From positions 186,001-250,000 of the IMG/VR virus record IMGVR_UViG_3300049001_000044: a stretch of DNA of 64,000 nt; one strand, given 5' to 3'. The position numbers were made by a program, and so were the translations under genes. The notes below the pieces were generated by a model. That model saw only the letters and a program-made list of their open reading frames with translations, was not told the origin of the DNA and made no database searches. Position 1 is the first letter of the stretch, and the number at the start of each line of letters is the position of its first letter. This document shows positions 1-64,000 of the stretch, piece by piece.

Positions 1-48
1 AATTCCTGTGTTGGTCCGCCATCAGACGAAGGTGTTTGGCAAGAAGCG

Positions 49-474
49 TTAATTGCCTGGCATCAGGGTGATGAGGCCAGAGATTTCACGGTCTTCCTTC
101 ACCACATTCGGTGCTGGCCAGCTCGACTTGGTTTTGGCTTCCTTCGCCGCATGCTTGATGCGGGCTTTTTCCGCCTTCTCGCGGTCCTTCAATGAACCGA
201 AGACTGCACGGAAACGGTAGGAGATTTTCAGCACGTCGTCATCGACGGACTCCAACGTGTAGTAGATGTTCTCGAGGGCGTAAAGGGTGGGGTCTTGCGC
301 CTTGGTTACGCCATGGAATTGTGCGATGATGTTATGGATCTTCTGAAGATCCGGGCCTTTGGCCGACATGACGTTCGCTGCGAGATTTGCGAGATTCGAA
401 ATGCCCAGCTCCATGTCTTCCCACTTGCTGCCGAGTTTAACTTGGAAGGATTGGCGTTCGATAACTGCAGTCAT
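49..474 (-). CDS. hypothetical protein
   Basis: 141-aa ORF with GGAG RBS, directly downstream of an early-type promoter. Confidence 0.7.
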   Translation of the reverse strand: MTAVIERQSFQVKLGSKWEDMELGISNLANLAANVMSAKGPDLQKIHNIIAQFHGVTKAQDPTLYALENIYYTLESVDDDVLKISYRFRAVFGSLKDREKAEKARIKHAAKEAKTKSSWPAPNVVKEDREISGLITLMPGN

Positions 475-510
475 ACTTGCTCCTTAGAGGATGTGTCAAC
501 GTGATGAGTA

Positions 511-540
511 ATTATACGTCATTGTGAGGAGCTGAAAAAC
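511..540 (-). promoter_or_regulatory. early-type promoter GTTTTT-N18-TATAAT
   Basis: Matches a motif repeated at least 11 times upstream of minus-strand genes. Confidence 0.7.
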
Positions 541-574
541 TAGCTGTCTACAATACGACACAGACATATTCTGA

Positions 575-660
575 GACTTACTAGAGGGGCCCAGTGATGA
601 CAAAAGAGCTTCGATGCTATTACTAACATCGAAGCTCTAGAGGTGCTCTGGGAGGTCCTG
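575..660. repeat. dispersed ~85-bp intergenic element, copy 1
   Basis: GACTTACTAGAGG...CAG and GAGGTGCTC boxes 56 bp apart flank a 13-bp hairpin; similar copies at 8601, 18985, 45814, 50437. Confidence 0.75.
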
Positions 661-662
661 AC

Positions 663-1442
663 TTACACGATGATCAGAGACGTTCCGCATTCACTGCAGA
701 ATTTAGCCGTCGCTTTGTTCATGTGATGACAGGTCGTGCATTTTGGTTTTGCTTTGACTGTGATCGGCTGCTCAACCTTGCCATTCTCTGTCTCGCCAAG
801 CAGTTTCAGTACCATGACTTCCTTAACACCATCTCCAGTAAAGCTGGTAGTGTGGAACTTCTGATCACTGACAGATCCTTTTACGGTGATGCCAACATCA
901 TTCTGTGGCATAGGAGCAGAATAGGAAGTAGCAGATGCCGAAGCAGAGCAGGAGAGAGTGGAGTTGCCTCTGGCAATTAGATCACTGCCACCGTAGGAGG
1001 TGTTGGAAAGCCAGGTGGTGGAGACAGCATCAGCAGATTTGCTAATAGCACCCCTAAACATTGCGCTGTCCCAGTTGATCTGCGGAAGCATCTGCTCGTA
1101 TTCGAACTCGATTCGAACCAGGCCGTCTTCTACGAAGATACCCCTTGCTCGTTCGACGTTGTTGGTGCGTTCGATGAACTTGAACTTGTTACCGCTTTCG
1201 AGATTACCGTTGTCGATGAAGCGTTCCAAGTCAATGCTTTGGTTCGCACGAACAACCAGGCCGTCGCCAGTCACTCGTACACCATCAATGTCGATGTGCA
1301 CAATAGCTCTGCGAGAGTTTAGGTTCTTGAGGGAGATTTGGTATTCAGAATTGAATGGGACGTAGACTTTGTCACCATCGAACTCGCGGAGGACGCGATT
1401 GTTTACCTTGATGGCTGCGGCCATTTTGTTGGAGTACATCAA
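663..1442 (-). CDS. conserved phage protein with C-terminal zinc ribbon
   Basis: 259-aa ORF ending CTTC...FCSECG. Confidence 0.75.
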   Translation of the reverse strand: MMYSNKMAAAIKVNNRVLREFDGDKVYVPFNSEYQISLKNLNSRRAIVHIDIDGVRVTGDGLVVRANQSIDLERFIDNGNLESGNKFKFIERTNNVERARGIFVEDGLVRIEFEYEQMLPQINWDSAMFRGAISKSADAVSTTWLSNTSYGGSDLIARGNSTLSCSASASATSYSAPMPQNDVGITVKGSVSDQKFHTTSFTGDGVKEVMVLKLLGETENGKVEQPITVKAKPKCTTCHHMNKATAKFCSECGTSLIIV

Positions 1443-1546
1443 TTTATTTCCTTCTGACGATTCTTAAACCGCTCACAGACTAGGGAGCGCAAAATTAAAG
1501 TCTGTTGACGTCGATACGGATATTTATCTTCGTCAACAGACCTGTG

Positions 1547-1855
1547 TCAGGCGATAGGAGTGAGGGTGCCGAAGTCGTCGATGATCGCCTTTGGATAACT
1601 GATGAACTTCTCGTTCTCAGATGCCCAGTAGCGACCATTGAAGGTGACCTTGCCGTCACGTTCGTGCGTATTATGGAGGGTAGTAGCGAAGCATCGCCAG
1701 AAGGAACCCACTTTCATAACCCACGCGTACGATGATTCACCACTTACGATGATCATGTCGCTGATCATACTGCGAAAGCGATCAGTGCTGCGTAGATGAT
1801 CTTGCAGGCGAAGTGGATAGCTTGATCCGTGTTCAACGTGATTTTGTTCTCGCAC
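1547..1855 (-). CDS. hypothetical protein (true start may be internal)
   Basis: ORF track; overlaps the 3' end of the upstream gene. Confidence 0.5.
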   Translation of the reverse strand: MREQNHVEHGSSYPLRLQDHLRSTDRFRSMISDMIIVSGESSYAWVMKVGSFWRCFATTLHNTHERDGKVTFNGRYWASENEKFISYPKAIIDDFGTLTPIA

Positions 1856-2112
1856 TTCAGGAAGTCAGTGAAGCCATGAGCGATGAGTTCGACCGCTGCG
1901 AAAATCAACCCGATGTTTTGGCTACCAGTTGCGAGAGCGGTGACAATGCCGACGAAGCCTGCATGGATAAAGGAGTGGGCGAAGAGTGCGTGCTTCCAAA
2001 ACACTTTGCCAATGGAGGAGTTTCTGTTCTTTGCCTTCGACAGGAAGTCACCCTGCAGCGGATAGTCCGCTAAGAAGTGGAAGAACAGAAAGATGAAGAG
2101 AAGCCAAATCAT
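1765..2112 (-). CDS. DUF3307-like membrane protein
   Basis: HFLADYPLQ, HSFIH, HGFTD and DQAIH motifs in a hydrophobic protein. Confidence 0.7.
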   Translation of the reverse strand: MIWLLFIFLFFHFLADYPLQGDFLSKAKNRNSSIGKVFWKHALFAHSFIHAGFVGIVTALATGSQNIGLIFAAVELIAHGFTDFLKCENKITLNTDQAIHFACKIIYAALIAFAV

Positions 2113-2300
2113 AGTAAGGAGTGTAAGAGGTTATTGAGTTGGGCAAATGGAGGAACCTTCTCCCACAACAGGTGTTCGAAGGGGTAACCGAGGGTCATAC
2201 CGATCCAGAAGCTCGCACTGAGCAGGGTGTTTCGGCAGTGGTGGTAGCACTTGTGAAGGATGCCATGTTCATCTTGATGGGTATGCTCGTGCTGCATCAC
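2109..2300 (-). CDS. small hypothetical protein
   Basis: ATGA overlaps with both neighbours. Confidence 0.55.
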   Translation of the reverse strand: MMQHEHTHQDEHGILHKCYHHCRNTLLSASFWIGMTLGYPFEHLLWEKVPPFAQLNNLLHSLL

Positions 2301-2626
2301 TTACCCCACTTAGCGTCGATTTCGGCGAGAAGTGCTGCAACGAATGTCTCACACCCAGGAATGAAGGGTTCATCAGCGCATTGATGTTTTTCCTTCTGTT
2401 CAGCGGAGTAAGTGGTGGCGTCGTTCACCTGAATTTCGAACGAGCGCTCAGCAATGTCTGTATAGATGGTGAACGACGAGTAGTATTGACAGCCAGAGTT
2501 CACCGGCCGCCAGCTGGTGTGAATACCAGTAATCGCCATAACGTGATTCAGGTCGATGCGGAGCGTCCTCGTTTCACGAGCACGGGACAGATACGTAGGG
2601 TAAGTGATTTTGTGAATGTTCATCAT
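2297..2626 (-). CDS. hypothetical protein
   Basis: ORF with RBS, downstream of the promoter at 2642-2671. Confidence 0.65.
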   Translation of the reverse strand: MMNIHKITYPTYLSRARETRTLRIDLNHVMAITGIHTSWRPVNSGCQYYSSFTIYTDIAERSFEIQVNDATTYSAEQKEKHQCADEPFIPGCETFVAALLAEIDAKWGK

Positions 2627-2641
2627 GGCTCCTTATAGTAA

Positions 2642-2671
2642 ATTTTACTCTGCTAGGAGCCCTAATGAAAC
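2642..2671 (-). promoter_or_regulatory. early-type promoter GTTTCA-N18-TAAAAT
   Basis: Repeated promoter motif. Confidence 0.55.
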
Positions 2672-3295
2672 TTAAATCACTGCTGCGTTCTTCGCCACTG
2701 TGAGGATGGACTCAGGAGTCGCTTGCACGTTTAGGACGAGTAGCGTGGTGTTGTCAGCGAAGGAGAAGAGTGAGTGCTCTTTACTGGTGTTGATGAAGTG
2801 GGGGATGCCTTCTTCAAGATGAAGAGGTTTACCTTCGTGTAACCACACAACGTGGTTCCTCCTCCAATTGATAGGGACCATGATACGCATTGTCCCCGCA
2901 GGAAGTGCGAAACCATTGTCACGATGAGGAGGGAAGAATCCACCAGCGTCAAGACGAAGGAAGTGTGAGCGGCCCAAAAACCTGCCCCACATATCCAGGA
3001 AGCCGCCCAATCCTAATTCATCAACGATAGGTGTGCGTGTCTTGAAGCTAAACTCACCGAACTTGGTACCATTGAGTAGGTTGTACTCACGAAGAGAATC
3101 AAGGTCAGGGGTGCCAGAGTAATCACCATCCAACGACGTGACCGACAGCCCGTAGCGGTTAATGGGCTTACGTGGATTGTATTGCTTCCAATGAGGAGAG
3201 TTGGCCAGCACCTGCTTGATGTGGTGCATGTCAAAGGGCTGGCTTTTCATCTCGATTACGTCGCCAAAGTTGGCGACTAGGTCAGTGACAGTCAT
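2672..3295 (-). CDS. aspartyl/asparaginyl beta-hydroxylase-like 2OG-Fe(II) oxygenase
   Basis: FPPHRD motif, FINTSKEHS distal His, cupin-like pattern. Confidence 0.65.
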   Translation of the reverse strand: MTVTDLVANFGDVIEMKSQPFDMHHIKQVLANSPHWKQYNPRKPINRYGLSVTSLDGDYSGTPDLDSLREYNLLNGTKFGEFSFKTRTPIVDELGLGGFLDMWGRFLGRSHFLRLDAGGFFPPHRDNGFALPAGTMRIMVPINWRRNHVVWLHEGKPLHLEEGIPHFINTSKEHSLFSFADNTTLLVLNVQATPESILTVAKNAAVI

Positions 3296-3819
3296 TTGAT
3301 AGCGGTCAAGGCGTCCTTTGGATCAACGAGCACCAGGCGGTTCAGCGGAATCCGGCCCTCGGCGGTATCACGGCCGGAAGAGAAGAGCGATGATTCATTT
3401 CCGAAGCTACCGTCAGCAATGACTTTGAAGGTGCGGCCAGAAATGTGGACTTCGACATAGGTCTCTCGCTCGTCAAATATCTTCGCGTCAGATGGCATGA
3501 CATCTCCAATCACTACAACGGCACCACGTTGGAAGTATTGCGACGCGTGACCCGAATCGCTGTAGCAGCATCCGCCTTCCATCATGATGTACGCTTTGCC
3601 CTTCTCCACTCGCTTGCCCATCACAAACGCGTTATTTGCTTTTGCCCAAACGTACAACTTTTTCATAGCAGCTTGAGCTTGCGATTCACGCCATGGGTTA
3701 CTGCGATCGTCCTCTAGACCGCTCATGTGCTCCATGAATGCCTTGAGGTCAGCTTCATTGGAAATTTCTACGTGCTGTGCCGCGGCCTCACGCAGATTCA
3801 ACAGTTCTTTGATTAGCAT
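3292..3819 (-). CDS. hypothetical protein, possible head internal protein
   Basis: 175 aa; N-terminus MLIKELLNLRE resembles a capsid-targeting sequence. Confidence 0.65.
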   Translation of the reverse strand: MLIKELLNLREAAAQHVEISNEADLKAFMEHMSGLEDDRSNPWRESQAQAAMKKLYVWAKANNAFVMGKRVEKGKAYIMMEGGCCYSDSGHASQYFQRGAVVVIGDVMPSDAKIFDERETYVEVHISGRTFKVIADGSFGNESSLFSSGRDTAEGRIPLNRLVLVDPKDALTAIK

Positions 3820-3828
3820 CTTCTTTCC

Positions 3829-4260
3829 CTAGTATGGTAGAACGCAATATGCATTCACGTTATTTACATTCTCTGCCCACTCGCTAGTCAGTTGAAAACC
3901 GACCGACTCATAGGTCTTCCAGCTGTCTTTGCGAGGAAAGGACCAACAAAACTTACTCCCCTCACCCTGTCGGATGGTCGCGAAGAGTAGTTGTTTGGCA
4001 ATGCCTCTGCCTCGGTAGGAGGGGTTAACCCAAAGACCTCTACTACGATAGCTGCCGTCAGCACAAGGGTGACCACTGTTCACACCAACAATCTTTCCAT
4101 CTTGCATGAAAGCAAAGAATGTCGGCGAGACAAGTTGATTCTCTTGGTAGCCACCCAAGTACGTCATGCAGCTAATTGGTTCGATAGGATCCTTTCGATC
4201 AACCCACAGCTGTTCCTCCCAAATAGGGAGGATTTCAGCGTAGGTGATTTGGACTATCAC
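3829..4260 (-). CDS. GNAT acetyltransferase (TAG stop)
   Basis: LWVNPSYRGRGIAKQLL acetyl-CoA motif A. Confidence 0.8.
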   Translation of the reverse strand: MIVQITYAEILPIWEEQLWVDRKDPIEPISCMTYLGGYQENQLVSPTFFAFMQDGKIVGVNSGHPCADGSYRSRGLWVNPSYRGRGIAKQLLFATIRQGEGSKFCWSFPRKDSWKTYESVGFQLTSEWAENVNNVNAYCVLPY

Positions 4261-5654
4261 TTCTTAGCCTTCTTCGACTTCTGCGGTCTTTGCTTCTCTT
4301 CCAGATCATGCATGATCTTTGCAAGATCGGCAGCTGCTTTTGAACGAACAGTTGGGCTAATTGCATTCGCCTTGACCTTCTTCAGTCGGTCGACTTCAGC
4401 TTTCAGCTCGTCAGGAATTTGGACTTCAGTTGAAGCTGCGGGAGCTGCGCCTGCGTTACCAGACAAAATCTTAGCGACTTGGTCTGCGAAGTCATCACCT
4501 TTCGCTTTGATGTCTGCTGCGATCTCATCCGCAGATTTGTTCGCGACGTCTGCTGGCGGGGCAGCATTTGGATCTGCATTTGGATCTGGTTGAGCGTTAG
4601 GGTCAGCATCTTGATCGTCTTGATCGTCTGCCTGACCGCCTGCAAGACGTGTGAAGTTAGCATCAGCGTTCAACAGCTCAACGAGGTCATGATAGTGATG
4701 GTCAGCTTTGACTGGATCGCTGTAGAAGGCGTGGATGATAGCTGGGATCAACTTCTGGTTATCATGGATGCGAGGATCTTTAGTCAGGGCGGTGACTAGT
4801 TTGTTACGTAGCTCTTTCAATCCCTCAGGGGTGGTCGGCCAGCCTGAGCTGTCGCGGGAACCAGATACCCGGAAGAAAATCTTTCTTGCGTCATCTGCAA
4901 CAAGGCTAACAATCTTCATCTCACTAGCGGTGAGAGTGACTTTCTTAGGGGGCTGTTGCGTGCTATTAGCTGCATCGTCATTGTTACCGGGCACTGCGCT
5001 TGCTCCCTTGTCTCGTTCGTCTTGCTCAGCGCGGGCGTTGTTGATGACAGCGCGGACTGGGAATGCGGTGACGAACTTCTTGATGTTGAACTTTTCAAGA
5101 CGTTCCTCTCGATCGTCAAGCGCCCCAACACCTGCCCTTTGGATCGCATTCGCGTTGAGAGTTGCTACGTAGTACTTGTGGGAGATAACCGCTAGAAAAT
5201 CTTCACGAGCCTGTGTTAGGTCGTTTGCAGTACGGAGCTTCTCAGCGATAGAATGTGGGGCATTGAAGAGGACTGCGTATGGGCGCTTAGAGACAAGCGG
5301 TTTGTCCAGCGCTTTCAAGTCGAAGTCATTGCCGATCAGGAAGGCAACTGCATTATCCTGTTCGCCGTGAAGCGCTGGGAAGATGGCTTTAATCTGATCG
5401 TCAGTGAGTGCGTCGACGACTTTCTTTTCGCCGCCATTCGAAAGATACCGATCCTTGAGGTCAGCATCGTTGAGGAACATCACCACTCTGGTTGAGTCGC
5501 TTGGTACGGCAAAGATGCGACCAAGAACCTGCTCAGTGGCAGACTCACCACTTACTGCGTCAGGTTTTGCTTGGTCATCACCTTGCGGCCGCCCACCGCT
5601 CAACGTGTCAGCGTGGTTGTTGATACGGTTGATTAGTTCGAAGAGCTTTGCCAT
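4257..5654 (-). CDS. 465-aa hypothetical late/virion protein
   Basis: Late-type ATAAATA upstream; MAKLFEL N-terminus; DPNA low-complexity repeats. Confidence 0.7.
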   Translation of the reverse strand: MAKLFELINRINNHADTLSGGRPQGDDQAKPDAVSGESATEQVLGRIFAVPSDSTRVVMFLNDADLKDRYLSNGGEKKVVDALTDDQIKAIFPALHGEQDNAVAFLIGNDFDLKALDKPLVSKRPYAVLFNAPHSIAEKLRTANDLTQAREDFLAVISHKYYVATLNANAIQRAGVGALDDREERLEKFNIKKFVTAFPVRAVINNARAEQDERDKGASAVPGNNDDAANSTQQPPKKVTLTASEMKIVSLVADDARKIFFRVSGSRDSSGWPTTPEGLKELRNKLVTALTKDPRIHDNQKLIPAIIHAFYSDPVKADHHYHDLVELLNADANFTRLAGGQADDQDDQDADPNAQPDPNADPNAAPPADVANKSADEIAADIKAKGDDFADQVAKILSGNAGAAPAASTEVQIPDELKAEVDRLKKVKANAISPTVRSKAAADLAKIMHDLEEKQRPQKSKKAKK

Positions 5655-5685
5655 GGAATATAGGATCCAAAATGAATATGAATCC

Positions 5686-5692
5686 TATTTAT
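5686..5692 (-). promoter_or_regulatory. late promoter-like ATAAATA
   Basis: Resembles the T4 late consensus TATAAATA; recurs before structural genes. Confidence 0.5.
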
Positions 5693-5694
5693 CC

Positions 5695-5988
5695 TCAGCG
5701 CCGCTTCTTCTTTCTCTCTGCGGTTTCTTTGCTACCATCATAGAAGCTGGGATCCTTCTTAGCTACCCACTTCACGAAGGACTGGATGTGGTCATTCTCC
5801 AGCAACCTGTCGATCGTGTGGTAGTAGTGTAGGAGTTCCCGCTCAGTGAAGGTAGCGTGGATTTTGCGGTGGCAGATCTTATGCAACTCCACCAGTTCCT
5901 TTCCCTTGAAGGTTTTCGGAACCAGATGGTGAGCATCTACATTAATCTGCCCCAGTGGTCTTTTGCACAGCGGGCACTTTGTGTCCAT
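5695..5988 (-). CDS. HNH endonuclease-like protein
   Basis: CPLC...HHLVP...LHKICHRKIH. Confidence 0.75.
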   Translation of the reverse strand: MDTKCPLCKRPLGQINVDAHHLVPKTFKGKELVELHKICHRKIHATFTERELLHYYHTIDRLLENDHIQSFVKWVAKKDPSFYDGSKETAERKKKRR

Positions 5989-6313
5989 CGATTGCGTCCA
6001 AGATAGAATTTGCGTAGTCGCGAGCAGCACCTTCGTCGTGGAACATGAACTCGCCGTCGAATTTCATATAGCCAGTGAAGAGCACGCGGAGTGCGGCCTT
6101 AACACGGCTGATGGCTTTCTTGAAGACGCTGGAGTTGCTGCGATCCCAGTCGTAGTACTTGAACTCAGCGTAGATGGTGCAGCTGATGATGCCATCATCG
6201 TTCTCCACAACGATAGTACGATCATGCTGTGCGTCCATGCAACCGCAAGTTGCGCGGAACCAAGTGCTGTCGCCGTAAGAACGGATTTGCGAGATGTTGT
6301 TTCCCAGTTTCAT
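5942..6313 (-). CDS. hypothetical protein
   Basis: 123-aa ORF in operon, CGC motif. Confidence 0.65.
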   Translation of the reverse strand: MKLGNNISQIRSYGDSTWFRATCGCMDAQHDRTIVVENDDGIISCTIYAEFKYYDWDRSNSSVFKKAISRVKAALRVLFTGYMKFDGEFMFHDEGAARDYANSILDAIDGHKVPAVQKTTGAD

Positions 6314-6720
6314 TTCAATCCTTTCGCTAATTCTACGAGTTCGTCGATGATTTGTTTGTCGAGTTCTTTTCGGATCTCATGGGCAAACGTGTATGCTAGC
6401 CAGTTCCTACTCCATTCCTTCAGCAGCTTTTTCTGTCTAGCGGCTTTACGGCCAGTCCACATTCGAAGATGGTGGTAGTGGTCCTTCTTCAGAAGGTTTC
6501 CAATGTGCATCGCAAGCACACCTTCTTGGTAGTGGTTGAAGCTGTCAAGCAACATCTGGCTACTGCTTTCACCACCGGGGTTCTTCGGCATTGCCTGCTT
6601 ACCAGCCTCGATGATCGCCTCTTGAACTTCAGGAGGGATGCTCGAGTCTTTCAGAGCTTTTCGGAAGGTGGGCTTGCTAGCATCGATGCCGCCAGTCCTA
6701 CGAAATTCTTCAGTGTTCAT
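6310..6720 (-). CDS. hypothetical protein
   Basis: 136-aa ORF, ATGA overlap. Confidence 0.6.
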   Translation of the reverse strand: MNTEEFRRTGGIDASKPTFRKALKDSSIPPEVQEAIIEAGKQAMPKNPGGESSSQMLLDSFNHYQEGVLAMHIGNLLKKDHYHHLRMWTGRKAARQKKLLKEWSRNWLAYTFAHEIRKELDKQIIDELVELAKGLK

Positions 6721-6887
6721 TGGCCAACTCCACTAGTACCTTGGACGATGATGACGCTGAAGTCGTAGTCGAAGTAGTGGGGAAACCAGTTCGTTCGGAT
6801 ATCTTCCATCGCCGCAAAGATGTCCTTCGCTTTCACTGCGATGGAACTATGGTTCTCATTGTCATTCTTGAATACGAACAGTGTCAT
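6717..6887 (-). CDS. small hypothetical protein (56 aa, MTLFVFKNDNE...)
   Basis: Read manually; ATGA overlaps at both ends; below the ORF-track cutoff. Confidence 0.55.
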   Translation of the reverse strand: MTLFVFKNDNENHSSIAVKAKDIFAAMEDIRTNWFPHYFDYDFSVIIVQGTSGVGQ

Positions 6888-7480
6888 ACTTTCTCCGGGT
6901 TGATCGCTACCAATCTTACGTCTTCTTTACAGGTCTTCACCTTAATGTCCACATAGACCTTCAAGTTGCAAACCATCTCATCTTCTTCATCGAACCAAAC
7001 ATCGCTGATGCGGTCAATGTCATTCATGTCTTGCGCCCAAATAACGTACTTGGGATTTGACATCATCTTCTTCCACAAAGCACGAGACTTTGGATTATGA
7101 GACCACCCACAGATGACGATCTGACCATCATCTAAGATTGCGTCATAGAGTTGTTCAGCAACTCCCATTCGACGGAAGTTTGGGCTCACGTACAAGATCG
7201 ATGTCTCGATCGCAGCCCAATCCTCAAGATAGCTTAGCGCGCAGAAGCCCATGAATGCAGGGCAGAACGATTGAAAATCTTCTGGCGTACTTAGCTCGAT
7301 CGAATAGTCGATCATGAAGTACTCTACTTGGTCACGCTCTTCGTTCTCATACTTGTAGATGAAGACTTGGTCTTTGACGCGAGCAACCACAGTTGCCTCT
7401 TCTTCAATGGCCATCCGATGGAGCCTACACCCATCTTCTTGAAAGGCTCTCTCATCTACAGTATGACGGTAAAAGAACAT
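6884..7480 (-). CDS. GNAT-fold acetyltransferase
   Basis: LYVSPNFRRMGVAEQLY motif A. Confidence 0.7.
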   Translation of the reverse strand: MFFYRHTVDERAFQEDGCRLHRMAIEEEATVVARVKDQVFIYKYENEERDQVEYFMIDYSIELSTPEDFQSFCPAFMGFCALSYLEDWAAIETSILYVSPNFRRMGVAEQLYDAILDDGQIVICGWSHNPKSRALWKKMMSNPKYVIWAQDMNDIDRISDVWFDEEDEMVCNLKVYVDIKVKTCKEDVRLVAINPEKV

Positions 7481-7749
7481 TACTTACCTTCTTGCTCGAG
7501 ACGAAGGATGAACGAAGGAGTAACTCCTGGGCGGCCGAATGGCGAGTGCTTCACCCACAGCTCACATGCTCGTTCAGGATTCTGTTTCCAGAATTCGTAC
7601 ACCATGGCTTCTAGTTGGATCATCGCTTGGTGACCACGGTTTTGTCGCCGTACATCATCGGCGAATTCGTACTTCCAGTCGAAGCCTTTCAGACGCGCAG
7701 TCAGGGTTTCCTCATTAACTTTGGTCTGCAGAATTTCAAACACTTTCAT
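7480..7749 (-). CDS. hypothetical protein
   Basis: 89 aa, starts MKVFEILQ, DWxYEFADD motif. Confidence 0.65.
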   Translation of the reverse strand: MKVFEILQTKVNEETLTARLKGFDWKYEFADDVRRQNRGHQAMIQLEAMVYEFWKQNPERACELWVKHSPFGRPGVTPSFILRLEQEGK

Positions 7750-7767
7750 CGTCGGCTCCTTGAATCC

Positions 7768-8061
7768 TTACTTCGTTTCTACTTTGTACTGCACATCACG
7801 CACCAACTTCCTTGCTGCGTCTTTTGGTCCCAGCCAAATGTTCACCTGCACATCGCCAGTAACCATGTTGTACGACTCGATAGAGTGCGCTAGATTTTCA
7901 GCAATGGACTTTGCCACTTCTTCCAGCACCTCATCGGCGTGTTCCTTCAGTTTCTCCTTGACAAGATCTTTCAAGTGAAGAGCAACTGCATCGCTCACCA
8001 GATTGGTTATGTCTTGGATCTTGCTTACTACCTTCATCCTTTCGTCAATTGGGTCTTGCAC
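7768..8061 (-). CDS. hypothetical protein
   Basis: 97-aa ORF with RBS. Confidence 0.6.
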   Translation of the reverse strand: MQDPIDERMKVVSKIQDITNLVSDAVALHLKDLVKEKLKEHADEVLEEVAKSIAENLAHSIESYNMVTGDVQVNIWLGPKDAARKLVRDVQYKVETK

Positions 8062-8511
8062 TTAGCTTCTCCTTCGGCCTCCACCAGCCATGATGTCTTT
8101 CATCATCTCAGGAGTGACTAACATATCGCCACCCTTGTTGTACGCCGGAGCTGTCATGAACTTTCGTTCTCTTGCCTTCAGCTCGCGTTCCAGCATCTCA
8201 GGGTTATCCTTGTACAACACACGAGGGTCATGCACCTTCGGTGCTTCCTTTGGAGTTGAGTTTGGCACGGACGGCGTTGGCATCAACGATAACTGTTTTG
8301 CCTTTGCCTCCTCTTGCGCAGAGTACGACAAGCTCGTTGGCCCTGTAACCACCACTCTTGATGGTCTCTTCGACGTGCTTGATTGCTTCTTGGACGTCGG
8401 CGTCACTCCGTGCTTTGCTAACCATGCCTCATACTCCTCTTGCTCTTTCTTCCAGCCAACTTTCTTGTTCTGTTTTTTCGCCGACTTGCTTCCAGCGTAA
8501 ATCAGTGCCAT
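8062..8511 (-). CDS. conserved phage hypothetical protein
   Basis: 149 aa, C-terminal APAYNKGG motif, promoter upstream. Confidence 0.7.
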   Translation of the reverse strand: MALIYAGSKSAKKQNKKVGWKKEQEEYEAWLAKHGVTPTSKKQSSTSKRPSRVVVTGPTSLSYSAQEEAKAKQLSLMPTPSVPNSTPKEAPKVHDPRVLYKDNPEMLERELKARERKFMTAPAYNKGGDMLVTPEMMKDIMAGGGRRRS

Positions 8512-8556
8512 CGTAAATCCTCAACTACCTTTCGTTAAGTTGCTGTATGAATTGAT

Positions 8557-8586
8557 ATTGTAGCTTGTAGCAAATCGGTATGAAAC
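8557..8586 (-). promoter_or_regulatory. early-type promoter GTTTCA-N18-TACAAT
   Basis: Repeated promoter motif. Confidence 0.55.
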
Positions 8587-8600
8587 TGGATATGACCTGG

Positions 8601-8685
8601 GACTTACTAGAGGTGCTCAGAGATGCGAGGGCGTTCAAGATATAGTTGCTAACACGTCTGTCGACGAGGTGCTCAGAGCACCTCC
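8601..8685. repeat. dispersed ~85-bp element, copy 2
   Basis: GACTTACTAGAGGTGCTCAGAGATG...GAGGTGCTCAGAGCACCTC. Confidence 0.75.
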
Positions 8686-8877
8686 GGTCCCAAGGCAGAA
8701 AAAAGGGTTCCATTTGGAACCCTTCAGAGAGTTGTTGATCTCTCGTCTTGTGTCGCTCTTTCGATTCGAGCGTTTGTCCTGTCGTTCTTGGTGCCTTCCA
8801 CCGGTCTTGCTACGGAGAATCTCGTTCACCATGGTAGCTCGTGGTTTTGGCACGACCATTTTCTTTGCCATGATCAT
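8635..8877 (-). CDS. small basic hypothetical protein
   Basis: ORF track; 3' end runs through a terminator-like hairpin and the repeat. Confidence 0.45.
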   Translation of the reverse strand: MIMAKKMVVPKPRATMVNEILRSKTGGRHQERQDKRSNRKSDTRREINNSLKGSKWNPFFCLGTGGALSTSSTDVLATIS

Positions 8878-8900
8878 GTCCTTAAGGATAGAGGTTGTAT

Positions 8901-9092
8901 TTATTTCTCTGTCATCGAATACTTGTACGAAGTGTAGTTGATAATTCGCCCAGTATCACAAGTCATTCTTAGATGCCTATCATTTACCTTTTCTAACTTA
9001 CCCCCGCATACTTCTTGCGGGGTGTCTTGATAATGGCGTTCGCCACAGGCAGCAAGTAAGGAAACTAAACTGACGATTACAATGGTCTTCAT
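8901..9092 (-). CDS. small lipoprotein
   Basis: Signal peptide with LAAC lipobox. Confidence 0.6.
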   Translation of the reverse strand: MKTIVIVSLVSLLAACGERHYQDTPQEVCGGKLEKVNDRHLRMTCDTGRIINYTSYKYSMTEK

Positions 9093-9111
9093 TTAAAGCT
9101 TTCAAATCTGG

Positions 9112-9186
9112 TGGTGGTTCCAGCGGGGATCGAACCCGCGACCTTAGGTTTTAGAGACCCGGCTCTGCCAACTGAGCTATGGAACC
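9112..9186 (-). tRNA. tRNA-Sup(CUA) amber suppressor 1
   Basis: Cloverleaf GGTTCCA/TGGAACC, loop CT-CTA-AA, A73, encoded CCA. Confidence 0.85.
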
Positions 9187-9264
9187 TGGTGGCGTGTATC
9201 GGACTCGAACCGATGACCAAGGAGTTTAGAGGTCCCTGCTCTACCAAACCTGAGCTAACACGCC
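9187..9264 (-). tRNA. tRNA-Sup(CUA) amber suppressor 2
   Basis: Cloverleaf GGCGTGT/ACACGCC, loop CT-CTA-AA, A73, encoded CCA. Confidence 0.85.
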
Positions 9265-9287
9265 GTTTTGTTGCTGTGCACAATGAA

Positions 9288-9317
9288 ATTATACTCAACA
9301 CAGCTTGAAGTAAAAAC
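9288..9317 (-). promoter_or_regulatory. early-type promoter GTTTTT-N18-TATAAT driving the suppressor tRNAs
   Basis: Repeated motif; a late-type ATAAATA also lies at 9328-9334. Confidence 0.7.
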
Positions 9318-9326
9318 TAGCAACCT

Positions 9327-9638
9327 TTATTTATCAGCGAAGTGCAGTTCGCTGGGGGATGCGAAGCGTCCTTGATCTGCCCGCCATGGAGTCGCTGTTT
9401 TCTCAGCTTCTCTCCATCCCACAGTCTTTACAATGTAGCAAGCATTACCTGCGTAGTTACTTTGAACATCTGTGATCTCATGGAGTTCAAGCGAGATAGT
9501 TCCTCGGTCCTTCAAGAATTTCTTTCTCAGTCTTGGGTCAGAAGGAATGTTGAACCGAACAGTCCTCCCAATGTTCTTTCGCATCTCTTCATCGTCATCC
9601 CCACCAGCTCTGTCGTCAAAGAATTCCCAAAGTTTCAT
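9327..9638 (-). CDS. hypothetical protein
   Basis: 103 aa, starts MKLWEFFD. Confidence 0.65.
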   Translation of the reverse strand: MKLWEFFDDRAGGDDDEEMRKNIGRTVRFNIPSDPRLRKKFLKDRGTISLELHEITDVQSNYAGNACYIVKTVGWREAEKTATPWRADQGRFASPSELHFADK

Positions 9639-9687
9639 CTCTTCTCCTATGGATTTAGGGAGCTTCGTTTGAAGCTCCCATCTCTAT

Positions 9688-9981
9688 TTACTGACTAGCC
9701 TCGTACTGTTCCTGTGCCTGCGCCTTCATGGAGATACGGCCATCGATCATGTACGTTGCCTGATTACGGAGACCGTCTCGTTCGCTGCGCAGCCTTTCTA
9801 CTTCTTTCCATGCTGGCCAGTAGGTGCCTTCACGGGTGCTAGATTTTGCGAATACTTTCTGTGCATCATTGAATTGCTTCCTTACGTCGCGGATTTTCTG
9901 CGAGAGGTCTTTGTAGTCTGCTTTCCACTGAGCGGCTGCGGCGATGTAGGTTTCACGGGAATTGAAGTTGAAGTAGGTCAT
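9688..9981 (-). CDS. coiled-coil hypothetical protein
   Basis: 97-aa ORF with GGAG RBS. Confidence 0.7.
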   Translation of the reverse strand: MTYFNFNSRETYIAAAAQWKADYKDLSQKIRDVRKQFNDAQKVFAKSSTREGTYWPAWKEVERLRSERDGLRNQATYMIDGRISMKAQAQEQYEASQ

Positions 9982-9996
9982 GTTTTGCTCCTTGGA

Positions 9997-10545
9997 TTAT
10001 TTGAGAAATTTCTTTGCTGCTTGAATGAGTCGCTTGGTTTTGATTTTGTAGCTCTGCGAATCCTTACCACCAAACATAGATGCGTTGGCGTTGATCTCGG
10101 CCCATGCAGTGAAGAAAAGGATGGGTGCGAGTGGGTGCTTGATCAGCTCGAGTAGTTCATCACCACGAGCAGTGTGAAAGTCCATGTCTCGACGAATGAG
10201 GTTGGTAGTGAAGAGGTCGTCGGGAAACAAATGACTGTACTGCTGAGCAGAGATGTTAGCATGATCTGGGAAGTGGCGCTTGCCATCTTCATCAATCGTC
10301 AACGTCAAGTGCTTGCCACAATCGTGATAGACGTGGTATGGTTGAAGCACCGAAGCTGGAGGAAGGCTAAACTTGGAGTAGATTTGTTGAAGCTCAGTTG
10401 GAGCTTCTCCTTTCTCAAGTTCATCGATCAGCTCTTTGTACTTCTCGTGCACAAGTTGGCCGTGTTGGAGCATGTTCAGGTTAGGAGCCTGAAGACAAGC
10501 TTCCATTGCGAGGTGGAGTTCTTCAAGGGAGTTTTCGTACTTCAT
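9997..10545 (-). CDS. HD-domain phosphohydrolase-like protein
   Basis: Start MKYENS; YHDCGK and HANIS motifs; ATGA-coupled to the upstream Pth gene. Confidence 0.65.
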   Translation of the reverse strand: MKYENSLEELHLAMEACLQAPNLNMLQHGQLVHEKYKELIDELEKGEAPTELQQIYSKFSLPPASVLQPYHVYHDCGKHLTLTIDEDGKRHFPDHANISAQQYSHLFPDDLFTTNLIRRDMDFHTARGDELLELIKHPLAPILFFTAWAEINANASMFGGKDSQSYKIKTKRLIQAAKKFLK

Positions 10546-10886
10546 GCTGCGTCTCCTTGCGTAGGCAGCTTCCAAAGCTGCAAGCCTTTCAGGAGATTGC
10601 GATTCTCTTCAGTGAGAATGCAAGCAATCGCAGTCAATCCCCAATCTTTGTACGGTTCGTGGAACTCGGCAGTTGGGATTCCATTCTCATTGAGCGTGGC
10701 GCGAAGCTGTTCCAACTTCTGCTTGTCTCGAATGGTGAGATGGATGTACGACGGATGATGGTCAGCAGGGCGACCAAAAGTGTATGCGTGTTCGACGGCG
10801 GCATGGCCAGCTTGAACAGCTTGTTGCGCGAGTGGGATGTCTCGGCGCGAGATGGTGTACAGGTAGGTTTTGGAAATCTACAACAT
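10542..10886 (-). CDS. Pth2-like peptidyl-tRNA hydrolase with in-frame TAG at codon 3
   Basis: GGAG RBS, then ATG TTG TAG ATT TCC AAA... open for 115 codons to TGA; translation has RRDIPLAQQAVQAGHAA and EPYKDWGLTAIA. Confidence 0.75.
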
Positions 10887-10919
10887 TTTTGTTTTCTCCG
10901 TTAGGTTTTAAAAGTCAGC

Positions 10920-11033
10920 GTTGGTGCGAAAATTCGCATCTAGCAGCGTGAGTGAACGTACAGGTTCCCGGTCCAGTCAAATGGGTTAAATTGGGATGTC
11001 GACGGCGCTAACCCATCAACATTTCGCACCAAC
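10920..11033 (-). other. structured 5' leader closed by a 12-bp stem
   Basis: GTTGGTGCGAAA/TTTCGCACCAAC inverted repeat; inner GATGGGTT/AACCCATT stem. Confidence 0.55.
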
Positions 11034-11050
11034 TATTTACTGACAGGAAT

Positions 11051-11080
11051 ATTTTATCACTTCTGATTCCTAATGAAAAC
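11051..11080 (-). promoter_or_regulatory. early-type promoter GTTTTC-N18-TAAAAT
   Basis: Repeated motif upstream of the Pth leader. Confidence 0.6.
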
Positions 11081-11111
11081 TTTTATTTTCGTCAGTTGTC
11101 AAAAGCCTCAG

Positions 11112-11408
11112 TTAAAAATCAAGTAACATGTTTTGGCGACGCTCCTCAAGAAGATCTAAGAGGACGTCGCCATGGCATTGCTTTGGGTAGCACCAACAAC
11201 CAAGTGTCTTGCCTTCTAACTCATGAAGGTCGGCGAGAAGATGTGGGCTGCTTAGTATGTGTTGTCGATACGCTTCGATCGCTTCCGATCTTGTGCGCTT
11301 TCCTTCTTCTACTGGATGAGGATTGCCCCACTTACTTGGCCTACCAATGTAGACGTCGTATGGAGCTCTCTTGAAGTGAACTAATCTGGGTCTGGGTCTT
11401 CGTCCCAT
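11112..11408 (-). CDS. DUF4326 domain protein
   Basis: YIGRPSKWGNP...GKTLGCWCYPKQCHGDVL. Confidence 0.85.
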   Translation of the reverse strand: MGRRPRPRLVHFKRAPYDVYIGRPSKWGNPHPVEEGKRTRSEAIEAYRQHILSSPHLLADLHELEGKTLGCWCYPKQCHGDVLLDLLEERRQNMLLDF

Positions 11409-11675
11409 TTCTTAGTCCTCTCAATCTCATCCAATAAGTGCTGGAAGATGTCGACGAAACGCCAGTCTATCCGATGCGCAAGTGACAAACCTCTTTCAGA
11501 GATTCGGCGAAGCACTTCTAGTTGATCGTTCCCGGCCATAGTACGCCTTGCTCTTTACCAGTATAGGTGATGTCGTACTTCCTACATGCTGGGCAGAGAG
11601 CGTAATTGCCAAACGCAACCGCGAAGTTCGTGCCCAACCATTTACAATCTCGGCAGAAGTACAAACTTCGGTAGG

Positions 11676-12026
11676 TCACCATGATATGCGAATGTAGCGG
11701 AAATAGGATGGTGGCATGTTCGCGACAGTGTCCTCGTCATCCATACAGCCCAGCATTCTTCTGCTTACTTCCTGTTTCTGTGTGACGAACTCTGTGCGAT
11801 AGCCGAATGACTTCAACCTCTCCAATACTTTCAACATGATGGGAGTTTCTTTCAGGACAGCAGAGTATCCTTCGCCTCGAACCATCAACTCGTCGTTGTA
11901 GATGTCAAATGAGGTCTTGCCTTCTTCAGCTAGCTTGCGGACTTGTGGGTCAATCCACTTGATGAGACGATCAGCGACCATGTCGGAGGTCTTGACCAGC
12001 TCTCTTGCTTCACTGGCCTTAATCAT
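11676..12026 (-). CDS. hypothetical protein
   Basis: Likely start MIKASEARELV within the tracked ORF. Confidence 0.65.
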   Translation of the reverse strand: MIKASEARELVKTSDMVADRLIKWIDPQVRKLAEEGKTSFDIYNDELMVRGEGYSAVLKETPIMLKVLERLKSFGYRTEFVTQKQEVSRRMLGCMDDEDTVANMPPSYFRYIRISW

Positions 12027-12182
12027 TCGAGAACCTCGACTGCAGAACGAGGAGAGGGTCTGGGCTTTTCTTCGGATGGATAATGAAGCCATTGCCGATG
12101 GTGCCCAAAATTTCGTATCGCTCACCCACCGTCAGGTACTCTTTCAGCTTGTTCCATTTGGAGTCAGGCATGCTTTGCAAGA

Positions 12183-12377
12183 TCATAGTACAACCCTTTC
12201 AAAGGTGATGCCGCCAGGGTAGCGGCGTTCGACTTCCACTTGAAGTCGTTTCGGGGTATCTTCAGTTACGTGGTGCACGATGGTGACTTCATCACGAAAT
12301 CGTGCAGGAACCAGACTCTCGTAGTGGCGAGCAAGTTGCTGACTACGAGTTGGTTGACGACCAGGAGTTTTGATCAT
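12183..12377 (-). CDS. small hypothetical protein
   Basis: ORF track. Confidence 0.45.
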   Translation of the reverse strand: MIKTPGRQPTRSQQLARHYESLVPARFRDEVTIVHHVTEDTPKRLQVEVERRYPGGITFERVVL

Positions 12378-12388
12378 GAGGAGGGAAA

Positions 12389-12464
12389 TGGTCCGCCCAG
12401 CTGGATTCGAACCAGCGACCCACGGATTAGAAGTCCGTTGCTCTATCCACTGAGCTATGGGCGG
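12389..12464 (-). tRNA. tRNA-Arg(UCU)
   Basis: Canonical cloverleaf, loop CT-TCT-AA, CCA. Confidence 0.92.
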
Positions 12465-12584
12465 TCTTACTATTTATCAGAAAAGAAAGTGGACGATGGC
12501 CCAGATGATCCCAACTGCGGTAGCACCAATTACGATGCAAATGCCAGCAATCATCAGCAGGAAATTCTCAAAAAGCTTAATCAT

Positions 12585-12932
12585 TTATCGGATCGACTTG
12601 AGGTTTTCGGAAGGATGAGCGAGCAGGAAGTTCGCCATCGAGATGCCCAGCGCCTGTACCGACTTGGCGACTTCGATCGCCTTCAGCGCTTTCACGACGT
12701 TCTGTTTTTGAGCCTTGTGGCTTTCGTAGTTGTTCACCGCATCGGTTGCGATCTGCTTGGCCTTTGCTAGGTCACGCTCCTCGCAAACAGCCTGAATAAC
12801 GTCCATCGTGAAAAAGCCTGCGTCCATCGGTACTACTTGAGCGTTCATCTTTAAATCTCCATTTTCAACACCACTAAATTTGTGGTATGAGTTATTGTAA
12901 AATTTCCTCACAATAACAAAAACTGTATTCAA
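12585..12932 (-). CDS. hypothetical protein
   Basis: 115-aa ORF in operon. Confidence 0.55.
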   Translation of the reverse strand: MNTVFVIVRKFYNNSYHKFSGVENGDLKMNAQVVPMDAGFFTMDVIQAVCEERDLAKAKQIATDAVNNYESHKAQKQNVVKALKAIEVAKSVQALGISMANFLLAHPSENLKSIR

Positions 12933-13420
12933 AGAATAATGAACGACGTTGGCGGAGTACCGGTCAGGATGTGAATTGCTTTTCTCATATCAGGGAATGC
13001 AAGACCGCAGGATGGATCGACGCGAACAAAATTCTGCATCTGCTCCTCGAGCATGTCGCTGCTATCGTCAATGATGACGTAGGCTTCAACCTCATTGTTG
13101 TCGAGCCACTCCTGAATCTCAGTACCTCGGTTTCCGCCAGTCGTGCCAGTGACGCCGATCACTTCGCCTTCCACGCCCATCAGCAGAAGGGCCTGCTTAA
13201 CACCATCAAAGCCCAACACTTTGCGATTAGCAGAGGAGACAACGATCTTCGCGCCTGTCTCTTTGATGATCTTGTTGAGGATTGCGATGGCGACTGGATC
13301 TGCTTTTGATAGGAGATAGTTCAGACGATACTCGCCTGGAAAAATCTCCCTCATAGGAAGAGCAAAGATTGAACGATCGGAGTTCAAGACTCCATCGATG
13401 TCTAGGAAGATTACTTTCAT
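12929..13420 (-). CDS. HAD-family phosphatase (Swiss-Army-Knife RNA-repair HAD-like)
   Basis: MKVIFLDIDGVLN...IVVSS...YVIIDD. Confidence 0.8.
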   Translation of the reverse strand: MKVIFLDIDGVLNSDRSIFALPMREIFPGEYRLNYLLSKADPVAIAILNKIIKETGAKIVVSSANRKVLGFDGVKQALLLMGVEGEVIGVTGTTGGNRGTEIQEWLDNNEVEAYVIIDDSSDMLEEQMQNFVRVDPSCGLAFPDMRKAIHILTGTPPTSFIIL

Positions 13421-13550
13421 ATCAGTCCCATGCACTTGCCACACTTCACGCAGTGTTGGATTTTGCCCATGCCCGAATCTCGCATGCGCCATTCTCCTGC
13501 TTCATGTTGACACCTACGCGTCGTGATGAAGAACCATTTAAGCCAATTCA

Positions 13551-14021
13551 TCACCACCCCTTCGCAGCAACCCAAATGTCCGTCTCCAGTTCCCATGAGT
13601 TCGTAAGCTCAGGGAAGTTCTTGCGAACTTTTGTGTAGACGAGATGATTAGGAATACGACCTGGAGATTCAGGATGATTGACAATCTCCCATCCAAGGTC
13701 GCCAAGCAGAGAGACCACTGCACCAGAACGGCAGATGCCAGCGTGGCAGTTCACCCATACATTCTTCTTCAGCTCCCTTGCCTCCTTGATGAAGGCAGCA
13801 ATCTGCGCTGCTTGATAGGCAGCGATTGCGTTGCCGTTGATCTCGTCGTTGGTGTCGTCGAACTTTTGGAAGAGAACTTTGGCGAAAGGATATGCGAGCT
13901 TAGCATCTTGACCACCCTCATCGGTGATAGAGATAAGCCAGTCATCTTCCGTAACCGGGAATGGGAAGCTGCGAGCACCGACCTTCATGACGGCGGCGCG
14001 TGGGAAGTTTGCAGTTTTCAT
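13551..14021 (-). CDS. dual-specificity/tyrosine phosphatase-like protein
   Basis: VNCHAGICRSGA CX5R motif. Confidence 0.8.
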   Translation of the reverse strand: MKTANFPRAAVMKVGARSFPFPVTEDDWLISITDEGGQDAKLAYPFAKVLFQKFDDTNDEINGNAIAAYQAAQIAAFIKEARELKKNVWVNCHAGICRSGAVVSLLGDLGWEIVNHPESPGRIPNHLVYTKVRKNFPELTNSWELETDIWVAAKGW

Positions 14022-14022
14022 T

Positions 14023-14304
14023 TTATCCTACGAATACATCGCTTGATCCAGTCAGGCGCTTGTGGCCACAGGTGTCAGCGTCTCCTACCCTGTTGACTGG
14101 CTTGTTGTTAACGAAGACCGTGCTACTACCATTTGCCGTCTTCGGCTTGTCTGAGTGCGGCTTACCACCTGGGTGACCACTCACTTCTGAACCATTAACC
14201 GATAGAGGCTGACCATTCACGAAGACGGTCTGTTGCTCTACCTTGATGATGTTTCCTGGTGGTTTGCTGTCGTTTGGATCATTGAGTCGTTGTGCTGCTG
14301 GCAT
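14023..14304 (-). CDS. PAAR-domain spike protein (gp5.4-like)
   Basis: MPAAQRLND...VFVNGQP...GDADTCGH...GSSDVFVG. Confidence 0.85.
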   Translation of the reverse strand: MPAAQRLNDPNDSKPPGNIIKVEQQTVFVNGQPLSVNGSEVSGHPGGKPHSDKPKTANGSSTVFVNNKPVNRVGDADTCGHKRLTGSSDVFVG

Positions 14305-14494
14305 CCTTACTCCTGTAGAAGGTGAACCACTTGTAGTGGCCCAGGGTTTTACCACCTTCATCAGTGACTCGTACGGGATAGCCAACAACCCATAACACGG
14401 TCCAAATGAAGGCCATGAAAAGCATTGAGAGGATCAGTAAGGCACCGCCAATAACGATGCCCACAATCCCTAGCGCGTACTCCAGATATTTCAT
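14279..14494 (-). CDS. small membrane protein
   Basis: Hydrophobic N-terminal half. Confidence 0.55.
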   Translation of the reverse strand: MKYLEYALGIVGIVIGGALLILSMLFMAFIWTVLWVVGYPVRVTDEGGKTLGHYKWFTFYRSKDASSTTTQ

Positions 14495-15351
14495 TTCAAA
14501 CCGTACTGTTTGAGTTCTTTGGTGGAGGCAGTCTTGATGGACTTGACGTAGAAGCCCATCTTCGCGTAGTCGTTCTTCGGCTTCTTACCGAACCATCCAA
14601 GGTAAGGCTTGCCAGTATAGTCGACGCGATGCTTGATCCATGCGTCAAAGCGGATAACATCCTTCGTCTCAACGACATCGGAGTAGGTGCCATCCGCTTG
14701 CAGGCGTTTACGAATGACGGTCTCCGTGCGAGGCATCGGCTCGATTTCACAGATGAACCACGGACCGTCTTCAGTGTGGCGGCGCAGTTCGATAGTCTTG
14801 CTAATGAACTTGCGAAGCGGAGTATCTTTCGGACCACCACGCCATTCTTTGGCTTGCTTGTTCCTACGTTGGCGCCACGAGACATAATGCGGGTTCTTGA
14901 GCAGAATGCCGGTGGTGGGGTGCACGTAGTATTCAGGCCCATCCTCGTCCTTGATAGGACGAGCACCAGTGCGATAGGTGTGGCGGTACATCAGCTCACC
15001 ACCGTCGTCGATGAAGGTCTTCAGCTCAACCATCTGGAACAGGTGCTCGAGGATGTGCTTGTTGATGACGCTCTTCATGTCGAAGACTTCGCACAGCTCC
15101 GAATACACCTTGTTCCAGGGACGATTGACGTTCTTACGAACCAGTCCGTACAGGGGATTGAGGTTCTCGTTCAGATCCTTCTCACGCCAACCCTGCTGGT
15201 AGCGTCGCTTCATTGGCTCTCGTGATGGCATGTTTTCCAGCTCATCGCCGCGCGTGTCGTTGAAGAGCTTGACGTGCCGATCATCGCCAAAGCGCTTGTA
15301 GGAACCATGACGTTCACGCTCGCAGAGCTGTTTGTTCAGATCTTTTCTCAA
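14491..15351 (-). CDS. conserved phage hypothetical protein
   Basis: 286-aa basic ORF with RBS. Confidence 0.75.
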   Translation of the reverse strand: MRKDLNKQLCERERHGSYKRFGDDRHVKLFNDTRGDELENMPSREPMKRRYQQGWREKDLNENLNPLYGLVRKNVNRPWNKVYSELCEVFDMKSVINKHILEHLFQMVELKTFIDDGGELMYRHTYRTGARPIKDEDGPEYYVHPTTGILLKNPHYVSWRQRRNKQAKEWRGGPKDTPLRKFISKTIELRRHTEDGPWFICEIEPMPRTETVIRKRLQADGTYSDVVETKDVIRFDAWIKHRVDYTGKPYLGWFGKKPKNDYAKMGFYVKSIKTASTKELKQYGLK

Positions 15352-15405
15352 ACGCTATCTCCTATGTGGACTGTTATTGTATGAAGAAATGGTGTGCGCG
15401 TAAAC

Positions 15406-15612
15406 TTACTCCCTATCTACGCGACGAATGACTTTGCCATTCAGAGTTCTGAATTCGCCAGGCTTCAAGTAGCGAATGTGTTCAAGTTGATTGAAAGAGA
15501 AACCCTGAGCCTGGAGGTCTGAAAAGCGGAAGGTTTTTGGGTCGTTGTCGATTTGATATTCTCTGGACTCCATCGACTTACGGAGTCCAGAGAGAAGTTC
15601 GAAGAGCTTCAT
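15406..15612 (-). CDS. hypothetical protein
   Basis: Start MKLFELLS; late-type motif upstream. Confidence 0.55.
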   Translation of the reverse strand: MKLFELLSGLRKSMESREYQIDNDPKTFRFSDLQAQGFSFNQLEHIRYLKPGEFRTLNGKVIRRVDRE

Positions 15613-15637
15613 TAGACCTCTCTTTGTTATTGAGAGG

Positions 15638-15868
15638 TTATTTATCCTTCCAGTCGGACAATTTAACAATCACGACCACGAACAGCCCAATTGCCGCCAT
15701 TGTTAGCAGAAGTGGAAGCAGCCCACCGACCACCACGAGGATGGTACCGACGATTGCAGCGACGATGCCAACGCCGTACGCAAGTGCGACGAGCAGGAAG
15801 GTTAGGATAAAGGGAGCAGCCAACACTCCCAAAATCCCGATCAGAATGTAGAAGAGTACTTTGATCAT
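15638..15868 (-). CDS. small membrane protein
   Basis: Highly hydrophobic 76 aa. Confidence 0.6.
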   Translation of the reverse strand: MIKVLFYILIGILGVLAAPFILTFLLVALAYGVGIVAAIVGTILVVVGGLLPLLLTMAAIGLFVVVIVKLSDWKDK

Positions 15869-16731
15869 ATGACGATAGGTTCGATTTCATGGACACCCAA
15901 CTCATTGACTTTCCAGAACTTGTCAGTGAGGGGTTCGGTTACAGTGAGAGCAGCCCAATCATCTGGTTCTCGGCTCTTGCCGTTCGCTACTTCCCTGATG
16001 CTACGATATGCGCCAGTGTCGAGGTTGGTCTGACCCTTAAAGCGGGTTGGGTGGCGCATGATAGTGTGGCCGCTGTAGATGTGGGACAGCTTCGGACCAA
16101 ACATTGTTCCAGCGTCGCTGCCTTCGAAGTACTTGCTGTGACGATCCTTGTCGTACTTCGCACCATACAGAGGCAGGAAGATGTATCGACCCCAGATGAT
16201 CGACTCGCCGTCTGCTGAGGGAGCTCGCGCAACATAGTTGAGAGTCTCCTCATTGTCTAGATCTTCATCACTCAGTTCGACAGGCGAACTCAGCTCTGCA
16301 TGGATGACGTGGAAGAATCCACCGTCTTGCTTTTTAACCGTCAGCATCAGGGGCAGTTCATTTGCCTTCTTCACTGCATCGCGAACGACAGCCGCTTCAT
16401 CGTCAGGGTTGTGAGGGTATGCGTATTGGATACCCCACGAACCACCGTTAGGTGCCCACCACATTCCAGTGGGACCGTTAAAGAAGAAGTCAGCCATCAG
16501 CTGCTCGTGATTACCTCGAACGGCGAAGAACCACGGCTCATAGATTAGCATCAGGCATTCGAGGCTGTTAGGCCCCCGATCCACCAAGTCGCCAACCGAA
16601 AAGATGCGGTCCTTCGTCTTGTCGAAGTTGATGAAGGCCATGAACTGGTACAGACGTTCGATGGCACCATGCAGATCGCCGATGACGAAGTCACGGCCGC
16701 CATTTTCATTCTTACCAATTCGGTGTCTCAT
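15865..16731 (-). CDS. metallophosphoesterase (Ser/Thr protein phosphatase, NinI/PrpA-like)
   Basis: GDLHG, GDLVDRG, RGNHE and GHT motifs. Confidence 0.9.
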   Translation of the reverse strand: MRHRIGKNENGGRDFVIGDLHGAIERLYQFMAFINFDKTKDRIFSVGDLVDRGPNSLECLMLIYEPWFFAVRGNHEQLMADFFFNGPTGMWWAPNGGSWGIQYAYPHNPDDEAAVVRDAVKKANELPLMLTVKKQDGGFFHVIHAELSSPVELSDEDLDNEETLNYVARAPSADGESIIWGRYIFLPLYGAKYDKDRHSKYFEGSDAGTMFGPKLSHIYSGHTIMRHPTRFKGQTNLDTGAYRSIREVANGKSREPDDWAALTVTEPLTDKFWKVNELGVHEIEPIVI

Positions 16732-17010
16732 TTACCAACTCGCGTAGTCTGTTAAATCAATTGTGGCTTCGTAGTCTGGGTGGCCTTTACAGAAGGTCAC
16801 CTTCACTACAGTACCGATGGATGTGGGAGTGAACTCATACGTGAAGCAACCACCGATCGCACCAAGATACGGGTACGTAATACCGTCTTCACACGTTACG
16901 TGCCATCGCTCGACGTCCGTTCCCTTCTGAGCTTCGACAATTTTAGCGTACTGTACCTTGCTGAATTCTGCTAGCTTAGCCAGTTCATCATCTTCTAGCT
17001 CGAACTTCAT
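16732..17010 (-). CDS. hypothetical protein
   Basis: GAIGG...YEFTPTSIG motif. Confidence 0.7.
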   Translation of the reverse strand: MKFELEDDELAKLAEFSKVQYAKIVEAQKGTDVERWHVTCEDGITYPYLGAIGGCFTYEFTPTSIGTVVKVTFCKGHPDYEATIDLTDYASW

Positions 17011-17231
17011 CCAATGTATCCCTTGTCAGTGGCCACTAGCAGCACACCGAACTCCACCACTTCCAGCGGATACTTCTTGTTGCTGTGGTAGTTGAGTGCA
17101 AGGCGTGCATGGCCACGATGAGTCCACAGAGCTGCGTCTTGCACATGGACCAGGCCACGGGAGCCAGACGAAGGTTTCGTCGACAGGAACTTGTCACTCC
17201 CCTTCAGTCGTACTGCGTACTTCTTGATCAT
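17007..17231 (-). CDS. hypothetical protein
   Basis: Likely start MIKKYAV. Confidence 0.55.
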   Translation of the reverse strand: MIKKYAVRLKGSDKFLSTKPSSGSRGLVHVQDAALWTHRGHARLALNYHSNKKYPLEVVEFGVLLVATDKGYIG

Positions 17232-17384
17232 CTTTCTTCTCCTTGTTTTCAGTTGTTTGATTCTTCTTACTGAAGATGCGATCCCAACCATCGCGGAAGG
17301 AATCGCTCGTATTCTTCGTAGCAATAGAATCACCAGTGATGTCGTTTCTACTTGCCATGTTGAAAGGGGCCGAAGCCCCACTCC

Positions 17385-17837
17385 TTAGAACTTGTAGGAG
17401 ATACCAGCGGCGACGGTGTTGCCATCAACTGCCTGGATGCGGTCTTGGCCGCGAACTTGGCGGAAGTCAGCGGTGACGTCCAGTTTGGTGGTCAGCGGCA
17501 GGCGGGCGCCAATGCCATAAACAGCACCAAGGCCTGCTGCACGGTCAGTGCGGGCGAACTGACCACCAGCGAATGCATCAACCGTGACGGCACCGACCTT
17601 GACCAGATCCTTGCGCAGAATCAGAGCCGCAGCTTCTTTCTCGCTGCGGTCATTGAAGGAGCGGGTGTAGTCTGCCTGCGCGGTCAGACCCAGCACGGTG
17701 CCAGTCGAGACACCAACACGGCCAACATTGCGATCGGTGCCAGCGTAGGTGCGGCCACCTTCCACGATGACAGTCGGAGCAGCCATTGCGGTGCTGGTTG
17801 CGGCGATGATCAGAGCGGCGATTGCGAAGTTTTTCAT
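17385..17837 (-). CDS. outer-membrane beta-barrel protein
   Basis: Signal peptide MKNFAIAALIIAATSTAMA, alternating beta strands, C-terminal YKF. Confidence 0.75.
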   Translation of the reverse strand: MKNFAIAALIIAATSTAMAAPTVIVEGGRTYAGTDRNVGRVGVSTGTVLGLTAQADYTRSFNDRSEKEAAALILRKDLVKVGAVTVDAFAGGQFARTDRAAGLGAVYGIGARLPLTTKLDVTADFRQVRGQDRIQAVDGNTVAAGISYKF

Positions 17838-17877
17838 TTTGTGTTTCCTTTTGAGTATGATAAAAGTAAGAGCGGAC

Positions 17878-17907
17878 ATTTTATACGGAACGTCCAAAAC
17901 CGAAAAC
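17878..17907 (-). promoter_or_regulatory. early-type promoter GTTTTC-N18-TAAAAT
   Basis: Repeated motif. Confidence 0.6.
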
Positions 17908-17908
17908 T

Positions 17909-18616
17909 TTACTTGTACTGGGCGTACGTCGTTTCGAGGTAGGTGCGGATAGCATCGCCAGTCAATTGTTCAGTCTGCTGACTTACCCATTCCGCCATGA
18001 AGTGGTTGTCCTCACGAACACCATCCCACTTCTTCTTGTAGTTGCCTTGGCGGTAACCGTTGTCTTGGCGGAACTGATTTAGGATGCTTTTGCCCATGTA
18101 GAGGGCGTGCAGTTGATCGATGTTGAAACCGATCGAATAGCTGAGCAGGAACAGATCGATGAAGACGTGCTCGCTATCGGTGTTGAGCGATGCTTGCAGG
18201 AGTCGGGCAAATTCCAGCGTGTCTTCACCAGATGCGCTAAAGTGATGGTACACTTCAATCGCTTCAATGAGACTAGCCGCAATCCAGTCAGCTGCCATTG
18301 GCAGACTGCCTTTCATGTCGATAATGGCTTGGGACAGCATGAAGTGCATGGCATCGACGATCTCGATGCGGCAGTTCACCATGTCTTGCTCAGCTTTGGA
18401 CCACCAAGGAAGCCAGTACGAGTTGATGAACTCAGCGATCTCTTGCGTTGCTGCTACAGGATAGTGGAACTCACGCGCTGTACCTTTTTCAAACCACTCG
18501 GTCGAGTAGGCTTTGAGGTTCAGTTGCTGCTGGTTCTCCAGCATTTGGAGAACCAGCTCACGTGCGTTTTGTTGGAACTCAGGGGTTTGAATCAGTTCGA
18601 GGGATGGAATAGTCAT
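17909..18616 (-). CDS. dimeric (all-alpha) dUTPase
   Basis: EIVDAMHF, YMGKSILNQFRQDNGY and EDN motifs. Confidence 0.85.
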   Translation of the reverse strand: MTIPSLELIQTPEFQQNARELVLQMLENQQQLNLKAYSTEWFEKGTAREFHYPVAATQEIAEFINSYWLPWWSKAEQDMVNCRIEIVDAMHFMLSQAIIDMKGSLPMAADWIAASLIEAIEVYHHFSASGEDTLEFARLLQASLNTDSEHVFIDLFLLSYSIGFNIDQLHALYMGKSILNQFRQDNGYRQGNYKKKWDGVREDNHFMAEWVSQQTEQLTGDAIRTYLETTYAQYK

Positions 18617-18652
18617 AACGTCCAGAAGATGGACGGCATCCCCTACACGGAT

Positions 18653-18898
18653 TTACTTGGTGTAGATTTTGCCGTCAGGGCAGGAATAGATGACGCGATT
18701 GTCATCTTTCAGGGGTTTGCAGTTCGTGAGATCAGGATGATCCTCCACTCGCTGCGTTGAAACCGGATGGGACGATTCGACTCGCTCGTAACCGTTCTTG
18801 TTGGCGAAATAACCGCTAACGATGGAAGCCAGAATGCCGATGATTGCAACGACGATCATCAGTTCGATCAGGGTAAAGCCACGAGTTTTGTTCATCAT
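18653..18898 (-). CDS. type IV pilin-like protein (prepilin N-terminal cleavage/methylation motif)
   Basis: MNKTRG/FTLIELMIVVAIIGILA. Confidence 0.85.
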   Translation of the reverse strand: MMNKTRGFTLIELMIVVAIIGILASIVSGYFANKNGYERVESSHPVSTQRVEDHPDLTNCKPLKDDNRVIYSCPDGKIYTK

Positions 18899-18936
18899 AA
18901 TCCTCATCAAAAGAAGTTGTGTTGTGCTACAATGAA

Positions 18937-18966
18937 ATTATAGCTTGCGGTGCTTCATACGAAAAC
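18937..18966 (-). promoter_or_regulatory. early-type promoter GTTTTC-N18-TATAAT
   Basis: Repeated motif upstream of the pilin-like gene. Confidence 0.7.
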
Positions 18967-18984
18967 TCAATGTACGTATGCTAG

Positions 18985-19067
18985 GACTTACCAGAGAGGC
19001 CCAGAGATGACAATGATGGAGCGATGTTAGCAATGACATCGCTCCATACGGAGGTCTCAGAGATGCT
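18985..19067. repeat. dispersed ~85-bp element, copy 3
   Basis: GACTTACCAGAGAGGCCCAGAGATG, 12-bp hairpin, GAGGTCTCAGAGATG. Confidence 0.75.
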
Positions 19068-19363
19068 TAGAAGCCTTTGTCGACAAACGAGGAGAGGGGA
19101 GTTGAGGCAGGATAAATTCTGTTGCGGAAGAGGTGGGAGCGGCGCATGTAATCTTCGTAGTGGTACTTCTTGTAGGAGCTGTCATCCCACACAAGCCTGC
19201 GTGATTTGACTTCTACGACTGCACGTCGGCCATTCATGCCGATGAAGCGACCTTGTTTGATCGATACGCTCTTGTAGCGTTCGGCGACTACGATGACAGT
19301 GTCTCCGGGCTGGATGACGTTGCCGAATTCGTTGGTGAAAGAAACATTCGAGATGGTAACCAT
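19067..19363 (-). CDS. hypothetical protein
   Basis: 98-aa ORF with RBS. Confidence 0.65.
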   Translation of the reverse strand: MVTISNVSFTNEFGNVIQPGDTVIVVAERYKSVSIKQGRFIGMNGRRAVVEVKSRRLVWDDSSYKKYHYEDYMRRSHLFRNRIYPASTPLSSFVDKGF

Positions 19364-19454
19364 AAAACTTTTCCTTTGTAAACTATAAACGTTGAAAGTG
19401 CCATCATGTTGGCAAAGTATTTATCTTCGAGCAACATTCAGAAAATAGAAACAA

Positions 19455-19482
19455 CAATGGGCAATCCGAAGATTGCCCATTG
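19455..19482 (-). terminator. intrinsic terminator
   Basis: CAATGGGCAATC/GATTGCCCATTG stem followed by a T-rich tract on the minus strand. Confidence 0.65.
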
Positions 19483-19485
19483 AGG

Positions 19486-19672
19486 GAGGAGTTACCGGAG
19501 TAGCTAAGAAGTTCTTGACATAGCGGTTAGGCCCAACATTCTAACAAGGCAACAGTGAGGTGCGATCGTCGGGACAGTCTAACAAGCCTGGAAGCAAACA
19601 ACTCCAAATAGTTAACCGACGAAACATGCACTTTCCATTAGGAAAAACTTCTATGCAAGCCCGGTAATCCTC
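19486..19672 (-). ncRNA. structured 3' UTR RNA candidate
   Basis: GAGGATTACCGG/CCGGTAACTCCTC closing stem, further alternative pairings, TTGTTAGA twice. Confidence 0.4.
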
Positions 19673-19680
19673 AGACACCG

Positions 19681-20265
19681 TTATACAACGATGTCAAACT
19701 TGTCCAGCAGATCCAGGTCTTCTTGGGACAAATGGATCAGCGTGGTGGTGTTCAGAACGCCGAGTTCTTCGACAATCTTCACGAGGCGTCGTTGTAGCGA
19801 CTTGTTCTCGGTGGTGAGGTTGGCTTCCAACGTGGAAGTAACTGCACCATTCACATCGATGTAGTCGATGGTGCTGTAGCTGGATTGGGTCGGACCATTC
19901 TTCACCATTGCTTCATGGCGAGCTTTTGCGACCTTCACTTCTGCGTCAGAGACAGTGTGGGTGGTAGCTTGCGTCACGATCTTCGCCAGCTCTTTCAGCT
20001 TGGCTTCTTCGTTCATCAGCTTGTTGATGCCCGAAGTTTCGTTTTGGGTTTCGATTGCTTTGCGGATTGCAAAGCGCAGACCGACCAAGTTGACGCTCTG
20101 AACTGCAGCCTTCTCGATCTTGCCCTGCATTGCTTGGACAGTCTCATCGAAGTTCTCGTGCATGGAGACACGGATTTGGTGCTCGTTCAGTTCAGTTGCG
20201 AGCTTCTGTTGCGCAGTCAAAATGCTGCGTTCCAGGCGGCGAGCCTGACGAAGATTGATTTGCAT
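19681..20265 (-). CDS. coiled-coil hypothetical protein
   Basis: 194 aa with biased codon usage and RBS. Confidence 0.75.
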   Translation of the reverse strand: MQINLRQARRLERSILTAQQKLATELNEHQIRVSMHENFDETVQAMQGKIEKAAVQSVNLVGLRFAIRKAIETQNETSGINKLMNEEAKLKELAKIVTQATTHTVSDAEVKVAKARHEAMVKNGPTQSSYSTIDYIDVNGAVTSTLEANLTTENKSLQRRLVKIVEELGVLNTTTLIHLSQEDLDLLDKFDIVV

Positions 20266-20294
20266 GTAGTCCTTTAACAGTTGAACAAGAATTT

Positions 20295-20370
20295 TGGCAG
20301 GGACGGAGGGAATCGAACCCCCAACCTTTGGTTTTGGAGACCACTGCTCTGCCGATTGAGCTACGTCCCT
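20295..20370 (-). tRNA. tRNA-Trp(CCA)
   Basis: Loop CT-CCA-AA, G73, CCA. Confidence 0.92.
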
Positions 20371-20515
20371 AGTGATTAGTGCCGTGTAACTATCGCGGCA
20401 AGGAGACCGATTTCCATCGCAAGTTCAGCGATGGCGAGACAGGAAAAACCGACCATCCCGTCTCCACCGATCATGCGCTCCTTCGCAAAGTACACGAGGA
20501 TTGCTGCGAACAGCA

Positions 20516-20731
20516 TTATGCTGCTGAAGCGACTGCGACTGCGTCTTGACGACGTGGCTTCTTAGCTTTGGAAGCCAGGAATTCACGGTAGGTGTCGAAC
20601 TTCTGGAACCAGGCATTCCGCTTGCCATGGACCGGCTGGGTCTTTGCAGGACCTTTGCCGCCGGCAACGCGCTTAGCGCTCATCTCACGTGCAGCAATCA
20701 TGCGCTTGGCGTTTTTGGTGTTCTTCGACAT
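20516..20731 (-). CDS. small basic protein
   Basis: 71-aa K/R-rich ORF, GGAG RBS, promoter upstream. Confidence 0.65.
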   Translation of the reverse strand: MSKNTKNAKRMIAAREMSAKRVAGGKGPAKTQPVHGKRNAWFQKFDTYREFLASKAKKPRRQDAVAVASAA

Positions 20732-20777
20732 AAAATCTCCTAAAGGGTTTCAAACAAGTGAAAGAGTTGATATGAGA

Positions 20778-20807
20778 ATTATATGCCAGAGGGCATACAA
20801 CTAAAAC
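20778..20807 (-). promoter_or_regulatory. early-type promoter GTTTTA-N18-TATAAT
   Basis: Repeated motif. Confidence 0.65.
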
Positions 20808-20812
20808 TACAT

Positions 20813-21265
20813 TCAGCGGCTGCTGCGCCTTGGGTACTTCGTCATACCATCTTCTCCAAGAACGAAGCGATCGGTTTCGAAGTTCATCTCCCACCAACTA
20901 CAGTTGTAGTGGAAGTGCGCGCTAAATGCTTTGCTAAACCAGTCGTACGACAGGGAGAACTCGTTTAGCGTTTCGAAGACACCATGTTCTTCGTAGGTGG
21001 TGATTGGGATTTCTACACCGTCTTTGGTGTAAGGAGTGATCTTCGGCCTGTCCTCACTCTCACGAAGCGAGAGACTGAATTTGACAGTGCGAAGCGAGAG
21101 ATCATTTGTCACCTTCTCAACAGCCTTCATCTTCTCAATGAGGGCCGGAGGAAAATACAAGATGACATGATCAGGGATTTCCATCTTGAATGCGTCAAGG
21201 ACTTCTTGGCGAAGCTTGTCTGTGTGATCGCCCCAGAGGTCGAACACGTTTACTTTGATTTGCAT
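20813..21265 (-). CDS. hypothetical protein
   Basis: 150-aa ORF. Confidence 0.6.
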   Translation of the reverse strand: MQIKVNVFDLWGDHTDKLRQEVLDAFKMEIPDHVILYFPPALIEKMKAVEKVTNDLSLRTVKFSLSLRESEDRPKITPYTKDGVEIPITTYEEHGVFETLNEFSLSYDWFSKAFSAHFHYNCSWWEMNFETDRFVLGEDGMTKYPRRSSR

Positions 21266-21284
21266 GTAGTAGATAGAGAGAAAG

Positions 21285-21374
21285 TGGCGGAGGATAATGG
21301 AATCGAACCATCACCTGGGGATACCAAGTGGGCGAGCTTTCGAAACTCGTTACTGCCCAGCAGACCTATCCTCC
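21285..21374 (-). tRNA. tRNA-Ser(CGA)
   Basis: Long variable arm, G73, loop TT-CGA-AA, CCA. Confidence 0.8.
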
Positions 21375-21534
21375 ATTTGAATAACAACGCGTCCCCGCTT
21401 TTTGCGTACTTAGCGTTAGGCTTAACGGGAGTAGCCACACTCTCAACATAGCCCGCACGGGTTCTTGCACCTTTGGCAGAGGCGCTCAAGGGACACCAAA
21501 CCAGTCGCGTCACTTAGAGGTTTCGTTGTTAACT

Positions 21535-21624
21535 TGGCGGAGAGCTACGGACTCGAACCGTACCCGACATGAGTCAGGCGATCTGCTTAGCAGGCAGTCC
21601 CACTACCTAAGTGGATAACTCTCC
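21535..21624 (-). tRNA. tRNA-Ser(GCU)
   Basis: Long variable arm, loop CT-GCT-AA, G73, CCA. Confidence 0.85.
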
Positions 21625-21631
21625 AAATTCT

Positions 21632-22201
21632 TTACTTTACTTCCTTATCAACCGGTTCACGATCGATAATCTTGATCTTGTTAAGGTCGAACACAGCGAT
21701 TTCCCAGATGATACCCATATTCTCAGAAGTGTAATCGATGCTTTCGACCGCACCATTCAAACCAAATCGTTTGAATATCTGTTGTGCCTTCCGGTGCCCG
21801 ACGTGGTTAACGACTTCACCGATAAAACCACGACCGTTCTTCAGTGAATTGTGATCGCGCGGCATTGTCTTACGCGTGAAGCCCATGTACTCGGCAATCT
21901 TCTCCATCGTCTCTCTCATCCTGTCGGTTGGGAGCAACATATTGTTGTAGAAGTTGTCTACGTCGATTTCGACGGTGTACATTGTTGCGGTATCTGTGTT
22001 CGCGTGCTTTGCATATTTCTTCGCGAATTGTTTGTTCGTGATGAAGTACATTCCTGGACCAAGGATGCGATAGCCTTCGCCAGTTCCAGAAAACTTCAAA
22101 TCGAAGTCACCATCGAAGGTGTTACCGCAGTGGTATGCGGTAATCTTCTGTCCTTCAATGTTTGGGCGAACATATTCTTCAAATAGCTCTTTGACTTTCA
22201 T
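21632..22201 (-). CDS. ADP-ribosyltransferase-like (ART-PolyVal-type) protein
   Basis: AYHCG...FDLKFSGTGEG...GPGMYF pattern; MKVKELFEE N-terminus. Confidence 0.55.
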   Translation of the reverse strand: MKVKELFEEYVRPNIEGQKITAYHCGNTFDGDFDLKFSGTGEGYRILGPGMYFITNKQFAKKYAKHANTDTATMYTVEIDVDNFYNNMLLPTDRMRETMEKIAEYMGFTRKTMPRDHNSLKNGRGFIGEVVNHVGHRKAQQIFKRFGLNGAVESIDYTSENMGIIWEIAVFDLNKIKIIDREPVDKEVK

Positions 22202-22230
22202 GCTGATCCTTTCTATTAAAGATCAGCTAT

Positions 22231-22809
22231 TTAGAGCCGTTTGAAGCTAACAACCTTCTTCGACTCAAACGTCTGTGACGTGAGCGTCTTGACCATTTTC
22301 TTCTGTTGCTTGATGTTCGGCGGCTGTCCAGTTCCTAACTCATCGTGGGTTAGGATGGCAACCAAGTCGATGATGACTGGGTCTCTGCCCGATCTCTTGT
22401 ACAGAATGCTAATGTCACCAGTGAGGTGAGCGTGAATTAGCCCTGTTTGAACTAGAATACCGCCACTAATGAAGTGCTGGTCCTTTTTACCGAACCTTCC
22501 CATTGGATCGTTCGTCTTGAAGGCGATAAATTCTTGTAGTTTCGAGGTAACGTTTTGGTGTGTTGCGAGGGTTTGATCGAACAGCTTGCATCGGCGAAAC
22601 TGCACAATGTTCGCGCTCTTGATATCAAACTCGTTACCAGCTTTTACTTGGTACTTTGCTTCTCGAAGTTGTTCTAGCAACTCATCACCACTTACTGGTG
22701 ATGAGAACTCGGTTACCAACAGAGCATCAATTAGAACCTTTACATCAAGGCCTTCGTTATTTTGCTCCACATCTTCGATAATGGAGATTTGTTTGAGTAG
22801 GGTGTTCAT
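22231..22809 (-). CDS. protein with C-terminal RelE/YafQ-like fold
   Basis: HAHLTGDISILY...LVAILTHDEL; TATAAATA upstream. Confidence 0.5.
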   Translation of the reverse strand: MNTLLKQISIIEDVEQNNEGLDVKVLIDALLVTEFSSPVSGDELLEQLREAKYQVKAGNEFDIKSANIVQFRRCKLFDQTLATHQNVTSKLQEFIAFKTNDPMGRFGKKDQHFISGGILVQTGLIHAHLTGDISILYKRSGRDPVIIDLVAILTHDELGTGQPPNIKQQKKMVKTLTSQTFESKKVVSFKRL

Positions 22810-22836
22810 AGGATGCCTTTCAAATATGTTGCGACC

Positions 22837-22844
22837 TATTTATA
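22837..22844 (-). promoter_or_regulatory. T4-type late promoter TATAAATA
   Basis: Exact consensus. Confidence 0.6.
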
Positions 22845-22854
22845 CCCAACAATT

Positions 22855-22931
22855 TGGTTGCGGATGGTTGGATTCGAACCAACGACGCACGGGTTATGAG
22901 CCCGCTCTTCTGACCACTGAATTACACCGCA
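22855..22931 (-). tRNA. initiator-type tRNA-fMet(CAU)
   Basis: GGG/CCC in the anticodon stem, loop CT-CAT-AA, CCA. Confidence 0.8.
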
Positions 22932-22937
22932 ATAATC

Positions 22938-23012
22938 TGGTCGGAGTGGTAGGAATCGAACCTACGAGTTCTTGCTCCCAAAGCAAGCGACCTGCCACTG
23001 GACTACACTCCG
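22938..23012 (-). tRNA. tRNA-Pro(UGG)
   Basis: C1-G72, loop TT-TGG-GA, CCA. Confidence 0.88.
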
Positions 23013-23092
23013 ATAAGTAGAGCCCGTAAAGGGGGCTTGTCTCGAGTTCACCAGGGGGGTTGCGACCCTACCCGCACAAATCGTCTATCTAC

Positions 23093-23314
23093 TTAAAACT
23101 TTTTGAAAATGCTATCTAGCCACCACTCTGGAAAGCTGCCATCTTGGTAGAGTTCTTTGATGAACAAAGTACCTAACGCGATGTCTTCTTTCCAACAACT
23201 TACAGTCACGTTTAACCAATGCTTACCGACAAGGTAACCATTCTTTGGGTCAACGTAGGTTCCATACGACTCACTATTGAACATCTGTAAAAGGGCCTCA
23301 TCACTGAAGTCCAA
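23093..23314 (-). CDS. hypothetical protein
   Basis: ORF track (TTG start); the frame is open further upstream without a start codon. Confidence 0.45.
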   Translation of the reverse strand: MDFSDEALLQMFNSESYGTYVDPKNGYLVGKHWLNVTVSCWKEDIALGTLFIKELYQDGSFPEWWLDSIFKKF

Positions 23315-23541
23315 TACATGTTCCCAGTGACGAGCAAAATACTTGTAGAGCTCAGCTTGTCGTCGGAACTTCTTACTTACGCCATTTACTGAATGACGTG
23401 GTTGACCTTTGTTGCGTTTAGCGATGTCATAGCATCCTCCAATGTTGATTGTGAATTTCTTCTGAGGTCGGGCTTTGAACCCGTTACAGCGCTCAACCTA
23501 TGCCGTAGAATTTATATAGCGCTTGGCTTACACTCAAAACT

Positions 23542-23606
23542 TGGTGGTCCCCTTGGCGTATCTTAAAGACCGTCTTTCGACGCTGAACGATAAGGGCTGT
23601 AGGACC
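23542..23606 (-). ncRNA. CCA-ended small RNA candidate, not a cloverleaf
   Basis: GGTCC/GGACC-A-CCA acceptor-like stem, CGTC-GAAA-GACG hairpin, no T or D arm. Confidence 0.35.
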
Positions 23607-23607
23607 G

Positions 23608-23886
23608 TCAATCTACTCTTATGCCGTTCTTCCAGAAGGAACATGCACGACCGGCAAACTCAACTGCTGGACCATCGTCACGGTGTAGCAGACCATTCTT
23701 GTAGTAGGCTTTGTAGCCGTTCACATACTCGATGGCTGGGCCGTCTTCACGATGAAGAACTGCGTCTTGAACAGATTTAGCTTTCTTCGGAAGCTTTGCG
23801 TACTGTTTGTTGCCATTTGCATCGGCGAAAACAACGCGATCACAACCACTGAAGTTTGGCTTACAGATTTCTGTTTTCATATTCAA
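23608..23886 (-). CDS. LHRxDGPA-repeat (MORN-like) protein
   Basis: LHREDGPAIEY and LHRDDGPAVEF repeats. Confidence 0.75.
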   Translation of the reverse strand: MNMKTEICKPNFSGCDRVVFADANGNKQYAKLPKKAKSVQDAVLHREDGPAIEYVNGYKAYYKNGLLHRDDGPAVEFAGRACSFWKNGIRVD

Positions 23887-23895
23887 GTTTTTGTT

Positions 23896-23983
23896 TGGTG
23901 CTGACGGTGAGATTTGAACTCACGTGGGGTTTCCCCTCTGGGTTACAAAGCCAGTGCAATCGGCCGGACTATGCGACGTCAGC
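23896..23983 (-). tRNA. tRNA-Thr(UGU) with a long variable arm
   Basis: GCTGACG acceptor, loop TT-TGT-AA, GGGG-AAA-CCCC variable arm, CCA. Confidence 0.75.
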
Positions 23984-23991
23984 TTAAAATT

Positions 23992-24086
23992 TGGCGGAGA
24001 CGGTGAGACTCGAACTCACACACCCACTCTCGTGAGCCTTCTGCTTTCAAGGCAGCTGCCGCTATGCCGATTCGGCTAACGTCTCC
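23992..24086 (-). tRNA. tRNA-Ser(UGA)
   Basis: Loop CT-TGA-AA, long arm, G73, CCA. Confidence 0.88.
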
Positions 24087-24092
24087 ATGTTC

Positions 24093-24182
24093 TGGCGGAA
24101 GAAGCGAGATTCGAACTCGCGGAGCTTTTTAAGACTCGCCACCTTTCCAAGATGGTGCAATAGGCCACTCTGCCACTCTTCC
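24093..24182 (-). tRNA. tRNA-Ser(GGA)
   Basis: Loop TT-GGA-AA, long arm, G73, CCA. Confidence 0.88.
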
Positions 24183-24192
24183 ACAATTCTAC

Positions 24193-24275
24193 TTAGCTCG
24201 ACGTTCTGGAATCGAACCAGAGTTTTGGCCATCAATCGTCTGCTCCGCGAAAAGCAAACTACCCCGTCGAGCTAA
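24193..24275 (-). ncRNA. tRNA-like RNA with an 11-bp terminal stem and T-arm, no CCA
   Basis: TTAGCTCGACG/CGTCGAGCTAA; TCTGG-TTCGATT-CCAGA. Confidence 0.5.
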
Positions 24276-24282
24276 AAAGAAT

Positions 24283-24372
24283 TGGTACCCACAGTGAGAT
24301 TCGAACTCACAATACGCTTTCGCGGCTCCTCGTTCTGAGCGAGGCGACTCTACCAGATTTGTCCATGCGGGC
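24283..24372 (-). tRNA. tRNA-Leu(CAG)
   Basis: Loop CT-CAG-AA, long arm, CCA. Confidence 0.9.
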
Positions 24373-24374
24373 AT

Positions 24375-24450
24375 TGGTCTCTCGGGATGGATTTGAACCA
24401 CCGACCTTTCCCACTCGAGGTGGGCTGCTCTTACGCCGAGCTACCGAGAG
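24375..24450 (-). tRNA. tRNA-Arg(UCG) with C33
   Basis: Loop CC-TCG-AG, CCA. Confidence 0.7.
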
Positions 24451-24452
24451 TT

Positions 24453-24533
24453 TGGTGGGGAAGGAAGGTTTCGAACTTTCGACCTCTTCGATGTGCGCAC
24501 ATTCAAAGCGCTCTACCACTGAGCTACTCCCCC
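24453..24533 (-). tRNA. tRNA with an enlarged anticodon arm (13-nt loop); identity unclear
   Basis: Normal acceptor, D and T arms and CCA; loop AATGTGCGCACAT. Confidence 0.6.
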
Positions 24534-24552
24534 TACGTTAAGAGCACTTTGT

Positions 24553-24627
24553 CTGGGTGGCTGGATTTGAACCAGCGACCTCCCACTTCCAAGGCGGGCC
24601 GTCTGACCGGGCTGACAATACACCCAG
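24553..24627 (-). tRNA. tRNA-Pro(UGG) without encoded CCA, inside a 21-bp terminal stem
   Basis: Loop CT-TGG-AA; flanks 24539-24552 and 24628-24641 are complementary. Confidence 0.75.
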
Positions 24628-24862
24628 ACAAAGTGCTCTTACGCATACAACTTGATTACTACAGAAGGAGCCCGCGCTCAACCTCCTGTTCATCAAATTG
24701 TTTCGCTGCATTTCAGCAGCTCATCAGTGCGTTTAATTTACCACGAACATAGTGAAGAGAATCGAACTCTCCATCCCTGTCGAAGGGGACATTCCAATCC
24801 TTGCTACTTGTCTCGATCCTTCCAACCACTGTCGAGAACCCATTGGGTAGGGTGGTAAAACT

Positions 24863-24949
24863 TGGTGCGGATAAGAGGACTCGAACCTCCACGGCCTTTC
24901 GGCCACAGCGACCTCAACGCTGCGCGTCTACCAATTCCGCCATATCCGC
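24863..24949 (-). tRNA. tRNA-Leu(GAG)
   Basis: Loop TT-GAG-GT, long arm, CCA. Confidence 0.9.
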
Positions 24950-24960
24950 AGTAGACAGTA

Positions 24961-25025
24961 ACCAACAAAGTAAGTGTTCGAAGGGGTAATCGTTAAAAGG
25001 GATAACCTTCGATCGTCCGGTTGGT
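24961..25025 (-). ncRNA. Y RNA-like element Y1 (minimal)
   Basis: ACCAAC-CG-GACG-ATCGAA-GG-TTATCC...CC-TTCGA-..CTTT-GTTGGT. Confidence 0.65.
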
Positions 25026-25031
25026 ATAACT

Positions 25032-25118
25032 TGGTGCGTACTGTAGGATTCGAACCTACTCAGCCAAAAGGCAACAGGGTTACAGCCTGCCACGACTCTC
25101 CCACTTCGTCGCGTACGC
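25032..25118 (-). tRNA. tRNA-Tyr(GUA)
   Basis: Loop CT-GTA-AC, long arm, CCA. Confidence 0.85.
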
Positions 25119-25125
25119 AATGTTT

Positions 25126-25211
25126 TGGTGCATGCAGTAGGAATCGAACCTACTCACCCAGAGGGAACGGATTTACAGTCCGCTGCGACTCTCCAACTTC
25201 GCCGTGCATGC
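25126..25211 (-). tRNA. tRNA-Tyr(GUA)
   Basis: Loop CT-GTA-AA, long arm, CCA. Confidence 0.88.
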
Positions 25212-25222
25212 TAAGAATTCGA

Positions 25223-25300
25223 TGGTCCGGGTAGAAGGATTCGAACCTTCGACCCCCTGCTCCCAAAGCAGGTGCGCTAACCAGACTGCGCTACACCCGG
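25223..25300 (-). tRNA. tRNA-Pro(UGG)
   Basis: Canonical, CCA. Confidence 0.92.
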
Positions 25301-25304
25301 ATAT

Positions 25305-25373
25305 TGACAACAAAAGATAAGGTGACGGAGAGGTTTTCGCAAAATGAAGGTAACCATCACCGGTCGGTTGTCA
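25305..25373 (-). ncRNA. Y RNA-like element Y2 (minimal)
   Basis: TGACAAC-CG-ACC-GGTGAT-GG-TTACC...CC-GTCACC-TTATCTTTT-GTTGTCA. Confidence 0.7.
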
Positions 25374-25410
25374 GACTTTCTAGATGGCTTCTAAGGCCAT
25401 CTGAAACAGA

Positions 25411-25543
25411 AATTTGTAAGAGCAACAAAAAGTGCCGTCGGGCATTGTCCACCTTAACCATAGGACATGTAGGAATCGAACCCACTCGGTTTTTATTTCC
25501 ATTAAAAAGATAACCAACTAGCTAGCGGTTACTCTTACAAATT
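25411..25543 (-). ncRNA. Y RNA-like element Y3 with T-arm and D-like hairpin
   Basis: 16-bp terminal stem, CG bulge, GG-TTATC, GTGGG-TTCGATT-CCTAC. Confidence 0.7.
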
Positions 25544-25572
25544 GCTGCTTCGTTGCTACTGAAGAGAAGTAA

Positions 25573-25601
25573 ATTATACAACGCTTTGTACTACTGAAAA
25601 A
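25573..25601 (-). promoter_or_regulatory. early-type promoter GTTTTC-N17-TATAAT
   Basis: Repeated motif. Confidence 0.6.
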
Positions 25602-25616
25602 CTGTAAGTTCGTTTT

Positions 25617-25745
25617 TGGTTGAGAATGTCTGGATTCGAACCAGATCCACGCCGATATGAGAGGATAACCAATCACAAGCCGGTTACGTAAGCAACAAAA
25701 ATTAGCGATCGATGTTTACGTGTGCTGCCATTACACCACATCTCA
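25617..25745 (-). ncRNA. Y4: CCA-ended tRNA body with a Y-like module replacing the anticodon loop
   Basis: Acceptor, D and T arms, CCA; insert GATCGC-TAATTTTT-GTTGC-TTAC-GTAAC-CG-GCTT-GTGATT-GG-TTATCC. Confidence 0.7.
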
Positions 25746-25805
25746 ATTGAACTTGCTGTGCTGCAAGAGATGATATTTTAACTTGAACTCTTGCAACTAA
25801 AAACT

Positions 25806-25944
25806 TGGTGGAGTTGGGTAGGATTCGAACCTACCTAAGCCAGAGGCGTCGCCTTTACATGGATAACCAATTACGAGGCGGTTGCATAACAACAAAAAGT
25901 TGTAATCGGGGATTTCGATGGGTTTTCCAATTCCCTACAACTCC
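25806..25944 (-). ncRNA. Y5: CCA-ended Tyr-like tRNA body with a Y-like module replacing the anticodon loop
   Basis: GGAGTTG/CAACTCC-A-CCA; insert CC-GATTAC-AACTTTTT-GTTGT-TAT-GCAAC-CG-CCTC-GTAATT-GG-TTATCC. Confidence 0.7.
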
Positions 25945-26072
25945 ATTCGCGTGAACATCTAGTAGTCCACTACCGATCAAAATCGTTACTGATGCCTGCC
26001 ACCATCGAGGGCGTCATTTCAGGCGAGCTCGCTATTAGCACGAGCTGGGCATTCTGTGCTGCAAGAGATGAT

Positions 26073-26102
26073 ATTTTATACCAACTGCTTGCAAATAAAA
26101 AC
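26073..26102 (-). promoter_or_regulatory. early-type promoter GTTTTT-N18-TAAAAT
   Basis: Near-duplicate of 25757-25804 (shared CTGTGCTGCAAGAGATGATATTTT). Confidence 0.6.
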
Positions 26103-26103
26103 T

Positions 26104-26180
26104 TGGTACCCACGGTGAGATTCGAACTCACATATCACAAGGATTAAGCTTGTTGCCGTTGCCAATTAGGCTACGTGGGC
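26104..26180 (-). tRNA. tRNA-Leu(UAA), short variable loop
   Basis: Loop CT-TAA-TC, A73, CCA. Confidence 0.8.
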
Positions 26181-26692
26181 AATGTTCTTCCACGCTTGAA
26201 TCCTTGGAACTGTTCGAATTGATCTGGTCTAATCAGCTTGTTGATTTTGCCGTCAGTTATCCAGAACTTGCCAAACTGCGGATTCTTGTCACCCAATCTT
26301 TTACCGACTTGGGCTTCGGAAACTTTCTTACGTTGCTCTTCAGTAAAGACATAGCCATGAACTGAATTTCTGATCTTGCTCTTGACCTCTTCGCTGTGGC
26401 TCTTGCCTTTGAAGTGTGGTCCACCTTCTCCTCCAACGCCAAGGTTGTAGGTATCAGATCGTTGAACAAAATCTTCAGTCACTAGCTCTTTCTCTTTGAG
26501 ATTCATTTCGTCCTCTGTGTCGAAGATGAAGAGAATCTCTTTCACGAAAGAGTCTTTACCGTATTTCTTGATCGCTGCATTCAGTGCTTTACCAGATCCA
26601 AAATACGAATCGTCAAGGTCAAGCGTCTGATGCTTACCAATGTAGAACTTACCGTTCGTAGTGTTGGTAATTTTGTAGATTGTGTAGAACAT
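26171..26692 (-). CDS. Seg-like GIY-YIG homing endonuclease with NUMOD3 motif
   Basis: TIYKITNTTNGKFYIGKH...YFGSG...E...YN; FKGKSHSEEVKSKI; start at 26692, TAG stop. Confidence 0.85.
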   Translation of the reverse strand: MFYTIYKITNTTNGKFYIGKHQTLDLDDSYFGSGKALNAAIKKYGKDSFVKEILFIFDTEDEMNLKEKELVTEDFVQRSDTYNLGVGGEGGPHFKGKSHSEEVKSKIRNSVHGYVFTEEQRKKVSEAQVGKRLGDKNPQFGKFWITDGKINKLIRPDQFEQFQGFKRGRTLPT

Positions 26693-26704
26693 AAAAGCAC
26701 TCAG

Positions 26705-26778
26705 TAGCGGGTAATGGATTCGAACCAATGATTTCCGGCTTATGAGACCGACGAGATAGACCACTTCTCTAACCCGCA
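26705..26778 (-). tRNA. tRNA(CAU), Met or Ile2 class, no encoded CCA
   Basis: Loop CT-CAT-AA, 1:72 mismatch. Confidence 0.75.
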
Positions 26779-26794
26779 ACTGAATACTCTCAAA

Positions 26795-26878
26795 TGGTAC
26801 CTCGGGTGGGATTCGAACCCACAAGGGTCTTGCTTCTAAGGCAAGTAGCTGTACCAGATTTACATTAACCACCGAGGC
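26795..26878 (-). tRNA. tRNA-Leu(UAG), short variable region
   Basis: Loop CT-TAG-AA, A73, CCA. Confidence 0.78.
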
Positions 26879-26880
26879 AT

Positions 26881-26959
26881 TGGTACCCAAGGACGGATTC
26901 GAACCGACAGATCACCGAGGTTTGAGCTCAGTAGCTTTACCAATTTGCGTAACTTGGGC
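26881..26959 (-). tRNA. tRNA-Leu(CAA), short variable region
   Basis: Loop CT-CAA-AC, A73, CCA. Confidence 0.8.
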
Positions 26960-26963
26960 AATG

Positions 26964-27084
26964 AATGAAACGAAAGTGAAAGTCGGTAAACCTCTTTCGA
27001 GGGTGTCGGACTTCGATGTCCGCTCTAGCGAGCCGAATAAGATCGGCAGCATTAACCCGATAACCAACAATCTACGGTTTCATT
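26964..27084 (-). ncRNA. Y RNA-like element Y6 with three internal hairpins
   Basis: AATGAAAC-CG...GTT-GG-TTATC...CC-GAC-TTTCACTTTC-GTTTCATT. Confidence 0.6.
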
Positions 27085-27241
27085 ATCACTATTAAGTCCA
27101 ATCCTATTAAGTGATCAATATAGGATTAAGAGAGATTTGGGAGATGCTCCTCTCTCAGTTGCCGATTTCCATTCCCACCGTCAAAGACGTTCAGCGTGAT
27201 GTTTCCATCTAGATAAACCCTCTTTCGAAGATGCATTTAGA

Positions 27242-27314
27242 TGGAGCGGGTGAAGGGATTCGAACCCTCTCCGACAGCTTGGAAGGCTGTGTCCTCTCCC
27301 AGGAGAACACCCGC
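27242..27314 (-). tRNA. tRNA-Gly(UCC)
   Basis: Loop CT-TCC-AA, U73, CCA. Confidence 0.85.
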
Positions 27315-27316
27315 GG

Positions 27317-27387
27317 TGGTGGACCGTAAGGGACTCGAACCCTTCCTACCGCAGTGCAAGTGCAGTGTCTACCCCTGTAGACAGCCC
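27317..27387 (-). tRNA. tRNA-Ala(UGC), compact D arm
   Basis: G3-U70, loop CT-TGC-AC, CCA. Confidence 0.75.
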
Positions 27388-27390
27388 ATA

Positions 27391-27514
27391 AACAAACAAA
27401 AGTAATTGAAGGAGTTGCTCTCGTCCAACTTCATGAGAGCTACTAGATTTCTCTAGTAATGGATTCGAACCATGTCATTCTTAAGCAAGGATAACCTTCA
27501 ATAAACGGTTTGTT
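27391..27514 (-). ncRNA. YrlA-like element Y7 (T-AS-D permuted tRNA domain)
   Basis: Y stem, then ATGG-TTCGAAT-CCAT, TACTAGA-GAAA-TCTAGTA and GCTCTC/GAGAGC hairpins. Confidence 0.75.
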
Positions 27515-27529
27515 GGTGAAACATAAACT

Positions 27530-27605
27530 TGGTGGAGGATATCGGTTTCGAACCGATCACCTCATGCTTGCAAAGCACGCGCTCTCCCAAATGAGCTAAT
27601 CCCCC
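27530..27605 (-). tRNA. tRNA-Ala(UGC)
   Basis: G3-U70, loop TT-TGC-AA, CCA. Confidence 0.9.
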
Positions 27606-27666
27606 ATACGTATAAGACGACATATCCGACTCTGAAGACCGGCTGTGGGACCTTATACTTGAAAAT

Positions 27667-27742
27667 TGGAGCGGGTAAGGGGACTCGAACCCCTGACATC
27701 TTCCTTGGCAAGGAAGTGCTCTACCAACTGAGCTACACCCGC
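27667..27742 (-). tRNA. tRNA-Gly(GCC)
   Basis: Loop TT-GCC-AA, U73, CCA. Confidence 0.92.
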
Positions 27743-27746
27743 ATAA

Positions 27747-27891
27747 GCAACAAAGGAGCGATAACGAAGATACCCTTTCGGGTGGACCGGCGCGTCTACC
27801 ATTCCGCCATCACCAAATTTCTTCGGTGAGAGGGACTCGAACCCTCACGTCTTGCGACACCTGTTTGAGATAATCATTATCTATCGGTTGC
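27747..27891 (-). ncRNA. YrlA-like element Y8 (permuted tRNA-Leu-like domain)
   Basis: Y stem with GA/TC covariation; Leu-type variable arm, T-arm, loop-capped acceptor stem, D arm TGGCGGAATGGTAGACGCG. Confidence 0.75.
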
Positions 27892-28140
27892 AAAGTTTAT
27901 TGCTGATAATTTGAAGTAGTTTCCCGTTAGTAGTCTTAGGTCCGCTTAGGACTGCTTTTCCGCTTCCACACTTCTAGTAAGTATTGTGGAGATACGGTAA
28001 TTGCACTTAGACTCCCCGTTTAACTAGAGATCACTCAGAGTACTCTACCGGGTCTACATCAAACCATCAAGTAGCAACCCTGGCTGCCGCCAACTCCATA
28101 CTGGTATAAGAGAGTCAGACTTTTCAAGGAAGCTACTTGA

Positions 28141-28215
28141 TGGTGGTCCCTGTAGGGATTGAACCTACGACCTTATCCGTGTAAGGGATCTGCTCTACCG
28201 CTGAGCTAAGGGACC
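28141..28215 (-). tRNA. tRNA-Val(UAC)
   Basis: Loop CT-TAC-AC, CCA. Confidence 0.92.
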
Positions 28216-28387
28216 AAAAAGAATTCCAAATTGTAGAAGAACAATTTGGTAGAGAAGTCATTATAACTCTTTACCAACTTATCGAAAACTCGTTGTGGTC
28301 TTCGATGAAGAAAAGTGTTCGACTGGATAACGAACTTCACCCCAGCTCCCCAACACTTTCTACTGCTGTGCAATTTGGTATAAGAGA

Positions 28388-28417
28388 ATTATATCAAATT
28401 GCCTTACTGCTAAAAAC
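28388..28417 (-). promoter_or_regulatory. early-type promoter GTTTTT-N18-TATAAT at the head of the tRNA cluster
   Basis: Repeated motif. Confidence 0.7.
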
Positions 28418-28422
28418 TAAAA

Positions 28423-28448
28423 AGGGACTCGGCTTTCGCGGAGTCCCT
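28423..28448 (-). terminator. intrinsic terminator
   Basis: AGGGACTC/GAGTCCCT stem followed by a T tract on the minus strand. Confidence 0.55.
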
Positions 28449-28643
28449 AGAGAAATTCTTTACTTCAGAACTTAACTAGGACTCTTTACTCCAGGGGCCG
28501 ACAGCACGCTACCCGCCGCAGGAACTGCAGGGAGATAGTATGATGTGGACAGAAGTAATGAAGCCATGTTCTCCTCGACTAAGTCGATAAAAGTTTAACT
28601 GATGTAGGTATATATAGGTTTGCCGAGAATCGACGCAACCTGA

Positions 28644-29201
28644 TTACCAAGCGTTGTCGCTAGTAGGCGTGTCATCGCTGACACGTTCAATAGTGATTAG
28701 TTGGTCTTCTTCACCAAGTTCAATCTTGTCGCCAACTACCATGGCTTTGATTTGAGCACGCTCTGCCCTATCAAAGCCACCATCGCCACTGAACCAGCGG
28801 AACGGCACAATGAGAGTCTGTCCCTTGCGAACACCGAACTTCATGTTTGGCCATTGAAGTTTGTACATTTGCTCACCATGGTCCTCTGTCACTTTTGCAC
28901 CAGCTTCGAACTTGTCAGCGATCTCATCAGCGAAGTGCTCAAGACCCACTGGCTTCAGAACACGCATAAGGTCTTCGCGTGAGTAGTCTTCGTCGAACTT
29001 CACAGCTCGCTTGATTTCCCACATGTAGACATCAGGGATGTTCATCGACTGCGCGATCTTCAGGATGTCGTTCTTTTCCATCTTGACCGGGTTCTCAAGC
29101 AGCTTGCGCAGTGTACCCTTCAGATGTTGGTGGATATCGAGCGACGCTTCATCAAGATGACCATTGATGAAGTTATTGATTAGAGATTTGATATGAGACA
29201 T
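28644..29201 (-). CDS. putative head internal protein with gp67-like N-terminus
   Basis: MSHIKSLINNFING...LDIH; N-terminus paralogous to 29212 and 37165. Confidence 0.65.
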   Translation of the reverse strand: MSHIKSLINNFINGHLDEASLDIHQHLKGTLRKLLENPVKMEKNDILKIAQSMNIPDVYMWEIKRAVKFDEDYSREDLMRVLKPVGLEHFADEIADKFEAGAKVTEDHGEQMYKLQWPNMKFGVRKGQTLIVPFRWFSGDGGFDRAERAQIKAMVVGDKIELGEEDQLITIERVSDDTPTSDNAW

Positions 29202-29211
29202 TCATCTCTCC

Positions 29212-29673
29212 TTAGATGACAGCGTGGCCGACTTTACCCCACACGTGCGATGCTGCATCCTCTACACTCTTCGCGTCGCCGCCATTGAAGGTCAGCTTGA
29301 AGCGCTCGGTAGTTGGGCGAGTACGGGCGTCACCTGGATATGCTTCGACAGAAACGTGAGTGATAGTTGCGGTGCCAGTGTCGTCAAGACCTTCACCAGA
29401 AACGACCATGCGGTAGTGATCACCATCATCGCCAATCACGTATGCTTCGGCGTGACCTTCATCGACGTCTTGCACTTCTGCTTCAAAGCCTGCTACCTTG
29501 GTGATTGCTTCGAAGAAAGCTTCACCGTTGTTGCCTTCGAATTCTTCTTTGACGGTCTGTGGTCCCTTCAGGGCTACTTGCAGAGCGCCTTTCATGTGGG
29601 TGTGCAGATCCAAACCTGCTTCATCAGTGCGTCCATTGATGAAGTTGTTGATTAGGGATTTGATGTGGCTCAT
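29212..29673 (-). CDS. putative head internal protein with gp67-like N-terminus
   Basis: MSHIKSLINNFING...LDLH; late-type motif at 29700-29706. Confidence 0.65.
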   Translation of the reverse strand: MSHIKSLINNFINGRTDEAGLDLHTHMKGALQVALKGPQTVKEEFEGNNGEAFFEAITKVAGFEAEVQDVDEGHAEAYVIGDDGDHYRMVVSGEGLDDTGTATITHVSVEAYPGDARTRPTTERFKLTFNGGDAKSVEDAASHVWGKVGHAVI

Positions 29674-29705
29674 AGGAGTCTCCTTATTTGTTAACAGCCT
29701 ATTTA

Positions 29706-29912
29706 TTAGCCGTTCAGATGATCATTCAGCGTCTCAATCATCGCCTCTACTTCGATGCGTCTGATCATGAGATTCTGAACGGCTTGAGAAGTTGGTTGCG
29801 CGCCGTAGGTACGGTTGAAGTACATGTCTTTCGACAGACGGCCCAGGGTCATGTTGATTAGCTTGAGCTCGTCTTGGAGTTTGTCGAGATGTTCGTGAGA
29901 GAATACGTTCAT
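29706..29912 (-). CDS. small hypothetical protein
   Basis: Likely start MNVFSHEH. Confidence 0.5.
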   Translation of the reverse strand: MNVFSHEHLDKLQDELKLINMTLGRLSKDMYFNRTYGAQPTSQAVQNLMIRRIEVEAMIETLNDHLNG

Positions 29913-29913
29913 G

Positions 29914-30537
29914 CTAAAACTGGGGATGGAACCAGTCGGGCGGATCGGTTTTCGTCCACTTAGCGAAGCGAGCTTTGTCACGATTGTAGAGATAGCGGTA
30001 CGCAGCGACATGGTCAGATTGTTTGTAGGCGTTGGGCATCGCGAGCGGAGGATCCGTCCACGGTGTTCCCCTCGGGAGATTCTTAGGAAGTTGCTCAAGG
30101 AGAGGGAGGAGCTTTTCAACGCCATGAATCTTCTCATAGCGCTTCGTGTACTCCCTCAGCATAGCGCGCAACAGTTGGAAATGCCACTCGTACTGCAACT
30201 CACCTTGCATCGACCATGTGCAACAGGGATGATTGAGATGGGTGGCAGCGTAGAGTGTGAACCCACGTGGGTGAGTATAGTGAGGACGAAGACGAGGGCC
30301 TCTCTCATTATCGAGAATCCATCCCATCTTGATGTCCTCATCTGGTAGCACCCACATTTTCTTCTTTCGATCCCTATCTTGTTCGTCCCAAAACTCATAG
30401 AGTAGGTACTCGCCATCAAGGAAGCGATGGGCGCATGAAAGAAGCTGCGCGGATTCGGTAGGCATCTTGACGATGTGTTTGTCAATCATTGCCCTTGCAG
30501 CTTCTTCTGGATCTCTGTCGAGAAAAAAGATGTTCAT
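29914..30537 (-). CDS. pyrimidine-dimer DNA glycosylase / endonuclease V family protein
   Basis: MNIFFLD...DKHIVKM..ESAQLLS...THLNHPC..W...EY..RY.K.H; TAG stop. Confidence 0.8.
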   Translation of the reverse strand: MNIFFLDRDPEEAARAMIDKHIVKMPTESAQLLSCAHRFLDGEYLLYEFWDEQDRDRKKKMWVLPDEDIKMGWILDNERGPRLRPHYTHPRGFTLYAATHLNHPCCTWSMQGELQYEWHFQLLRAMLREYTKRYEKIHGVEKLLPLLEQLPKNLPRGTPWTDPPLAMPNAYKQSDHVAAYRYLYNRDKARFAKWTKTDPPDWFHPQF

Positions 30538-30626
30538 CAGGAAACTCTCATCGCAACACAATCGATTTATTGTACATTGACTTGAGTCAAAAGTAAACAT
30601 TGAAAGGACCTCGGGTCCTTTCATTT

Positions 30627-30917
30627 TCAGCAATAGTCCCAGACTTGGCGAGGTCGTTGGAACTGAATTTCGTAGTCAGGATCTTTCAGCCATTTGATGA
30701 CTTCCAAGTCGTACTTACGTCGCTTGGTGCGGTTAGCAGGCTCCATCGGCTCGCAGTAGAAGTACTGAAAGCTCAAGTGCCTTGTCATCATATCCGAGTG
30801 GAAGCGCCACTTAGGAATGGTGTAATCCTTATGTGGCGTGGTGATGAAGTCCTTGTACGAGTAGTGACGCTTGCCTTGTTGGCGCTGATTCTTGGTGCGA
30901 CGGATGGTACGAGACAT
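30627..30917 (-). CDS. basic hypothetical protein
   Basis: MSRTIRR start with GGAG RBS. Confidence 0.65.
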   Translation of the reverse strand: MSRTIRRTKNQRQQGKRHYSYKDFITTPHKDYTIPKWRFHSDMMTRHLSFQYFYCEPMEPANRTKRRKYDLEVIKWLKDPDYEIQFQRPRQVWDYC

Positions 30918-30977
30918 GATGTGCTCCTTTTGGTGGGTAACACAATCGCGTCTGCTTTTCCTTGTAGTGGTAGGTAC

Positions 30978-31745
30978 TCATCGAGCCCTTAGTTCGTTGT
31001 TTAGTAGGATGGTTTGTTCGAGCAAAGTAAGTTCACCCTTCGCATCCTCAGCCAGTGCCTTCGTATCCTTTGGGAAGCAAGTCCCTGCAAAGCCCAAGCC
31101 ATGTTCGCCTGGTGCACGAAGGTGACTCTTACCGACTCTTCCTTCAAGCGCAAGGACATCCGCGACGTTGTCCCATTCCACCCCAATACTCTCAGCGAAG
31201 ATGGACATTTGGTGCATGAACAGAACTTTCGTTGCTAGGAACGTATTGACGGTGTATTTGAAAAGACTGGCTTCTTTGGGCGTGACATGACGAATCAACT
31301 GAGGAATGATCTCAATGCTCGTACATTCCATTATAAATTGTTGCACGTCGGCAAAAATCTCTTTGTCCTTCGCGCCTACAACGATGAGCGAAGGCTGGCG
31401 CATGTCTTGCTTGGCGTGTCTCTCACGCAATAGCTCAGGCCAAATGACAGTCGATGGACGCACTTCCATTATCTTATCGATAGTGGAAGGAGGAATGGTA
31501 CTCTTCACTATCACAACGCAGTTATAGCTCACAAGACGCTCTATGTAGTGCATGACGATGCTGTCATCACACCCTTCGACAGTGGTAGGAGTAGGCACGC
31601 AGATGAAGATAGTGGTAGGGTTCATGCTCATCAGGGTGTCAAAATCAATACCCCTTTCGCAGGCAAAATCTACTACTTGGAAGTTATCCTGTAAGACAGA
31701 CCCTAAGGCCTGCCCTACAAAACCATAACCGATAATTCCGATCAT
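30978..31745 (-). CDS. UDP-glucose/GDP-mannose dehydrogenase family (N-terminal and central domains only)
   Basis: GIIGYGFVG, ICVPTP, IKSTIPP, PE.LRE, K...N...A and GFAGTCFPKD motifs. Confidence 0.85.
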   Translation of the reverse strand: MIGIIGYGFVGQALGSVLQDNFQVVDFACERGIDFDTLMSMNPTTIFICVPTPTTVEGCDDSIVMHYIERLVSYNCVVIVKSTIPPSTIDKIMEVRPSTVIWPELLRERHAKQDMRQPSLIVVGAKDKEIFADVQQFIMECTSIEIIPQLIRHVTPKEASLFKYTVNTFLATKVLFMHQMSIFAESIGVEWDNVADVLALEGRVGKSHLRAPGEHGLGFAGTCFPKDTKALAEDAKGELTLLEQTILLNNELRAR

Positions 31746-33610
31746 TCCTTCCACGCCAGCTTCATGCGATCAGATGCCTTCCTTGCAGCGGCTTTCTTAG
31801 CTGCACTCCAATCACGGCGCTTTGCCCAGGTGTCGACCTTGTCACGCTCAATGTGGATGTGTTCAATCGCTACAGCAGCCAAAACGCGAGCACGAGTTGC
31901 GTAAGATGGCAGACTAGCACGCAGCTTGATGGTGCGGAAGTCATCACGCAGTTTCCAAGTAAGCTTCGTGAGCTCTTCACGCGCTTCATCGAACAGCTCG
32001 CGATCACCGTTATTTGCGGTGGTGTTGAGCACCTTGATAAACCCCACGTACTCATCGAGCAGTCCATTCACGTTCTTGTACGTGTTGATTACGCGTTCGG
32101 CGTTCTTCAGAACCTGCTCACGATCCTTAGTGTTAGGCGATGGATTTTCTTCGACGAACTTTTTGTGGATTTTGAAGTTCGCTTCCACGCCTGCGATGAA
32201 CTCCTTAGCTGCCTTCTTTTCAGCGGCAGTGCGTGGCTTCGTGTCATCAACGTGAAGTGCCTGACCAGCAGTTGGGAAGTTCATGTTTGGCTGAGTTGCT
32301 GCTCTGCCATACACGCTACATGCGGTCCCATCAGTGAGGGTGAATTCGGTATTGGACTTCTTTGCAGTGTCCTTTTCCTTCTTCGCTGTAATCTTTTCAG
32401 CTTCCTTACCACCAGCGTCGATGAAGTTCTCGTTGTCCTTCCATCTCTTTCTCCACTTCAGCAGAGACACCGGGACTTCGATAATCTCTGGCTCAGCACC
32501 AGTAGAGACGTCAACCTTGATCAGGTTTTCCTCCCAGCTAGGGCCTTTCCTATCGGCCTTGCTGACGATGTAGCCATACTCATCATCAGCGTGCCTGGTA
32601 TTTGGGTTCTCACCCCTACCAACACGAACCCAATCGCCGATGTAGAGGCGACTGTTAGGATAGTGCGTCTTGATGCAACCAGTTCCCACCTTTAGGCCTG
32701 AGGCCTTCTTGATGTACTCTGCGGTGCGGTTGATTGGGGTGGACTTGTCTCTTACTACGACGTTTTCGGCGACTGGCTCTTCTGCCGGCTCTTCATCGAA
32801 GCCAATTACCTGCAGAACAGTGGCGCTGTCAACTTCTGCATTCTTGCACAGGCGCTTGATATCCTTACGCTTCAGCATTTGATCACCGTCAGTTTCTTCC
32901 AGCTCTTCCACCACCTTATCTACATCTTCCTGCGTGATCTTTGGCTCTTCCTTCTTCGCCTCATCCTTCAGCTTCTTGACGAACTTCTTGACTTTGATTT
33001 CATCAGGCGCCTTGTCGGCGTAGTAGGACTCACGCACTTGGCGCATTGGCTTCATCATCATCTTGATCTTAGCCAGCTTAGCATCGTAACGGGTACCCCA
33101 GTCAGTGAGACCCTTGATGAAAGCGGCAATGCGCTTGACGATGTCTTTCACGCCTTCGTCGATGTTGGTAGTCACAGTCAGGGATGGAGCTCGGCCCTTA
33201 ACTTCCGACTCGAACTTTTTCTGCAGCTCTGCAATCTTCCCAGCCAGCTCAGGCATGATCTTGATGAGCTCTTCGACCACCTTGTCATTGTCAGTCTTCG
33301 TACCCGCTTTGCCATGCTTCGACATCGACAGGGACATCGACACAGTCTCGATAACACGGGTGTAGATGATGTCTTCAGCGTCGAAGTAGTTTTGGATTGC
33401 TTCCTTAGCTTTGGCATTGAGCTTGTCGCGCTGCGTCTGCAGCTTCTTCAGCTCGACGTCAATCTTCTTGTACTCTCTTGCCATCTTTGTGAAGGCGGCA
33501 GACTCGCTGCCTTCTAGACGAACTGTGACGCGCTCAACTTGGCCCTTGATCTCGAGAAGATCGTAGGTCTTCTTTTTGTCGCGTGCTTCAAATAGATCTA
33601 AAATCAGCAT
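31742..33610 (-). CDS. 622-aa hypothetical, possible head internal protein
   Basis: Long ORF starting MLILDLFE. Confidence 0.75.
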   Translation of the reverse strand: MLILDLFEARDKKKTYDLLEIKGQVERVTVRLEGSESAAFTKMAREYKKIDVELKKLQTQRDKLNAKAKEAIQNYFDAEDIIYTRVIETVSMSLSMSKHGKAGTKTDNDKVVEELIKIMPELAGKIAELQKKFESEVKGRAPSLTVTTNIDEGVKDIVKRIAAFIKGLTDWGTRYDAKLAKIKMMMKPMRQVRESYYADKAPDEIKVKKFVKKLKDEAKKEEPKITQEDVDKVVEELEETDGDQMLKRKDIKRLCKNAEVDSATVLQVIGFDEEPAEEPVAENVVVRDKSTPINRTAEYIKKASGLKVGTGCIKTHYPNSRLYIGDWVRVGRGENPNTRHADDEYGYIVSKADRKGPSWEENLIKVDVSTGAEPEIIEVPVSLLKWRKRWKDNENFIDAGGKEAEKITAKKEKDTAKKSNTEFTLTDGTACSVYGRAATQPNMNFPTAGQALHVDDTKPRTAAEKKAAKEFIAGVEANFKIHKKFVEENPSPNTKDREQVLKNAERVINTYKNVNGLLDEYVGFIKVLNTTANNGDRELFDEAREELTKLTWKLRDDFRTIKLRASLPSYATRARVLAAVAIEHIHIERDKVDTWAKRRDWSAAKKAAARKASDRMKLAWKE

Positions 33611-33613
33611 GTG

Positions 33614-33859
33614 TTAGCCTTTGTATTTTACGACACCATCTTCAGCGCGGAAGATAATGGTTTTCTGTTTGTAGTTGGTGAGTGCGTTGCTGCCAACGTA
33701 GACCAGCTCATTCTTCGAGCCGCCCGGTGGATTGCGCTTCTCAAATCCCAGCTTCTTCATCTTCGCAGTTGCCTCGCGAGTCTTCATGCCGATAATGTCT
33801 TCCAGCTCAGATGACAGACTCTCAGTCACTGTGTTTTCAAATAGATCCTGAAGTAACAT
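33614..33859 (-). CDS. small hypothetical protein
   Basis: Starts MLLQDLFE. Confidence 0.65.
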   Translation of the reverse strand: MLLQDLFENTVTESLSSELEDIIGMKTREATAKMKKLGFEKRNPPGGSKNELVYVGSNALTNYKQKTIIFRAEDGVVKYKG

Positions 33860-34671
33860 TAGTCATTCTCCGCGATCATGATCAGCTTTTTGCCGCCAAC
33901 ATCCAGTGAGTAGATTTTGTTTGGACGCTTCCACGTCTTGGTCCACTTCTTAAGCTTCTCGACGTCAATGTTAGTCTTCTTTGCAATTCTTTCAGCAAAG
34001 TGTACCAAGTCTTCCTTCTCATAGTGAGATGGGTCCTGCACAAAGTCAATAACCTTTTCCACCTGAGAATGTTCACATGCGACTAGCAGTGTCTCGCTGC
34101 GTTCGCCCGAGCTGCCGTCGTAAGAGCTGATCTCAACAACTTTATCATGCTGCTTCAGGAATTTTAGGACCTTTGATGGCATGCCAGTATGCCAACCATT
34201 CTCAAGTTCTTCTTTGTCATCGGTGTCGATGGCATTGTGGTAGTCGTTAATCACGTGTGCGACGTATGCGCCACCAATACTTTCGGTCTTATCAAACAAA
34301 AGAGTGGGTGCCGACGATGGGATCAAGTATACGCCATCACCAAGAGTGTCAATGTCGTTTGTGAATTTTTCAAGAGCTTTTGGTTTCTTTGGTGCTGCTG
34401 CTTCATTCACGCCACGCTTCAGCTCTGGGTATTTGAACACGACTTTGTCTTCACCCTTGATTCCCATGTCCTTTATGAGGAAGTTGATGACGTCATCACG
34501 TGAACCAGTAACGGTCAAGTTCACAAGACCAGCGTTGGTACCTTTTGCTGTGGTGAATTTCAGACGAGCGTTCTTCTTCTCGTAGAAAGGAAGATATTCT
34601 TCCTGTGCGGATTTGATGGTGATGGTCACCTGTGGATTTGCAAGTGCCTGCAATTCTTGGAGTAGTTTCAT
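33859..34671 (-). CDS. hypothetical protein
   Basis: 270 aa, starts MKLLQEL. Confidence 0.7.
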   Translation of the reverse strand: MKLLQELQALANPQVTITIKSAQEEYLPFYEKKNARLKFTTAKGTNAGLVNLTVTGSRDDVINFLIKDMGIKGEDKVVFKYPELKRGVNEAAAPKKPKALEKFTNDIDTLGDGVYLIPSSAPTLLFDKTESIGGAYVAHVINDYHNAIDTDDKEELENGWHTGMPSKVLKFLKQHDKVVEISSYDGSSGERSETLLVACEHSQVEKVIDFVQDPSHYEKEDLVHFAERIAKKTNIDVEKLKKWTKTWKRPNKIYSLDVGGKKLIMIAEND

Positions 34672-34728
34672 GTTGGGCTCCTGATAATGGATGTGGTATT
34701 TACTTGACCTTGGTTCTGAGCAAAAAGA

Positions 34729-34748
34729 AAGGGAGCCTAGGCTCCCTT
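34729..34748 (-). terminator. terminator after the major capsid gene
   Basis: AAGGGAGCC/GGCTCCCTT stem followed by a T tract. Confidence 0.7.
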
Positions 34749-34822
34749 AATTTTGATTTTACTTTTTGTAGTTCTAACGTCAGCCTTGTTCAACAAGGAG
34801 AGGACCGAAGTCCTCTACCTCA

Positions 34823-36040
34823 TTATACGAACGACAGGTTAGCGACGTTGATACGACCGTAGTAGTCAGCCGAGTTACCCAGGGACGTCGAGGTCTGGGT
34901 GAAGGTTGCCTTACCGTAACGAGTCATCAGCGACACGTGTGGGTTGAAGGTGTTAGGGTCAACAACGACACCCGAAGACATCAGAGGGATGTATGGGCAG
35001 TAGAAGTAACCAGCGTCCAGTTCACCATTGCCGCCCTTGAAGCCGAGCAGGATTGGCTCAGTACCGGTTTCGTGGTAGATGTAGGTGTAAACCTTGATCG
35101 AACCATTCAGGGTACCAACCAGCTTGGTGTTGTTAGGACCTTCGAAGGAACCGGAAACAGCAGGTGCGAAGACCGACTTGGTTGCCGACTGGAGGATTGC
35201 TACGACCATTGGCGAAACAACGATCCAGTTTGCTTGTGCACGACGGGTCTTACGTGCGATTTCCATTGCGACCTTGTTGATCAGCACGCCGAGAACTGCG
35301 TGACGATCGCCGACGTAGTGAGGAACACCGGTGAAGGTACCTGCCATGTCGAACGATTCAACGGTACCAGCCAGAGCGATCAGGTCGTTGATGATTTCGT
35401 TGTCGATTTCGCCAACGATTGCTGCGGACAGCGAAGAAGTCAGTTCAGCTTCCATGTCCAGACCATGCGATGCCTTCAGGTCTTGCATGGATTCTGGCGT
35501 CCAGCGAGCTTGCAGCTTACGCGAGCCAGCGGTGACGGTCTGCTTCAGCAGTTCCAGGGTCATGGTACGACCACCGTATGCTTCGAAGTCGCCAGTTGCT
35601 GCTGCGACACCGGTCGAGGTTGCTGGGGATGGGCCGCCTGCTGGAGCTGCTGCGTCCGAGGTGGAGTAGAAGCGACGCATCTTCGAGTGGGTGTGTGCCC
35701 AGATCTCGTCGCCCGCGGTGATGTCGGTAGCTGGGTTACCAGTATTGACCGACTCAGCGAACAGGAAGCGCTGCGAGTAAACCAGACCAACTGGACCGCT
35801 CATTGGCTGAACGCCGACGAGTTCGGTAGCGATGGTCGAAGGGATGATGCGGCGAATCATTGGGATTGCGATCTTCTGGAAGTTCGCGATCGCGCCTGCG
35901 CCTTGGGTGCCGGCTTCAGCGGTTTCCTTCAGATATGCCATCTGGTTTTCCAGGACTGGCGCCAGGACTGCTTTCTTCTGGCTAGAGAGACCTTCAAGAA
36001 GGGTCTCTTTAGTTGCTGTCCAATTTTCAAAAAGTTCCAT
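34823..36040 (-). CDS. gp23: major capsid protein
   Basis: VGVQPMSGPVGL, A.SRKLQARWT.E, YCPYIPL and TRYG T4-gp23 motifs. Confidence 0.95.
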   Translation of the reverse strand: MELFENWTATKETLLEGLSSQKKAVLAPVLENQMAYLKETAEAGTQGAGAIANFQKIAIPMIRRIIPSTIATELVGVQPMSGPVGLVYSQRFLFAESVNTGNPATDITAGDEIWAHTHSKMRRFYSTSDAAAPAGGPSPATSTGVAAATGDFEAYGGRTMTLELLKQTVTAGSRKLQARWTPESMQDLKASHGLDMEAELTSSLSAAIVGEIDNEIINDLIALAGTVESFDMAGTFTGVPHYVGDRHAVLGVLINKVAMEIARKTRRAQANWIVVSPMVVAILQSATKSVFAPAVSGSFEGPNNTKLVGTLNGSIKVYTYIYHETGTEPILLGFKGGNGELDAGYFYCPYIPLMSSGVVVDPNTFNPHVSLMTRYGKATFTQTSTSLGNSADYYGRINVANLSFV

Positions 36041-36061
36041 GTGAGTATACTCCTTCTTGGA

Positions 36062-36934
36062 TTAGTTTAGGCCGGCGAGTTTACGCAGTTGCGCGAACTG
36101 ATCGGTGGTCGACTTGGCTGGAGCAGCAGGTGCACGCTCTTCACCGGTTTTTACAACACTAGCACCCTCGGTCAGAGGAGTTGCTGCAGCAGCCGGCTTG
36201 GTGTCTTCTTTCAGAACACGGCCGATGAATTGGTTGTAGGCTTCTTCCAGACGATCGGTTTCGATGTTCTGGAGTACGAATGCCATTTGCTCACGCTTCT
36301 TACCAGACAGCGGGGCAAGAATCTTTTCGAGTTTCGATTCACGCACAATCTTGGCATTTGCGGACTCAAGAGTCGCGATTGCTTTGTTGGCGTCATCGAG
36401 TTTAGCAACAGCGGCTTGGAGCTTCGATTGGATCGAGTCTTCATCGATGTGCGACTTGGTAAATTCGGTAGCGAATGCTTCGAAGATCTTGCGACCAAAC
36501 TCATTCTGCTTGACGATGTCAAGGTCTTCTTTGAGTTCAGTAAATTCCTCATTCAGACGGAGCTCGAAGAACGAGTCGATCTTATCGATGAGAGAGTCAA
36601 GTTCTTCTGCTAGCTGGTCAGCCATCGAGTGCTTTTCCTCGACGATCTTTTCAGCATATTCTGCTTCGAGATCACGGAAACGTTCGATGTCAGCTTTCAG
36701 TTCGGCTACTTCTTCTTCCAACTTCGCAGCAACGAATTGCTCGACGTTCTCAACCAAAGCATCACGTTCGGTGGCCCACTGTTCTGCAAGCTCGCTTCTC
36801 ACTGTCATGGAAACTTCTTCACGTACTGCAGTTTTGTACTGCGATACGGCTTCGGTCCACTGAGAGGAGATTTCGTTCTTAGCGTCTTCGCTAAGAAGTT
36901 CAGAGCTTAGCAGTTTCTGGAGGATTTCATCCAT
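36062..36934 (-). CDS. gp22: prohead core scaffold protein
   Basis: Acidic coiled coil upstream of gp23; FGRKIFEAF motif; C-terminus LRKLAGLN. Confidence 0.85.
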   Translation of the reverse strand: MDEILQKLLSSELLSEDAKNEISSQWTEAVSQYKTAVREEVSMTVRSELAEQWATERDALVENVEQFVAAKLEEEVAELKADIERFRDLEAEYAEKIVEEKHSMADQLAEELDSLIDKIDSFFELRLNEEFTELKEDLDIVKQNEFGRKIFEAFATEFTKSHIDEDSIQSKLQAAVAKLDDANKAIATLESANAKIVRESKLEKILAPLSGKKREQMAFVLQNIETDRLEEAYNQFIGRVLKEDTKPAAAATPLTEGASVVKTGEERAPAAPAKSTTDQFAQLRKLAGLN

Positions 36935-37038
36935 TGCAAGTTCTCCTTTTGAATATTTGGGGAGTAAGATATTCGTTATATCCTACGGCTATGAACTTTG
37001 ACGCGGTAAATAGAAACGTCTATTTGGTATAGCGATCC

Positions 37039-37045
37039 TATTTAT
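37039..37045 (-). promoter_or_regulatory. late promoter-like ATAAATA before gp22-gp23
   Basis: Position and consensus. Confidence 0.6.
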
Positions 37046-37164
37046 GGGGTGGCGCAAAATTCCATTGAAAACCGCTAAAAAATCTGTTGCGGTTCGCTGC
37101 TAAACTGTCACATTCAGCAGCGGTTGCGTAATCTTACTTATAGGTTCTTCGTGAACCTGTTAGA

Positions 37165-37611
37165 TTATTCGCCTGCTTTTACAAGCTTATTGTACTTCGC
37201 CTTCGTTACACCAATGTCATTGAAGAACTTTTTGTTCTCTTCCCAACCACCAGCGCTGTCGAAATCAAACTTGTCTTCAAGCTTAGCAACAAGAGAATCG
37301 CCGGCATTACCACCGCCAACCATCAGACTGCGAACAGCCCGAGCGGAAGTTCTGATACCTTTGCCTGCGAGTTCGCTAACGATCTCGTCGATGATTACCT
37401 TGACGTCGTCTTCTAGGCTTTCACCCAGTATGTCGTCATCCGATTCAGTGTTTTCATTTGTTTGGGGTGTTGCTACAGGTGCTACTTGTGCCAGCCCAGA
37501 CACCTCACGCATTTTCACGGTGAGGTAGTTGTGCAGATCAAGTGCAGCATGGTCAGTGTTGTCGTTGATGACATTGTTGAGCATGCTCTTCAGTGCTTCT
37601 CGCTTATCCAT
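37165..37611 (-). CDS. gp67-like prohead core protein
   Basis: In the head module; N-terminal helix LKSMLNNVIND...LDLHNYL followed by an acidic linker. Confidence 0.55.
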   Translation of the reverse strand: MDKREALKSMLNNVINDNTDHAALDLHNYLTVKMREVSGLAQVAPVATPQTNENTESDDDILGESLEDDVKVIIDEIVSELAGKGIRTSARAVRSLMVGGGNAGDSLVAKLEDKFDFDSAGGWEENKKFFNDIGVTKAKYNKLVKAGE

Positions 37612-37668
37612 ATAAGTTCTCCTTTAAGTGCACGACTGAGTCGTGCACGTATTTAGCAGGTGCTGTCA

Positions 37669-37914
37669 TCAGGCGTCGAACGAATCGACCTTCCCTTTGA
37701 GTGCTTTGACAGCTTTTTCGTAGTCCTTCGTCGTCTTGAAATTGAAGTAGAACATGTCCATGAAATACTCCATGTCGACTGCCACACCAGCCTTTGCGAT
37801 GGTGATGCAGGCAGTCTTCACCTTCTCTTCATCTTGCAAGCCAAACGAAGGAGCAGAGCCGGTGTCTTCCTTGCAGTAGTTCGCAAGAGCTAGAATTCTG
37901 TCTTTCGTTAGCAT
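37669..37914 (-). CDS. hypothetical protein
   Basis: Likely start MLTKDRIL. Confidence 0.55.
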   Translation of the reverse strand: MLTKDRILALANYCKEDTGSAPSFGLQDEEKVKTACITIAKAGVAVDMEYFMDMFYFNFKTTKDYEKAVKALKGKVDSFDA

Positions 37915-37924
37915 AGTGATCCTC

Positions 37925-38551
37925 TTATTTGACGTTGCCAGCTTCGTAGCCATTACCCTCAAACGACTTCAGGGTCTGCTGTACAGCGCCGACGGTGTTG
38001 TACGGTTTGTTTGGCAGGTGGATTTGAACGTAGTCGTCGCTCTGCGAAGTCTCAAGCGGTGCACCATCCACGCTGTGCGTTTTCTCCAGCGCTGCTTTGA
38101 TCGCGTTGACTTTCTGAGTGTAGGCCTTGTGGACTGACACGACGCTTGCGATGTTTTGCGCGTCTTCCTTCAAGTCATCGCCTTTGGCTGCGCCATCAGC
38201 AACGCCTGCGTCATACACCTTCTTCAGGAAGTCTTCCATTGCAGTGAGGTCATCAGACTCACCACCGTCTGGGTCACCAATGCCGAACTTCTTGCAAACA
38301 CTTTGAGCGATCTTAGTGATGATCTCTGGGAGATCATCCTTGTCATCCTTCTCTTTGTCCTTGCCTTTACCTTCAGCATCACCGCCATCTTCACCTTTTT
38401 CGATATCGAGGTCAGCGTCGTCCTTCTTGGCGTCGTCTTTTTCTTCCTTGTCCTTCTTCGCTGGCTTAGCGTTAGTAGGAGCGTCGACGACTTCCTTCCA
38501 TTCCTTAAGCAGTGGAAGACCCGCCAGCTTTCTGAGTTTATTTTGATCCAT
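37925..38551 (-). CDS. putative head internal/core protein with N-terminal LRKLAGL
   Basis: MDQNKLRKLAGLPLLKE; K/D-rich. Confidence 0.7.
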   Translation of the reverse strand: MDQNKLRKLAGLPLLKEWKEVVDAPTNAKPAKKDKEEKDDAKKDDADLDIEKGEDGGDAEGKGKDKEKDDKDDLPEIITKIAQSVCKKFGIGDPDGGESDDLTAMEDFLKKVYDAGVADGAAKGDDLKEDAQNIASVVSVHKAYTQKVNAIKAALEKTHSVDGAPLETSQSDDYVQIHLPNKPYNTVGAVQQTLKSFEGNGYEAGNVK

Positions 38552-38553
38552 GA

Positions 38554-39168
38554 TTATTTCGCGGTGAGTTTTTCGATGAACTTCTTGATCTCAGCGGTGA
38601 GGTACTTCTGAGCCTTTTGGTCTTCAATGACAGCTTCTGCCAGGGTACGGATCTTGGCGTGTTCCACCGATTCACGTACGACGTCTGGGTAGCAGCCTGG
38701 GCCGCTAGGCTGAGCAACGATGTCAACGGTAACGAAGTTGAAGTCTTCAACGACACCTTCATTCGTGACGTTACCAGTACCACGCGACGACACACCAAGC
38801 TTCACGCCGCCGGCGATCAGGTTCTGCACGATGAGGCCCGATGGAGTGTTGAGAATCTTGCACTTACCGATAGCATTGTTGCCATCCATGTAAGCTTCAG
38901 TGATGATGTGGGAAACGTTCTTCAGGTCGATCGACAGATTGTCTGGGTGATTGAGTTCGCCCATGACGTAAGAACCTTCTTTGCACTTCTCATTGATGAA
39001 GTTGACAGCGCGGGAAATTTCGCTGTGCGGGTAGACGCGCTGATTCAGGTTCTTCTGTTCAGCTGCCATCATGCGGCCAGCCAGATAGATGTTCTTGTCA
39101 GTGTCGCGGGATTCTACCAGAGCGGCCTGCGCCGGTGTGAAACGCTCGATGAGGAGCTGCTGTTTCAT
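38554..39168 (-). CDS. gp21: prohead protease
   Basis: GELNHP, LGVSSRGTG and VDIVAQPS motifs. Confidence 0.93.
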   Translation of the reverse strand: MKQQLLIERFTPAQAALVESRDTDKNIYLAGRMMAAEQKNLNQRVYPHSEISRAVNFINEKCKEGSYVMGELNHPDNLSIDLKNVSHIITEAYMDGNNAIGKCKILNTPSGLIVQNLIAGGVKLGVSSRGTGNVTNEGVVEDFNFVTVDIVAQPSGPGCYPDVVRESVEHAKIRTLAEAVIEDQKAQKYLTAEIKKFIEKLTAK

Positions 39169-39213
39169 GTTTATCTCCTTTAAGTTATCAGGATAGCCTG
39201 AGTCTAGACCCGT

Positions 39214-39220
39214 TATTTAT
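39214..39220 (-). promoter_or_regulatory. late promoter-like ATAAATA before gp21
   Basis: Position and consensus. Confidence 0.55.
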
Positions 39221-39266
39221 GGGGTTAGAAAGTGCGCCACCATAATAGCAGCGCACTCAAACTACA

Positions 39267-40934
39267 TTAGGCCGCAGTACTGGCAGTTGCAGTGCCGGTA
39301 TCTGTGGTGTCGTCAGTAGCGGTGTCATCAGTTGTTTCATCACCTGCTTCAGCTGCAGCGCCGAAGGTTTCACTGTTGTCCATGCCACCTCCCATGTCTC
39401 CACCCATTCCCATACCACCATCGTCCATCGCCGCATCGCCGTCCACTTCAACTTTCTCACGGTTACCGTAAACAGCTGGGTCATACATCTGCTGCAGCTC
39501 ACCAACCTCTGGGCGGTTTTCGATGCTACGCTCTTGCTTCAGCATTGCTTCGTTCATCTGGATTTCGTCTTCAGTCAGACCAAGGTAACGCTTCAAGATG
39601 AATCGCTTCGACAGATACTCAGTGTCTTCAATCGACTTGAACGAATTGATGAGGTCAGTGTCAAGTGCTGCTTGACGGTACAGCGCGAAGTTCTGTGGCT
39701 CTGGCAGGGACAGACGGAAAATCTCACTATCCAAGTTGATGCCTACGACCTGTAGGTACGTTTTGAATTCACGATCGAACACTTCTTCCAACGACGTTTG
39801 CAGACGCATGATGAAGTTAGCGAAGCGGAGTTCTTCAATGTACGCAATACCTACCTTGCCATCGCTGAACTGCGCGCCTTGAGCATCTTGACCAGCCATG
39901 TAGGAAGTAGGAACGCGAAGAGCACGGAACAGACGCTTGAGGAAGTAATCGAGTTCAGGGATATCCCAAGTTTGACCGCCTGGCAAGGTCTCAACGCGTG
40001 AGCCTCGACCCGCTGCGGTGACTGGGAAGAACATGTCTTCCTGAATAGATTCAGGATTGTACTGCGAGTCAGTGTTCTGACCGCTGTTTTGCGAAGGAAT
40101 ACGTTTCTGACGAATGTCGTTCTTGATCGATTCGATGTATTGCTTCACTCGCTGCGGTGGCATATTACCAACGTCGATGTAGAAGACACGACGCTCTGGT
40201 GCACGCACGATACGGTAAATGATCGCAGCGCTTTCCAACATTTGCAGCTTCTGCCAGTCAAGGTAGGCTGGTTGAAGGATCGAACGGCCGAACGGCGCGG
40301 TGTCATCCATCTCATCCGACAGGGTGAAGTGCAGCATTGCTGCGGCTGGAACAATCTCCACGCTCTCAGTCTGTCCTTGGCCTTCAATTTGCGCTGGACG
40401 AATGTGGTAAGCGATCTTCTCACCAGTGAAAGGATCGATCTCGATACCAACCACACGAGTCGCATTCACATACTCCCATGGCTTTGTATCGGAGGTCTTG
40501 CGGAAGAAGCAGTCACCGTACTTACACATCGAACGGGCGATGTTGTACACCTTCTTGTTCAAACCATGGAAGTTACTCCAGTGGCGAAGTGCTGCACGGA
40601 GGGTAGTAGCGGTGGTGTCGCTGATGTTTTGGTTTTCTTCTGTCTGATAATCGATGATGAAGGGCAGATTCGTTCGCTTGTCGGCGTTCGAGATTTCTTC
40701 AGCAATGGTGTCAAGCGCACGTGATACGTCGCCTGCATCCATGTTGTCATATTGCTTGTACTTCTGAAGGCGCGATGCCGCGCCTTTCATCACGTTCGTG
40801 AACCACGAAACGGTTGCAAACGATGCAAAGCCTGGGGACTGACCCTGGTCATCCTGCCTAACGGGCGCCTGATTGTAAGACGCCTTACGTGTAGCAGGAG
40901 TGACGATGCGCCAGTAATTGGTCCATGCGGCCAT
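39267..40934 (-). CDS. gp20: portal protein
   Basis: IYRIVRAPERRVFYIDVGNMP, FFP...GRGSRVETLPGG. Confidence 0.95.
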   Translation of the reverse strand: MAAWTNYWRIVTPATRKASYNQAPVRQDDQGQSPGFASFATVSWFTNVMKGAASRLQKYKQYDNMDAGDVSRALDTIAEEISNADKRTNLPFIIDYQTEENQNISDTTATTLRAALRHWSNFHGLNKKVYNIARSMCKYGDCFFRKTSDTKPWEYVNATRVVGIEIDPFTGEKIAYHIRPAQIEGQGQTESVEIVPAAAMLHFTLSDEMDDTAPFGRSILQPAYLDWQKLQMLESAAIIYRIVRAPERRVFYIDVGNMPPQRVKQYIESIKNDIRQKRIPSQNSGQNTDSQYNPESIQEDMFFPVTAAGRGSRVETLPGGQTWDIPELDYFLKRLFRALRVPTSYMAGQDAQGAQFSDGKVGIAYIEELRFANFIMRLQTSLEEVFDREFKTYLQVVGINLDSEIFRLSLPEPQNFALYRQAALDTDLINSFKSIEDTEYLSKRFILKRYLGLTEDEIQMNEAMLKQERSIENRPEVGELQQMYDPAVYGNREKVEVDGDAAMDDGGMGMGGDMGGGMDNSETFGAAAEAGDETTDDTATDDTTDTGTATASTAA

Positions 40935-40943
40935 TCATCTCTC

Positions 40944-43900
40944 CTATGTGTTTGTGCGTCCAGTTGTGAACTGGAACGCTGTTGGGATTTGGTTCATGTT
41001 GTTTGGCGGTGGTGCTGCTGTCGCCGAGGTATTCGCAGAAGGTTTCTGATCGACCAACGACTGAAGGAAAGCAACTGCCTGTGCCATGTTGGTTGCGATG
41101 CTTTGAAGCTGTGCAAGAGCTGCTTCATCCTTGACATCGAGAAGGTTCTCTCCATCCTGCGTGAGGGTATTTATACCTTTGGTCAGCGCGTCGGTAGCTG
41201 AATCCACCGTCTGAATTTGCTGAGTTGGAGGCGCAATCGGCTGCACTGAAGTGTTCAGTGGGGTTGCCATCGTAGAAGCAAATGGCGAGATCGAATCCAG
41301 CAGAGGAGTCGAAGTCGAAGCATCTGTTGCTGTCTTGATAGTCGTCGAGAGATCGCCCATCGTCGTCGCAAGAGGATTCAGTGAAGAGGTCGAAGTCATG
41401 GTTGTTGCCAAGGACTTCAACGCATCGCTTTGCTTGCCGGTTGCCTTCGCTTGGATTACACCTGCCTCTACGAAGACAGCCTTGATCGCGTCTGCGATTG
41501 CCGTTGCCAGCGTAGGAGTAGCTTGATTAATTCCATCGACGATAGGATTCGCCGGCTTGTCATCAGAGGTTGGCTTCGCAACAGTAGACTTGTCATCCTT
41601 CTGGGGATTGATCATCTGTCCAACGGCCTGGCCGAGCTGCGCAGGTGTCATGTCCTTCTTAGGAGATGCTTGCTGCGCATCTGGCTTTGATTGCGCTGGC
41701 GTAGGAGTTGGGGCAGGCGTAGAAGCTTGCTGCGCATCTGGCTTCTTGTCGCTAACAACTGCGTCAGCGATTGCTTCACCACCAGTCTTGCCTAGCCAGC
41801 TGCCAAGTGCACCGCCAACAGCACCACCAATAAGAGCGCCAACGCCAGGAATTGGGATCAATACCTGACCGATTGCTGCACCTGCGAGACTAGCCGCCAC
41901 ACCACCAGCCGCACCGGTAACTGCGCCAGTCTTCTTCACAGTGGCTTGCTTATCAGTAATCTCGCCCTTCTTACGCTGTTCTTCTGCATCGTCGATGTCG
42001 CCCCACGCTTGATACGCTGCGATGATACCAGCCAGTGGGCCAGCTGCCTTACCCAAAATACCAGCTCCACCCTTGATGAGGCTACCAGCCGCTGATGAAG
42101 CTCCACGAAGCGCACCAGGTGCCGCCTCAGCAACACCAGTTGCTGCACCTCGCACGGCGCCCACCGCAGTTCTACCAGCGTTCATCACGCTTCCAGCTGC
42201 ACCTTCAACTGCGCCGGCGACACGAGGTGCAGCACCACGTACGGCTCCCCATGTACTGCTTGCCGCACCACGAACAGCATTAGCCGCAGTGCTAGCACCA
42301 GTACGCGCAGCGTTGAGTCCGCCAGATCCAATGTTCTTCAGCGCCGACAACAGTCCGCCTGGACCACCCATCAGCAACGATGTGCGAGAAAGCTGGAATG
42401 CGAATGCGACAAGTGCAGCGGTGGAACCGACGATTGCACCAAGGAATGCGTTGTTGATAACACTAGAGACTTGGTTGATCGCCTGACCCAGCACAGCAAC
42501 GGACTCGTTACCTTTCGCTGCTTCGCTCGCCTTCTTCTGCTCGTCAGGATTTACCTGTGCTCCAGCTTCCTTCGCCATCTGGATCTGTTCACCAGATCGC
42601 TGAATTTGCTGCGTTTGGCCGCTAGGCTGAAGATCTTGGCGAAGCTCGTTGTAGATGTCGCCCATTGCGCCATTACCGCTAGCACCATATCCTTCATTCG
42701 TTCTCTTTTCAAACTCCTGGCCAATTTGGCCAGTCAGTTCGGTAAATCTTGCCTGCTCGTCCTTGCTTCTTCTACCCTTAGATGCGAGCCTGTAGACTTC
42801 CATCGCTTGGTCTGATCCCATGCCAGCGAGCATTGCCTGCTGCATAAGCTTGGCTGCATCACCAGTACGTTCAGCGAGACGACCTCTTTGCTGTTCCTGC
42901 TGAGCCTTTACCAGCTCTTGTGCTTGCTGAATTTCCAGACCTTGCGCAACGTACTTAGTACGCAGTTGCACGAGCTCTTGCGCGTACATGTTCCTACGCT
43001 GCGTGTCCATACCCAGCATGATGCCAAAGGCGCCATCGGATTGGAACAGAGTCTTGTTAAGCGCTGCAAATTCCTGCGCAGAAATCTTGACCATTCCAGA
43101 TACTTTCTGGAATTGATCCATCATGGTGTCAGCGTACTTGTTCAGCTCGCCTGGATCCCTGATGTTGATACCTGCAGAGATTGCCGATTCGACAGTTGGG
43201 CCGATAGTTTCGGCCGCCTGCTTCATCGTGTAACCATACTTCTGGAACGTCTTCTGCATCATGCCCATGGCGGCCTGGAACTTCTCAGGGCCATAGATCG
43301 CAAGCATCCGCTTGTTCTCATCCATCAACGCAACGGTCTCCTTGAAGGAGAGACCCAACGCTACAGATGCTTTGTTTACTTGCAGATAGCTGGCAGGGAT
43401 TTGGGCGATGTTGAAGTCAGAAATCTCTTCCCACATCTCCTTGATCTTACGAGCTGCGAACTTGAACGCCGCGGTCGAAGAGAGGAAGTCTGTCACCATC
43501 TTCTTGATGCTGTCCATCGCAGAGAACTGACCAGCTGCGTTGTTCATTGAGCCAATGAACCTACCTAGGGCAGTTTGGAACAGCTGAGTGTTGCGATCGA
43601 TGTTATGCGCAGTGTTACCGAACGTCGATTCAAGGTTTGCGATTTCCTGAGCAAGACCTTCCCAGTCAATGTTCTCGAGGTTACCACGCATCTGGCCATT
43701 TGCGTCAAGGACGTTATGGGCTTCGTTCTGTGGATGGAACAAACCGCGCTCTTGCAACATAGCTGCCATTCTAGCGACCGCATCACGGTTGATAGATGCA
43801 CCATCTTGACCCATCGCAGCTCTAGTTGCTTCTTCAGGAGATAGGTGATCACCCGGTGAGACGTTGAACTGACGTGCGTTGAAAAGGTCACCAAACGATT

Positions 43901-44636
43901 TGAATCCTGTCTGTGACAGCACTTCCTTCATCGACGATTCAACTTCACCAATCGTAGAGCGAAGACGCTTGAAGTCCTCAACACCTAGGTCAGTGCGAAG
44001 GTTACCCGTTGCCTTATCGAATACTTTCAGCTTGTCTTTAGTCGCTTTCGACAAATTCTGTAGACCACCGACAGCCTTACCCAACTCGTCAAAGTACGCA
44101 GCTCTTTCGAACTCTTTGAAGTTGTTGATGAGGGTGAGATGCTCAGCATGGAGTAGCGACTGAGCTTTGGTGTTCTTAGCCAATTCATCAGTGAACCTGC
44201 CCATGCCGGCAACGATCAAGGTTGCTTGGTTGTTCAGCGCTGCCGCGGACGTGCCGAATTTATCGATACGTTCGGTCATGTGATGCATAGAATCAGCACC
44301 TTCAGACCATGAAGTGCGGAGCGCTGCTAGATCCTCGTTGGCGTCAGCGACCTCATTCGATAGGTCGCCAGATACCCGCAAAAATCGCTTAGCCGCTTGG
44401 TCATATCCTTTCGCTGCGCGCTTTGCGCTTTTGAACGCTATAGTTCCTCTGCGCAGCGAGATATCATCATCGTCATCAAATAACGATGAGGCAGGTGTTT
44501 GTCTTGGTCGTCCGCTCGGAGTAGTCCTGTGGCCGAACGATTGCTGGCCACCCATCTGACCCAATGAACGGGTAAGCGAGGCAATATTTTGGTTGAGTTC
44601 TCTCAACGCGCGGAGGCTATCTTCTTCAATTCCCAT
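40944..44636 (-). CDS. tape-measure-like tail protein
   Basis: ~1230-aa helical, Ala/Gly-rich; likely start MGIEEDS; divergent from gp26; TAG stop. Confidence 0.7.
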   Translation of the reverse strand: MGIEEDSLRALRELNQNIASLTRSLGQMGGQQSFGHRTTPSGRPRQTPASSLFDDDDDISLRRGTIAFKSAKRAAKGYDQAAKRFLRVSGDLSNEVADANEDLAALRTSWSEGADSMHHMTERIDKFGTSAAALNNQATLIVAGMGRFTDELAKNTKAQSLLHAEHLTLINNFKEFERAAYFDELGKAVGGLQNLSKATKDKLKVFDKATGNLRTDLGVEDFKRLRSTIGEVESSMKEVLSQTGFKSFGDLFNARQFNVSPGDHLSPEEATRAAMGQDGASINRDAVARMAAMLQERGLFHPQNEAHNVLDANGQMRGNLENIDWEGLAQEIANLESTFGNTAHNIDRNTQLFQTALGRFIGSMNNAAGQFSAMDSIKKMVTDFLSSTAAFKFAARKIKEMWEEISDFNIAQIPASYLQVNKASVALGLSFKETVALMDENKRMLAIYGPEKFQAAMGMMQKTFQKYGYTMKQAAETIGPTVESAISAGINIRDPGELNKYADTMMDQFQKVSGMVKISAQEFAALNKTLFQSDGAFGIMLGMDTQRRNMYAQELVQLRTKYVAQGLEIQQAQELVKAQQEQQRGRLAERTGDAAKLMQQAMLAGMGSDQAMEVYRLASKGRRSKDEQARFTELTGQIGQEFEKRTNEGYGASGNGAMGDIYNELRQDLQPSGQTQQIQRSGEQIQMAKEAGAQVNPDEQKKASEAAKGNESVAVLGQAINQVSSVINNAFLGAIVGSTAALVAFAFQLSRTSLLMGGPGGLLSALKNIGSGGLNAARTGASTAANAVRGAASSTWGAVRGAAPRVAGAVEGAAGSVMNAGRTAVGAVRGAATGVAEAAPGALRGASSAAGSLIKGGAGILGKAAGPLAGIIAAYQAWGDIDDAEEQRKKGEITDKQATVKKTGAVTGAAGGVAASLAGAAIGQVLIPIPGVGALIGGAVGGALGSWLGKTGGEAIADAVVSDKKPDAQQASTPAPTPTPAQSKPDAQQASPKKDMTPAQLGQAVGQMINPQKDDKSTVAKPTSDDKPANPIVDGINQATPTLATAIADAIKAVFVEAGVIQAKATGKQSDALKSLATTMTSTSSLNPLATTMGDLSTTIKTATDASTSTPLLDSISPFASTMATPLNTSVQPIAPPTQQIQTVDSATDALTKGINTLTQDGENLLDVKDEAALAQLQSIATNMAQAVAFLQSLVDQKPSANTSATAAPPPNNMNQIPTAFQFTTGRTNT

Positions 44637-44667
44637 GGGAGGTGTTTCCTGAGTGACTGACGTACGG

Positions 44668-44692
44668 ATAAATAGATCTAGCAAGTATTTAT
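44668..44692. promoter_or_regulatory. divergent late promoter pair (ATAAATA on + at 44668, on - at 44692)
   Basis: Lies between the tape-measure-like and gp26-like genes. Confidence 0.55.
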
Positions 44693-44730
44693 GGTTGCAC
44701 CAGATTATAGAAAACACACATAGGAATCCC

Positions 44731-45519
44731 ATGTCAGAACAGAACAACCCACTACTGTCCAAAGTTAAACTCCCAGGACGAATCTTCCAACTCCCTTCGC
44801 TAGGCCTCTTCTACAAGAACGGTGAGCTGAGTGACAACGTTTCGAACGGTGAAGTCCACGTTCGACCTATGTCTGCACTCGCAGAAATCCACATGAAGAA
44901 CCCTGACCAGCTGTTCTCAGGTCAAGCGGTTGCAACGGTCTTTAGAGAGTGTGTCGAAGGCGTAGAGAAACCAACTGAACTGCTGGCCAAAGACGTCGAT
45001 GCGATCATGATGTTCCTCCGCACTGTTACGTATGGTCCTGGCTATGAGTTCGCTGCAAAGCACTACTGCGAGAATTCCAAAGATCACACCTACATCGCTG
45101 ACGTGGATCAGTTCATTGCATCAACCGTTGCGATCGATCCTACCGTCGTAGACAAGCTCTACACCGTCGAGGTACCAAATGGCCAAGTCGTCAAGATGCA
45201 GCCATCCCGTTATGCAGACGTTGTCGCTCTACTGAAAGCAAACCAAGGCAAGGACGAGATCACTGTTGAGGATGCGAAAGCTAACCTCATGATGATGCTG
45301 AACTCGGTCGTTACCGAAGTCGATGGCATCACCGACAAGAAGATGATCGATGAATGGCTGCGTCAGATCCCAACCACCTACGTCTCGCTCATCGCAAGCA
45401 AGATCGAAGGCATCAACAACTGGGGTCCTACGATGAGATGGAAAGGGAAGTGCCGTGATTGCAATGGCGACTTCGAAGTTGAACTGCCAATCAACCCAGT
45501 GTCTTTTTTCACCGAATGA
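44731..45519 (+). CDS. gp26: baseplate hub subunit (gp26-like)
   Basis: LPSLGLFY...VRPMSA..E...D.DAI...LR..TYG...C..C...PINP..FF. Confidence 0.8.
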   Translation: MSEQNNPLLSKVKLPGRIFQLPSLGLFYKNGELSDNVSNGEVHVRPMSALAEIHMKNPDQLFSGQAVATVFRECVEGVEKPTELLAKDVDAIMMFLRTVTYGPGYEFAAKHYCENSKDHTYIADVDQFIASTVAIDPTVVDKLYTVEVPNGQVVKMQPSRYADVVALLKANQGKDEITVEDAKANLMMMLNSVVTEVDGITDKKMIDEWLRQIPTTYVSLIASKIEGINNWGPTMRWKGKCRDCNGDFEVELPINPVSFFTE

Positions 45520-45740
45520 TTAGTGCTGGCGACATGAGAGCGGTTCAAGGTCTCATCCACCGTCTAGGTGTAGAGATCAAATCGCTCATCAAGTCGTCGC
45601 TGGAAATTTCCTACTTCAGCCGAGGAGCATGGCAGTACGAGACAGTCCTTGCGATGTCTGCTGGTGAAAGGGAGATGGCCGTAGAGTTCATCAACGAACG
45701 TCTAAAGGCCGCAGGAAAAATGCAGCATCCAGTCTTCTGA
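45516..45740 (+). CDS. baseplate hub assembly chaperone-like protein
   Basis: Small ORF after gp26; Y..VL.MS..ERE motif. Confidence 0.55.
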   Translation: MISAGDMRAVQGLIHRLGVEIKSLIKSSLEISYFSRGAWQYETVLAMSAGEREMAVEFINERLKAAGKMQHPVF

Positions 45741-45782
45741 TCTGTCCTGGAATTCAGACACTTGCAAGGGACACGCAAAAGA

Positions 45783-45805
45783 AAAGGGAGCCATTGGCTC
45801 CCTTT
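45783..45805. terminator. bidirectional terminator
   Basis: AAAGGGAGCC/GGCTCCCTTT between convergent genes. Confidence 0.75.
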
Positions 45806-45813
45806 GTTGTTTT

Positions 45814-45899
45814 GAGCTTACCAGAGGTGCTCAGAGATGTTCAGACGACTTTGACACTAGCAACTACATCTCATTGTTAGGAGGTCTCTCAGCACCTCT
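45814..45899. repeat. dispersed ~85-bp element, copy 4
   Basis: GAGCTTACCAGAGGTGCTCAGAGATG...GAGGTCTCTCAGCACCTCT. Confidence 0.7.
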
Positions 45900-46234
45900 T
45901 ATTCGTCGACAACTTCACCGCTCAGACCATCACGGTCATGATACACCGCACCATGCTCGAAGTGGTAGATGCTTTCGGCATTCTTCCCATCGTTCAGGAC
46001 GATCTCACCACGGCTGCCACCCACGATCGAGAGAATTTCCCCGGTGAATTCAATGATCTCCTGGAAGTCGGAGTTATCCTCAACCCAGTGGTATGCGTCA
46101 TGAGGGGTATTGAACACCTTGTAATCAACGCCATCACCGCCTGAGCACGCCAGATAGCGCTTGTTATTCGGGGATTCGGTGAGTGTGGTCTGGGTCTGCA
46201 TACCCGCGAGTTTGCGAAGCTTATTTTGATCCAT
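45899..46234 (-). CDS. putative head internal protein with N-terminal LRKLAG
   Basis: MDQNKLRKLAGM...LTE. Confidence 0.7.
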   Translation of the reverse strand: MDQNKLRKLAGMQTQTTLTESPNNKRYLACSGGDGVDYKVFNTPHDAYHWVEDNSDFQEIIEFTGEILSIVGGSRGEIVLNDGKNAESIYHFEHGAVYHDRDGLSGEVVDE

Positions 46235-46304
46235 ATGATTTCTCCTGGAGGATAGAGATAAAATCAGTATTTACTATAATTCTAATTTTATCACACATTC
46301 GAAT

Positions 46305-46631
46305 TTAGATTTTGAAAGTTACCCAAGAGGAATCCTTGATGTAAACCTTTGCATCCCACATGTATTCACCGGCTTTTTCACCGTGGCCAATGTAGGTCGC
46401 AAACTCAGATTCCCTGACAAAGTCCCTCATCACACCGGAGAAACCCGCGAATGCAGTCCTTGTCACCCAACCAAGTCCATTCTCTACAGTGATGTGGTGA
46501 ACACCTTCAGAATCTTTCCAGTGTTCGATCTCGCCATGGTGAGGGAAGGCTTCCTTGATTGCTTTCTTGATTTGGGAGAGAAGCTTTTTGACTTGCTTCT
46601 CTTCACGTTCAGCTTGATTGACCAGTGCCAT
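46305..46631 (-). CDS. hypothetical protein
   Basis: GGAGG RBS, 108 aa. Confidence 0.7.
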   Translation of the reverse strand: MALVNQAEREEKQVKKLLSQIKKAIKEAFPHHGEIEHWKDSEGVHHITVENGLGWVTRTAFAGFSGVMRDFVRESEFATYIGHGEKAGEYMWDAKVYIKDSSWVTFKI

Positions 46632-46665
46632 GCTACCTCCATGTTATCAACATGGAAGCATTATA

Positions 46666-47202
46666 TCACAGTTGCGTTACGAAGATCGTGTTTTCAGAAG
46701 TGAATGGATTTTGATGAATGTCTACCCCACGATTACGAAGGAACAAATTCAGTTCCTGCAAGGCGATGTCACGCGTCATGTCCTTATCGCGGCTGCAGGT
46801 AAATTCATACCATTCATCTTCCTCGCTCACGTCGTATGGTGAGTTGTCGATCATGAAGACTGCTCGCTCCACTCCACCCTTCTTGTACTGGATAAAAGCT
46901 GCCCCATCGGTGTTGAAGATACCGCCACATCGACCATCGCCGAAAATCGTGAAGGTCTCATCCTCATTCTCGAGCGACAGCACCTGGTTGATCCCACCAT
47001 TAGCAATCTCCAGCACTACGATGTTACGAATCTTGTTGAATGTAAACGTGGTCACTTCTTCCAGATCGTACGCTTGGACCACATCCTGCCAATTTTGGTA
47101 CTCACCACCGTCCAGGTACATTGCGCGGAACGAGTTGTATCCTACCGCTTCCGCCAGCCCAACTTCATCTGCTCGGCACAGCCAATTACCAACCTTGATC
47201 AC
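46666..47202 (-). CDS. hypothetical protein
   Basis: 178-aa ORF in operon. Confidence 0.65.
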   Translation of the reverse strand: MIKVGNWLCRADEVGLAEAVGYNSFRAMYLDGGEYQNWQDVVQAYDLEEVTTFTFNKIRNIVVLEIANGGINQVLSLENEDETFTIFGDGRCGGIFNTDGAAFIQYKKGGVERAVFMIDNSPYDVSEEDEWYEFTCSRDKDMTRDIALQELNLFLRNRGVDIHQNPFTSENTIFVTQL

Positions 47203-47699
47203 TTGAGAATCCTTTCAATGAAGTCCTTACGATCGTACTTCCTTACTTCGCAGTTCTCAACACGATAGCCACGTGGGTCCAGCACGTCCATCAAAACACC
47301 GTGGCAGAAGATAATGAGGTCGAACTCATGAGCATCGACGACTCGCTTAACACGATCAACGACGAACTCCCTACTCTCCGTGTTGACGTAATCTTCTGGG
47401 TCATGCTCAGACGGTTGGTGCCAGCACTCATTCACTCGCGAATCAACGACGATGGGGTACCCCATGCCGAACGTTGCGATCTCAGCAGTGAGTTGAGTGC
47501 GCTTATGCTTGGAGGCGATGATGGTGGTGTGAGTACCAAATCGATCCTCATTCATAATAGAGGGCAGGGTCTTGTGCAGAGCTAGCGCCTGGTCGACGCC
47601 TTTTGGCGTCAGAATGTTTGCGTGGTCAGGGACGTCAAAGTACCTGGAGTCGGCGTTTGCCAGACACTCACCGTGTCGAATCAAGATAATGCTGCTCAT
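47199..47699 (-). CDS. histidine phosphatase (PGM-like)
   Basis: LIRHGE, LT..G..QA, R..TA and HG motifs. Confidence 0.85.
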   Translation of the reverse strand: MSSIILIRHGECLANADSRYFDVPDHANILTPKGVDQALALHKTLPSIMNEDRFGTHTTIIASKHKRTQLTAEIATFGMGYPIVVDSRVNECWHQPSEHDPEDYVNTESREFVVDRVKRVVDAHEFDLIIFCHGVLMDVLDPRGYRVENCEVRKYDRKDFIERILK

Positions 47700-48985
47700 A
47701 CTACTTCCTCTTCAGTTGGAGTCTCGGCTGAGACTCGAATGTTTGTCTTCTCTTTTACCAACTCCACAAGCTCTCGCTCTGATAGGTTGGTGATCACACC
47801 GTCTAGTCCATCGTGAAGCATCAGACCAGTTTGACCAATCGCTTCCCAGATCTTGTACCTTGCTTCCTTCTCCCACTGGAAGTAGAGTTGGAAGATTTGC
47901 TTCTGCGCAAGACGCGTTGGCTTGCTGTTCAAGAGCATGATGCACAGCTCGCGCTTAGCACTCCTAAATTGCTTCGCGATGGATTGAAGGCGTTTACCGC
48001 TCTTCATCATCTGTGTAGGAGAAACTTCAGGCGCAGCTTGACGCACGATCATGACTGCTTCTGGTAATCGTCCATCACCAACCATCAGCTTAGGAGATGC
48101 ATTTGAACCATTCGCCAATGCCATGATCAACTTCTTGACAGTGGAGATGTTCTCGTTTGTTGGTGGCCGATGCAAAATCTCTAAGCACAGCTCTTCCCTG
48201 AACTTCTGTTTGTCGTATGCTGCACGGAGTAGGTCTGGGTACTTCAAACGAAGTTGCTCCATTTTGCCTTCATGCTTCTTCTCTAAATGGTCAAGAAGGA
48301 ATTGGCAGAATGCATTCTCGATGTCGATGGTTGCCCCAAACATCTCAGTCCTCAGCCATCCAGGCCATGTCTCGATGGCACGAATGGGCCAGACAGAAGT
48401 GTCGCGAGCCTGAAGTTTACCGGCAGGGCGATAGTAGAAAGTGACGGGACCTTCTTGCTGCATTAGCCAATCGATGGCTGGCATCAGCTCTTCCCTCTCT
48501 TCTTCCTTGATGCGAACACGTATCAGTGGGAGGTTGTTCTTCCTAACGCTCACGGTGGTCTGCACTAGGGTCTTGTTCGTAGGAGGAAGACCTGGATTGA
48601 AGGTAATTCTGGATGCGATCTCTTCGATCGCCTCTACGTATTTCAGTGGTAGTCGTTTAGGAGTAACGAGGGTGGGAGACTTGTTCATCCCATCCTTCAA
48701 GTTGAAACCTAGGCGAGTGATGGTGAAGAACTTCTCGATGATGATCTTGGCGTCCCTCACTTCGTTCGTGAGAGCTGTCATGATCAACTCCTCGCTTATC
48801 ATGCCAGGAGTCTTCAATTGTTTCTTCACCAGCTTGTACCATGCGAAGGCGACAGAGACGATCATCTTCTGTCGCTTCTTGCGGTTAGTCCACCACATCC
48901 CTTGAAGGTCAAAGAAGTGACCAACGAAGAGAGGATTGTCGCGTCGAATTTCTACGTCAGATTCGACGGTGTGGAAGAAGAGCAT
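47696..48985 (-). CDS. hypothetical protein with family-A polymerase palm-like motifs
   Basis: IDIENA, KKLIMALANG, FQWE and LHDG motifs. Confidence 0.5.
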   Translation of the reverse strand: MLFFHTVESDVEIRRDNPLFVGHFFDLQGMWWTNRKKRQKMIVSVAFAWYKLVKKQLKTPGMISEELIMTALTNEVRDAKIIIEKFFTITRLGFNLKDGMNKSPTLVTPKRLPLKYVEAIEEIASRITFNPGLPPTNKTLVQTTVSVRKNNLPLIRVRIKEEEREELMPAIDWLMQQEGPVTFYYRPAGKLQARDTSVWPIRAIETWPGWLRTEMFGATIDIENAFCQFLLDHLEKKHEGKMEQLRLKYPDLLRAAYDKQKFREELCLEILHRPPTNENISTVKKLIMALANGSNASPKLMVGDGRLPEAVMIVRQAAPEVSPTQMMKSGKRLQSIAKQFRSAKRELCIMLLNSKPTRLAQKQIFQLYFQWEKEARYKIWEAIGQTGLMLHDGLDGVITNLSERELVELVKEKTNIRVSAETPTEEEVV

Positions 48986-48986
48986 C

Positions 48987-49427
48987 TTAACGCCTTAATG
49001 CATGAGTGTAGTTGATGAATGCGCCATAAATGGCAGTGTGGTAGAACGCCATCGCGTTACTCGATTTGTCAGGGTTGAAAACCAAGCAAGTACGAATCAA
49101 GATGTTCGTTGCGTGCACGAACATATTATCACGCTCATCATCACTAAGAAACGCGAATCTGTTCTGCTTTCGCTCGTACACATGGCGGGTGAACTCTGCA
49201 ATCAGATCACAGAGGCGTTCATTTGGCGAACCAACTTCTTTGCTCTTTGCGATCTCTTGCAAGAAAGATTCATTCCAGGACTGTAGGGGAGTGAGGATAC
49301 CACCAGTGATAGGAATTTCAGGAATCTTTGGACCTGCTGAGATACGCCGTTCTACTGGCGTATCTTCTCTGCACGTACACATATCGTAGCGTTCATGGCA
49401 CTTAGAGCAGCTGTAGTGGTCACCCAT
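48987..49427 (-). CDS. short gp55-like sigma region-2 paralog with Cys-rich N-terminus
   Basis: FNPDKSSNAMAFYHTAIYGAF aligns with gp55 FNPEKSANPFSFYTTAIHNSF. Confidence 0.6.
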   Translation of the reverse strand: MGDHYSCSKCHERYDMCTCREDTPVERRISAGPKIPEIPITGGILTPLQSWNESFLQEIAKSKEVGSPNERLCDLIAEFTRHVYERKQNRFAFLSDDERDNMFVHATNILIRTCLVFNPDKSSNAMAFYHTAIYGAFINYTHALRR

Positions 49428-49988
49428 TCATTGTACCTCTTTGTAGCGTTTACGAAAACCCTCAATCAGCTCATCAAGCGAGTCAAATGTGGGGATGTTG
49501 TTGCGCTGACACACGACGTCCACGTTACCCTTTCGCCAGAAGCCGTCAGGGCAGCAAACAAGCAGCTTGCCAGACTTGGCGAACAGACCTAGCTCCATGA
49601 GGGAGATAGGCGAGAGAGTTTTTGTATCGAAGTAAACAACAGCAATCGTTGCGGCCTCCAGCATGTCCAACTCCCAATTCACTTGCTCGACGAAGTGCGG
49701 ATTATCCAAGCTTTGTTCCCAGCTGGAGTCCCAACTATCGCGACGAGGATTCATAACGATCAAATCCAAGTCACTCACTTCGTCTTCGAATTTGGTTTGC
49801 CAATCCACCGCCTTGGCCATCTCAATGCTTCCTGCTAAGAAAACACTCGTCTTGTAGGGAAGCATTTCGTCTGGCCTGACAGGTGGCTTGAAGACGTTCA
49901 GCCCGCGCAGGAGACTTGCAACTTGGGACGGTTTCATATTCATCTTCATCACCTTACTTGGTATGGGAGGAGGCGTGCCTCCTCCCAA
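49428..49988 (-). CDS. nucleoside 2-deoxyribosyltransferase-like protein
   Basis: VFLAGSI..WQ...NPRR...QVNWE...SPISLMELG. Confidence 0.85.
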   Translation of the reverse strand: MGGGTPPPIPSKVMKMNMKPSQVASLLRGLNVFKPPVRPDEMLPYKTSVFLAGSIEMAKAVDWQTKFEDEVSDLDLIVMNPRRDSWDSSWEQSLDNPHFVEQVNWELDMLEAATIAVVYFDTKTLSPISLMELGLFAKSGKLLVCCPDGFWRKGNVDVVCQRNNIPTFDSLDELIEGFRKRYKEVQ

Positions 49989-50115
49989 TGGTTAGCTTCT
50001 ATCAGCCAAAGATGTAGTAGAGCACAGCCAAGACAAGTACTGCAGGAACGATAATGAGCGTCATCACCATACCCACTGCGAATTGGGCTGCACTAACAGG
50101 AGTGTGGCGTGCCAT

Positions 50116-50418
50116 TTAACTCGCGCGGTGCGAGTGGGCTTGCTTCTTCATCTGTTGGTAGATGGCACGGCCACATGCCGGGTCCAGTGCAACGGTGCCA
50201 CCAAAGACGGTGCCAGCAGGAGCAGTGGTGAGGGTGTTGACCAGCTTGGTGACATTGACGTCCTTGCCTTCTGCATCCTTGGTCTTGCCAACGACGACTT
50301 CACGTTGATCAAGGCGAACGTTGGTGTTGTGAACCAGCCAACCTTGACCAGCGATTGCACCTTGATCCATCAGGTGCTTGACCAGTTGACGAGTGCGTTT
50401 GGCTTTCTTTTCGTTCAT
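50116..50418 (-). CDS. hypothetical protein
   Basis: MNEKKAKR..., C.RAIYQ.MKK. Confidence 0.7.
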   Translation of the reverse strand: MNEKKAKRTRQLVKHLMDQGAIAGQGWLVHNTNVRLDQREVVVGKTKDAEGKDVNVTKLVNTLTTAPAGTVFGGTVALDPACGRAIYQQMKKQAHSHRAS

Positions 50419-50436
50419 GTTATGTCCTATGTATTA

Positions 50437-50524
50437 TGAGAGGTGTTTAGAGAGGCCCAGAGATGTTCGGGACTCTTACGTGATAGCTTACTTAGCGAGC
50501 ATGTTGGAGGTCTCAGAACCTTCC
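50437..50524. repeat. dispersed ~85-bp element, copy 5
   Basis: TAGAGAGGCCCAGAGATG...GGAGGTCTCAGA. Confidence 0.6.
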
Positions 50525-51154
50525 TGCATAAGTTGGGTTCAGATCGCTGTCAACGTGATCGATCAGGTAGCCGTGCGGAGATTTGTAGAGCAGGACTTCC
50601 CAGTTGTTGATACTGGCTGTGCCTAACTTTCCAAGTTTCGGTCTTACAATTATAAAATGTACGTCATCAGACGATAACTGCAAATTTTCAACAAAGAAGC
50701 AGGCGTCACTACCAAATACGCTGATCGCATGAAGAGTTTTTCGAGGAACTTTGCTTTTTGAGGGAGGTACTGCGTTGAGCGGAGCTTTGGTGATTTCAAA
50801 GGTGCCTGAGCTGAACTGCGCCGAGTGGTGCGTAGTTTGATGGGGTTGGATTAGCGCTCTACTTCCTTTTGTCTTTTCAGCAAACGAAATCATTTCGTTC
50901 ATGAAGTTATTATGGACAACTGAGTGCATGCAACTCCTCGGCTTACCCATCACTGATTTGACCATGTCCTTATCTGGTGGGATGAACGGGAAATCAGAGG
51001 AGTTTTGCCGTGAGATGTAAGGTGAGAGGAATCTTGCTCCTCTTTCATACATCTCGTAGTACGAAGCAACGATTCGAAGAAGATCGTTGTAGCTGTTGGT
51101 AGAGCGGAGAATGTCCGCTCTACCATTATAACGTGGTGCTTGTCGTTCTGTCAT
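50513..51154 (-). CDS. hypothetical protein
   Basis: 213-aa ORF. Confidence 0.65.
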   Translation of the reverse strand: MTERQAPRYNGRADILRSTNSYNDLLRIVASYYEMYERGARFLSPYISRQNSSDFPFIPPDKDMVKSVMGKPRSCMHSVVHNNFMNEMISFAEKTKGSRALIQPHQTTHHSAQFSSGTFEITKAPLNAVPPSKSKVPRKTLHAISVFGSDACFFVENLQLSSDDVHFIIVRPKLGKLGTASINNWEVLLYKSPHGYLIDHVDSDLNPTYAGRF

Positions 51155-51675
51155 GATGCCCAGAACGCAGGGTGTTCTAGCAGATCATCAAGTAGGAAGA
51201 CTTGCAGGTGACGATTCTGTACGAGTTCGAATTTCGGCTGGACTGGGAGTACATCGTCGGTCTTTTCGATAATGACAAAGATCGCCGTCCTATTCCACTT
51301 GAAGACGAGCATTGGGATTTTGTTGATCTTGACTGCGTCAGTGACAGACTCTTCAAACCATCCATACACGTTTGCCGTGCCAGAGACCAGTGAGGTGAAG
51401 TTGTCAGGCGTCTTGTAGAACTTTGCTTCAACGGAATACTTGAACGTCAGTCCAGTATCCTTCTCGTTGACGGGCACCACGTCGCCGACGAAGAGCTTCA
51501 ATGCATCTTCGCCAAACATCGCGCCGATAGTTTGGAAATTTTTACCGCCTACGCGAGCACCTGAGCCCTGAGTGCGGATGAAGTTGAGAGGGGTGAGAGC
51601 GGCGGAGAGCTTCTTTGCGAGCTGACCTTCAAATCCGGAGCCCTTGGCTTTGCCGCCACCTGGTTTCATTGCCAT
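51151..51675 (-). CDS. Holliday junction resolvase (PD-(D/E)xK)
   Basis: KGSGFE...GSGA...GDVVP...SVEAKFY. Confidence 0.8.
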   Translation of the reverse strand: MAMKPGGGKAKGSGFEGQLAKKLSAALTPLNFIRTQGSGARVGGKNFQTIGAMFGEDALKLFVGDVVPVNEKDTGLTFKYSVEAKFYKTPDNFTSLVSGTANVYGWFEESVTDAVKINKIPMLVFKWNRTAIFVIIEKTDDVLPVQPKFELVQNRHLQVFLLDDLLEHPAFWAS

Positions 51676-51730
51676 GTGAGAATCCTATAGAATAGTGGAA
51701 AGTACTATTTACAGGACCCTCACCCTGATC

Positions 51731-52837
51731 TTACACGATCCTAGTGTAGTAGTTACTCATGTCTTCTTTGGAGATAAATGACTTACCGTAGCGAGTCATT
51801 AAAGTGATCTGTGGTTCGAACGTATTAGGATCGATCACTACACCTGAAGACATTAATGGGACGTATGGGTTGAACACCAGTCCAGCATCAACCTCGTCAT
51901 TGAACATTCCGCCGCCCTTGTATCCAATCACTGCCTTACCATCTAGCGCCAGCGGGGTTAAGAAGACGCTCATGTTATTAAGCACGCCAACCTTCTTGAA
52001 ACTCCAATCATTGCCTCCGCCCTGCACTGAAACAAAGTTTGACTTTGGATCCATCTGCAGTTCAAGCAGGGAGTCGACGTTGACAATAACGAAGCGAGCA
52101 GCACCACGGCGAGTGTTTCTTGCCATATCATTTGATGCCCTGTTGATGGTTAGGGCAAGGGTGGCGCCATCTTCCTGTTTCACTTCCTTAGCAACATCGC
52201 ACATGTCGGTGAAGAATTCATTATCGATCTCCGCTGCGATTTGCTTCGCGAGAATAGAGTGGAACTCGTTGACGGCGTCAATATGGATTGCTGCCAGATC
52301 CTGCACTGCCTCAGTGGTAAATCGAGCTTGTAGACGACGCGTACCAGCGGTTGCTGTTTGCTTCACGATCTGTAGTACCATGCGCTTGCCTTCAACATCG
52401 ACATGATCCACAGCTGTGAAACGAAGGAAGTAAGACAGGCCAACTGGACCTTCCATCGGTTGAATACCGACGAAGTTGCCAACTGCGCTCATCACGAAGA
52501 TGTCTCTAATCAGTGAGAGATAGTCTACGCGAGACATTTTGCCCATCACGTTTCCATCCATTCGCGAATATCCATCTGCGTTCTTCAACAACTGCAGAAT
52601 GATTTCTTGCTTGTGGGCGGGGACAGTAGCGAGGAGGGTCTTGTAAAGTGCAGCGGTTTTCTGTTCTTCGGTCTTACCGAAGATGTGCTTCACGCCTTGA
52701 GCAATTTGGGTAAGACCAACCTTTGGGACGTGGAGCTTACCACCAGGCTTAGCCGACTCAGCAAGGGCCTTCGTAATAGGGCTAAACAAAGTGCCAAAAC
52801 CCATCCTTATTTGGATGAGACCTTCTTTAAGATTCAT
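51731..52837 (-). CDS. second gp23/gp24-family capsid protein
   Basis: VGIQPMEGPVGL, AGTRRLQARFT and PYVPLMSSGVVIDPNTF shared with gp23. Confidence 0.8.
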   Translation of the reverse strand: MNLKEGLIQIRMGFGTLFSPITKALAESAKPGGKLHVPKVGLTQIAQGVKHIFGKTEEQKTAALYKTLLATVPAHKQEIILQLLKNADGYSRMDGNVMGKMSRVDYLSLIRDIFVMSAVGNFVGIQPMEGPVGLSYFLRFTAVDHVDVEGKRMVLQIVKQTATAGTRRLQARFTTEAVQDLAAIHIDAVNEFHSILAKQIAAEIDNEFFTDMCDVAKEVKQEDGATLALTINRASNDMARNTRRGAARFVIVNVDSLLELQMDPKSNFVSVQGGGNDWSFKKVGVLNNMSVFLTPLALDGKAVIGYKGGGMFNDEVDAGLVFNPYVPLMSSGVVIDPNTFEPQITLMTRYGKSFISKEDMSNYYTRIV

Positions 52838-53020
52838 TTACCAATCTCCTGCGATGTAGTGGAGCATGGATTTGTACGCCACCACGGTTGACTTACAATC
52901 AGGGCACATTCCTGAAAACCTTGGCCATAACTTCCTAACCTCCGAAGAGGAAAGCCCTTTTGAGGCTTCCTCGTCGAATGCAGGCATGACCTTCTCGTGC
53001 TTGCATGTTGCTGGGTTCAT
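52838..53020 (-). CDS. small Cys-containing hypothetical protein
   Basis: CKH...CPDC; coupled to gp46. Confidence 0.6.
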   Translation of the reverse strand: MNPATCKHEKVMPAFDEEASKGLSSSEVRKLWPRFSGMCPDCKSTVVAYKSMLHYIAGDW

Positions 53021-54768
53021 TACTCTGGATCTACGATTTGTGAGAAGCCGTTTTCTTTCCTGACGACAATGTTGCGATCGAACCTACCGACTGCTTCAGG
53101 GCGATGCGAGATAATCCACATACCCAGTCCATCATCACGTGTCTTCTGCTTCAACAATCTGAACACGTTCTCAACGCCACTGCTATCCAAGCTTGCGTCA
53201 ATCTCGTCGATGAAGAGCAGATTAACCTTGGCGTGCAGGTGGTGAAGGACATCACGGAAAGCCAGTGAGAGGGAAAGATTGACTCGTTTCTTCTCACCGC
53301 TAGAAAGGTTACCAAAGTCCAATTCCCTACCGTACTCGCTCACTGTACACGACATGTCATCATCGAACTTCACAATGTGGGGCAGACCCAGATCCTTCGT
53401 GTAGTGAATGAGGCGAGCGTTGAGGAATGGAACAGTCTTGTTGATGATGCGACGACGAATGAAGGAGTTTTTGTCCGTCAACAGCTTCAACAGGAACTGT
53501 TGGTGGTCCAACTCTTTCTTCAGATGGTTCAGCTCATCGTACTGAACCTCTTGCACTGCTTGTTGCTTGAGCGCATCCAACGCTTCAACGTGTGGATTGT
53601 CAGCCGCAAGTAGTTCGTCGATCTTGCCCTGTGCCGTAGCCGCGGCTTGAGTTGCACGAAGTGCTTCCTCAACAGAGCTGAATCGCATGTCTTGCTTCAG
53701 CTCAGCCATCGCAACTTGGACGAGATGGATCTCTTCCTGCAACGTGCCGAGTTCCACATCGAGTTCGTTCTCACGCTCTGTCTTGACGGTCAGGAGCTCA
53801 CACTTTTCCTGTAGTTTGGCTTGAGCATCCTCAAACGACTGTTGGCAGTATGGGCACTTAGCGTCAGCGAGGTGGGTGATCTCTCCTTTCAGCGCTTCAA
53901 CTTCTTTCGCAGCAAGCGTGATGTCTTTCTTCAACAGCGCAAGCTTCTTGCTGAGGGTGGCTTCTTCTGCTTTGTGTTCTGCGTACTTAGCATGAAGCTC
54001 CTTCTCCCTATCGATGTCAAAGCCTTCCAGCTCTTTTGCGGAGTCTAGTTGTTCGAGCAGCTTTGCGGCTTGCTTTTCACGGTCGGACTCCCATCGATTG
54101 ACACGATCTTCGGCATCCTTCAGCTGCTTTTGGTACAGCTTGACTGCACCTTCCTGCTGCTTGATGATCGCCTCTTGAACGTTGATGTCGCCTTCAGTCT
54201 GCTTGATCTTTTCCTTCAACAGAATGGCCTTCTCAGTGAGGAGGGTAATGTTGAACAGCTCTTCGATCTGGCTGCGCTGTTGCGAAACCGGCAGTTGAAG
54301 AAAGGGCTGAGTGTTACCAGAGAAGATGATGATCTTGGTGAACAGCTCGTAAGACATGCCAATAATCTCTTCAACGAACTTGTCATTGCCCGAGACCGAG
54401 TCAAGCGTCACATCTTCCCCATTACAGAGGATGTTGATGTTGAAGTTCTCACCGCGGCAGCGGTAGATTTCGTACTCGTCTTCACCCTTCTCCAAGAACA
54501 ATCTAACTTCCATCAGAGTATTCTTGGAGTTGTTCGACGCATTGATGAGCTTTTGCAGACTAATGTTGTCAAACGGCTTGTTGTAGAGCGCGTAGCAGAT
54601 TGCGTTGATGATGGTTGTTTTACCAGCACCGTTGTTACTTGACGCATCCACGTTCTCACCAGTGATGAGAGTGCTACCGTAATGGTCCAAGTCGATCTCG
54701 GTCATGTTGTTGCCGAACGACATGAAGTTACGGATGTGGATGCCCTTTAGACGAAGTGGAATACTCAT
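53020..54768 (-). CDS. gp46: recombination endonuclease ATPase subunit (Rad50/SbcC-like)
   Basis: NGAGKT Walker A, CPYC zinc hook, LSSGE signature, FIDE Walker B. Confidence 0.95.
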   Translation of the reverse strand: MSIPLRLKGIHIRNFMSFGNNMTEIDLDHYGSTLITGENVDASSNNGAGKTTIINAICYALYNKPFDNISLQKLINASNNSKNTLMEVRLFLEKGEDEYEIYRCRGENFNINILCNGEDVTLDSVSGNDKFVEEIIGMSYELFTKIIIFSGNTQPFLQLPVSQQRSQIEELFNITLLTEKAILLKEKIKQTEGDINVQEAIIKQQEGAVKLYQKQLKDAEDRVNRWESDREKQAAKLLEQLDSAKELEGFDIDREKELHAKYAEHKAEEATLSKKLALLKKDITLAAKEVEALKGEITHLADAKCPYCQQSFEDAQAKLQEKCELLTVKTERENELDVELGTLQEEIHLVQVAMAELKQDMRFSSVEEALRATQAAATAQGKIDELLAADNPHVEALDALKQQAVQEVQYDELNHLKKELDHQQFLLKLLTDKNSFIRRRIINKTVPFLNARLIHYTKDLGLPHIVKFDDDMSCTVSEYGRELDFGNLSSGEKKRVNLSLSLAFRDVLHHLHAKVNLLFIDEIDASLDSSGVENVFRLLKQKTRDDGLGMWIISHRPEAVGRFDRNIVVRKENGFSQIVDPE

Positions 54769-55811
54769 AGTGTGCTGTAGATTTCGACCAATTTGGTCGC
54801 GTCAATGGTTGAAGTTCCGGAAACACCGGTCTGCAGCATCGTAATCACAGCATCATTGAGTGAGGACAGATCGAAGTTATCGATCTCACCTTCTTCACCC
54901 GCGATTGCGTCTTTCCTCTCACTGATGTTTTCTTCCAGCGAGAACTCACGCAGCCCCATGGTCTTGACCATCTCTTCACGAAGTGCTTGCGCATCCGAGT
55001 AGGCGATGTCAATGTCTATTAGGCATCGAACCCTGCACTTTGGTGGGAAATCCATGCTGCCATCAAGAACGGAAGACAGACGGATCTTGCGGTACTTTGG
55101 ACAGTCTTCCCAATTGATGAACTCCACTTTATCGGTGGAAGTATCCAAGAAGCACAGGCCGCGATCGTCATCGCCTTGATCGCCGTAATCCATCGGGAAG
55201 GTGTTGCCGATGTACACGACGTTGTCGTTGGCTTGACGCTTGTGGAAGTGACCCGAGAAGATGTGGGTTGGTCCAGCAAATTGCGTGTGGTCTGGTCCAT
55301 GATCCATACGGCGATCGGTACCAGTCACAACGAAGTTACGGAACTCGAAGTGTCCCATCCAGTACGGCAGATGGTTGTACTTTGCAAGGGTTGGATATTC
55401 GTTCTTGAACAAATATGGGCAGATGAGGAACTGATCGCCAACGACGGTCGGCTCGTTCACAAGCACGATGTTCTCAAACTCTTCAAACACCTTCGTGCTG
55501 AAGACCTTCCTGCTTTCACGATGGTAAAGGTCGTGATTGCCAATGATGATGTAGACAGGGATGCCCAACGAGTTGAGTGCTTCTACTGCATCACGCGCAA
55601 AGTTGAGAGTGAGGATATTGACTGCGTTTCGATTCTCAAACCAATCGCCAAGGAACATGATGTGCGTGACGCCACCTTCCTTCTTGACTTGCTCGCAGAA
55701 CCACAGCACAAAATCCAAACAATCTTGGTTGTGCATGATCGAGTTGTTCTTCTTACCAAAGTGGATGTCGGTGAACATCGCTACCTTGGATTTCTTAGGT
55801 AGCGAACTCAC
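54765..55811 (-). CDS. gp47: recombination endonuclease nuclease subunit (Mre11-like)
   Basis: TDIHFG, GDWF, GNHD and SGHFH motifs. Confidence 0.95.
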   Translation of the reverse strand: MSSLPKKSKVAMFTDIHFGKKNNSIMHNQDCLDFVLWFCEQVKKEGGVTHIMFLGDWFENRNAVNILTLNFARDAVEALNSLGIPVYIIIGNHDLYHRESRKVFSTKVFEEFENIVLVNEPTVVGDQFLICPYLFKNEYPTLAKYNHLPYWMGHFEFRNFVVTGTDRRMDHGPDHTQFAGPTHIFSGHFHKRQANDNVVYIGNTFPMDYGDQGDDDRGLCFLDTSTDKVEFINWEDCPKYRKIRLSSVLDGSMDFPPKCRVRCLIDIDIAYSDAQALREEMVKTMGLREFSLEENISERKDAIAGEEGEIDNFDLSSLNDAVITMLQTGVSGTSTIDATKLVEIYSTL

Positions 55812-56660
55812 TTATACCATCTCCACTTCTTCAACTTCGACCACGGCGACAGGTGCTTCCACCTTCACTTCGACGACCTTCTTCTTGCGAGTAGCTTTTG
55901 GTGTGGTCTCATCCTTGACCTTCTTCACTCGAGGCTTCTTTTGAACTGCTGCAGGAACGCTCATAGTATCAGTTGAGTTCATGAATGTGATGTTGCCTTC
56001 CTCGTCTTGAGTAAAGTCAACGCCAGGGACCAACACCTTGACTGCGCTTGGTTGACGACCCAGATAACGGTGCTTGATGACCTTCTCTTTCGGTGCTTCA
56101 TCAACTGCTGCGCCATCCAACTCCACAGCCCTAAGTGCTGCGAATTGCTCATCGTCCTCATCCAGCGTCAGGGTGGCTGGACGATAACTAGAAGCATCGG
56201 AGTCCACAACCTCGTGGTTCTCTTCGCCTCCGTAGTTATACGATGGGTTTGCACCACTCTCGATCAGCAGCCTGTCTCGAACCTTACGGTGCTTCTTCTC
56301 GTCCGCCATGTACTGAAGGAACGAGTTGTGGATAGCAGTCGTGTAGAACGAGAACGGGTTTGCTGACTTTTCAGGGTTGAACTTCAGTGCGTTATTGCAC
56401 AGGTTAGCAATTGCCGCGGCGACCATGTCTTCACGGAACGAATAACCTACGAAGTTGCCCTTGCGGGAGTAGCGTTCAGCAATCATCCAGATCATGCCAA
56501 TAAGCTTGTCTGTGACTTTGCCGAGCTCTTTGGCTTCCAAAACTGCAGGAAGTAGTTGAGCGTTGGTGACGTAGTGTCCACGCGTTGACGTGGACTTTTC
56601 TCTCTTTAGGTATTTCAAAACAATTTCTCCTCGGACGGTGCGCTTTGGAGATACATTCAT
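55812..56660 (-). CDS. gp55: late-transcription sigma factor
   Basis: HYVTNAQL...YSFREDM...FNPEKSANPFSFYT; upstream of gp47 as in T4-like phages. Confidence 0.9.
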   Translation of the reverse strand: MNVSPKRTVRGEIVLKYLKREKSTSTRGHYVTNAQLLPAVLEAKELGKVTDKLIGMIWMIAERYSRKGNFVGYSFREDMVAAAIANLCNNALKFNPEKSANPFSFYTTAIHNSFLQYMADEKKHRKVRDRLLIESGANPSYNYGGEENHEVVDSDASSYRPATLTLDEDDEQFAALRAVELDGAAVDEAPKEKVIKHRYLGRQPSAVKVLVPGVDFTQDEEGNITFMNSTDTMSVPAAVQKKPRVKKVKDETTPKATRKKKVVEVKVEAPVAVVEVEEVEMV

Positions 56661-56724
56661 TATATCAACGGGTGCAGTCAGCGAAAACTGCACGTAGTCG
56701 TCCGGGCGTGAAAAGACCCAGGTA

Positions 56725-56731
56725 ATAAATA
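56725..56731 (+). promoter_or_regulatory. late promoter-like ATAAATA
   Basis: Heads the plus-strand baseplate operon. Confidence 0.55.
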
Positions 56732-56755
56732 CTCCATCATTGAACAGGAACTTCC

Positions 56756-57472
56756 ATGGAATTCAAAAAGCTACTTGAGGATGCACCAGCGCCTCGCACA
56801 AAGCGTGTCGCGGTCGTCATTGGTCGATTCAATCCGCCGACGAAAGGGCACTACGCTGTGATCAACAAGGTGAAGAAGTTCATTAAGGACAATCCTAAGC
56901 TGAGTCTTGAGGCGGTGCCAGTCGTTGTTGTGATTGGCGGTGGAAAATCCGATCTAGACAAAGCAAAGAATCCACTCTCGGTTGACGAGAGAATTCTATT
57001 TATGAAAGCCTCAGGCAATGCGAACGCATGCAACTTCATGCACGCTAAGAACGCATTCGAAGCTCTCACCAATTGCCGCAACGCAGGTTTAGAGCCAATC
57101 GCAATTGCGGCAGGTAGCGATCGCATTGACGACTACGTTCGTATTCTCAATCACTACTTCAAGAACAGCGACGACACCCCAATCAAGCACTACAAGGTTC
57201 ATCTCGATCGTGATGATGACGCAGTAGAGGCGGATCCAGAAGAGAAGCAAGCAAGCATGGATAACATTCTCAGCAGTATGCAGAATGGTGATCATGTGGA
57301 CACTGACCTGGTAAGCGGCTCTCTTGCTCGTCGTGCCGTAGAATTGGGATATGAGAAGGAGTTTGCTGAGATTGTAGGTTTGCCAGACAAGCCTGAGCTA
57401 GCGAAGAAGCTCTTTGACAAGATCAAGAAAGCTCTTCCACCATCAACGAAGGAAGACGATGCCAACGTTTAA
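56756..57472 (+). CDS. cytidyltransferase-like nucleotidyltransferase
   Basis: GRFNPPTKGH (HxGH-like), AGSDR. Confidence 0.8.
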   Translation: MEFKKLLEDAPAPRTKRVAVVIGRFNPPTKGHYAVINKVKKFIKDNPKLSLEAVPVVVVIGGGKSDLDKAKNPLSVDERILFMKASGNANACNFMHAKNAFEALTNCRNAGLEPIAIAAGSDRIDDYVRILNHYFKNSDDTPIKHYKVHLDRDDDAVEADPEEKQASMDNILSSMQNGDHVDTDLVSGSLARRAVELGYEKEFAEIVGLPDKPELAKKLFDKIKKALPPSTKEDDANV

Positions 57473-58400
57473 CATCGGCGACAAGTTCGCACCAAAGGTC
57501 AAAGGGTCGGTCGACAACTATCTGAACCCAACTGCAGCAAACATTGACAACAACCAACCCACTGACTTCTCAACTGCAGGTCCTATGAAGTTGCAGAGCG
57601 AGGCGCAGCAGAAACTACGCTCAACAGGTCAGGCTCACAACTTCGCAGCTCCTTATGTGGGTGGTCAAAATCCAGTCGCTGATCAACAGCTTGCAAACAA
57701 CCAGCAAGCTAGACAGGCTTCTGCTGCTGAGATGCCGCAACTCCCGTCAATGGATACTAACGAATTGAAGGTGACCATCAAGCAAGACCCAGAGGTTGGT
57801 GATGGTCCTAATGAGATCGTCTTCAAGGTCATGCCAAGGATTAGTGAGCAGGGTGGAGCTGAGTATGAGGCGATTACGCCCACGCACCACCCAGGTTCTA
57901 TTCAGAAGTTTAGAAACTCTGCGCCTAGAACTTGGAACGTCTCTGGTCGATTGATGTCTCGCACTGTTGCTGAGGCGAGTGAAAACTTGAAACTCCTGAA
58001 TATGATCAGGTCATGGCGCATGCCATTCTACGGTGAGGGAACTAACCAAGACAGTTCGACGCAAGGTAAGTTAGGCGCACCGCCGCCAATCCTCACCCTC
58101 ACTGGATACGGCCCTTCCATGATTGGCCCTGTCAAGTGCGTGCTGACCTCCTACAACTGGGACTTCGGCAACGACATGGACTACATGCCAACCGATACAG
58201 GAGCGATGATTCCTGTGCTGTTAGACATTAGCTTGGCGATGACAGAAAGTTGGTCGCCTGCAGAGTTCAGTGGCTTTGATTTGGTGAAGTACAAACAAGG
58301 AGACTTGAGTGCTGATGGTGCGTTTAAGCGGCTCACTCTTGCTACCCCGACAACTGCTGCACAGACGAACGTCTCAACTGACGAGCCTACAAGAAAATGA
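57459..58400 (+). CDS. baseplate/tail-tube initiator-like protein
   Basis: GAPPPILTLTGYG...VLTSYNWDF...YMP; likely start MPTFNIG. Confidence 0.6.
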   Translation: MPTFNIGDKFAPKVKGSVDNYLNPTAANIDNNQPTDFSTAGPMKLQSEAQQKLRSTGQAHNFAAPYVGGQNPVADQQLANNQQARQASAAEMPQLPSMDTNELKVTIKQDPEVGDGPNEIVFKVMPRISEQGGAEYEAITPTHHPGSIQKFRNSAPRTWNVSGRLMSRTVAEASENLKLLNMIRSWRMPFYGEGTNQDSSTQGKLGAPPPILTLTGYGPSMIGPVKCVLTSYNWDFGNDMDYMPTDTGAMIPVLLDISLAMTESWSPAEFSGFDLVKYKQGDLSADGAFKRLTLATPTTAAQTNVSTDEPTRK

Positions 58401-58771
58401 AAAACAAGAACAGTCTACTCCTCAACACTTCGCGCTATGTGCAGGGCGGAGTGAGTGAGACACAGAACGTCCGCATCGAATGGTGGGAACGTTCTGTCTT
58501 TGCGAAGGATCCATCCGATCGTGTGTATGTTGTCGAGCCAATTTACGAAGGCAGGCTCGACAACATCTCTAACGCTTTCTACGGCGATCCTCGTTATTGG
58601 TGGGTGCTTGCGCAGTTCAACAACATCCTTGACCCTGCATCTGAGGTCGTAGCAGGTCGAGCTCTGTTGATCCCAACAAAAGATCGTCTATCGCTCATGC
58701 TAACAGGCAGACAAGGCGGAGTTGCTAGTACTAGAACTGAAGTTCCTTCGATTCCACCAGTCATCATCTAA
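58397..58771 (+). CDS. baseplate wedge protein (gp53-like, LysM-like)
   Basis: RLDNISNAFYGDPRYWWVLAQFNNILDP. Confidence 0.8.
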   Translation: MKNKNSLLLNTSRYVQGGVSETQNVRIEWWERSVFAKDPSDRVYVVEPIYEGRLDNISNAFYGDPRYWWVLAQFNNILDPASEVVAGRALLIPTKDRLSLMLTGRQGGVASTRTEVPSIPPVII

Positions 58772-58774
58772 CAA

Positions 58775-60898
58775 ATGCAACAGAATAACTATCCAAATCC
58801 TCTCGACAATTTTAGGTCGCACGCATACCACTTTACCTTGACGGTCGCGAACACTACTGAAGCGCATCGCAAGATGATTGAGATGGCGGGCAACGGAGGC
58901 AGCTCGTATATCCAAGCCGTCAACAACGCAATGTTGGGCGGCGCAGTGGATGTCGGCGGCGATAGCGCCTACCTCATCCTTGACACCAGGCGCTTCTCCC
59001 AGTTCTCAGTCACTGACTTCACCATGCACCATCGCTATGGAACGGGTAACGTTGCTAACCCAACAACCCCTATCTCAGCGGCGAAGATGCGCGTCGTGGA
59101 CAGCACAGGTCTTAGCTTCATGAACTTCCTCATGGATATCATGAGGACTAAAATCCAATCGACCCGTGCTAGCGCGTTCTTCCTTCTTACTATCACATTC
59201 CACGGTCACACCGACGATAGCCCAGAGCCGCACACTGAGACGGTCGCAACGTGTTTCATTCCGATGATCTTGACCTCTCTGCATTTTGAGTTCACCAATA
59301 CAGGGACTATCTTCGACATCGAGTTCTGGGAAGTTGAAGGCAATCCAGGCGGAGCTGTTCCTCAGCTCGTAGACTTGGGTGACATTCAAGCTGTTAGTAC
59401 GGAGAAGACGTCGAACACGCTAGGTGGTATCTTGCAATCGTTGGAAGATCGTCTCAACATCCGCTCACTCCAATTCTACCAGAAGTACACGAACGAAGCG
59501 TACGAAAGAGCCACCGCCGAGGACAAGAAAAACTTCGACAAGGCGGGTAAGCTGGTTCAGTACATGATCACCGTCCCTGATGAGTGGAAGAACTTCCGCA
59601 TCAACAGTGCTGGTAAGAGCGCGAACGTCGAGCAGGTGTTCCTTGCGAAGGCGTCAAAGACTCCAGACAAAGATCCAAAGCAGGTGGAGCAAGAGAAGAC
59701 CGTTGCCGCACCTGCGCCGTCCGGTGATCGTGCTAGCTATTACTCCTTCTCTCAAACCACTGACGTTCCAATGGCGATCAAGATAATGCTGGAATCTTGC
59801 AAGGAATATCTGGATCTGGCAAGCGAAGAGAAGAAGCAGAAGGGTCAAGCAACCGTTCATCGCACCATCGTAAGCATCACTAGCGACGCGAACACGTACA
59901 TGATCCACTTTGACATCTACCCTTACTTCGTTCCAAAGGTTGATGAAAAGAAGAACACTGTTGCGACGGGCGATGGTAAGACTCAAAAGCGGTTGACGAA
60001 CGGTGACATCAAGAACCTCATCAAGTACGACTATCTGTTCAGCGGCAGGAACGAACACGTGCTTGATCTAAAGGTGGACTTTGCTCCCACCGCGGCTGTT
60101 GCGCTTGACATGGATTTGAGCATTGGTCAGACGCGACTCGCTGAGAACGCATCGACTGGCCAGAAGCAGAAGGAAGTGAAAGAGAACGGACAAAGCAAGA
60201 CGGTCAATGACAACCCGCTCATTCGCAAGTCTGAGCCAATCTTCCCACCACTGAAGACGAAAGATCAACAGACGAACTTTGGCCACATGTCGACTGAAGA
60301 GTACAAGAAGGAAGAAGCTCAGGACATGATCAAGGCGAAGCAGCAACACACCAACACTATGGCTTTGCTTCACTTCGTTGCTTCGCTTCAAGCTCAGCTG
60401 ACGGTTCGTGGCAACCCAAACATCATTCGCAAGTACGCGGATAGGAACCTTCGTGGCGGCATCGCTCGCCACCCTGCAACTATCAGTTCGCCTGACACGC
60501 TTCGCTCACTTCGTTCTGGCGGGTCAGCTGAGAGCACGTACAACGGCTCGATCAAGTCGAGGATGGTCAGTGAGAAGGCCCTTTACTACACGTCGTTTGT
60601 GAAGCCGCGTATCGAAGAAGACAAGGCAAAGCAGAATGGTACGGACCCGTTGCTTCATGGCGACGACATCGCGACCACCCCGTTGTATTGCATGGTCAAC
60701 ATCTACGCGCCGAACACGGACTTCCTGGGCAATCAAACTGATGGCGGCATGTTCACCAATAAATTCTTCTACGACGGCGTCTACATGGTGTTGCAGATTG
60801 AGACTCAATTCTCAGGCGGAACATTCAGGCACGTCATGAACTTGATGCCATACGACTTGGATGGCTCCTTCAGCAAATCAACAGAAGCAATCAAATGA
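58775..60898 (+). CDS. baseplate hub-like structural protein
   Basis: 707 aa between gp53-like and gp5-like genes; YPNPLD N-terminus. Confidence 0.6.
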   Translation: MQQNNYPNPLDNFRSHAYHFTLTVANTTEAHRKMIEMAGNGGSSYIQAVNNAMLGGAVDVGGDSAYLILDTRRFSQFSVTDFTMHHRYGTGNVANPTTPISAAKMRVVDSTGLSFMNFLMDIMRTKIQSTRASAFFLLTITFHGHTDDSPEPHTETVATCFIPMILTSLHFEFTNTGTIFDIEFWEVEGNPGGAVPQLVDLGDIQAVSTEKTSNTLGGILQSLEDRLNIRSLQFYQKYTNEAYERATAEDKKNFDKAGKLVQYMITVPDEWKNFRINSAGKSANVEQVFLAKASKTPDKDPKQVEQEKTVAAPAPSGDRASYYSFSQTTDVPMAIKIMLESCKEYLDLASEEKKQKGQATVHRTIVSITSDANTYMIHFDIYPYFVPKVDEKKNTVATGDGKTQKRLTNGDIKNLIKYDYLFSGRNEHVLDLKVDFAPTAAVALDMDLSIGQTRLAENASTGQKQKEVKENGQSKTVNDNPLIRKSEPIFPPLKTKDQQTNFGHMSTEEYKKEEAQDMIKAKQQHTNTMALLHFVASLQAQLTVRGNPNIIRKYADRNLRGGIARHPATISSPDTLRSLRSGGSAESTYNGSIKSRMVSEKALYYTSFVKPRIEEDKAKQNGTDPLLHGDDIATTPLYCMVNIYAPNTDFLGNQTDGGMFTNKFFYDGVYMVLQIETQFSGGTFRHVMNLMPYDLDGSFSKSTEAIK

Positions 60899-62160
60899 AC
60901 GCAATCGACACCTTCGCAAACTTCATCCCCTTCATTCATGAAGGACAGGTAGTAAAGACCGACGACCCTGACCAAATGGGAAGGGTGAAGGTGTGGGTGC
61001 CTGCAGTTGACGGTGAGAACTTTGAGATCGACGCACTGCCTTGGGCAGACTACGCTCCTTCATTCTTCGGTTTCACCGTCGATTATCCAGGCGGCAATGG
61101 TGGACCAAACAACTCTCACACCGCTTACGGCATGTGGGCTGTGCCAAAGATCGGTGCATCCGTCTACATCTTCTGCGTGGGCGGTGATCCCACTCGTCGT
61201 GCGTACTTTGCATCCTCAATCCGTCTACATCGCAACCGCTCTCTCCCTGCTGGTAGGAACACGGATCCGAATGGTAAGGTTGGTCCATGGGGTGATGCTG
61301 GCGACGGCCAGGGCAACTTGAATCCTATCGAGCCAGCCTACTCTAATCTTCGTGACCAGTTCCAAAACAAACTAACGGAGTCAGAGGCAATCACTAGAGG
61401 TTTGTACGAGAGACAGATCGCCCAGGCGAAGCAGGATAAGGACGGTGCAGAGGGCTACACTAAGACGCCTATCTCAGGTGAGTCGTATTTGGATCCCCAA
61501 ACCTATTGCTGGGTAACTCCTGGTCGCCATGCGATCATTTTTCAAGACGACCCTGCTCATGCTAGGGCAAGGATCAAAACAGCTGAGGGACACCAGGTTA
61601 TCTTAGACGATGCGAATGAACGTATCTACATCTCTACAGCGAAAGGCAAGAGCTGGATTGAGATGGACTTGGACGGCCATATCCAAATCTTTGGCGCTGA
61701 TTCTTTCTCTGTTCGTTCGGGCGCTGACATCAACCTCTACGCTGACAAGAACATCAACATGGAAGCTGGACAGAGCATCAACATGAAGGCTGACAAAGGT
61801 GACTTGAAGGTGGCAGTGGGTGGATCGATCCACTTGAATGCTGTCAAGGACGGCTTCTTCACCGTCTGCGGTGGACTTCACCAAGCATCTGACGGAGCGC
61901 TTCGCTTGACAACAAAAGAGAGCATGGACTTGCGTGCTAAGAGCGACATGACGGTCACTGGCGGCAGAGCGATGGATTTGAATGGTGGCAGTGGTATGAA
62001 GCTTAGCGCAAGCAGAGTGGACGTCAATGGTCCTGCTGCGAAAATGGCAGTGGAAGCAGACTGTGCTGCGACGGCAGAGAGCCCAACGATTGTTCCAGGT
62101 CATGAGCCATGGAAGAGGCCTGAAACGAAAGGCAAGCGTAACAAAAACTGGAAGGCATGA
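60895..62160 (+). CDS. gp5: baseplate central spike (gp5/VgrG-like), no lysozyme domain evident
   Basis: DPDQMGRVKVW OB-fold, PKIGA, TAEGH and beta-helix repeats. Confidence 0.85.
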   Translation: MNAIDTFANFIPFIHEGQVVKTDDPDQMGRVKVWVPAVDGENFEIDALPWADYAPSFFGFTVDYPGGNGGPNNSHTAYGMWAVPKIGASVYIFCVGGDPTRRAYFASSIRLHRNRSLPAGRNTDPNGKVGPWGDAGDGQGNLNPIEPAYSNLRDQFQNKLTESEAITRGLYERQIAQAKQDKDGAEGYTKTPISGESYLDPQTYCWVTPGRHAIIFQDDPAHARARIKTAEGHQVILDDANERIYISTAKGKSWIEMDLDGHIQIFGADSFSVRSGADINLYADKNINMEAGQSINMKADKGDLKVAVGGSIHLNAVKDGFFTVCGGLHQASDGALRLTTKESMDLRAKSDMTVTGGRAMDLNGGSGMKLSASRVDVNGPAAKMAVEADCAATAESPTIVPGHEPWKRPETKGKRNKNWKA

Positions 62161-62186
62161 AAAATGGGAGCTAAAGCTCCCATTTT
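62161..62186. terminator. bidirectional terminator
   Basis: AAAATGGGAGC/GCTCCCATTTT. Confidence 0.75.
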
Positions 62187-62187
62187 C

Positions 62188-62568
62188 TTAATGTGATGGA
62201 ATGTCCGCGAAAGGAACCATCTTCTTCAACGACTCTCGATCTTCGCTTTCAAGATGTCCACCGCTTTCCTTAAGTCGCTCGATCATCCAAAAAAATCTAA
62301 CAACCTGACGGATAGTTTCGGGATCAAACTTGTCCTCAACAGCATGAGCTAGGCTGCCATCATTGAACCATCCCGATTTACCGTCTGGGCCCTTCACATC
62401 TTCGTCATCGTCATCTTGATGAACCCACTCAATACCGCCTCTGCGCATTGCGCCTGCTGCGATCAGAGCGGAAACAATATCAGGAATCTGGTCTACACTT
62501 TCCGTGACAATGACGGATTCTTGTAGCGGCAGTCCGGCCAGCTTACGAAGCTTGTTGAGATCTTTCAT
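62188..62568 (-). CDS. putative head internal protein with N-terminal LRKLAGL
   Basis: MKDLNKLRKLAGLPLQES. Confidence 0.7.
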   Translation of the reverse strand: MKDLNKLRKLAGLPLQESVIVTESVDQIPDIVSALIAAGAMRRGGIEWVHQDDDDEDVKGPDGKSGWFNDGSLAHAVEDKFDPETIRQVVRFFWMIERLKESGGHLESEDRESLKKMVPFADIPSH

Positions 62569-62643
62569 TCTTTTTCTCCTAGTTATGTTGCGGTCGACCG
62601 CGTGATTCGCTATTTACATGATTCTGTAACTTCAGGATGTTGG

Positions 62644-62650
62644 ATAAATA
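62644..62650 (+). promoter_or_regulatory. late promoter-like ATAAATA
   Basis: Before gp25-gp6. Confidence 0.55.
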
Positions 62651-62671
62651 GCTCCACAGCAAGGAGACTAC

Positions 62672-63040
62672 ATGGCCACCATCTACAAAGGCTTTTCAAC
62701 TAAGGACTGGCGAAAGCGTCGTACCTTCTCGATGACCAACCTGGAGATCGTGAAGCGCGACCTGCTCAATCATATCTACACTATCAAAGGTGAACGCGTA
62801 ATGATGCCTAACTTCGGCACACGCATTCCTCTTCTAGCATTCGAACCAAACGATGAGAAGACTAGGAAGGTTGTTGAGGATGATTTGACGGCAGTGTTCA
62901 CCTACGACCCACGCGTCAAGCTGCTCGGTTTGAACGTGCTAAGTCTACCTGACAACAACGCGATCATTGCTGTGGCAGATTTGCTGTACGTTGAGCTTGA
63001 CGTTAGAGACGAGCTCCACATTGAAGTGGCGACCCAATAA
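62672..63040 (+). CDS. gp25: baseplate wedge subunit
   Basis: GERVMMPNFGT...YDPRV. Confidence 0.9.
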   Translation: MATIYKGFSTKDWRKRRTFSMTNLEIVKRDLLNHIYTIKGERVMMPNFGTRIPLLAFEPNDEKTRKVVEDDLTAVFTYDPRVKLLGLNVLSLPDNNAIIAVADLLYVELDVRDELHIEVATQ

Positions 63041-63056
63041 CCTTACGAGACGCTAA

Positions 63057-64000
63057 ATGACAATCAGAAATACCTACGCAGCGGAAGCTTGGGACAAGAT
63101 CTACAACGCTTTCCAGCAAATCAACTTCACGGCGTACGACTACGACACCGTTAAGGAATCCCTTCTTCAGTACCTGAAGATCTACCACTCAGAACACTTC
63201 AACGACTTCATCGAGTCAGGTGAACTGGTGGCGAACATCGAAGCGTTCGCGTACGTGGCTGAACAGCTAGCCTACCGTATCGACGTTATGAGTCATGAGA
63301 ACTTCATGTCCACTGCGCAGAGGAAGCAATCCATCCTGCGCCTGGCAAGACTCATCTCGTATCGAGCTTCTAGAAATATCCCAGCTCGTGGCCTGGTAAA
63401 GCTGACCTCTGTCCGTACATCTGAGCAAATCTTTGACTCGCTCGGCAACGATCTGTCGAACGTCACTGTAACTTGGAACGATCCAAACAACTCCAACTGG
63501 AAGGAGCAGTTCTTCCTAGTGATGAACAAGTCTCTCACGACTAAGTTTGGTCAGCCACAGAAGTCGTTCCAGATTGGTGACGTCACGATGCAGTTGTACA
63601 CCTTCAACAACAACGCATCTTCCTTCAAGAATGGTGTCTACACCTTCTCCGTTGGTGGCACGAACGAAACTCTCCCAGCAGAAATTACTCCCGCTGACAT
63701 CGATGAGACTGGCCCTTTCGAACGCTCTCCTGACCTCAACGCCCAGATGAGTTTGATTTATGCTGTGGACGGTCGTGGCGATGGTTCTGATTACACTGGC
63801 TTCCTGATGTTCATGAAGCAAGGCACGCTGCTGCGCACTGACTACACCATCCTTGAGCCTACTGAAAATCGTCGCATCGAGTTGGACGCCATCAACATCA
63901 ACGACACGGACGTGTGGGTTTACCGCGTTGATGACGAAGGTCGCATCATTGAGAACTGGTCGATGGTTGAGACGCTCAACGAACAGAATTTGGTCTTCAA
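63057..64000 (+). CDS. gp6: baseplate wedge protein (runs off the window end)
   Basis: Read manually: MTIRNTY...FTAYDYDTVKESL..YL...FNDFIESGE...ENFMSTAQRKQSILRLA. Confidence 0.88.
   Translation, partial: MTIRNTYAAEAWDKIYNAFQQINFTAYDYDTVKESLLQYLKIYHSEHFNDFIESGELVANIEAFAYVAEQLAYRIDVMSHENFMSTAQRKQSILRLARLISYRASRNIPARGLVKLTSVRTSEQIFDSLGNDLSNVTVTWNDPNNSNWKEQFFLVMNKSLTTKFGQPQKSFQIGDVTMQLYTFNNNASSFKNGVYTFSVGGTNETLPAEITPADIDETGPFERSPDLNAQMSLIYAVDGRGDGSDYTGFLMFMKQGTLLRTDYTILEPTENRRIELDAININDTDVWVYRVDDEGRIIENWSMVETLNEQNLVF

What the first reader, a model, noticed from the sequence alone, without database searches (positions are those of the whole stretch)
25617..25944. CCA-ended tRNA bodies whose anticodon loop is replaced by the Y-like module (circular permutation)
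Seen: Y4 (25617-25745) and Y5 (25806-25944) have intact acceptor stems, A73-CCA, D and T arms, and in Y5 a Tyr-type variable arm. The anticodon loop is replaced by about 50-60 nt of the same module, with the lower stem closed by a 3-4 nt loop. The other six copies open at the module instead. Inference: these are tRNA/Y chimeras that RNase P and the CCA machinery could process and a synthetase might charge. They could be evolutionary intermediates or decoys for anticodon nucleases, synthetases or uncharged-tRNA sensing. I cannot say whether this topology has been described before.
Basis: partly seen in the sequence, partly recalled or inferred. Interest (0 to 1): 0.8.

Follow-up and report, generated by a model that had tools for sequence, protein, structure and literature searches.

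The report
tRNAs carrying a Y-RNA arm
Two genes in this soil jumbo phage's tRNA cluster are complete, CCA-ended tRNA bodies (Tyr-like and Met-like) with a conserved 53-54-base Y-RNA stem, the kind predicted to bind Ro60, grafted into the anticodon stem; known bacterial Y RNAs are not described with this layout, and it points to how they may have arisen from tRNA.

Summary
Y4 (25617-25745, minus) and Y5 (25806-25944, minus) are real and conserved. About 40 relatives with the same layout occur in phage tRNA arrays from metagenomes.

A 54-nt (Y4) or 53-nt (Y5) module sits in the 5' strand of the anticodon stem. The 5-position stem and 7-nt loop survive (CAU in Y4, GUA in Y5). With the module deleted in silico, ARAGORN calls tRNA-Met and tRNA-Tyr.

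The module is two covarying helices around a conserved internal loop. The same module, opened at the other end, forms six further RNAs in the window and at least 36 in related loci.

It is homologous to the 5' stem region of YrlA-type Y RNAs next to Ro60 (TROVE) genes. The signature CCG-N8-12-GGUUAUC is 13-fold enriched upstream of 80 phage TROVE genes. A covariance model built only from those Ro-adjacent RNAs finds Y4 full length (E 4e-10).

So these are tRNA/Y-RNA chimeras: unpermuted YrlA relatives with free CCA ends and an anticodon arm, a new variant of a known kind.

Ro60 binding, end processing, charging and possible excision of the module are all untested. No TROVE gene was found in the window.

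The parts
25617..25745 (-). Y4: tRNA-Met-like body (anticodon CAU at 25657-25659) ending in A-CCA. The acceptor stem has one bulged U. It carries the Y module.
   Evidence: Model R1 scores 62.6 bits. Model R2, built from Ro-adjacent Y RNAs, scores 37.6 bits at E 3.9e-10 over its full length.
25665..25718 (-). Y4 insert, 54 nt. Order: UAAACA linker; helix-2 5' strand (25705-25712); U-rich junction; helix 1 with UUAC loop (25683-25696); CG junction; helix-2 3' strand (25669-25676); UUAU.
25806..25944 (-). Y5: tRNA-Tyr-like body (anticodon GUA at 25856-25858) with a long variable arm, a 6-bp T stem, A73-CCA and the Y module.
   Evidence: Model R1 scores 60.1 bits.
25863..25915 (-). Y5 insert, 53 nt. 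Order: AAAUCC linker; helix-2 5' strand (25902-25909); U-rich junction; helix 1 with UAU loop (25881-25893); CG junction; helix-2 3' strand (25867-25874); UUAU.
24961..25025 (-). Open copy A: a minimal 65-nt Y-like hairpin. Its 5' part closely matches the start of a YrlA next to a TROVE gene (L323).
25306..25372 (-). Open copy B: a minimal 67-nt Y-like hairpin.
25411..25543 (-). Open copy C: Y stem plus an anticodon-like hairpin, a T arm and a closed acceptor-like stem. It has no D arm.
26966..27082 (-). Open copy G: Y stem with a distal domain that is not tRNA-like.
27392..27513 (-). Open copy H: Y stem with a T arm, an acceptor stem closed by a GAAA loop, and a D-like arm (YrlA topology).
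27747..27891 (-). Open copy I (GAUUAUC variant): Y stem with a T arm, a closed acceptor-like stem and a D-like arm.

Best explanation
Y4 and Y5 are stable chimeric RNAs: an unpermuted tRNA that carries a Y-RNA stem as a fifth arm.

Inferred steps:
- They are transcribed with the phage tRNA array.
- Their ends are matured like tRNAs: RNase P at the 5' end, and an encoded CCA at the 3' end.
- They fold into a tRNA L-shape.
- The Y arm binds a Ro60/Rsr protein, from the phage or the host, as in YrlA RNPs. The tRNA body acts as the effector or scaffold domain. Here that body also offers a free CCA end and an anticodon arm to tRNA-binding proteins.

Shown here:
- The Y arm branches from the 5' strand of the anticodon stem. 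It consists of helix 2, a conserved U-rich/CG internal loop, and a capped helix 1.
- The anatomy, its conservation, its covariation and its homology to Ro-adjacent Y RNAs.

Not shown: Ro60 binding, end processing and stability.
For: 1. Conserved family. About 40 distinct acceptor-open members sit in phage tRNA arrays on contigs up to 596 kb.
2. The module is a structured RNA.
- 95% of cells are paired, against 16-57% when the partners are slid.
- 0 of 500 shuffles reach the observed covariation score.
- Three helix-2 pairs alternate between UA/AU, UA/CG and CG/UA.
- RNAalifold finds the same helices on its own.
- Helix 1 covaries (GUUG/CAAC, GUCAU/AUGAC, GUUCA/UGAAC) and is often capped by a GNRA loop.
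3. The same module, opened at helix 1, forms six more RNAs in the window and at least 36 in related loci. Some have closed acceptor stems, so they cannot be introns.
4. Homology to Y RNAs.
- GGTTATC occurs 108 times in 57 of 80 loci within 700 nt upstream of TROVE genes on the same strand. That is 1.98 per kb against 0.156 per kb overall.
- 94 of the 108 are preceded by C-N-G 8-12 nt upstream, the same spacing as in this family.
- Rfam YrlA hits elements carrying this motif in L323 and L331 below its gathering score.
- Model R2, built only from 28 Ro-adjacent RNAs, gives full-length hits on family members, including Y4. Scores are 46.9 to 37.0 bits, and Y4 scores E 3.9e-10. Ordinary tRNAs match only the T-arm half, at 31.5 bits or less.
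5. The tRNA parts depart from decoding norms in many members.
- Roughly 8 of 30 have pyrimidine-37 or lack U33, and 3 to 4 have A34 (my reading of the loops listed).
- The Tyr group has a 6-bp T stem, and several Y4-group members have a bulged acceptor stem.
6. Published precedent. M. smegmatis YrlA is cut by RNase P and receives CCA (PMC4201824). A phage Ro60 binds phage Y RNAs and host PNPase (PMC12135203).
Against: - No TROVE/Ro60 gene lies in the 64-kb window or within about 5 kb of about 40 family loci. Known YrlA genes lie within 4 kb of rsr.
- The family's contigs are not among the top 80 TROVE hits of two scans. This is inconclusive, because 366 and 421 loci matched.
- Rfam's YrlA and Y_RNA models do not hit Y4 or Y5.
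- The exact YrlA motif GNCGAAN0-1G is absent from the modules.
- The 3' junction is U-rich here but C-rich in the Ro-adjacent RNAs.
- The halves flanking the module rebuild a canonical 5-position anticodon stem and 7-nt loop in 23 of 29 members. The Tyr group keeps GUA. Both facts would equally fit an excised intervening sequence.
- No expression data exist.
Confidence: 0.5

Rival explanations
1. Intervening sequence. The module is cut out of the precursor and the halves are joined, or stay base-paired as a split tRNA. The result is ordinary tRNA-Met and tRNA-Tyr. The Y-like stem is the recognition signal for the cut.
For: - Deleting the module gives ARAGORN tRNA calls for Y4 and Y5 and for 27 of 30 relatives.
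- The split anticodon stem has 5 of 5 pairs in 23 of 29 members. It shows compensatory changes across the insertion: UCG^CC/GGCGA, CCG^GC/GCCGG, CG^CCA/UGGCG.
- The insertion point slides from 27/28 to 31/32. That is awkward for a fixed three-dimensional design but harmless for something that is removed.
- RNA-repair-type phosphoesterases lie near the tRNAs: HAD_SAK_2 at 12929-13492, plus DSPc-like and Metallophos proteins.
- Relatives such as XacN1 are reported to carry several RNA ligases (PMC7824862).
- Lak megaphages have 'enigmatic' tRNA introns, including one in tRNA-Tyr(GTA) (PMC6784885).
Against: - The same module makes free-standing RNAs and closed-acceptor tRNA-like RNAs that cannot be introns.
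- It is homologous to Y RNAs, which function as stable RNAs.
- No splicing endonuclease is known in bacteria or found here.
- The distance from the 5' junction to helix 2 varies from 5 to 16 nt, which is not ruler-like.
- Many members have non-canonical anticodon loops or acceptor/T geometry.
- No joined form was seen in the runs laid on the region, but those are contigs and mostly DNA.
Confidence: 0.25
2. Working tRNAs with a tolerated extra arm. The RNAs are charged and decode on the ribosome. The arm emerges near the variable-arm side. It serves as a shield or handle, for example against host anticodon-stem nucleases or for phage-specific factors.
For: - In most members the arm leaves the stem at 27/28 or 28/29. 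This is level with the point where long variable arms emerge.
- The Tyr group keeps GUA, A73 and the long variable arm in 7 of 8 members.
- Loops of the form CU-NNN-AA are common.
Against: - Some members have the arm at 29/30 or 31/32, deep in the part of the tRNA buried in the ribosome.
- A34, pyrimidine-37, the 7/6 acceptor/T arrangement and the bulged acceptor stems are atypical for elongator tRNAs.
- Normal tRNA-Tyr (two copies) and tRNA-Met genes exist in the same window.
Confidence: 0.12
3. DNA-level or selfish element. The module is a mobile hairpin or recombination site, reminiscent of attC with its AAC...GTT ends and 59-139-bp size range. Alternatively it is an insertion that protects tRNA genes from the homing endonucleases that crowd these arrays. 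The RNA is merely tolerated.
For: - GIY-YIG and EndoI-type homing endonuclease genes are the commonest neighbours: 14 ORFs in 10 loci, and one at about 26171-26692 in the window.
- The module occurs in several contexts and at several insertion points.
Against: - Conserved G-U wobble pairs hold only on the tRNA-sense strand.
- GNRA caps and covariation argue for selection on the RNA.
- The module is homologous to functional Y RNAs.
- The family shows old, diverged sequences rather than recent identical copies.
Confidence: 0.08

Closest known systems
YrlA-type bacterial and phage Y RNAs (Rfam RF02553; Chen et al. 2014, PMC4201824; Wang et al. 2018, doi 10.1101/312249)
   Same: - Both have a helix pair with the 5'-strand signature (stem)-CCG-N8-12-GGUUAUC, followed by a small hairpin and a tRNA-type T arm, with D-arm features.
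- Both occur as several tandem copies per locus, and both are phage-encoded.
- A covariance model built from Ro-adjacent examples detects Y4 and its relatives over the model's full length.
   Different: - Published YrlA has its ends in the Ro-binding stem and a closed acceptor stem. It has no free CCA and, in Salmonella, no anticodon loop.
- Y4 and Y5 have the opposite topology: ends at the acceptor stem with an encoded CCA, a capped Y stem, and a full anticodon arm.
- They are not adjacent to a TROVE gene.
- They lack the exact GNCGAAN0-1G motif and are missed by the Rfam model.
[quoted passage not shown]
   Same: A Y RNA whose tRNA-like domain ends up with an open acceptor stem and a CCA tail.
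   Different: - There the open form is a processing product made of two pieces, because the Y stem is open too.
- Here the open acceptor stem is encoded in the gene, and the RNA is a single chain with the Y stem closed.
Intron-containing and circularly permuted tRNA genes (archaea and algae, BHB-dependent) and the 'enigmatic' tRNA introns of Lak megaphages (PMC6784885)
   Same: One structured element appears both inside a tRNA and flanking permuted tRNA-like bodies. Removing it restores a cloverleaf.
   Different: - There is no bulge-helix-bulge motif.
- The position is in the 5' strand of the anticodon stem, not at 37/38.
- The permuted copies here lack D arms or proper anticodon arms, so they are not precursors of working tRNAs.
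- No splicing endonuclease is known in this setting.
Phage T4 stable RNAs rnaC and rnaD (species 1 and 2) in the T4 tRNA cluster
   Same: Small stable RNAs of unknown function in the tRNA cluster of a phage with T4-type capsid genes. rnaC has a T arm and a long extra hairpin.
   Different: The module model finds nothing in the T4 region, even with filters off. The resemblance is in design only.

Membership tests
YrlA / bacterial Y RNA | Encoded within about 4 kb of a Ro60/Rsr (TROVE) gene, on the same strand. | tested here: not met
   No TROVE domain appears among the window's ORFs or within about 5 kb of about 40 family loci. The rest of the 343-kb genome could not be read.
YrlA / bacterial Y RNA | 5' motif GNCGAAN0-1G in the Ro-binding strand. 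| tested here: not met
   The exact pattern occurs only inside ordinary tRNAs in 24.9-28.0 kb. The modules have the related AACCG(G/A)N. Ro-adjacent phage Y RNAs themselves mostly read GCCGGA or GCCGAA.
YrlA / bacterial Y RNA | Sequence and structure similarity to known members. | tested here: inconclusive
   The Rfam YrlA model gives no hit on Y4 or Y5. A model built here from 28 Ro-adjacent Y RNAs hits Y4 over its full length at 37.6 bits, E 3.9e-10, and relatives at up to 46.9 bits. The GGUUAUC signature is 13-fold enriched upstream of TROVE genes.
YrlA / bacterial Y RNA | tRNA-like domain with T and D arms. | tested here: met
   Y4 and Y5 have both arms plus the elbow nucleotides GG and UUCGAAU.
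YrlA / bacterial Y RNA | Circularly permuted topology: ends in the Y stem, acceptor stem closed by a loop. | tested here: not met
   Y4 and Y5 have open acceptor stems with an encoded CCA and a capped Y stem. The six other copies in the window do have the YrlA topology.
YrlA / bacterial Y RNA | Binds Ro60/Rsr. | not testable with these tools
   Needs a gel-shift assay or co-immunoprecipitation.
Canonical tRNA | Recognised by tRNA gene finders, with a contiguous cloverleaf. | tested here: not met
   Neither ARAGORN nor Rfam's tRNA model calls them. They are called only after the module is deleted in silico.
Intron-containing tRNA gene | The intervening sequence is removed from the RNA. | tested here: inconclusive
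   No joined form appeared in four public runs, but these are assembler contigs and mostly DNA.
Known self-cleaving ribozymes and other Rfam families | A match to a curated covariance model. | tested here: not met
   No family matches the module at E up to 10 on a 651-nt search.

The most novel reading that the evidence does not exclude
These genes are living examples of the tRNA-to-Y-RNA transition. A single tRNA acquired a Ro60-binding stem in its anticodon stem, and YrlA arose from it by circular permutation, rather than from a dimeric tRNA transcript. In addition, the chimeras are chargeable, CCA-ended tRNAs that physically couple a Ro60 RNP to aminoacyl-tRNA synthetases, EF-Tu or tRNA-repair and nuclease systems during infection.
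Probability: 0.2. Interest if true: 0.85.

Novelty: new variant of a known kind. Interest (0 to 1): 0.68.

Why it matters
- Bacterial Y RNAs are described as tRNA mimics that lack a free CCA end and an anticodon loop. Their effector is unknown and their origin is debated.
- A conserved set of phage genes in which the same Y stem sits on an otherwise complete, CCA-ended tRNA gives a natural test case for both questions: which tRNA-binding proteins the Y RNA body engages, and how Y RNAs arose from tRNA.
- The hairpin that YrlA papers call the variable arm looks like the retained anticodon arm. I infer this from the near-identity of the sequence downstream of GGUUAUC between the two groups.
- The motif CCG-N8-12-GGUUAUC is a practical signature for finding Y RNAs that the current Rfam model misses.
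- If the rival reading is right instead, this would be a new kind of intervening sequence in phage tRNA genes.

Tried and rejected
- **Rfam.** Gathering and E-value modes gave no family for the module.
- **T4 rnaC and rnaD.** They have a similar design, but the module model found nothing in the T4 region with filters off.
- **Cultured relatives.** The closest capsids are Ralstonia phage RsoM2USA (64%) and Xanthomonas phage XacN1 (54%). No module was found in 132 kb of their sequence, which included 50 kb of the XacN1 repeat that carries its tRNA genes. BLAST against phage records found nothing.
- **Short-pattern scans.** The 14-base pattern scan of viral contigs looked like chance hits by my filter. 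That filter was too strict: one contig I dismissed (L015, IMGVR_UViG_3300012036_000267) later proved to be a real Y-RNA locus next to a TROVE gene (L331), so other real open-class copies may be among those hits. In the scan of bacterial and archaeal genomes, no hit passed the T-loop filter.
- **Permuted tRNA genes.** I considered that the open copies mature into working tRNAs. I rejected this because they lack D arms or proper anticodon arms.
- **Pseudoknot or helix between the A-rich linker and the U-rich junction.** I found no consistent support.
- **attC-like DNA site, CRISPR-repeat mimic, hammerhead- or hairpin-ribozyme-like junction.** I considered each from the sequence and rejected them. 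The reasons are RNA-specific covariation with wobble pairs and GNRA caps, and no model match.
- **Neighbouring proteins.** They gave homing endonucleases, DUF7275 and a non-specific nuclease, but no Ro60 and no RNA ligase.
- **TROVE scans.** Two scans of viral contigs did not list the family's contigs. Only the best 80 of 366 and 421 matches are returned.
- **Reads.** Laying public runs on the region gave no RNA evidence either way.

Full report
**Setting**

The window carries a dense tRNA array on the minus strand between about 9 and 28 kb. ARAGORN tRNAs.

It also encodes T4-type capsid and portal proteins. The sequence comes from a soil metagenome. It is identical, over the stretch held, to a 343-kb IMG/VR contig (L006). 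The nearest cultured capsids are Ralstonia phage RsoM2USA at 64% and Xanthomonas phage XacN1 at 54%.

**What is at the coordinates**

Read on the minus strand, Y5 (25944 to 25806) has these parts:
- a perfect 7-bp acceptor stem;
- UA at positions 8-9;
- a 3-bp D stem with a GG-containing loop;
- a long Tyr-type variable arm;
- a T arm with the UUCGAAU loop;
- A73-CCA at the 3' end.

Y4 (25745 to 25617) has the same parts without the long variable arm. Its acceptor stem is 7 bp with one bulged U in the 3' strand. Homologues L005, L136 and L214 have a bulge in the same strand.

Neither ARAGORN nor Rfam's tRNA model calls Y4 or Y5.

**The correction: the anticodon loop is still there**

It is not. 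The inserted block is 54 nt in Y4 (25665-25718) and 53 nt in Y5 (25863-25915). It lies in the 5' strand of the anticodon stem.

- In Y5 the stem reads UCG, then the insert, then CC. These pair with GGCGA around the loop AUGUAAA, which holds the anticodon GUA.
- In Y4 the stem reads CG, then the insert, then CCU. These face CGGCG around the loop CUCAUAU, which holds the anticodon CAU. One position, 31-39, is a mismatch.

When the block is deleted in silico, ARAGORN calls tRNA-Tyr(gta) and tRNA-Met(cat).

**The module**

From 5' to 3' the module consists of:
- an A-rich linker (consensus N-AAACA);
- the 5' strand of helix 2 (consensus UCGNNNGC);
- a junction that ends in three to five U;
- helix 1 (GUUG-N / N-CAAC), capped by 3-6 nt and often by a GNRA tetraloop;
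- the dinucleotide CG plus 2-4 nt;
- the 3' strand of helix 2, ending in UGG;
- UUAU.

**A conserved family**

I scanned public collections with the pattern TTTGTTG-N4-9-AACCG-N7-11-TGGTTATC and a close variant.
- The scans found the same layout in 5 further viral contigs and about 25 metagenome contigs.
- A covariance model of the module (R1) added about 11 more members whose helix-1 sequences differ.
- All lie in phage-like tRNA arrays, on contigs up to 596 kb.
- In the scan of bacterial and archaeal genomes, no hit passed the T-loop filter.

Structure statistics on 32 module sequences:
- 95.3% of cells form standard pairs. When the 3' partners are slid by 1-3 columns the figure falls to 16-57%.
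- 0 of 500 shuffles reach the observed covariation score.
- Three helix-2 pairs switch between UA/AU, UA/CG and CG/UA.
- A U-G, C-G, G-U trio at the base of helix 2 is nearly invariant.

RNAalifold recovers both helices without guidance.

The sequences of helix 1, AACCG and TGGTTATC were fixed by the search pattern. Their invariance in that set therefore carries no weight. The extra members found by the model show that helix 1 does covary, for example GUCAU/AUGAC, GUUCA/UGAAC and GUCGA/UCGAC.

**The tRNA part across the family**

- The two pieces of the anticodon-stem 5' strand, taken together, give 5 of 5 pairs with a 7-nt loop in 23 of 29 members.
- The 3' edge of the insert is almost always UGG-UUAU, followed by C.
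- The 5' edge moves. The insert follows nt 27, 28, 29 or, in a few members, 31.
- After in-silico deletion, 27 of 30 members are called as tRNAs.
- The Tyr-like group keeps GUA, A73, the long variable arm and a covarying sixth T-stem pair.
- Other groups share one body but differ in the anticodon: CAU, CUU, GCG, ACC, AUC, UAU, UGC, GUU, ACU, GCU.
- By my reading of the loops listed, roughly 8 of 30 have a pyrimidine at 37 or lack U33, and 3 to 4 have A34.

The anticodon arm is therefore kept as a structure. In part of the family it does not look like the arm of a working decoder.

**The same module in the other topology**

The window holds six copies whose ends lie in helix 1:
- A: 24961-25025
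- B: 25306-25372
- C: 25411-25543
- G: 26966-27082
- H: 27392-27513
- I: 27747-27891

The related loci hold at least 36 more, from 59 to 139 nt long.

The shortest are plain hairpins. Others carry an anticodon-like hairpin, a T arm and an acceptor-like stem closed by a loop, with or without a D arm. Still others enclose a tRNA-like body or a whole tRNA, as at L004:4033.

These RNAs cannot be introns. They also lack what a permuted gene for a working tRNA would need.

**Link to Y RNAs**

The order of parts in the open copies is the same as in YrlA, as described by Chen et al. 2014 (PMC4201824). To test the link I took the Ro60 homologue of mycobacteriophage Bxz1 (gp220). Its database cluster carries the TROVE domain. 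With it I collected 80 IMG/VR loci that encode TROVE proteins.

- In the 700 nt upstream of those genes, on the same strand, GGTTATC occurs 108 times in 57 loci. That is 1.98 per kb, against 0.156 per kb over all the sequence held.
- 94 of the 108 are preceded by C-N-G 8-12 nt upstream. The consensus is GAGCCGGA-N8-C-GGTTATC, with the same spacing as AACCG-N9-10-GGTTATC here.
- 55 of the 108 are followed by a T loop.

Rfam's YrlA model hits elements that carry this motif, below its gathering score: L323 at 47.5 bits (E 6.6e-8) and L331 at 34.9 bits. The L323 RNA begins almost exactly like the window's copy A. Both share CCGGACGAU and, a few bases on, GGUUAUC.

In L331, three tandem RNAs precede the TROVE gene. 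The third has helix-1 strands GAAC-CG and GUUC, as in this family.

I then built a covariance model only from 28 Ro-adjacent RNAs, running from the 5' strand to the T arm (R2). It gives full-length matches on the acceptor-open family:
- L201: 46.9 bits
- L002: 43.4 bits
- L147: 39.6 bits
- L212: 39.2 bits
- Y4 in the window: 37.6 bits, E 3.9e-10

Ordinary tRNAs match only the half of the model that includes the T arm, at 31.5 bits or less. Y5 is not aligned full length, presumably because of its long variable arm. It does carry the module by model R1 (60.1 bits).

The hairpin after GGUUAUC is nearly identical between some Ro-adjacent RNAs and family members. For example, L337 and L199 both read GGUUAUCGCCU-N-UUAAGCGGG. 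I infer that the 'variable arm' of YrlA is the retained anticodon arm.

The acceptor-open, capped-stem layout was not found beside any of 160 TROVE loci.

**What argues against simple membership in YrlA**

- No TROVE gene lies in the window or near the family loci.
- The family's contigs are not in the two top-80 TROVE lists, though 366 and 421 loci matched.
- The exact GNCGAAN0-1G motif is missing.
- The Rfam model does not see Y4 or Y5.
- The 3' junction is U-rich here rather than C-rich.

**How it most likely works**

The best-supported reading is that Y4 and Y5 are stable Y-RNA variants. The tRNA body gives tRNA-type end maturation and a stable fold. The Y arm is the Ro60-binding element.

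Unlike published YrlA, the body exposes a CCA end and an anticodon arm. Wang et al. 2018 (doi 10.1101/312249) describe YrlA as lacking a free CCA end and, in Salmonella, an anticodon loop, and as resembling a circularly permuted tRNA with a closed acceptor stem.

Two published findings are relevant:
- M. smegmatis YrlA is opened by RNase P and receives CCA (PMC4201824).
- A Thermus phage Ro60 binds phage Y RNAs and host PNPase (PMC12135203).

All functional steps are inferred.

The main rival is that the module is removed to give normal tRNAs. The clean reconstitution of the cloverleaf and the sliding insertion point favour this. The free-standing copies, the homology to Y RNAs and the irregular anticodon loops speak against it. 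RNA-repair-type phosphoesterases near the array fit either reading.

**Expression data**

Public runs gave no usable RNA evidence.
- One soil metatranscriptome contig matches only 25806-25866 and then diverges.
- Two runs labelled metatranscriptomic, but probably DNA, hold a 93%-identical relative with Y4 and Y5 side by side and unspliced.

**Verdict**

The feature is real and conserved. The claim that the anticodon loop is replaced is wrong.

I rate this a new variant of a known kind. Function is still open.

Noticed in passing
window 24695-24753 (-), within the 24628-24862 spacer: A hammerhead type III match below threshold (32.5 bits against a gathering score of 48.5, E 7e-4). The sequence shows both core boxes (CUGAUGA, stem, GAAAC) just downstream of a T-arm-like element.
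   Followed up: partly
window 25746-25805 and 26050-26103 (-): A repeated promoter-like spacer (TTGCAAG, then about 17 nt, then TAAAAT or TATAAAAT, then ATCATCTCTTGCAGCACAG) lies upstream of Y4 and of a leader of roughly 100-130 nt before Y5. My reading of the sequence; the promoter scan tool was not run.
   Followed up: no
window 25945-25990 (-); L003 upstream of its Y5 homologue: The last roughly 35 nt of the leader before Y5 (GAUCGGUAGUGGACUACUAGAUGUUCACGCGAAU, which includes a small hairpin) are identical in L003, although the RNA bodies differ. In 93%-identical relatives (runs X19 and X20) a tRNA abuts Y5 instead.
   Followed up: partly
window 26171-26692 (-): A GIY-YIG/NUMOD3 homing endonuclease gene (SegE-like) sits inside the tRNA array, as segB does in T4. 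Seg-like and EndoI-type endonuclease genes are the commonest neighbours of the family in other loci.
   Followed up: partly
window 12929-13492 (-), 13551-14021 (-), 15865-16731 (-): A HAD_SAK_2 domain (the HAD phosphatase of 'Swiss Army Knife' RNA-repair proteins, E 1e-25), a DSPc-like phosphatase and a calcineurin-like phosphoesterase lie next to tRNA-Arg(tct).
   Followed up: no
window 9112-9264 (-): Two adjacent tRNAs with anticodon CUA (amber-suppressor type; ARAGORN labels them Pyl). XacN1 also has two adjacent tRNA-Sup genes (L261 36047-36205).
   Followed up: no
window 24183-24282 (-): Another uncalled tRNA-like element: a 9-bp closing stem (AGCUCGACG/CGUCGAGCU) encloses a T arm (UCUGG-UUCGAUU-CCAGA). 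It has no Y module.
   Followed up: no
window 22859-22930 (-) and 26798-26860 (-): Rfam's tRNA model matches two places that ARAGORN does not call (52.5 bits, and 25.5 bits below threshold).
   Followed up: no
L174:1184-1240, L212:3253-3309: The capped module also occurs as a free hairpin, closed at the other end by a 5-bp stem (CCCAC/GUGGG), directly 5' of an ordinary tRNA(CAU). This is a third context for the same element.
   Followed up: partly
L258 (Bxz1) 9000-13000: Rfam's YrlA model at its gathering threshold finds nothing around the Ro60 gene of mycobacteriophage Bxz1. Mycobacteriophages that encode Ro60 are reported to carry YrlA-like RNAs, so the curated model appears narrow.
   Followed up: no
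L367 (IMGVR_UViG_3300031957_002643, 335 kb) 900-1400: A jumbo-size viral contig has four tandem Y-RNA-like elements (GAGCCGGA...GGUUAUC) upstream of its TROVE gene. Ro60/Y RNA systems therefore do occur on contigs of this size class.
   Followed up: no

What the first reader, a model, noticed from the sequence alone, without database searches (positions are those of the whole stretch)
27391..27891. Y7 and Y8 look like recent tRNA-to-YrlA conversions
Seen: Y8 contains a Leu-type variable arm, a T-arm (GAGGG-TTCGAGT-CCCTC), a loop-capped acceptor stem and a textbook tRNA-Leu D arm (TGGCGGAATGGTAGACGCG), in permuted T-AS-D order. Y7 has a perfect 7-bp acceptor capped by GAAA. Y1 and Y2 have no tRNA domain, Y3 lacks the acceptor hairpin, and Y6 has three unrelated hairpins. 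Inference: the Y stem was repeatedly fused to different tRNA bodies, giving a graded series within one genome.
Basis: partly seen in the sequence, partly recalled or inferred. Interest (0 to 1): 0.6.

Follow-up and report, generated by a model that had tools for sequence, protein, structure and literature searches.

The report
Phage Y RNAs with tRNA-like bodies
Two small non-coding RNA genes lying between tRNA genes of a 343-kb phage belong to a large, conserved family of Y RNAs (likely partners of the phage's Ro60 protein) whose middle part is a rearranged tRNA, one of them a tRNA-Leu look-alike; both are old and conserved, not recent conversions.

Summary
On the minus strand, Y7 (27391-27514) and Y8 (27747-27891) each have a closing stem around variable hairpin, T arm, loop-capped acceptor hairpin and D arm. 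Y8's D arm matches the phage's tRNA-Leu(GAG) at 21 of 22 positions. They share a 5' motif (RRCCG-N6-11-GGUUAYC) and a 3' U-run plus stem with six more elements in the window. In related phages this motif sits 230-1300 nt upstream of the Ro60/TROVE gene, about 240-fold enriched there. The stem has the bulged C and UUAYC of animal Y RNAs and nematode sbRNAs, and also occurs in the published mycobacteriophage YrlA locus. So they are YrlA-type Y RNAs, although Rfam's YrlA model misses both.

"Recent conversion" is not supported. Y8 has seven counterparts in other viral contigs (54-89% identity), and 21 of 37 base pairs show compensatory changes. Y7 has counterparts in three other lineages. The bare, partial and full types are each conserved, so the series is a stable set of paralogues. 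That the modules derive from different tRNA classes (Leu type versus class I) is plausible. Ro60 binding and function are untested. New points: about eleven Y RNAs per genome, placed in tRNA arrays about 165 kb from Ro60, and a conserved tRNA-Leu mimic.

The parts
27747..27891 (-). Y8: complete Leu-type Y RNA (145 nt). It starts about 250 nt after tRNA-Val and ends 4 nt before tRNA-Gly(GCC).
   Evidence: Sequence and fold. Scores 155.6 bits with model R1. Seven counterparts score 84-152 bits, and the structure is supported by covariation.
27869..27888 (-). Y8 5' Y motif ACCGAUAGAUAAUGAUUAUC. It contains the last base of stem 1, the bulged C, the 5' strand of stem 2 and the UUAUC loop motif.
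   Evidence: Motif scan. The same motif is linked to the TROVE gene in relatives. Alignments to the Rfam Y_RNA and sbRNA consensus were made on family members.
27849..27858 (-). Y8 variable-arm hairpin GUC-GCAA-GAC
   Evidence: Two of its 3 pairs covary.
27830..27846 (-). Y8 T arm GAGGG-UUCGAGU-CCCUC
   Evidence: 100% of cells paired, and 2 of 5 pairs show compensatory changes.
27810..27829 (-). Y8 acceptor-like hairpin, 8 bp capped by GAAA
   Evidence: All 8 pairs show changes on both sides among the eight counterparts. A GAAA cap is present in most of them.
27791..27809 (-). Y8 Leu-type D arm UGGCGGAAUGGUAGACGCG
   Evidence: 21 of 22 identical to the phage tRNA-Leu(GAG), z 9.0. The D stem is invariant in all eight counterparts.
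27773..27782 (-). Y8 extra hairpin CCC-GAAA-GGG between the D arm and the return strand of stem 2. It has no tRNA counterpart.
   Evidence: Present in six of the eight counterparts, with 2 of 3 pairs covarying.
27747..27767 (-). Y8 3' strands: stem 2 (UCGUUAUC), internal loop GCUCCUUU, stem 1 (GUUGC)
27391..27514 (-). Y7: complete class-I-type Y RNA (124 nt). It lies between the two tRNA-Ala(UGC) genes, ending 3 nt before the downstream one.
   Evidence: Scores 42 bits (E 3e-10) with the Y8-type model R1. Counterparts are L045:1225-1336, L064:6923-7036, L051:1410-1523 and L144:5221-5334.
27490..27509 (-). Y7 5' Y motif ACCGUUUAUUGAAGGUUAUC
27459..27473 (-). Y7 T arm AUGG-UUCGAAU-CCAU
   Evidence: 17 of 17 identity with tRNA-Met(CAU) of the same array, z 6.3.
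27441..27458 (-). Y7 acceptor-like hairpin UACUAGA-GAAA-UCUAGUA
   Evidence: The G005 counterpart has GAGUCUC-GAAA-GGGAUUC, which differs at every position yet still pairs.
27417..27440 (-). Y7 D-like arm: 6-bp stem and a 12-nt loop containing GG
   Evidence: It is not significantly similar in sequence to any phage tRNA (z 0.5). Counterparts have the more canonical GCUCC-AGUCGG-GGAGC.
24961..25025 (-). Y1: bare Y RNA (65 nt), with no tRNA module
   Evidence: (18.5 bits).
25305..25373 (-). Y2: bare Y RNA (69 nt)
25420..25534 (-). Y3: Y RNA with a variable hairpin, T arm, D-like arm and one more hairpin, but no acceptor hairpin
   Evidence: (31.6 bits). Counterparts in G001, G002 and L064.
25664..25687 (-). 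Y4: 5' Y motif followed by a T arm. Its 3' closing strand was not resolved.
25792..25886 (-). Y5: Y RNA with a T arm only. An alternative, longer closure reaching 25692 is possible.
26965..27083 (-). Y6: Y RNA with three hairpins that are not tRNA-like
   Evidence: (23.6 bits).

Best explanation
Y7 and Y8 are two conserved members of a multi-copy family of phage Y RNAs of the YrlA/YrlB kind.

Each RNA has two parts:
1. A Ro60-binding module. Its ends pair in a 5-7 bp stem, followed by a bulged C, an asymmetric U-rich internal loop, a second 6-9 bp stem closed by GG:CC, and the loop motif UUAYC.
2. A variable 'payload'. In Y7 and Y8 the payload is a tRNA body whose acceptor stem is closed by a loop and whose anticodon arm is replaced by the Y stem. 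Y8 copies a class II tRNA-Leu; Y7 copies a class I tRNA.

Inferred steps:
- The RNAs are co-transcribed with the tRNA array.
- Their ends are cut by the tRNA-processing enzymes. RNase P acting on the tRNA 3-12 nt downstream would define the 3' end.
- The stem binds the phage-encoded Ro60 ring.
- The tRNA-like elbow and minihelix dock a tRNA-recognising partner, such as a processing, modification, CCA-adding or repair enzyme or a synthetase. Different Y RNAs would thereby direct Ro60 to different partners.

Shown here: the anatomy, its conservation and covariation, the linkage to the Ro60 gene, and the placement in tRNA arrays.
Inferred, not shown: Ro60 binding, processing, and the tethering function.
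For: 1. Family. The motif RRCCG-N6-11-GGUUAYC occurs 8 times on the minus strand inside the window's tRNA array and twice more in the genome's other array.

2. Link to Ro60.
- The genome encodes a 536-aa TROVE/Ro60 protein, about 40% identical to annotated phage Ro-like proteins.
- In 23 related TROVE loci there are 30 motifs in the 31.6 kb just upstream on the same strand, against 2 in 501 kb elsewhere; 17 of 23 loci carry one.
- A variant copy lies about 65-400 nt upstream of this phage's own TROVE gene.
- Related jumbo phages carry 10, 6 and 4 copies on one strand, with controls of about 1.

3. Likeness to known Y RNAs.
- Family members score 27-45 bits against Rfam YrlA over the full model (E down to 8e-7).
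- The published mycobacteriophage YrlA locus, used as a control, scores 36 bits and carries the same CCG..GGUUAYC motif in three tandem Y RNAs.
- Short members reach the gathering score of the nematode sbRNA family RF01656 (38.2 against 38) and align to Y_RNA.
- A bulged C in the lower stem and UUA(U/C)C at the start of the loop are the defining features of sbRNAs and vertebrate Y RNAs (PMC4450293). YUAY opening the V loop and the V-T-AS-D order define YrlA (PMC4201824).

4. Structure under selection.
- Eight Y8-type RNAs give 91.5% paired cells, and 21 of 37 pairs have changes on both sides. None of 500 shuffles reached this, and slid controls gave 34-56% paired.
- Family-wide, stem 2 has a perfect complement in 84 of 128 elements, against 22.8 +/- 4.2 when partners are swapped between elements.

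5. tRNA likeness.

6. Array context. Of 128 elements, 38 have a same-strand tRNA 3-12 nt downstream, and 92 have one within 1 kb.

7. Repair context. The phage encodes a CCA-adding-type nucleotidyltransferase and two Rnl2-type RNA ligases.

8. Precedent. A Thermus phage Ro60 binds two phage-encoded Y-like RNAs and host PNPase (PMC12135203).
Against: - Rfam's YrlA and Y_RNA models give no match to Y7 or Y8, even in a 158-nt search at E up to 10.
- Y7 and Y8 lie about 165 kb from the Ro60 gene, outside the '4 kb, same strand' criterion of Chen et al. 2014.
- The exact GNCGAAN0-1G motif is absent. Y8 has ACCGAUAG and Y7 has ACCGUUUA.
- In this phage group the Y RNAs next to the TROVE gene have no T loop. 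The tRNA-like ones might therefore serve something other than Ro60.
- My test of a 2-bp mini-helix after the bulged C did not beat its control.
- Y7-type covariation was judged helix by helix, not with a formal count.
Confidence: 0.72

Rival explanations
1. One reading: Y7 and Y8 are recent conversions in which a Y stem captured a tRNA gene, and Y1-Y8 show the stages of that process within one genome.
For: Y8's D arm is 21 of 22 identical to the phage's own tRNA-Leu(GAG), and Y7's T arm is 17 of 17 identical to tRNA-Met(CAU) in the same array. The elements sit among tRNA genes, where recombination would be easy. The family contains bodies of several tRNA classes.
Against: - Counterparts of Y8 (seven contigs, 54-89% identity) and of Y7 (three lineages) have the same architecture with many compensatory changes. 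Both types therefore predate the divergence of phages whose Ro60 proteins are 64% identical.
- The Leu D arm is nearly universal, so identity in it says little about age.
- Y8's acceptor and variable arms match no phage tRNA-Leu, and Y8-type D arms do not follow their own phage's tRNA-Leu genes.
- The 'intermediate' types (Y3, bare) are themselves conserved.
Confidence: 0.1
2. Y7 and Y8 are circularly permuted tRNA genes. Their transcripts would be circularised or ligated and then trimmed to give working tRNAs, as in some algae and archaea.
For: The 3' half precedes the 5' half. The acceptor strands are joined by a short loop. The rejoined Y8 halves are called tRNA-Leu by ARAGORN. The phage encodes two RNA ligases and a CCA-adding-type enzyme.
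Against: - There is no anticodon loop or 5-bp anticodon stem.
- The ends instead form two stems of about 13-15 bp carrying the conserved Y motif, which is shared with elements that have no tRNA part at all.
- The segment before the variable arm is not conserved as an anticodon loop among the eight Y8-type RNAs.
- Y8 has an extra hairpin after the D arm.
- Y7 has no nucleotides at the positions of tRNA residues 8-9.
Confidence: 0.03
3. The elements are structured spacers or processing signals of the tRNA array, or decoys for host factors that attack tRNA. On this reading they have no link to Ro60, and their likeness to Y RNAs is superficial.
For: They sit at tRNA-like spacing within tRNA arrays. 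Y7 and Y8 lie far from the Ro60 gene. The TROVE-adjacent copies lack tRNA-like parts. tRNA mimics could titrate host tRNA-targeting defences.
Against: - The same stem motif is about 240-fold enriched directly upstream of TROVE genes.
- It occurs in the mycobacteriophage YrlA/YrlB locus.
- It aligns to the YrlA, sbRNA and Y_RNA models.
- A mere spacer would not need an invariant CCG..GGUUAYC.
- Because there is no anticodon loop, the elements could not act as decoys for anticodon nucleases.
Confidence: 0.12

Closest known systems
YrlA, the tRNA-like bacterial and phage Y RNA (Salmonella, M. smegmatis, mycobacteriophages; Chen et al. 2014, PMC4201824; Rfam RF02553)
   Same: - The ends pair in a stem carrying a CCGA-type motif.
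- YUAY opens the variable region.
- The tRNA-like domain is in the order V, T, closed acceptor, D.
- A Ro60 gene is present in the genome.
- The 7-8 bp acceptor hairpin resembles that of M. smegmatis YrlA, which RNase P cleaves.
- The mycobacteriophage locus carries the same CCG..GGUUAYC motif.
   Different: - Y7 and Y8 do not match the Rfam model.
- They lie about 165 kb from Ro60, inside a tRNA array.
- There are about eleven copies per genome instead of one or two.
- Y8's body is class II tRNA-Leu-like with an added hairpin, whereas the YrlA consensus is class-I-like.
- The exact GNCGAAN0-1G motif is not met.
YrlB, Yrn2 and Thermus phage phiLo Yrl1/Yrl2 (Y RNAs without a full tRNA domain; PMC4201824, PMC12135203)
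   Same: Y1, Y2 and the copy at G000:59200-59272 are bare stem-loop Y RNAs. Y4 and Y5 carry only a T arm, as M. smegmatis YrlB does.
   Different: The known examples are encoded directly upstream of Ro60. Here most copies lie in tRNA arrays.
Vertebrate Y RNAs and nematode stem-bulge RNAs (Rfam RF00019, RF01656; PMC4450293)
   Same: [quoted passage not shown] Short family members reach 38.2 bits against RF01656, whose gathering score is 38.
   Different: These are bacterial-virus genes without Pol III promoters or oligo-U tails. Their payloads are tRNA-like. Y7 and Y8 themselves do not hit these models.
Circularly permuted tRNA genes (Cyanidioschyzon type; from general knowledge)
   Same: The 3' half lies upstream of the 5' half, with the acceptor strands linked by a short spacer.
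   Different: There is no anticodon arm and no splice-type junction at the termini. The termini form a conserved Y stem.

Membership tests
YrlA (Chen et al. 2014; Rfam RF02553) | tRNA-like domain in the order variable arm, T arm, loop-closed acceptor stem, D arm, enclosed by a stem formed from the 5' and 3' ends | tested here: met
   Folds and coordinates for Y7 and Y8. Covariation supports the Y8-type structure.
YrlA (Chen et al. 2014; Rfam RF02553) | Short 5' motif GNCGAAN0-1G | tested here: not met
   Y8 has ACCGAUAG and Y7 has ACCGUUUA, so only the CCG(A) core is kept. The control mycobacteriophage Y RNAs read GGCCGAUUCG, GGCCGAGAG and GGCCGAAGG, so the published motif is also loose in accepted members.
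YrlA (Chen et al. 2014; Rfam RF02553) | Conserved YUAY at the start of the variable region | tested here: met
   UUAUC in both Y7 and Y8, and in 128 delimited family members. The family-wide figure follows partly from how the search pattern was built.
YrlA (Chen et al. 2014; Rfam RF02553) | Encoded within about 4 kb of the Ro60 gene on the same strand | tested here: not met
   The TROVE gene is at G000:46070-47680 (minus strand). Y7 and Y8 are at G000:213391-213891 (minus strand), so the strand is the same but they lie about 165 kb away. The motif family as a whole is tightly linked to TROVE genes in relatives, and a variant copy is adjacent in this genome.
YrlA (Chen et al. 2014; Rfam RF02553) | Score at or above the Rfam gathering score (69 bits) | tested here: not met
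   No hit for Y7 or Y8 at E up to 10. Relatives score 27-45 bits. The published phage YrlA control scores only 36 bits, so the threshold also excludes an accepted phage member.
YrlA (Chen et al. 2014; Rfam RF02553) | Bound by Rsr/Ro60; carries tRNA modifications (pseudouridine 55, dihydrouridine) | not testable with these tools
   Needs immunoprecipitation and modification mapping.
Metazoan Y RNA / nematode sbRNA (RF00019, RF01656) | [quoted passage not shown] | tested here: inconclusive
   The sequence fits: stem 1 is followed by C and then G in every member, and alignment to the models places that C at the bulge. However, the C is fixed by my own search pattern, and the pairing of the next two bases did not beat its control.
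Metazoan Y RNA / nematode sbRNA (RF00019, RF01656) | [quoted passage not shown] | tested here: met
   GGUUAUC or GAUUAUC follows stem 2. Stem 2 covaries across the family (84 of 128 against 22.8 +/- 4.2). The feature is defined in PMC4450293.
Metazoan Y RNA / nematode sbRNA (RF00019, RF01656) | Score at or above the Rfam gathering score | tested here: not met
   No hit for Y1-Y8 in the window. One short relative in L205 scores 38.2 bits against a gathering score of 38.
tRNA (tRNA-Leu) | Contiguous cloverleaf with an anticodon arm and an open acceptor end | tested here: not met
   Called by neither ARAGORN nor Rfam's tRNA model. The acceptor is loop-closed and there is no anticodon loop.
tRNA (tRNA-Leu) | Leu-type D arm, long variable arm and canonical T arm | tested here: met
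   Y8 only: 21 of 22 identity, z 9.0 and z 5.4. The rejoined halves are called tRNA-Leu, against 0 of 200 shuffled constructs.
Permuted tRNA gene | Termini that rebuild an anticodon arm or intron junction after joining | tested here: not met
   The termini form two conserved stems carrying the Y motif, and no anticodon loop is conserved.

The most novel reading that the evidence does not exclude
This group of jumbo phages runs a modular adaptor system. One Ro60 ring is served by about ten or more interchangeable Y RNAs that mature through the tRNA-processing pathway. All share an animal-type Ro-binding stem, and each carries a different payload. The payloads include mimics of specific tRNA types, such as the conserved tRNA-Leu mimic Y8. 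Each would recruit a different tRNA-handling enzyme (for example LeuRS, the CCA-adding enzyme, RNase P or a repair ligase) to Ro60, for quality control or protection of the phage's 52 tRNAs during infection. With its 7-8 bp acceptor hairpin, Y8 might also be opened by RNase P, given a CCA end and even charged with an amino acid.
Probability: 0.25. Interest if true: 0.75.

Novelty: new variant of a known kind. Interest (0 to 1): 0.5.

Why it matters
What the tRNA-like domain of bacterial Y RNAs does, and which partner it recruits, is still an open question.

- **A natural comparison set.** One genome carries bare, partial and full tRNA mimics on the same Ro-binding stem, including a conserved mimic of one particular tRNA (Leu). 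Comparing which proteins each RNA brings down with Ro60 would make the partner question directly testable.
- **Wider occurrence.** Y RNAs can be far more numerous than the one to four known per organism. They can also sit far from the Ro60 gene, hidden in tRNA arrays where annotation pipelines and the Rfam model miss them.
- **A link between bacterial and animal Y RNAs.** The phage stems share the bulged C and UUAYC with animal Y RNAs and nematode sbRNAs.

Tried and rejected
- Rfam scans found no YrlA or Y_RNA hit on Y1-Y8, whether at gathering threshold, at E up to 10, or on small sub-windows. The weak YrlA hits elsewhere in the genome overlap tandem tRNAs, a false-positive type already described by Chen et al..
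- The phage collection shares only tRNA genes with this region at the DNA level.
- The neighbouring 185-aa ORF has no relatives in viral contigs, so relatives were reached through the TROVE protein instead.
- A relaxed Y8 pattern gave 69 hits, of which only the three already known were genuine.
- A test for a 2-bp helix after the bulged C did not beat its control: 87 of 128 against 92. That detail is not claimed.
- MAFFT misaligns the interior of the Y7-type RNAs. I therefore built no Y7 model and give helix-by-helix comparisons instead of a formal covariation count.
- The promoter and terminator scan was not above chance.
- The whole-genome search with R1 through the genome search missed Y7 because of its first-look filter. 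The direct cmsearch found it.
- In the ARAGORN rejoining test, shuffling only one half still gave calls (103 of 200 and 15 of 200). Only the control with both halves shuffled is informative.
- Comparing D arms with each phage's own tRNA-Leu genes gave no sign of concerted evolution.
- The looser pattern CCG..GGTTAYC is not enriched genome-wide in Sinorhizobium phage Phosso (9 and 9 against controls of 7 and 10). There are suggestive pairs of copies and one copy 1.6 kb upstream of its Ro gene.
Full report
**Setting.** The window is bases 186001-250000 of a complete 343,229-bp virus record with direct terminal repeats. ARAGORN finds 52 tRNA genes in the genome, all on the minus strand, in two arrays at 52-62 kb and 195-214 kb; 26 of them are in the window. 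The flagged stretch, 27391-27891, lies in the second array.

**Check of the observation.** Read on the minus strand, the stretch holds, in order: element Y8, tRNA-Gly(GCC), a 61-nt hairpin, tRNA-Ala(UGC) and element Y7.
- Y8 (27891 to 27747, 145 nt) has a closing stem GCAAC/GUUGC and a second stem GAUAAUGA/UCGUUAUC. Between their strands lie a GUC-GCAA-GAC hairpin, the T arm GAGGG-UUCGAGU-CCCUC, an 8-bp hairpin capped by GAAA, the D arm UGGCGGAAUGGUAGACGCG, and an extra CCC-GAAA-GGG hairpin.
- Y7 (27514 to 27391, 124 nt) has the same plan, with a perfect 7-bp hairpin UACUAGA-GAAA-UCUAGUA.
- Folding energies alone are only modestly better than shuffles (z -1.95 and -2.52).

**Likeness to tRNA.**
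- Y8's acceptor-plus-D half matches the phage tRNA-Leu(GAG) at 21 of 22 positions (z 9.0, 0 of 300 shuffles). Its variable-plus-T half gives z 5.4.
- Y7's T arm is 17 of 17 identical to tRNA-Met(CAU) (z 6.3), but Y7's D arm is no closer to any phage tRNA than shuffles are (z 0.5).
- Y8's two halves, rejoined through a native anticodon arm, are called tRNA-Leu by ARAGORN. None of 200 constructs with both halves shuffled is called.
It holds only for Y7's D arm at the sequence level.

**What the elements are.** All eight elements in the window, and two in the other array, share a 5' motif RRCCG-N6-11-GGUUAYC and a 3' U-run followed by the complement of the first stem.

The genome encodes a 536-aa TROVE/Ro60 protein at 46070-47680 on the minus strand. 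It is about 40% identical to annotated "Ro-like RNA binding proteins" of actinophages and of Sinorhizobium phage Phosso. I used this protein to fetch 23 related loci.
- In those loci the motif lies 230-1300 nt upstream of the TROVE gene on the same strand in 17 of 23 cases. That is 30 copies in 31.6 kb there, against 2 copies in 501 kb elsewhere.
- A variant copy (AGCCG..GGUUACC, closing on CUUUGCUAGC) lies just upstream of this phage's own TROVE gene.
- Related jumbo phages carry 10, 6 and 4 copies on one strand, with reversed-pattern controls near 1.
- A scan of viral contigs for the motif followed by a T loop returned 89 stretches. From all loci I delimited 128 distinct elements. Of these, 64 have a T loop and 29 have the full series of T arm, closed acceptor and D arm, many of them with a textbook UAGCUCAGUGGUAGAGC.

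**Comparison with known families.**
- Rfam's YrlA and Y_RNA models do not match Y7 or Y8, even in a 158-nt search at E up to 10.
- They do match other members of the same family over the whole model: 44.9, 40, 36.4, 35.4 and 27-33 bits, with E down to 8e-7.
- The published mycobacteriophage YrlA locus, taken as a positive control, scores 36.1 bits, also below the 69-bit threshold.
- That control locus holds three tandem Y RNAs, each with the same CCG..GGUUAYC motif.
- Short family members reach the gathering score of the nematode stem-bulge RNA family (38.2 against 38) and align to the vertebrate Y_RNA model. The alignments place the phage CCG at the bulged C of the lower stem and GGUUAUC at the end of the upper stem.
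- A bulged C, a G:C-clamped upper stem and UUA(U/C)C opening the loop are the conserved features of sbRNAs and vertebrate Y RNAs (PMC4450293). YUAY opening the variable region, and the order V-T-AS-D, are those of YrlA (PMC4201824).
- I therefore file Y7 and Y8 as YrlA-type Y RNAs by architecture and family linkage. I note that three formal criteria are not met: the Rfam score, distance to Ro60, and the exact GNCGAA motif.

**Age.**
- A covariance model built from Y8-type sequences finds eight such RNAs at 84-156 bits. Two of them were not in the training set. The next class scores 55 bits. Y7 scores 42, Y3 31.6, Y6 23.6, Y5 20.4 and Y1 18.5.
- The eight are 54-89% identical to Y8.
- On their alignment, 91.5% of cells pair, and 21 of 37 pairs have changes on both sides. 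None of 500 shuffles reaches these values, and sliding the partners gives 34-56% paired and at most 5 such pairs.
- All eight acceptor-hairpin pairs covary, and the Leu D stem is invariant.
- One counterpart lies in a phage whose Ro60 protein is 64% identical to this one's.
- Y7-type RNAs occur in three other lineages. They have the same six helices, but acceptor hairpins that differ at every position (for example GAGUCUC-GAAA-GGGAUUC), with compensatory changes in the T, D and closing stems.
- Y3-type and bare types are conserved too.
- Y8-type D arms do not track their own phage's tRNA-Leu genes.
- Both elements are therefore old, and the "series" is a stable set of paralogues.
- The family does contain bodies of clearly different tRNA classes, and one element with the non-permuted D-anticodon-T order. 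More than one capture from tRNA genes is therefore plausible, but I did not test it with a tree.

**Mechanism (inferred).**
- The elements sit at tRNA-like spacing. Of 128 elements, 38 have a same-strand tRNA 3-12 nt downstream and 36 have one 0-15 nt upstream. Y8 ends 4 nt before tRNA-Gly and Y7 ends 3 nt before tRNA-Ala. Co-transcription, with end definition by RNase P and the tRNA 3'-end enzymes, is the simplest reading.
- By analogy with Deinococcus, Salmonella and Thermus phage phiLo (PMC4201824, PMC12135203), the stem would bind the phage Ro60 and the payload would dock a second protein.
- For Y7 and Y8 the payload is the tRNA elbow plus an acceptor/T minihelix, the part of tRNA that RNase P, the CCA-adding enzyme, T-loop modification enzymes and some synthetases read. 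This last point is from general knowledge.
- The phage encodes a CCA-adding-type enzyme and two Rnl2-type ligases but no RtcB. That fits the proposed role of Ro-type proteins and a tRNA-like partner in RNA repair in jumbo phages (PMC7824862).

**Limits.**
- The bulged-C geometry is supported by alignment to known models. It is not supported by my own covariation test of the adjacent 2-bp helix, which did not beat its control.
- The 3' end of Y4 and the exact closure of Y5 remain unresolved.

**Verdict.** They are a new variant of a known kind: YrlA-type Y RNAs expanded to about eleven per genome, moved into tRNA arrays, and including a conserved tRNA-Leu mimic.

Noticed in passing
window 24695-24753 (minus), in the spacer 24628-24862 between tRNA-Pro and tRNA-Leu(GAG): A hammerhead-ribozyme core (CUGAUGAG, a GCUGC/GCAGC stem, CGAAAC) matches Rfam Hammerhead_3 at 32.5 bits (E 2e-5 in the local search), below the 48.5-bit threshold. 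The outer stems fit the model poorly. By eye, a different arrangement with a long closed stem seems possible.
   Followed up: partly
window 9112-9264 (minus): Two tandem tRNA genes with anticodon CUA, which reads the amber stop codon; ARAGORN labels them 'Pyl'. I did not test whether the phage reassigns TAG.
   Followed up: no
window 26171-26890 (minus): A GIY-YIG / NUMOD3 homing-endonuclease-like ORF (SegE type, E 2e-9) sits inside the tRNA array.
   Followed up: partly
window 27892-28140 (minus): A structured stretch of about 250 nt lies between tRNA-Val and Y8. It includes a 12-bp stem, CCAUCAAGUAGC...GCUACUUGAUGG. In the close relative L064 it is absent and Y8 follows a tRNA directly. A shared CUCUUAUACCA word recurs at about 28370-28385.
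   Followed up: no
window 27606-27666 (minus): A 61-nt spacer between tRNA-Ala and tRNA-Gly folds into a single long hairpin (GUAUAAGG...CUUAUAC). It lacks the Y motif.
   Followed up: no
window 24183-24282 (minus): A 100-nt element with an 11-bp closing stem (UUAGCUCGACG/CGUCGAGCUAA) encloses a hairpin and a T arm (CUGG-UUCGAUU-CCAG). It lacks the CCG..GGUUAUC motif and may be another kind of tRNA-derived small RNA.
   Followed up: no
window 25301-26103 (minus), two copies at about 26060-26095 and 25735-25775: A repeated hairpin-plus-tail word (UUGCAAG...AAAAUAUCAUCUCUUGCAGCACAG) precedes two of the Y elements. It could be a phage promoter or a processing signal.
   Followed up: no
G000:47746-48080 (minus), outside the window: A 335-nt element with a variant Y stem (GCUAGC-CG..GGUUACC, closing on CUUUGCUAGC) lies about 65-400 nt upstream of the Ro60/TROVE gene. 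In this phage group the Ro60-adjacent Y RNAs have no T loop, whereas the tRNA-like ones lie in tRNA arrays.
   Followed up: partly
L042, minus strand (motif at G005:C1:64286-64307): A 130-nt family member whose payload runs D-like arm, anticodon-like stem-loop, T arm. That is the normal tRNA order, with the Y stem in place of the acceptor stem, as described for Deinococcus Yrn1.
   Followed up: no
L220:2590-2960 (Mycobacterium phage Dandelion, upstream of its TROVE gene): Three tandem Y RNAs (bare, tRNA-like, bare) all carry GGC-C-GA..CGGUUAYC at the 5' end and CAUGUCU at the 3' end. The record annotates none of them.
   Followed up: partly
window 21632-22201 (minus): An ORF inside the tRNA array with a sub-threshold match to ART-PolyVal, an ADP-ribosyltransferase domain of polyvalent proteins (28.4 bits against a cut-off of 31.2).
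   Followed up: no
G008:C1:136562-147420 (minus), a 359,550-bp viral contig: At least eleven copies of CCG-N-UGGUUAUC lie within 11 kb on one strand. This is the densest Y-motif cluster seen here.
   Followed up: no
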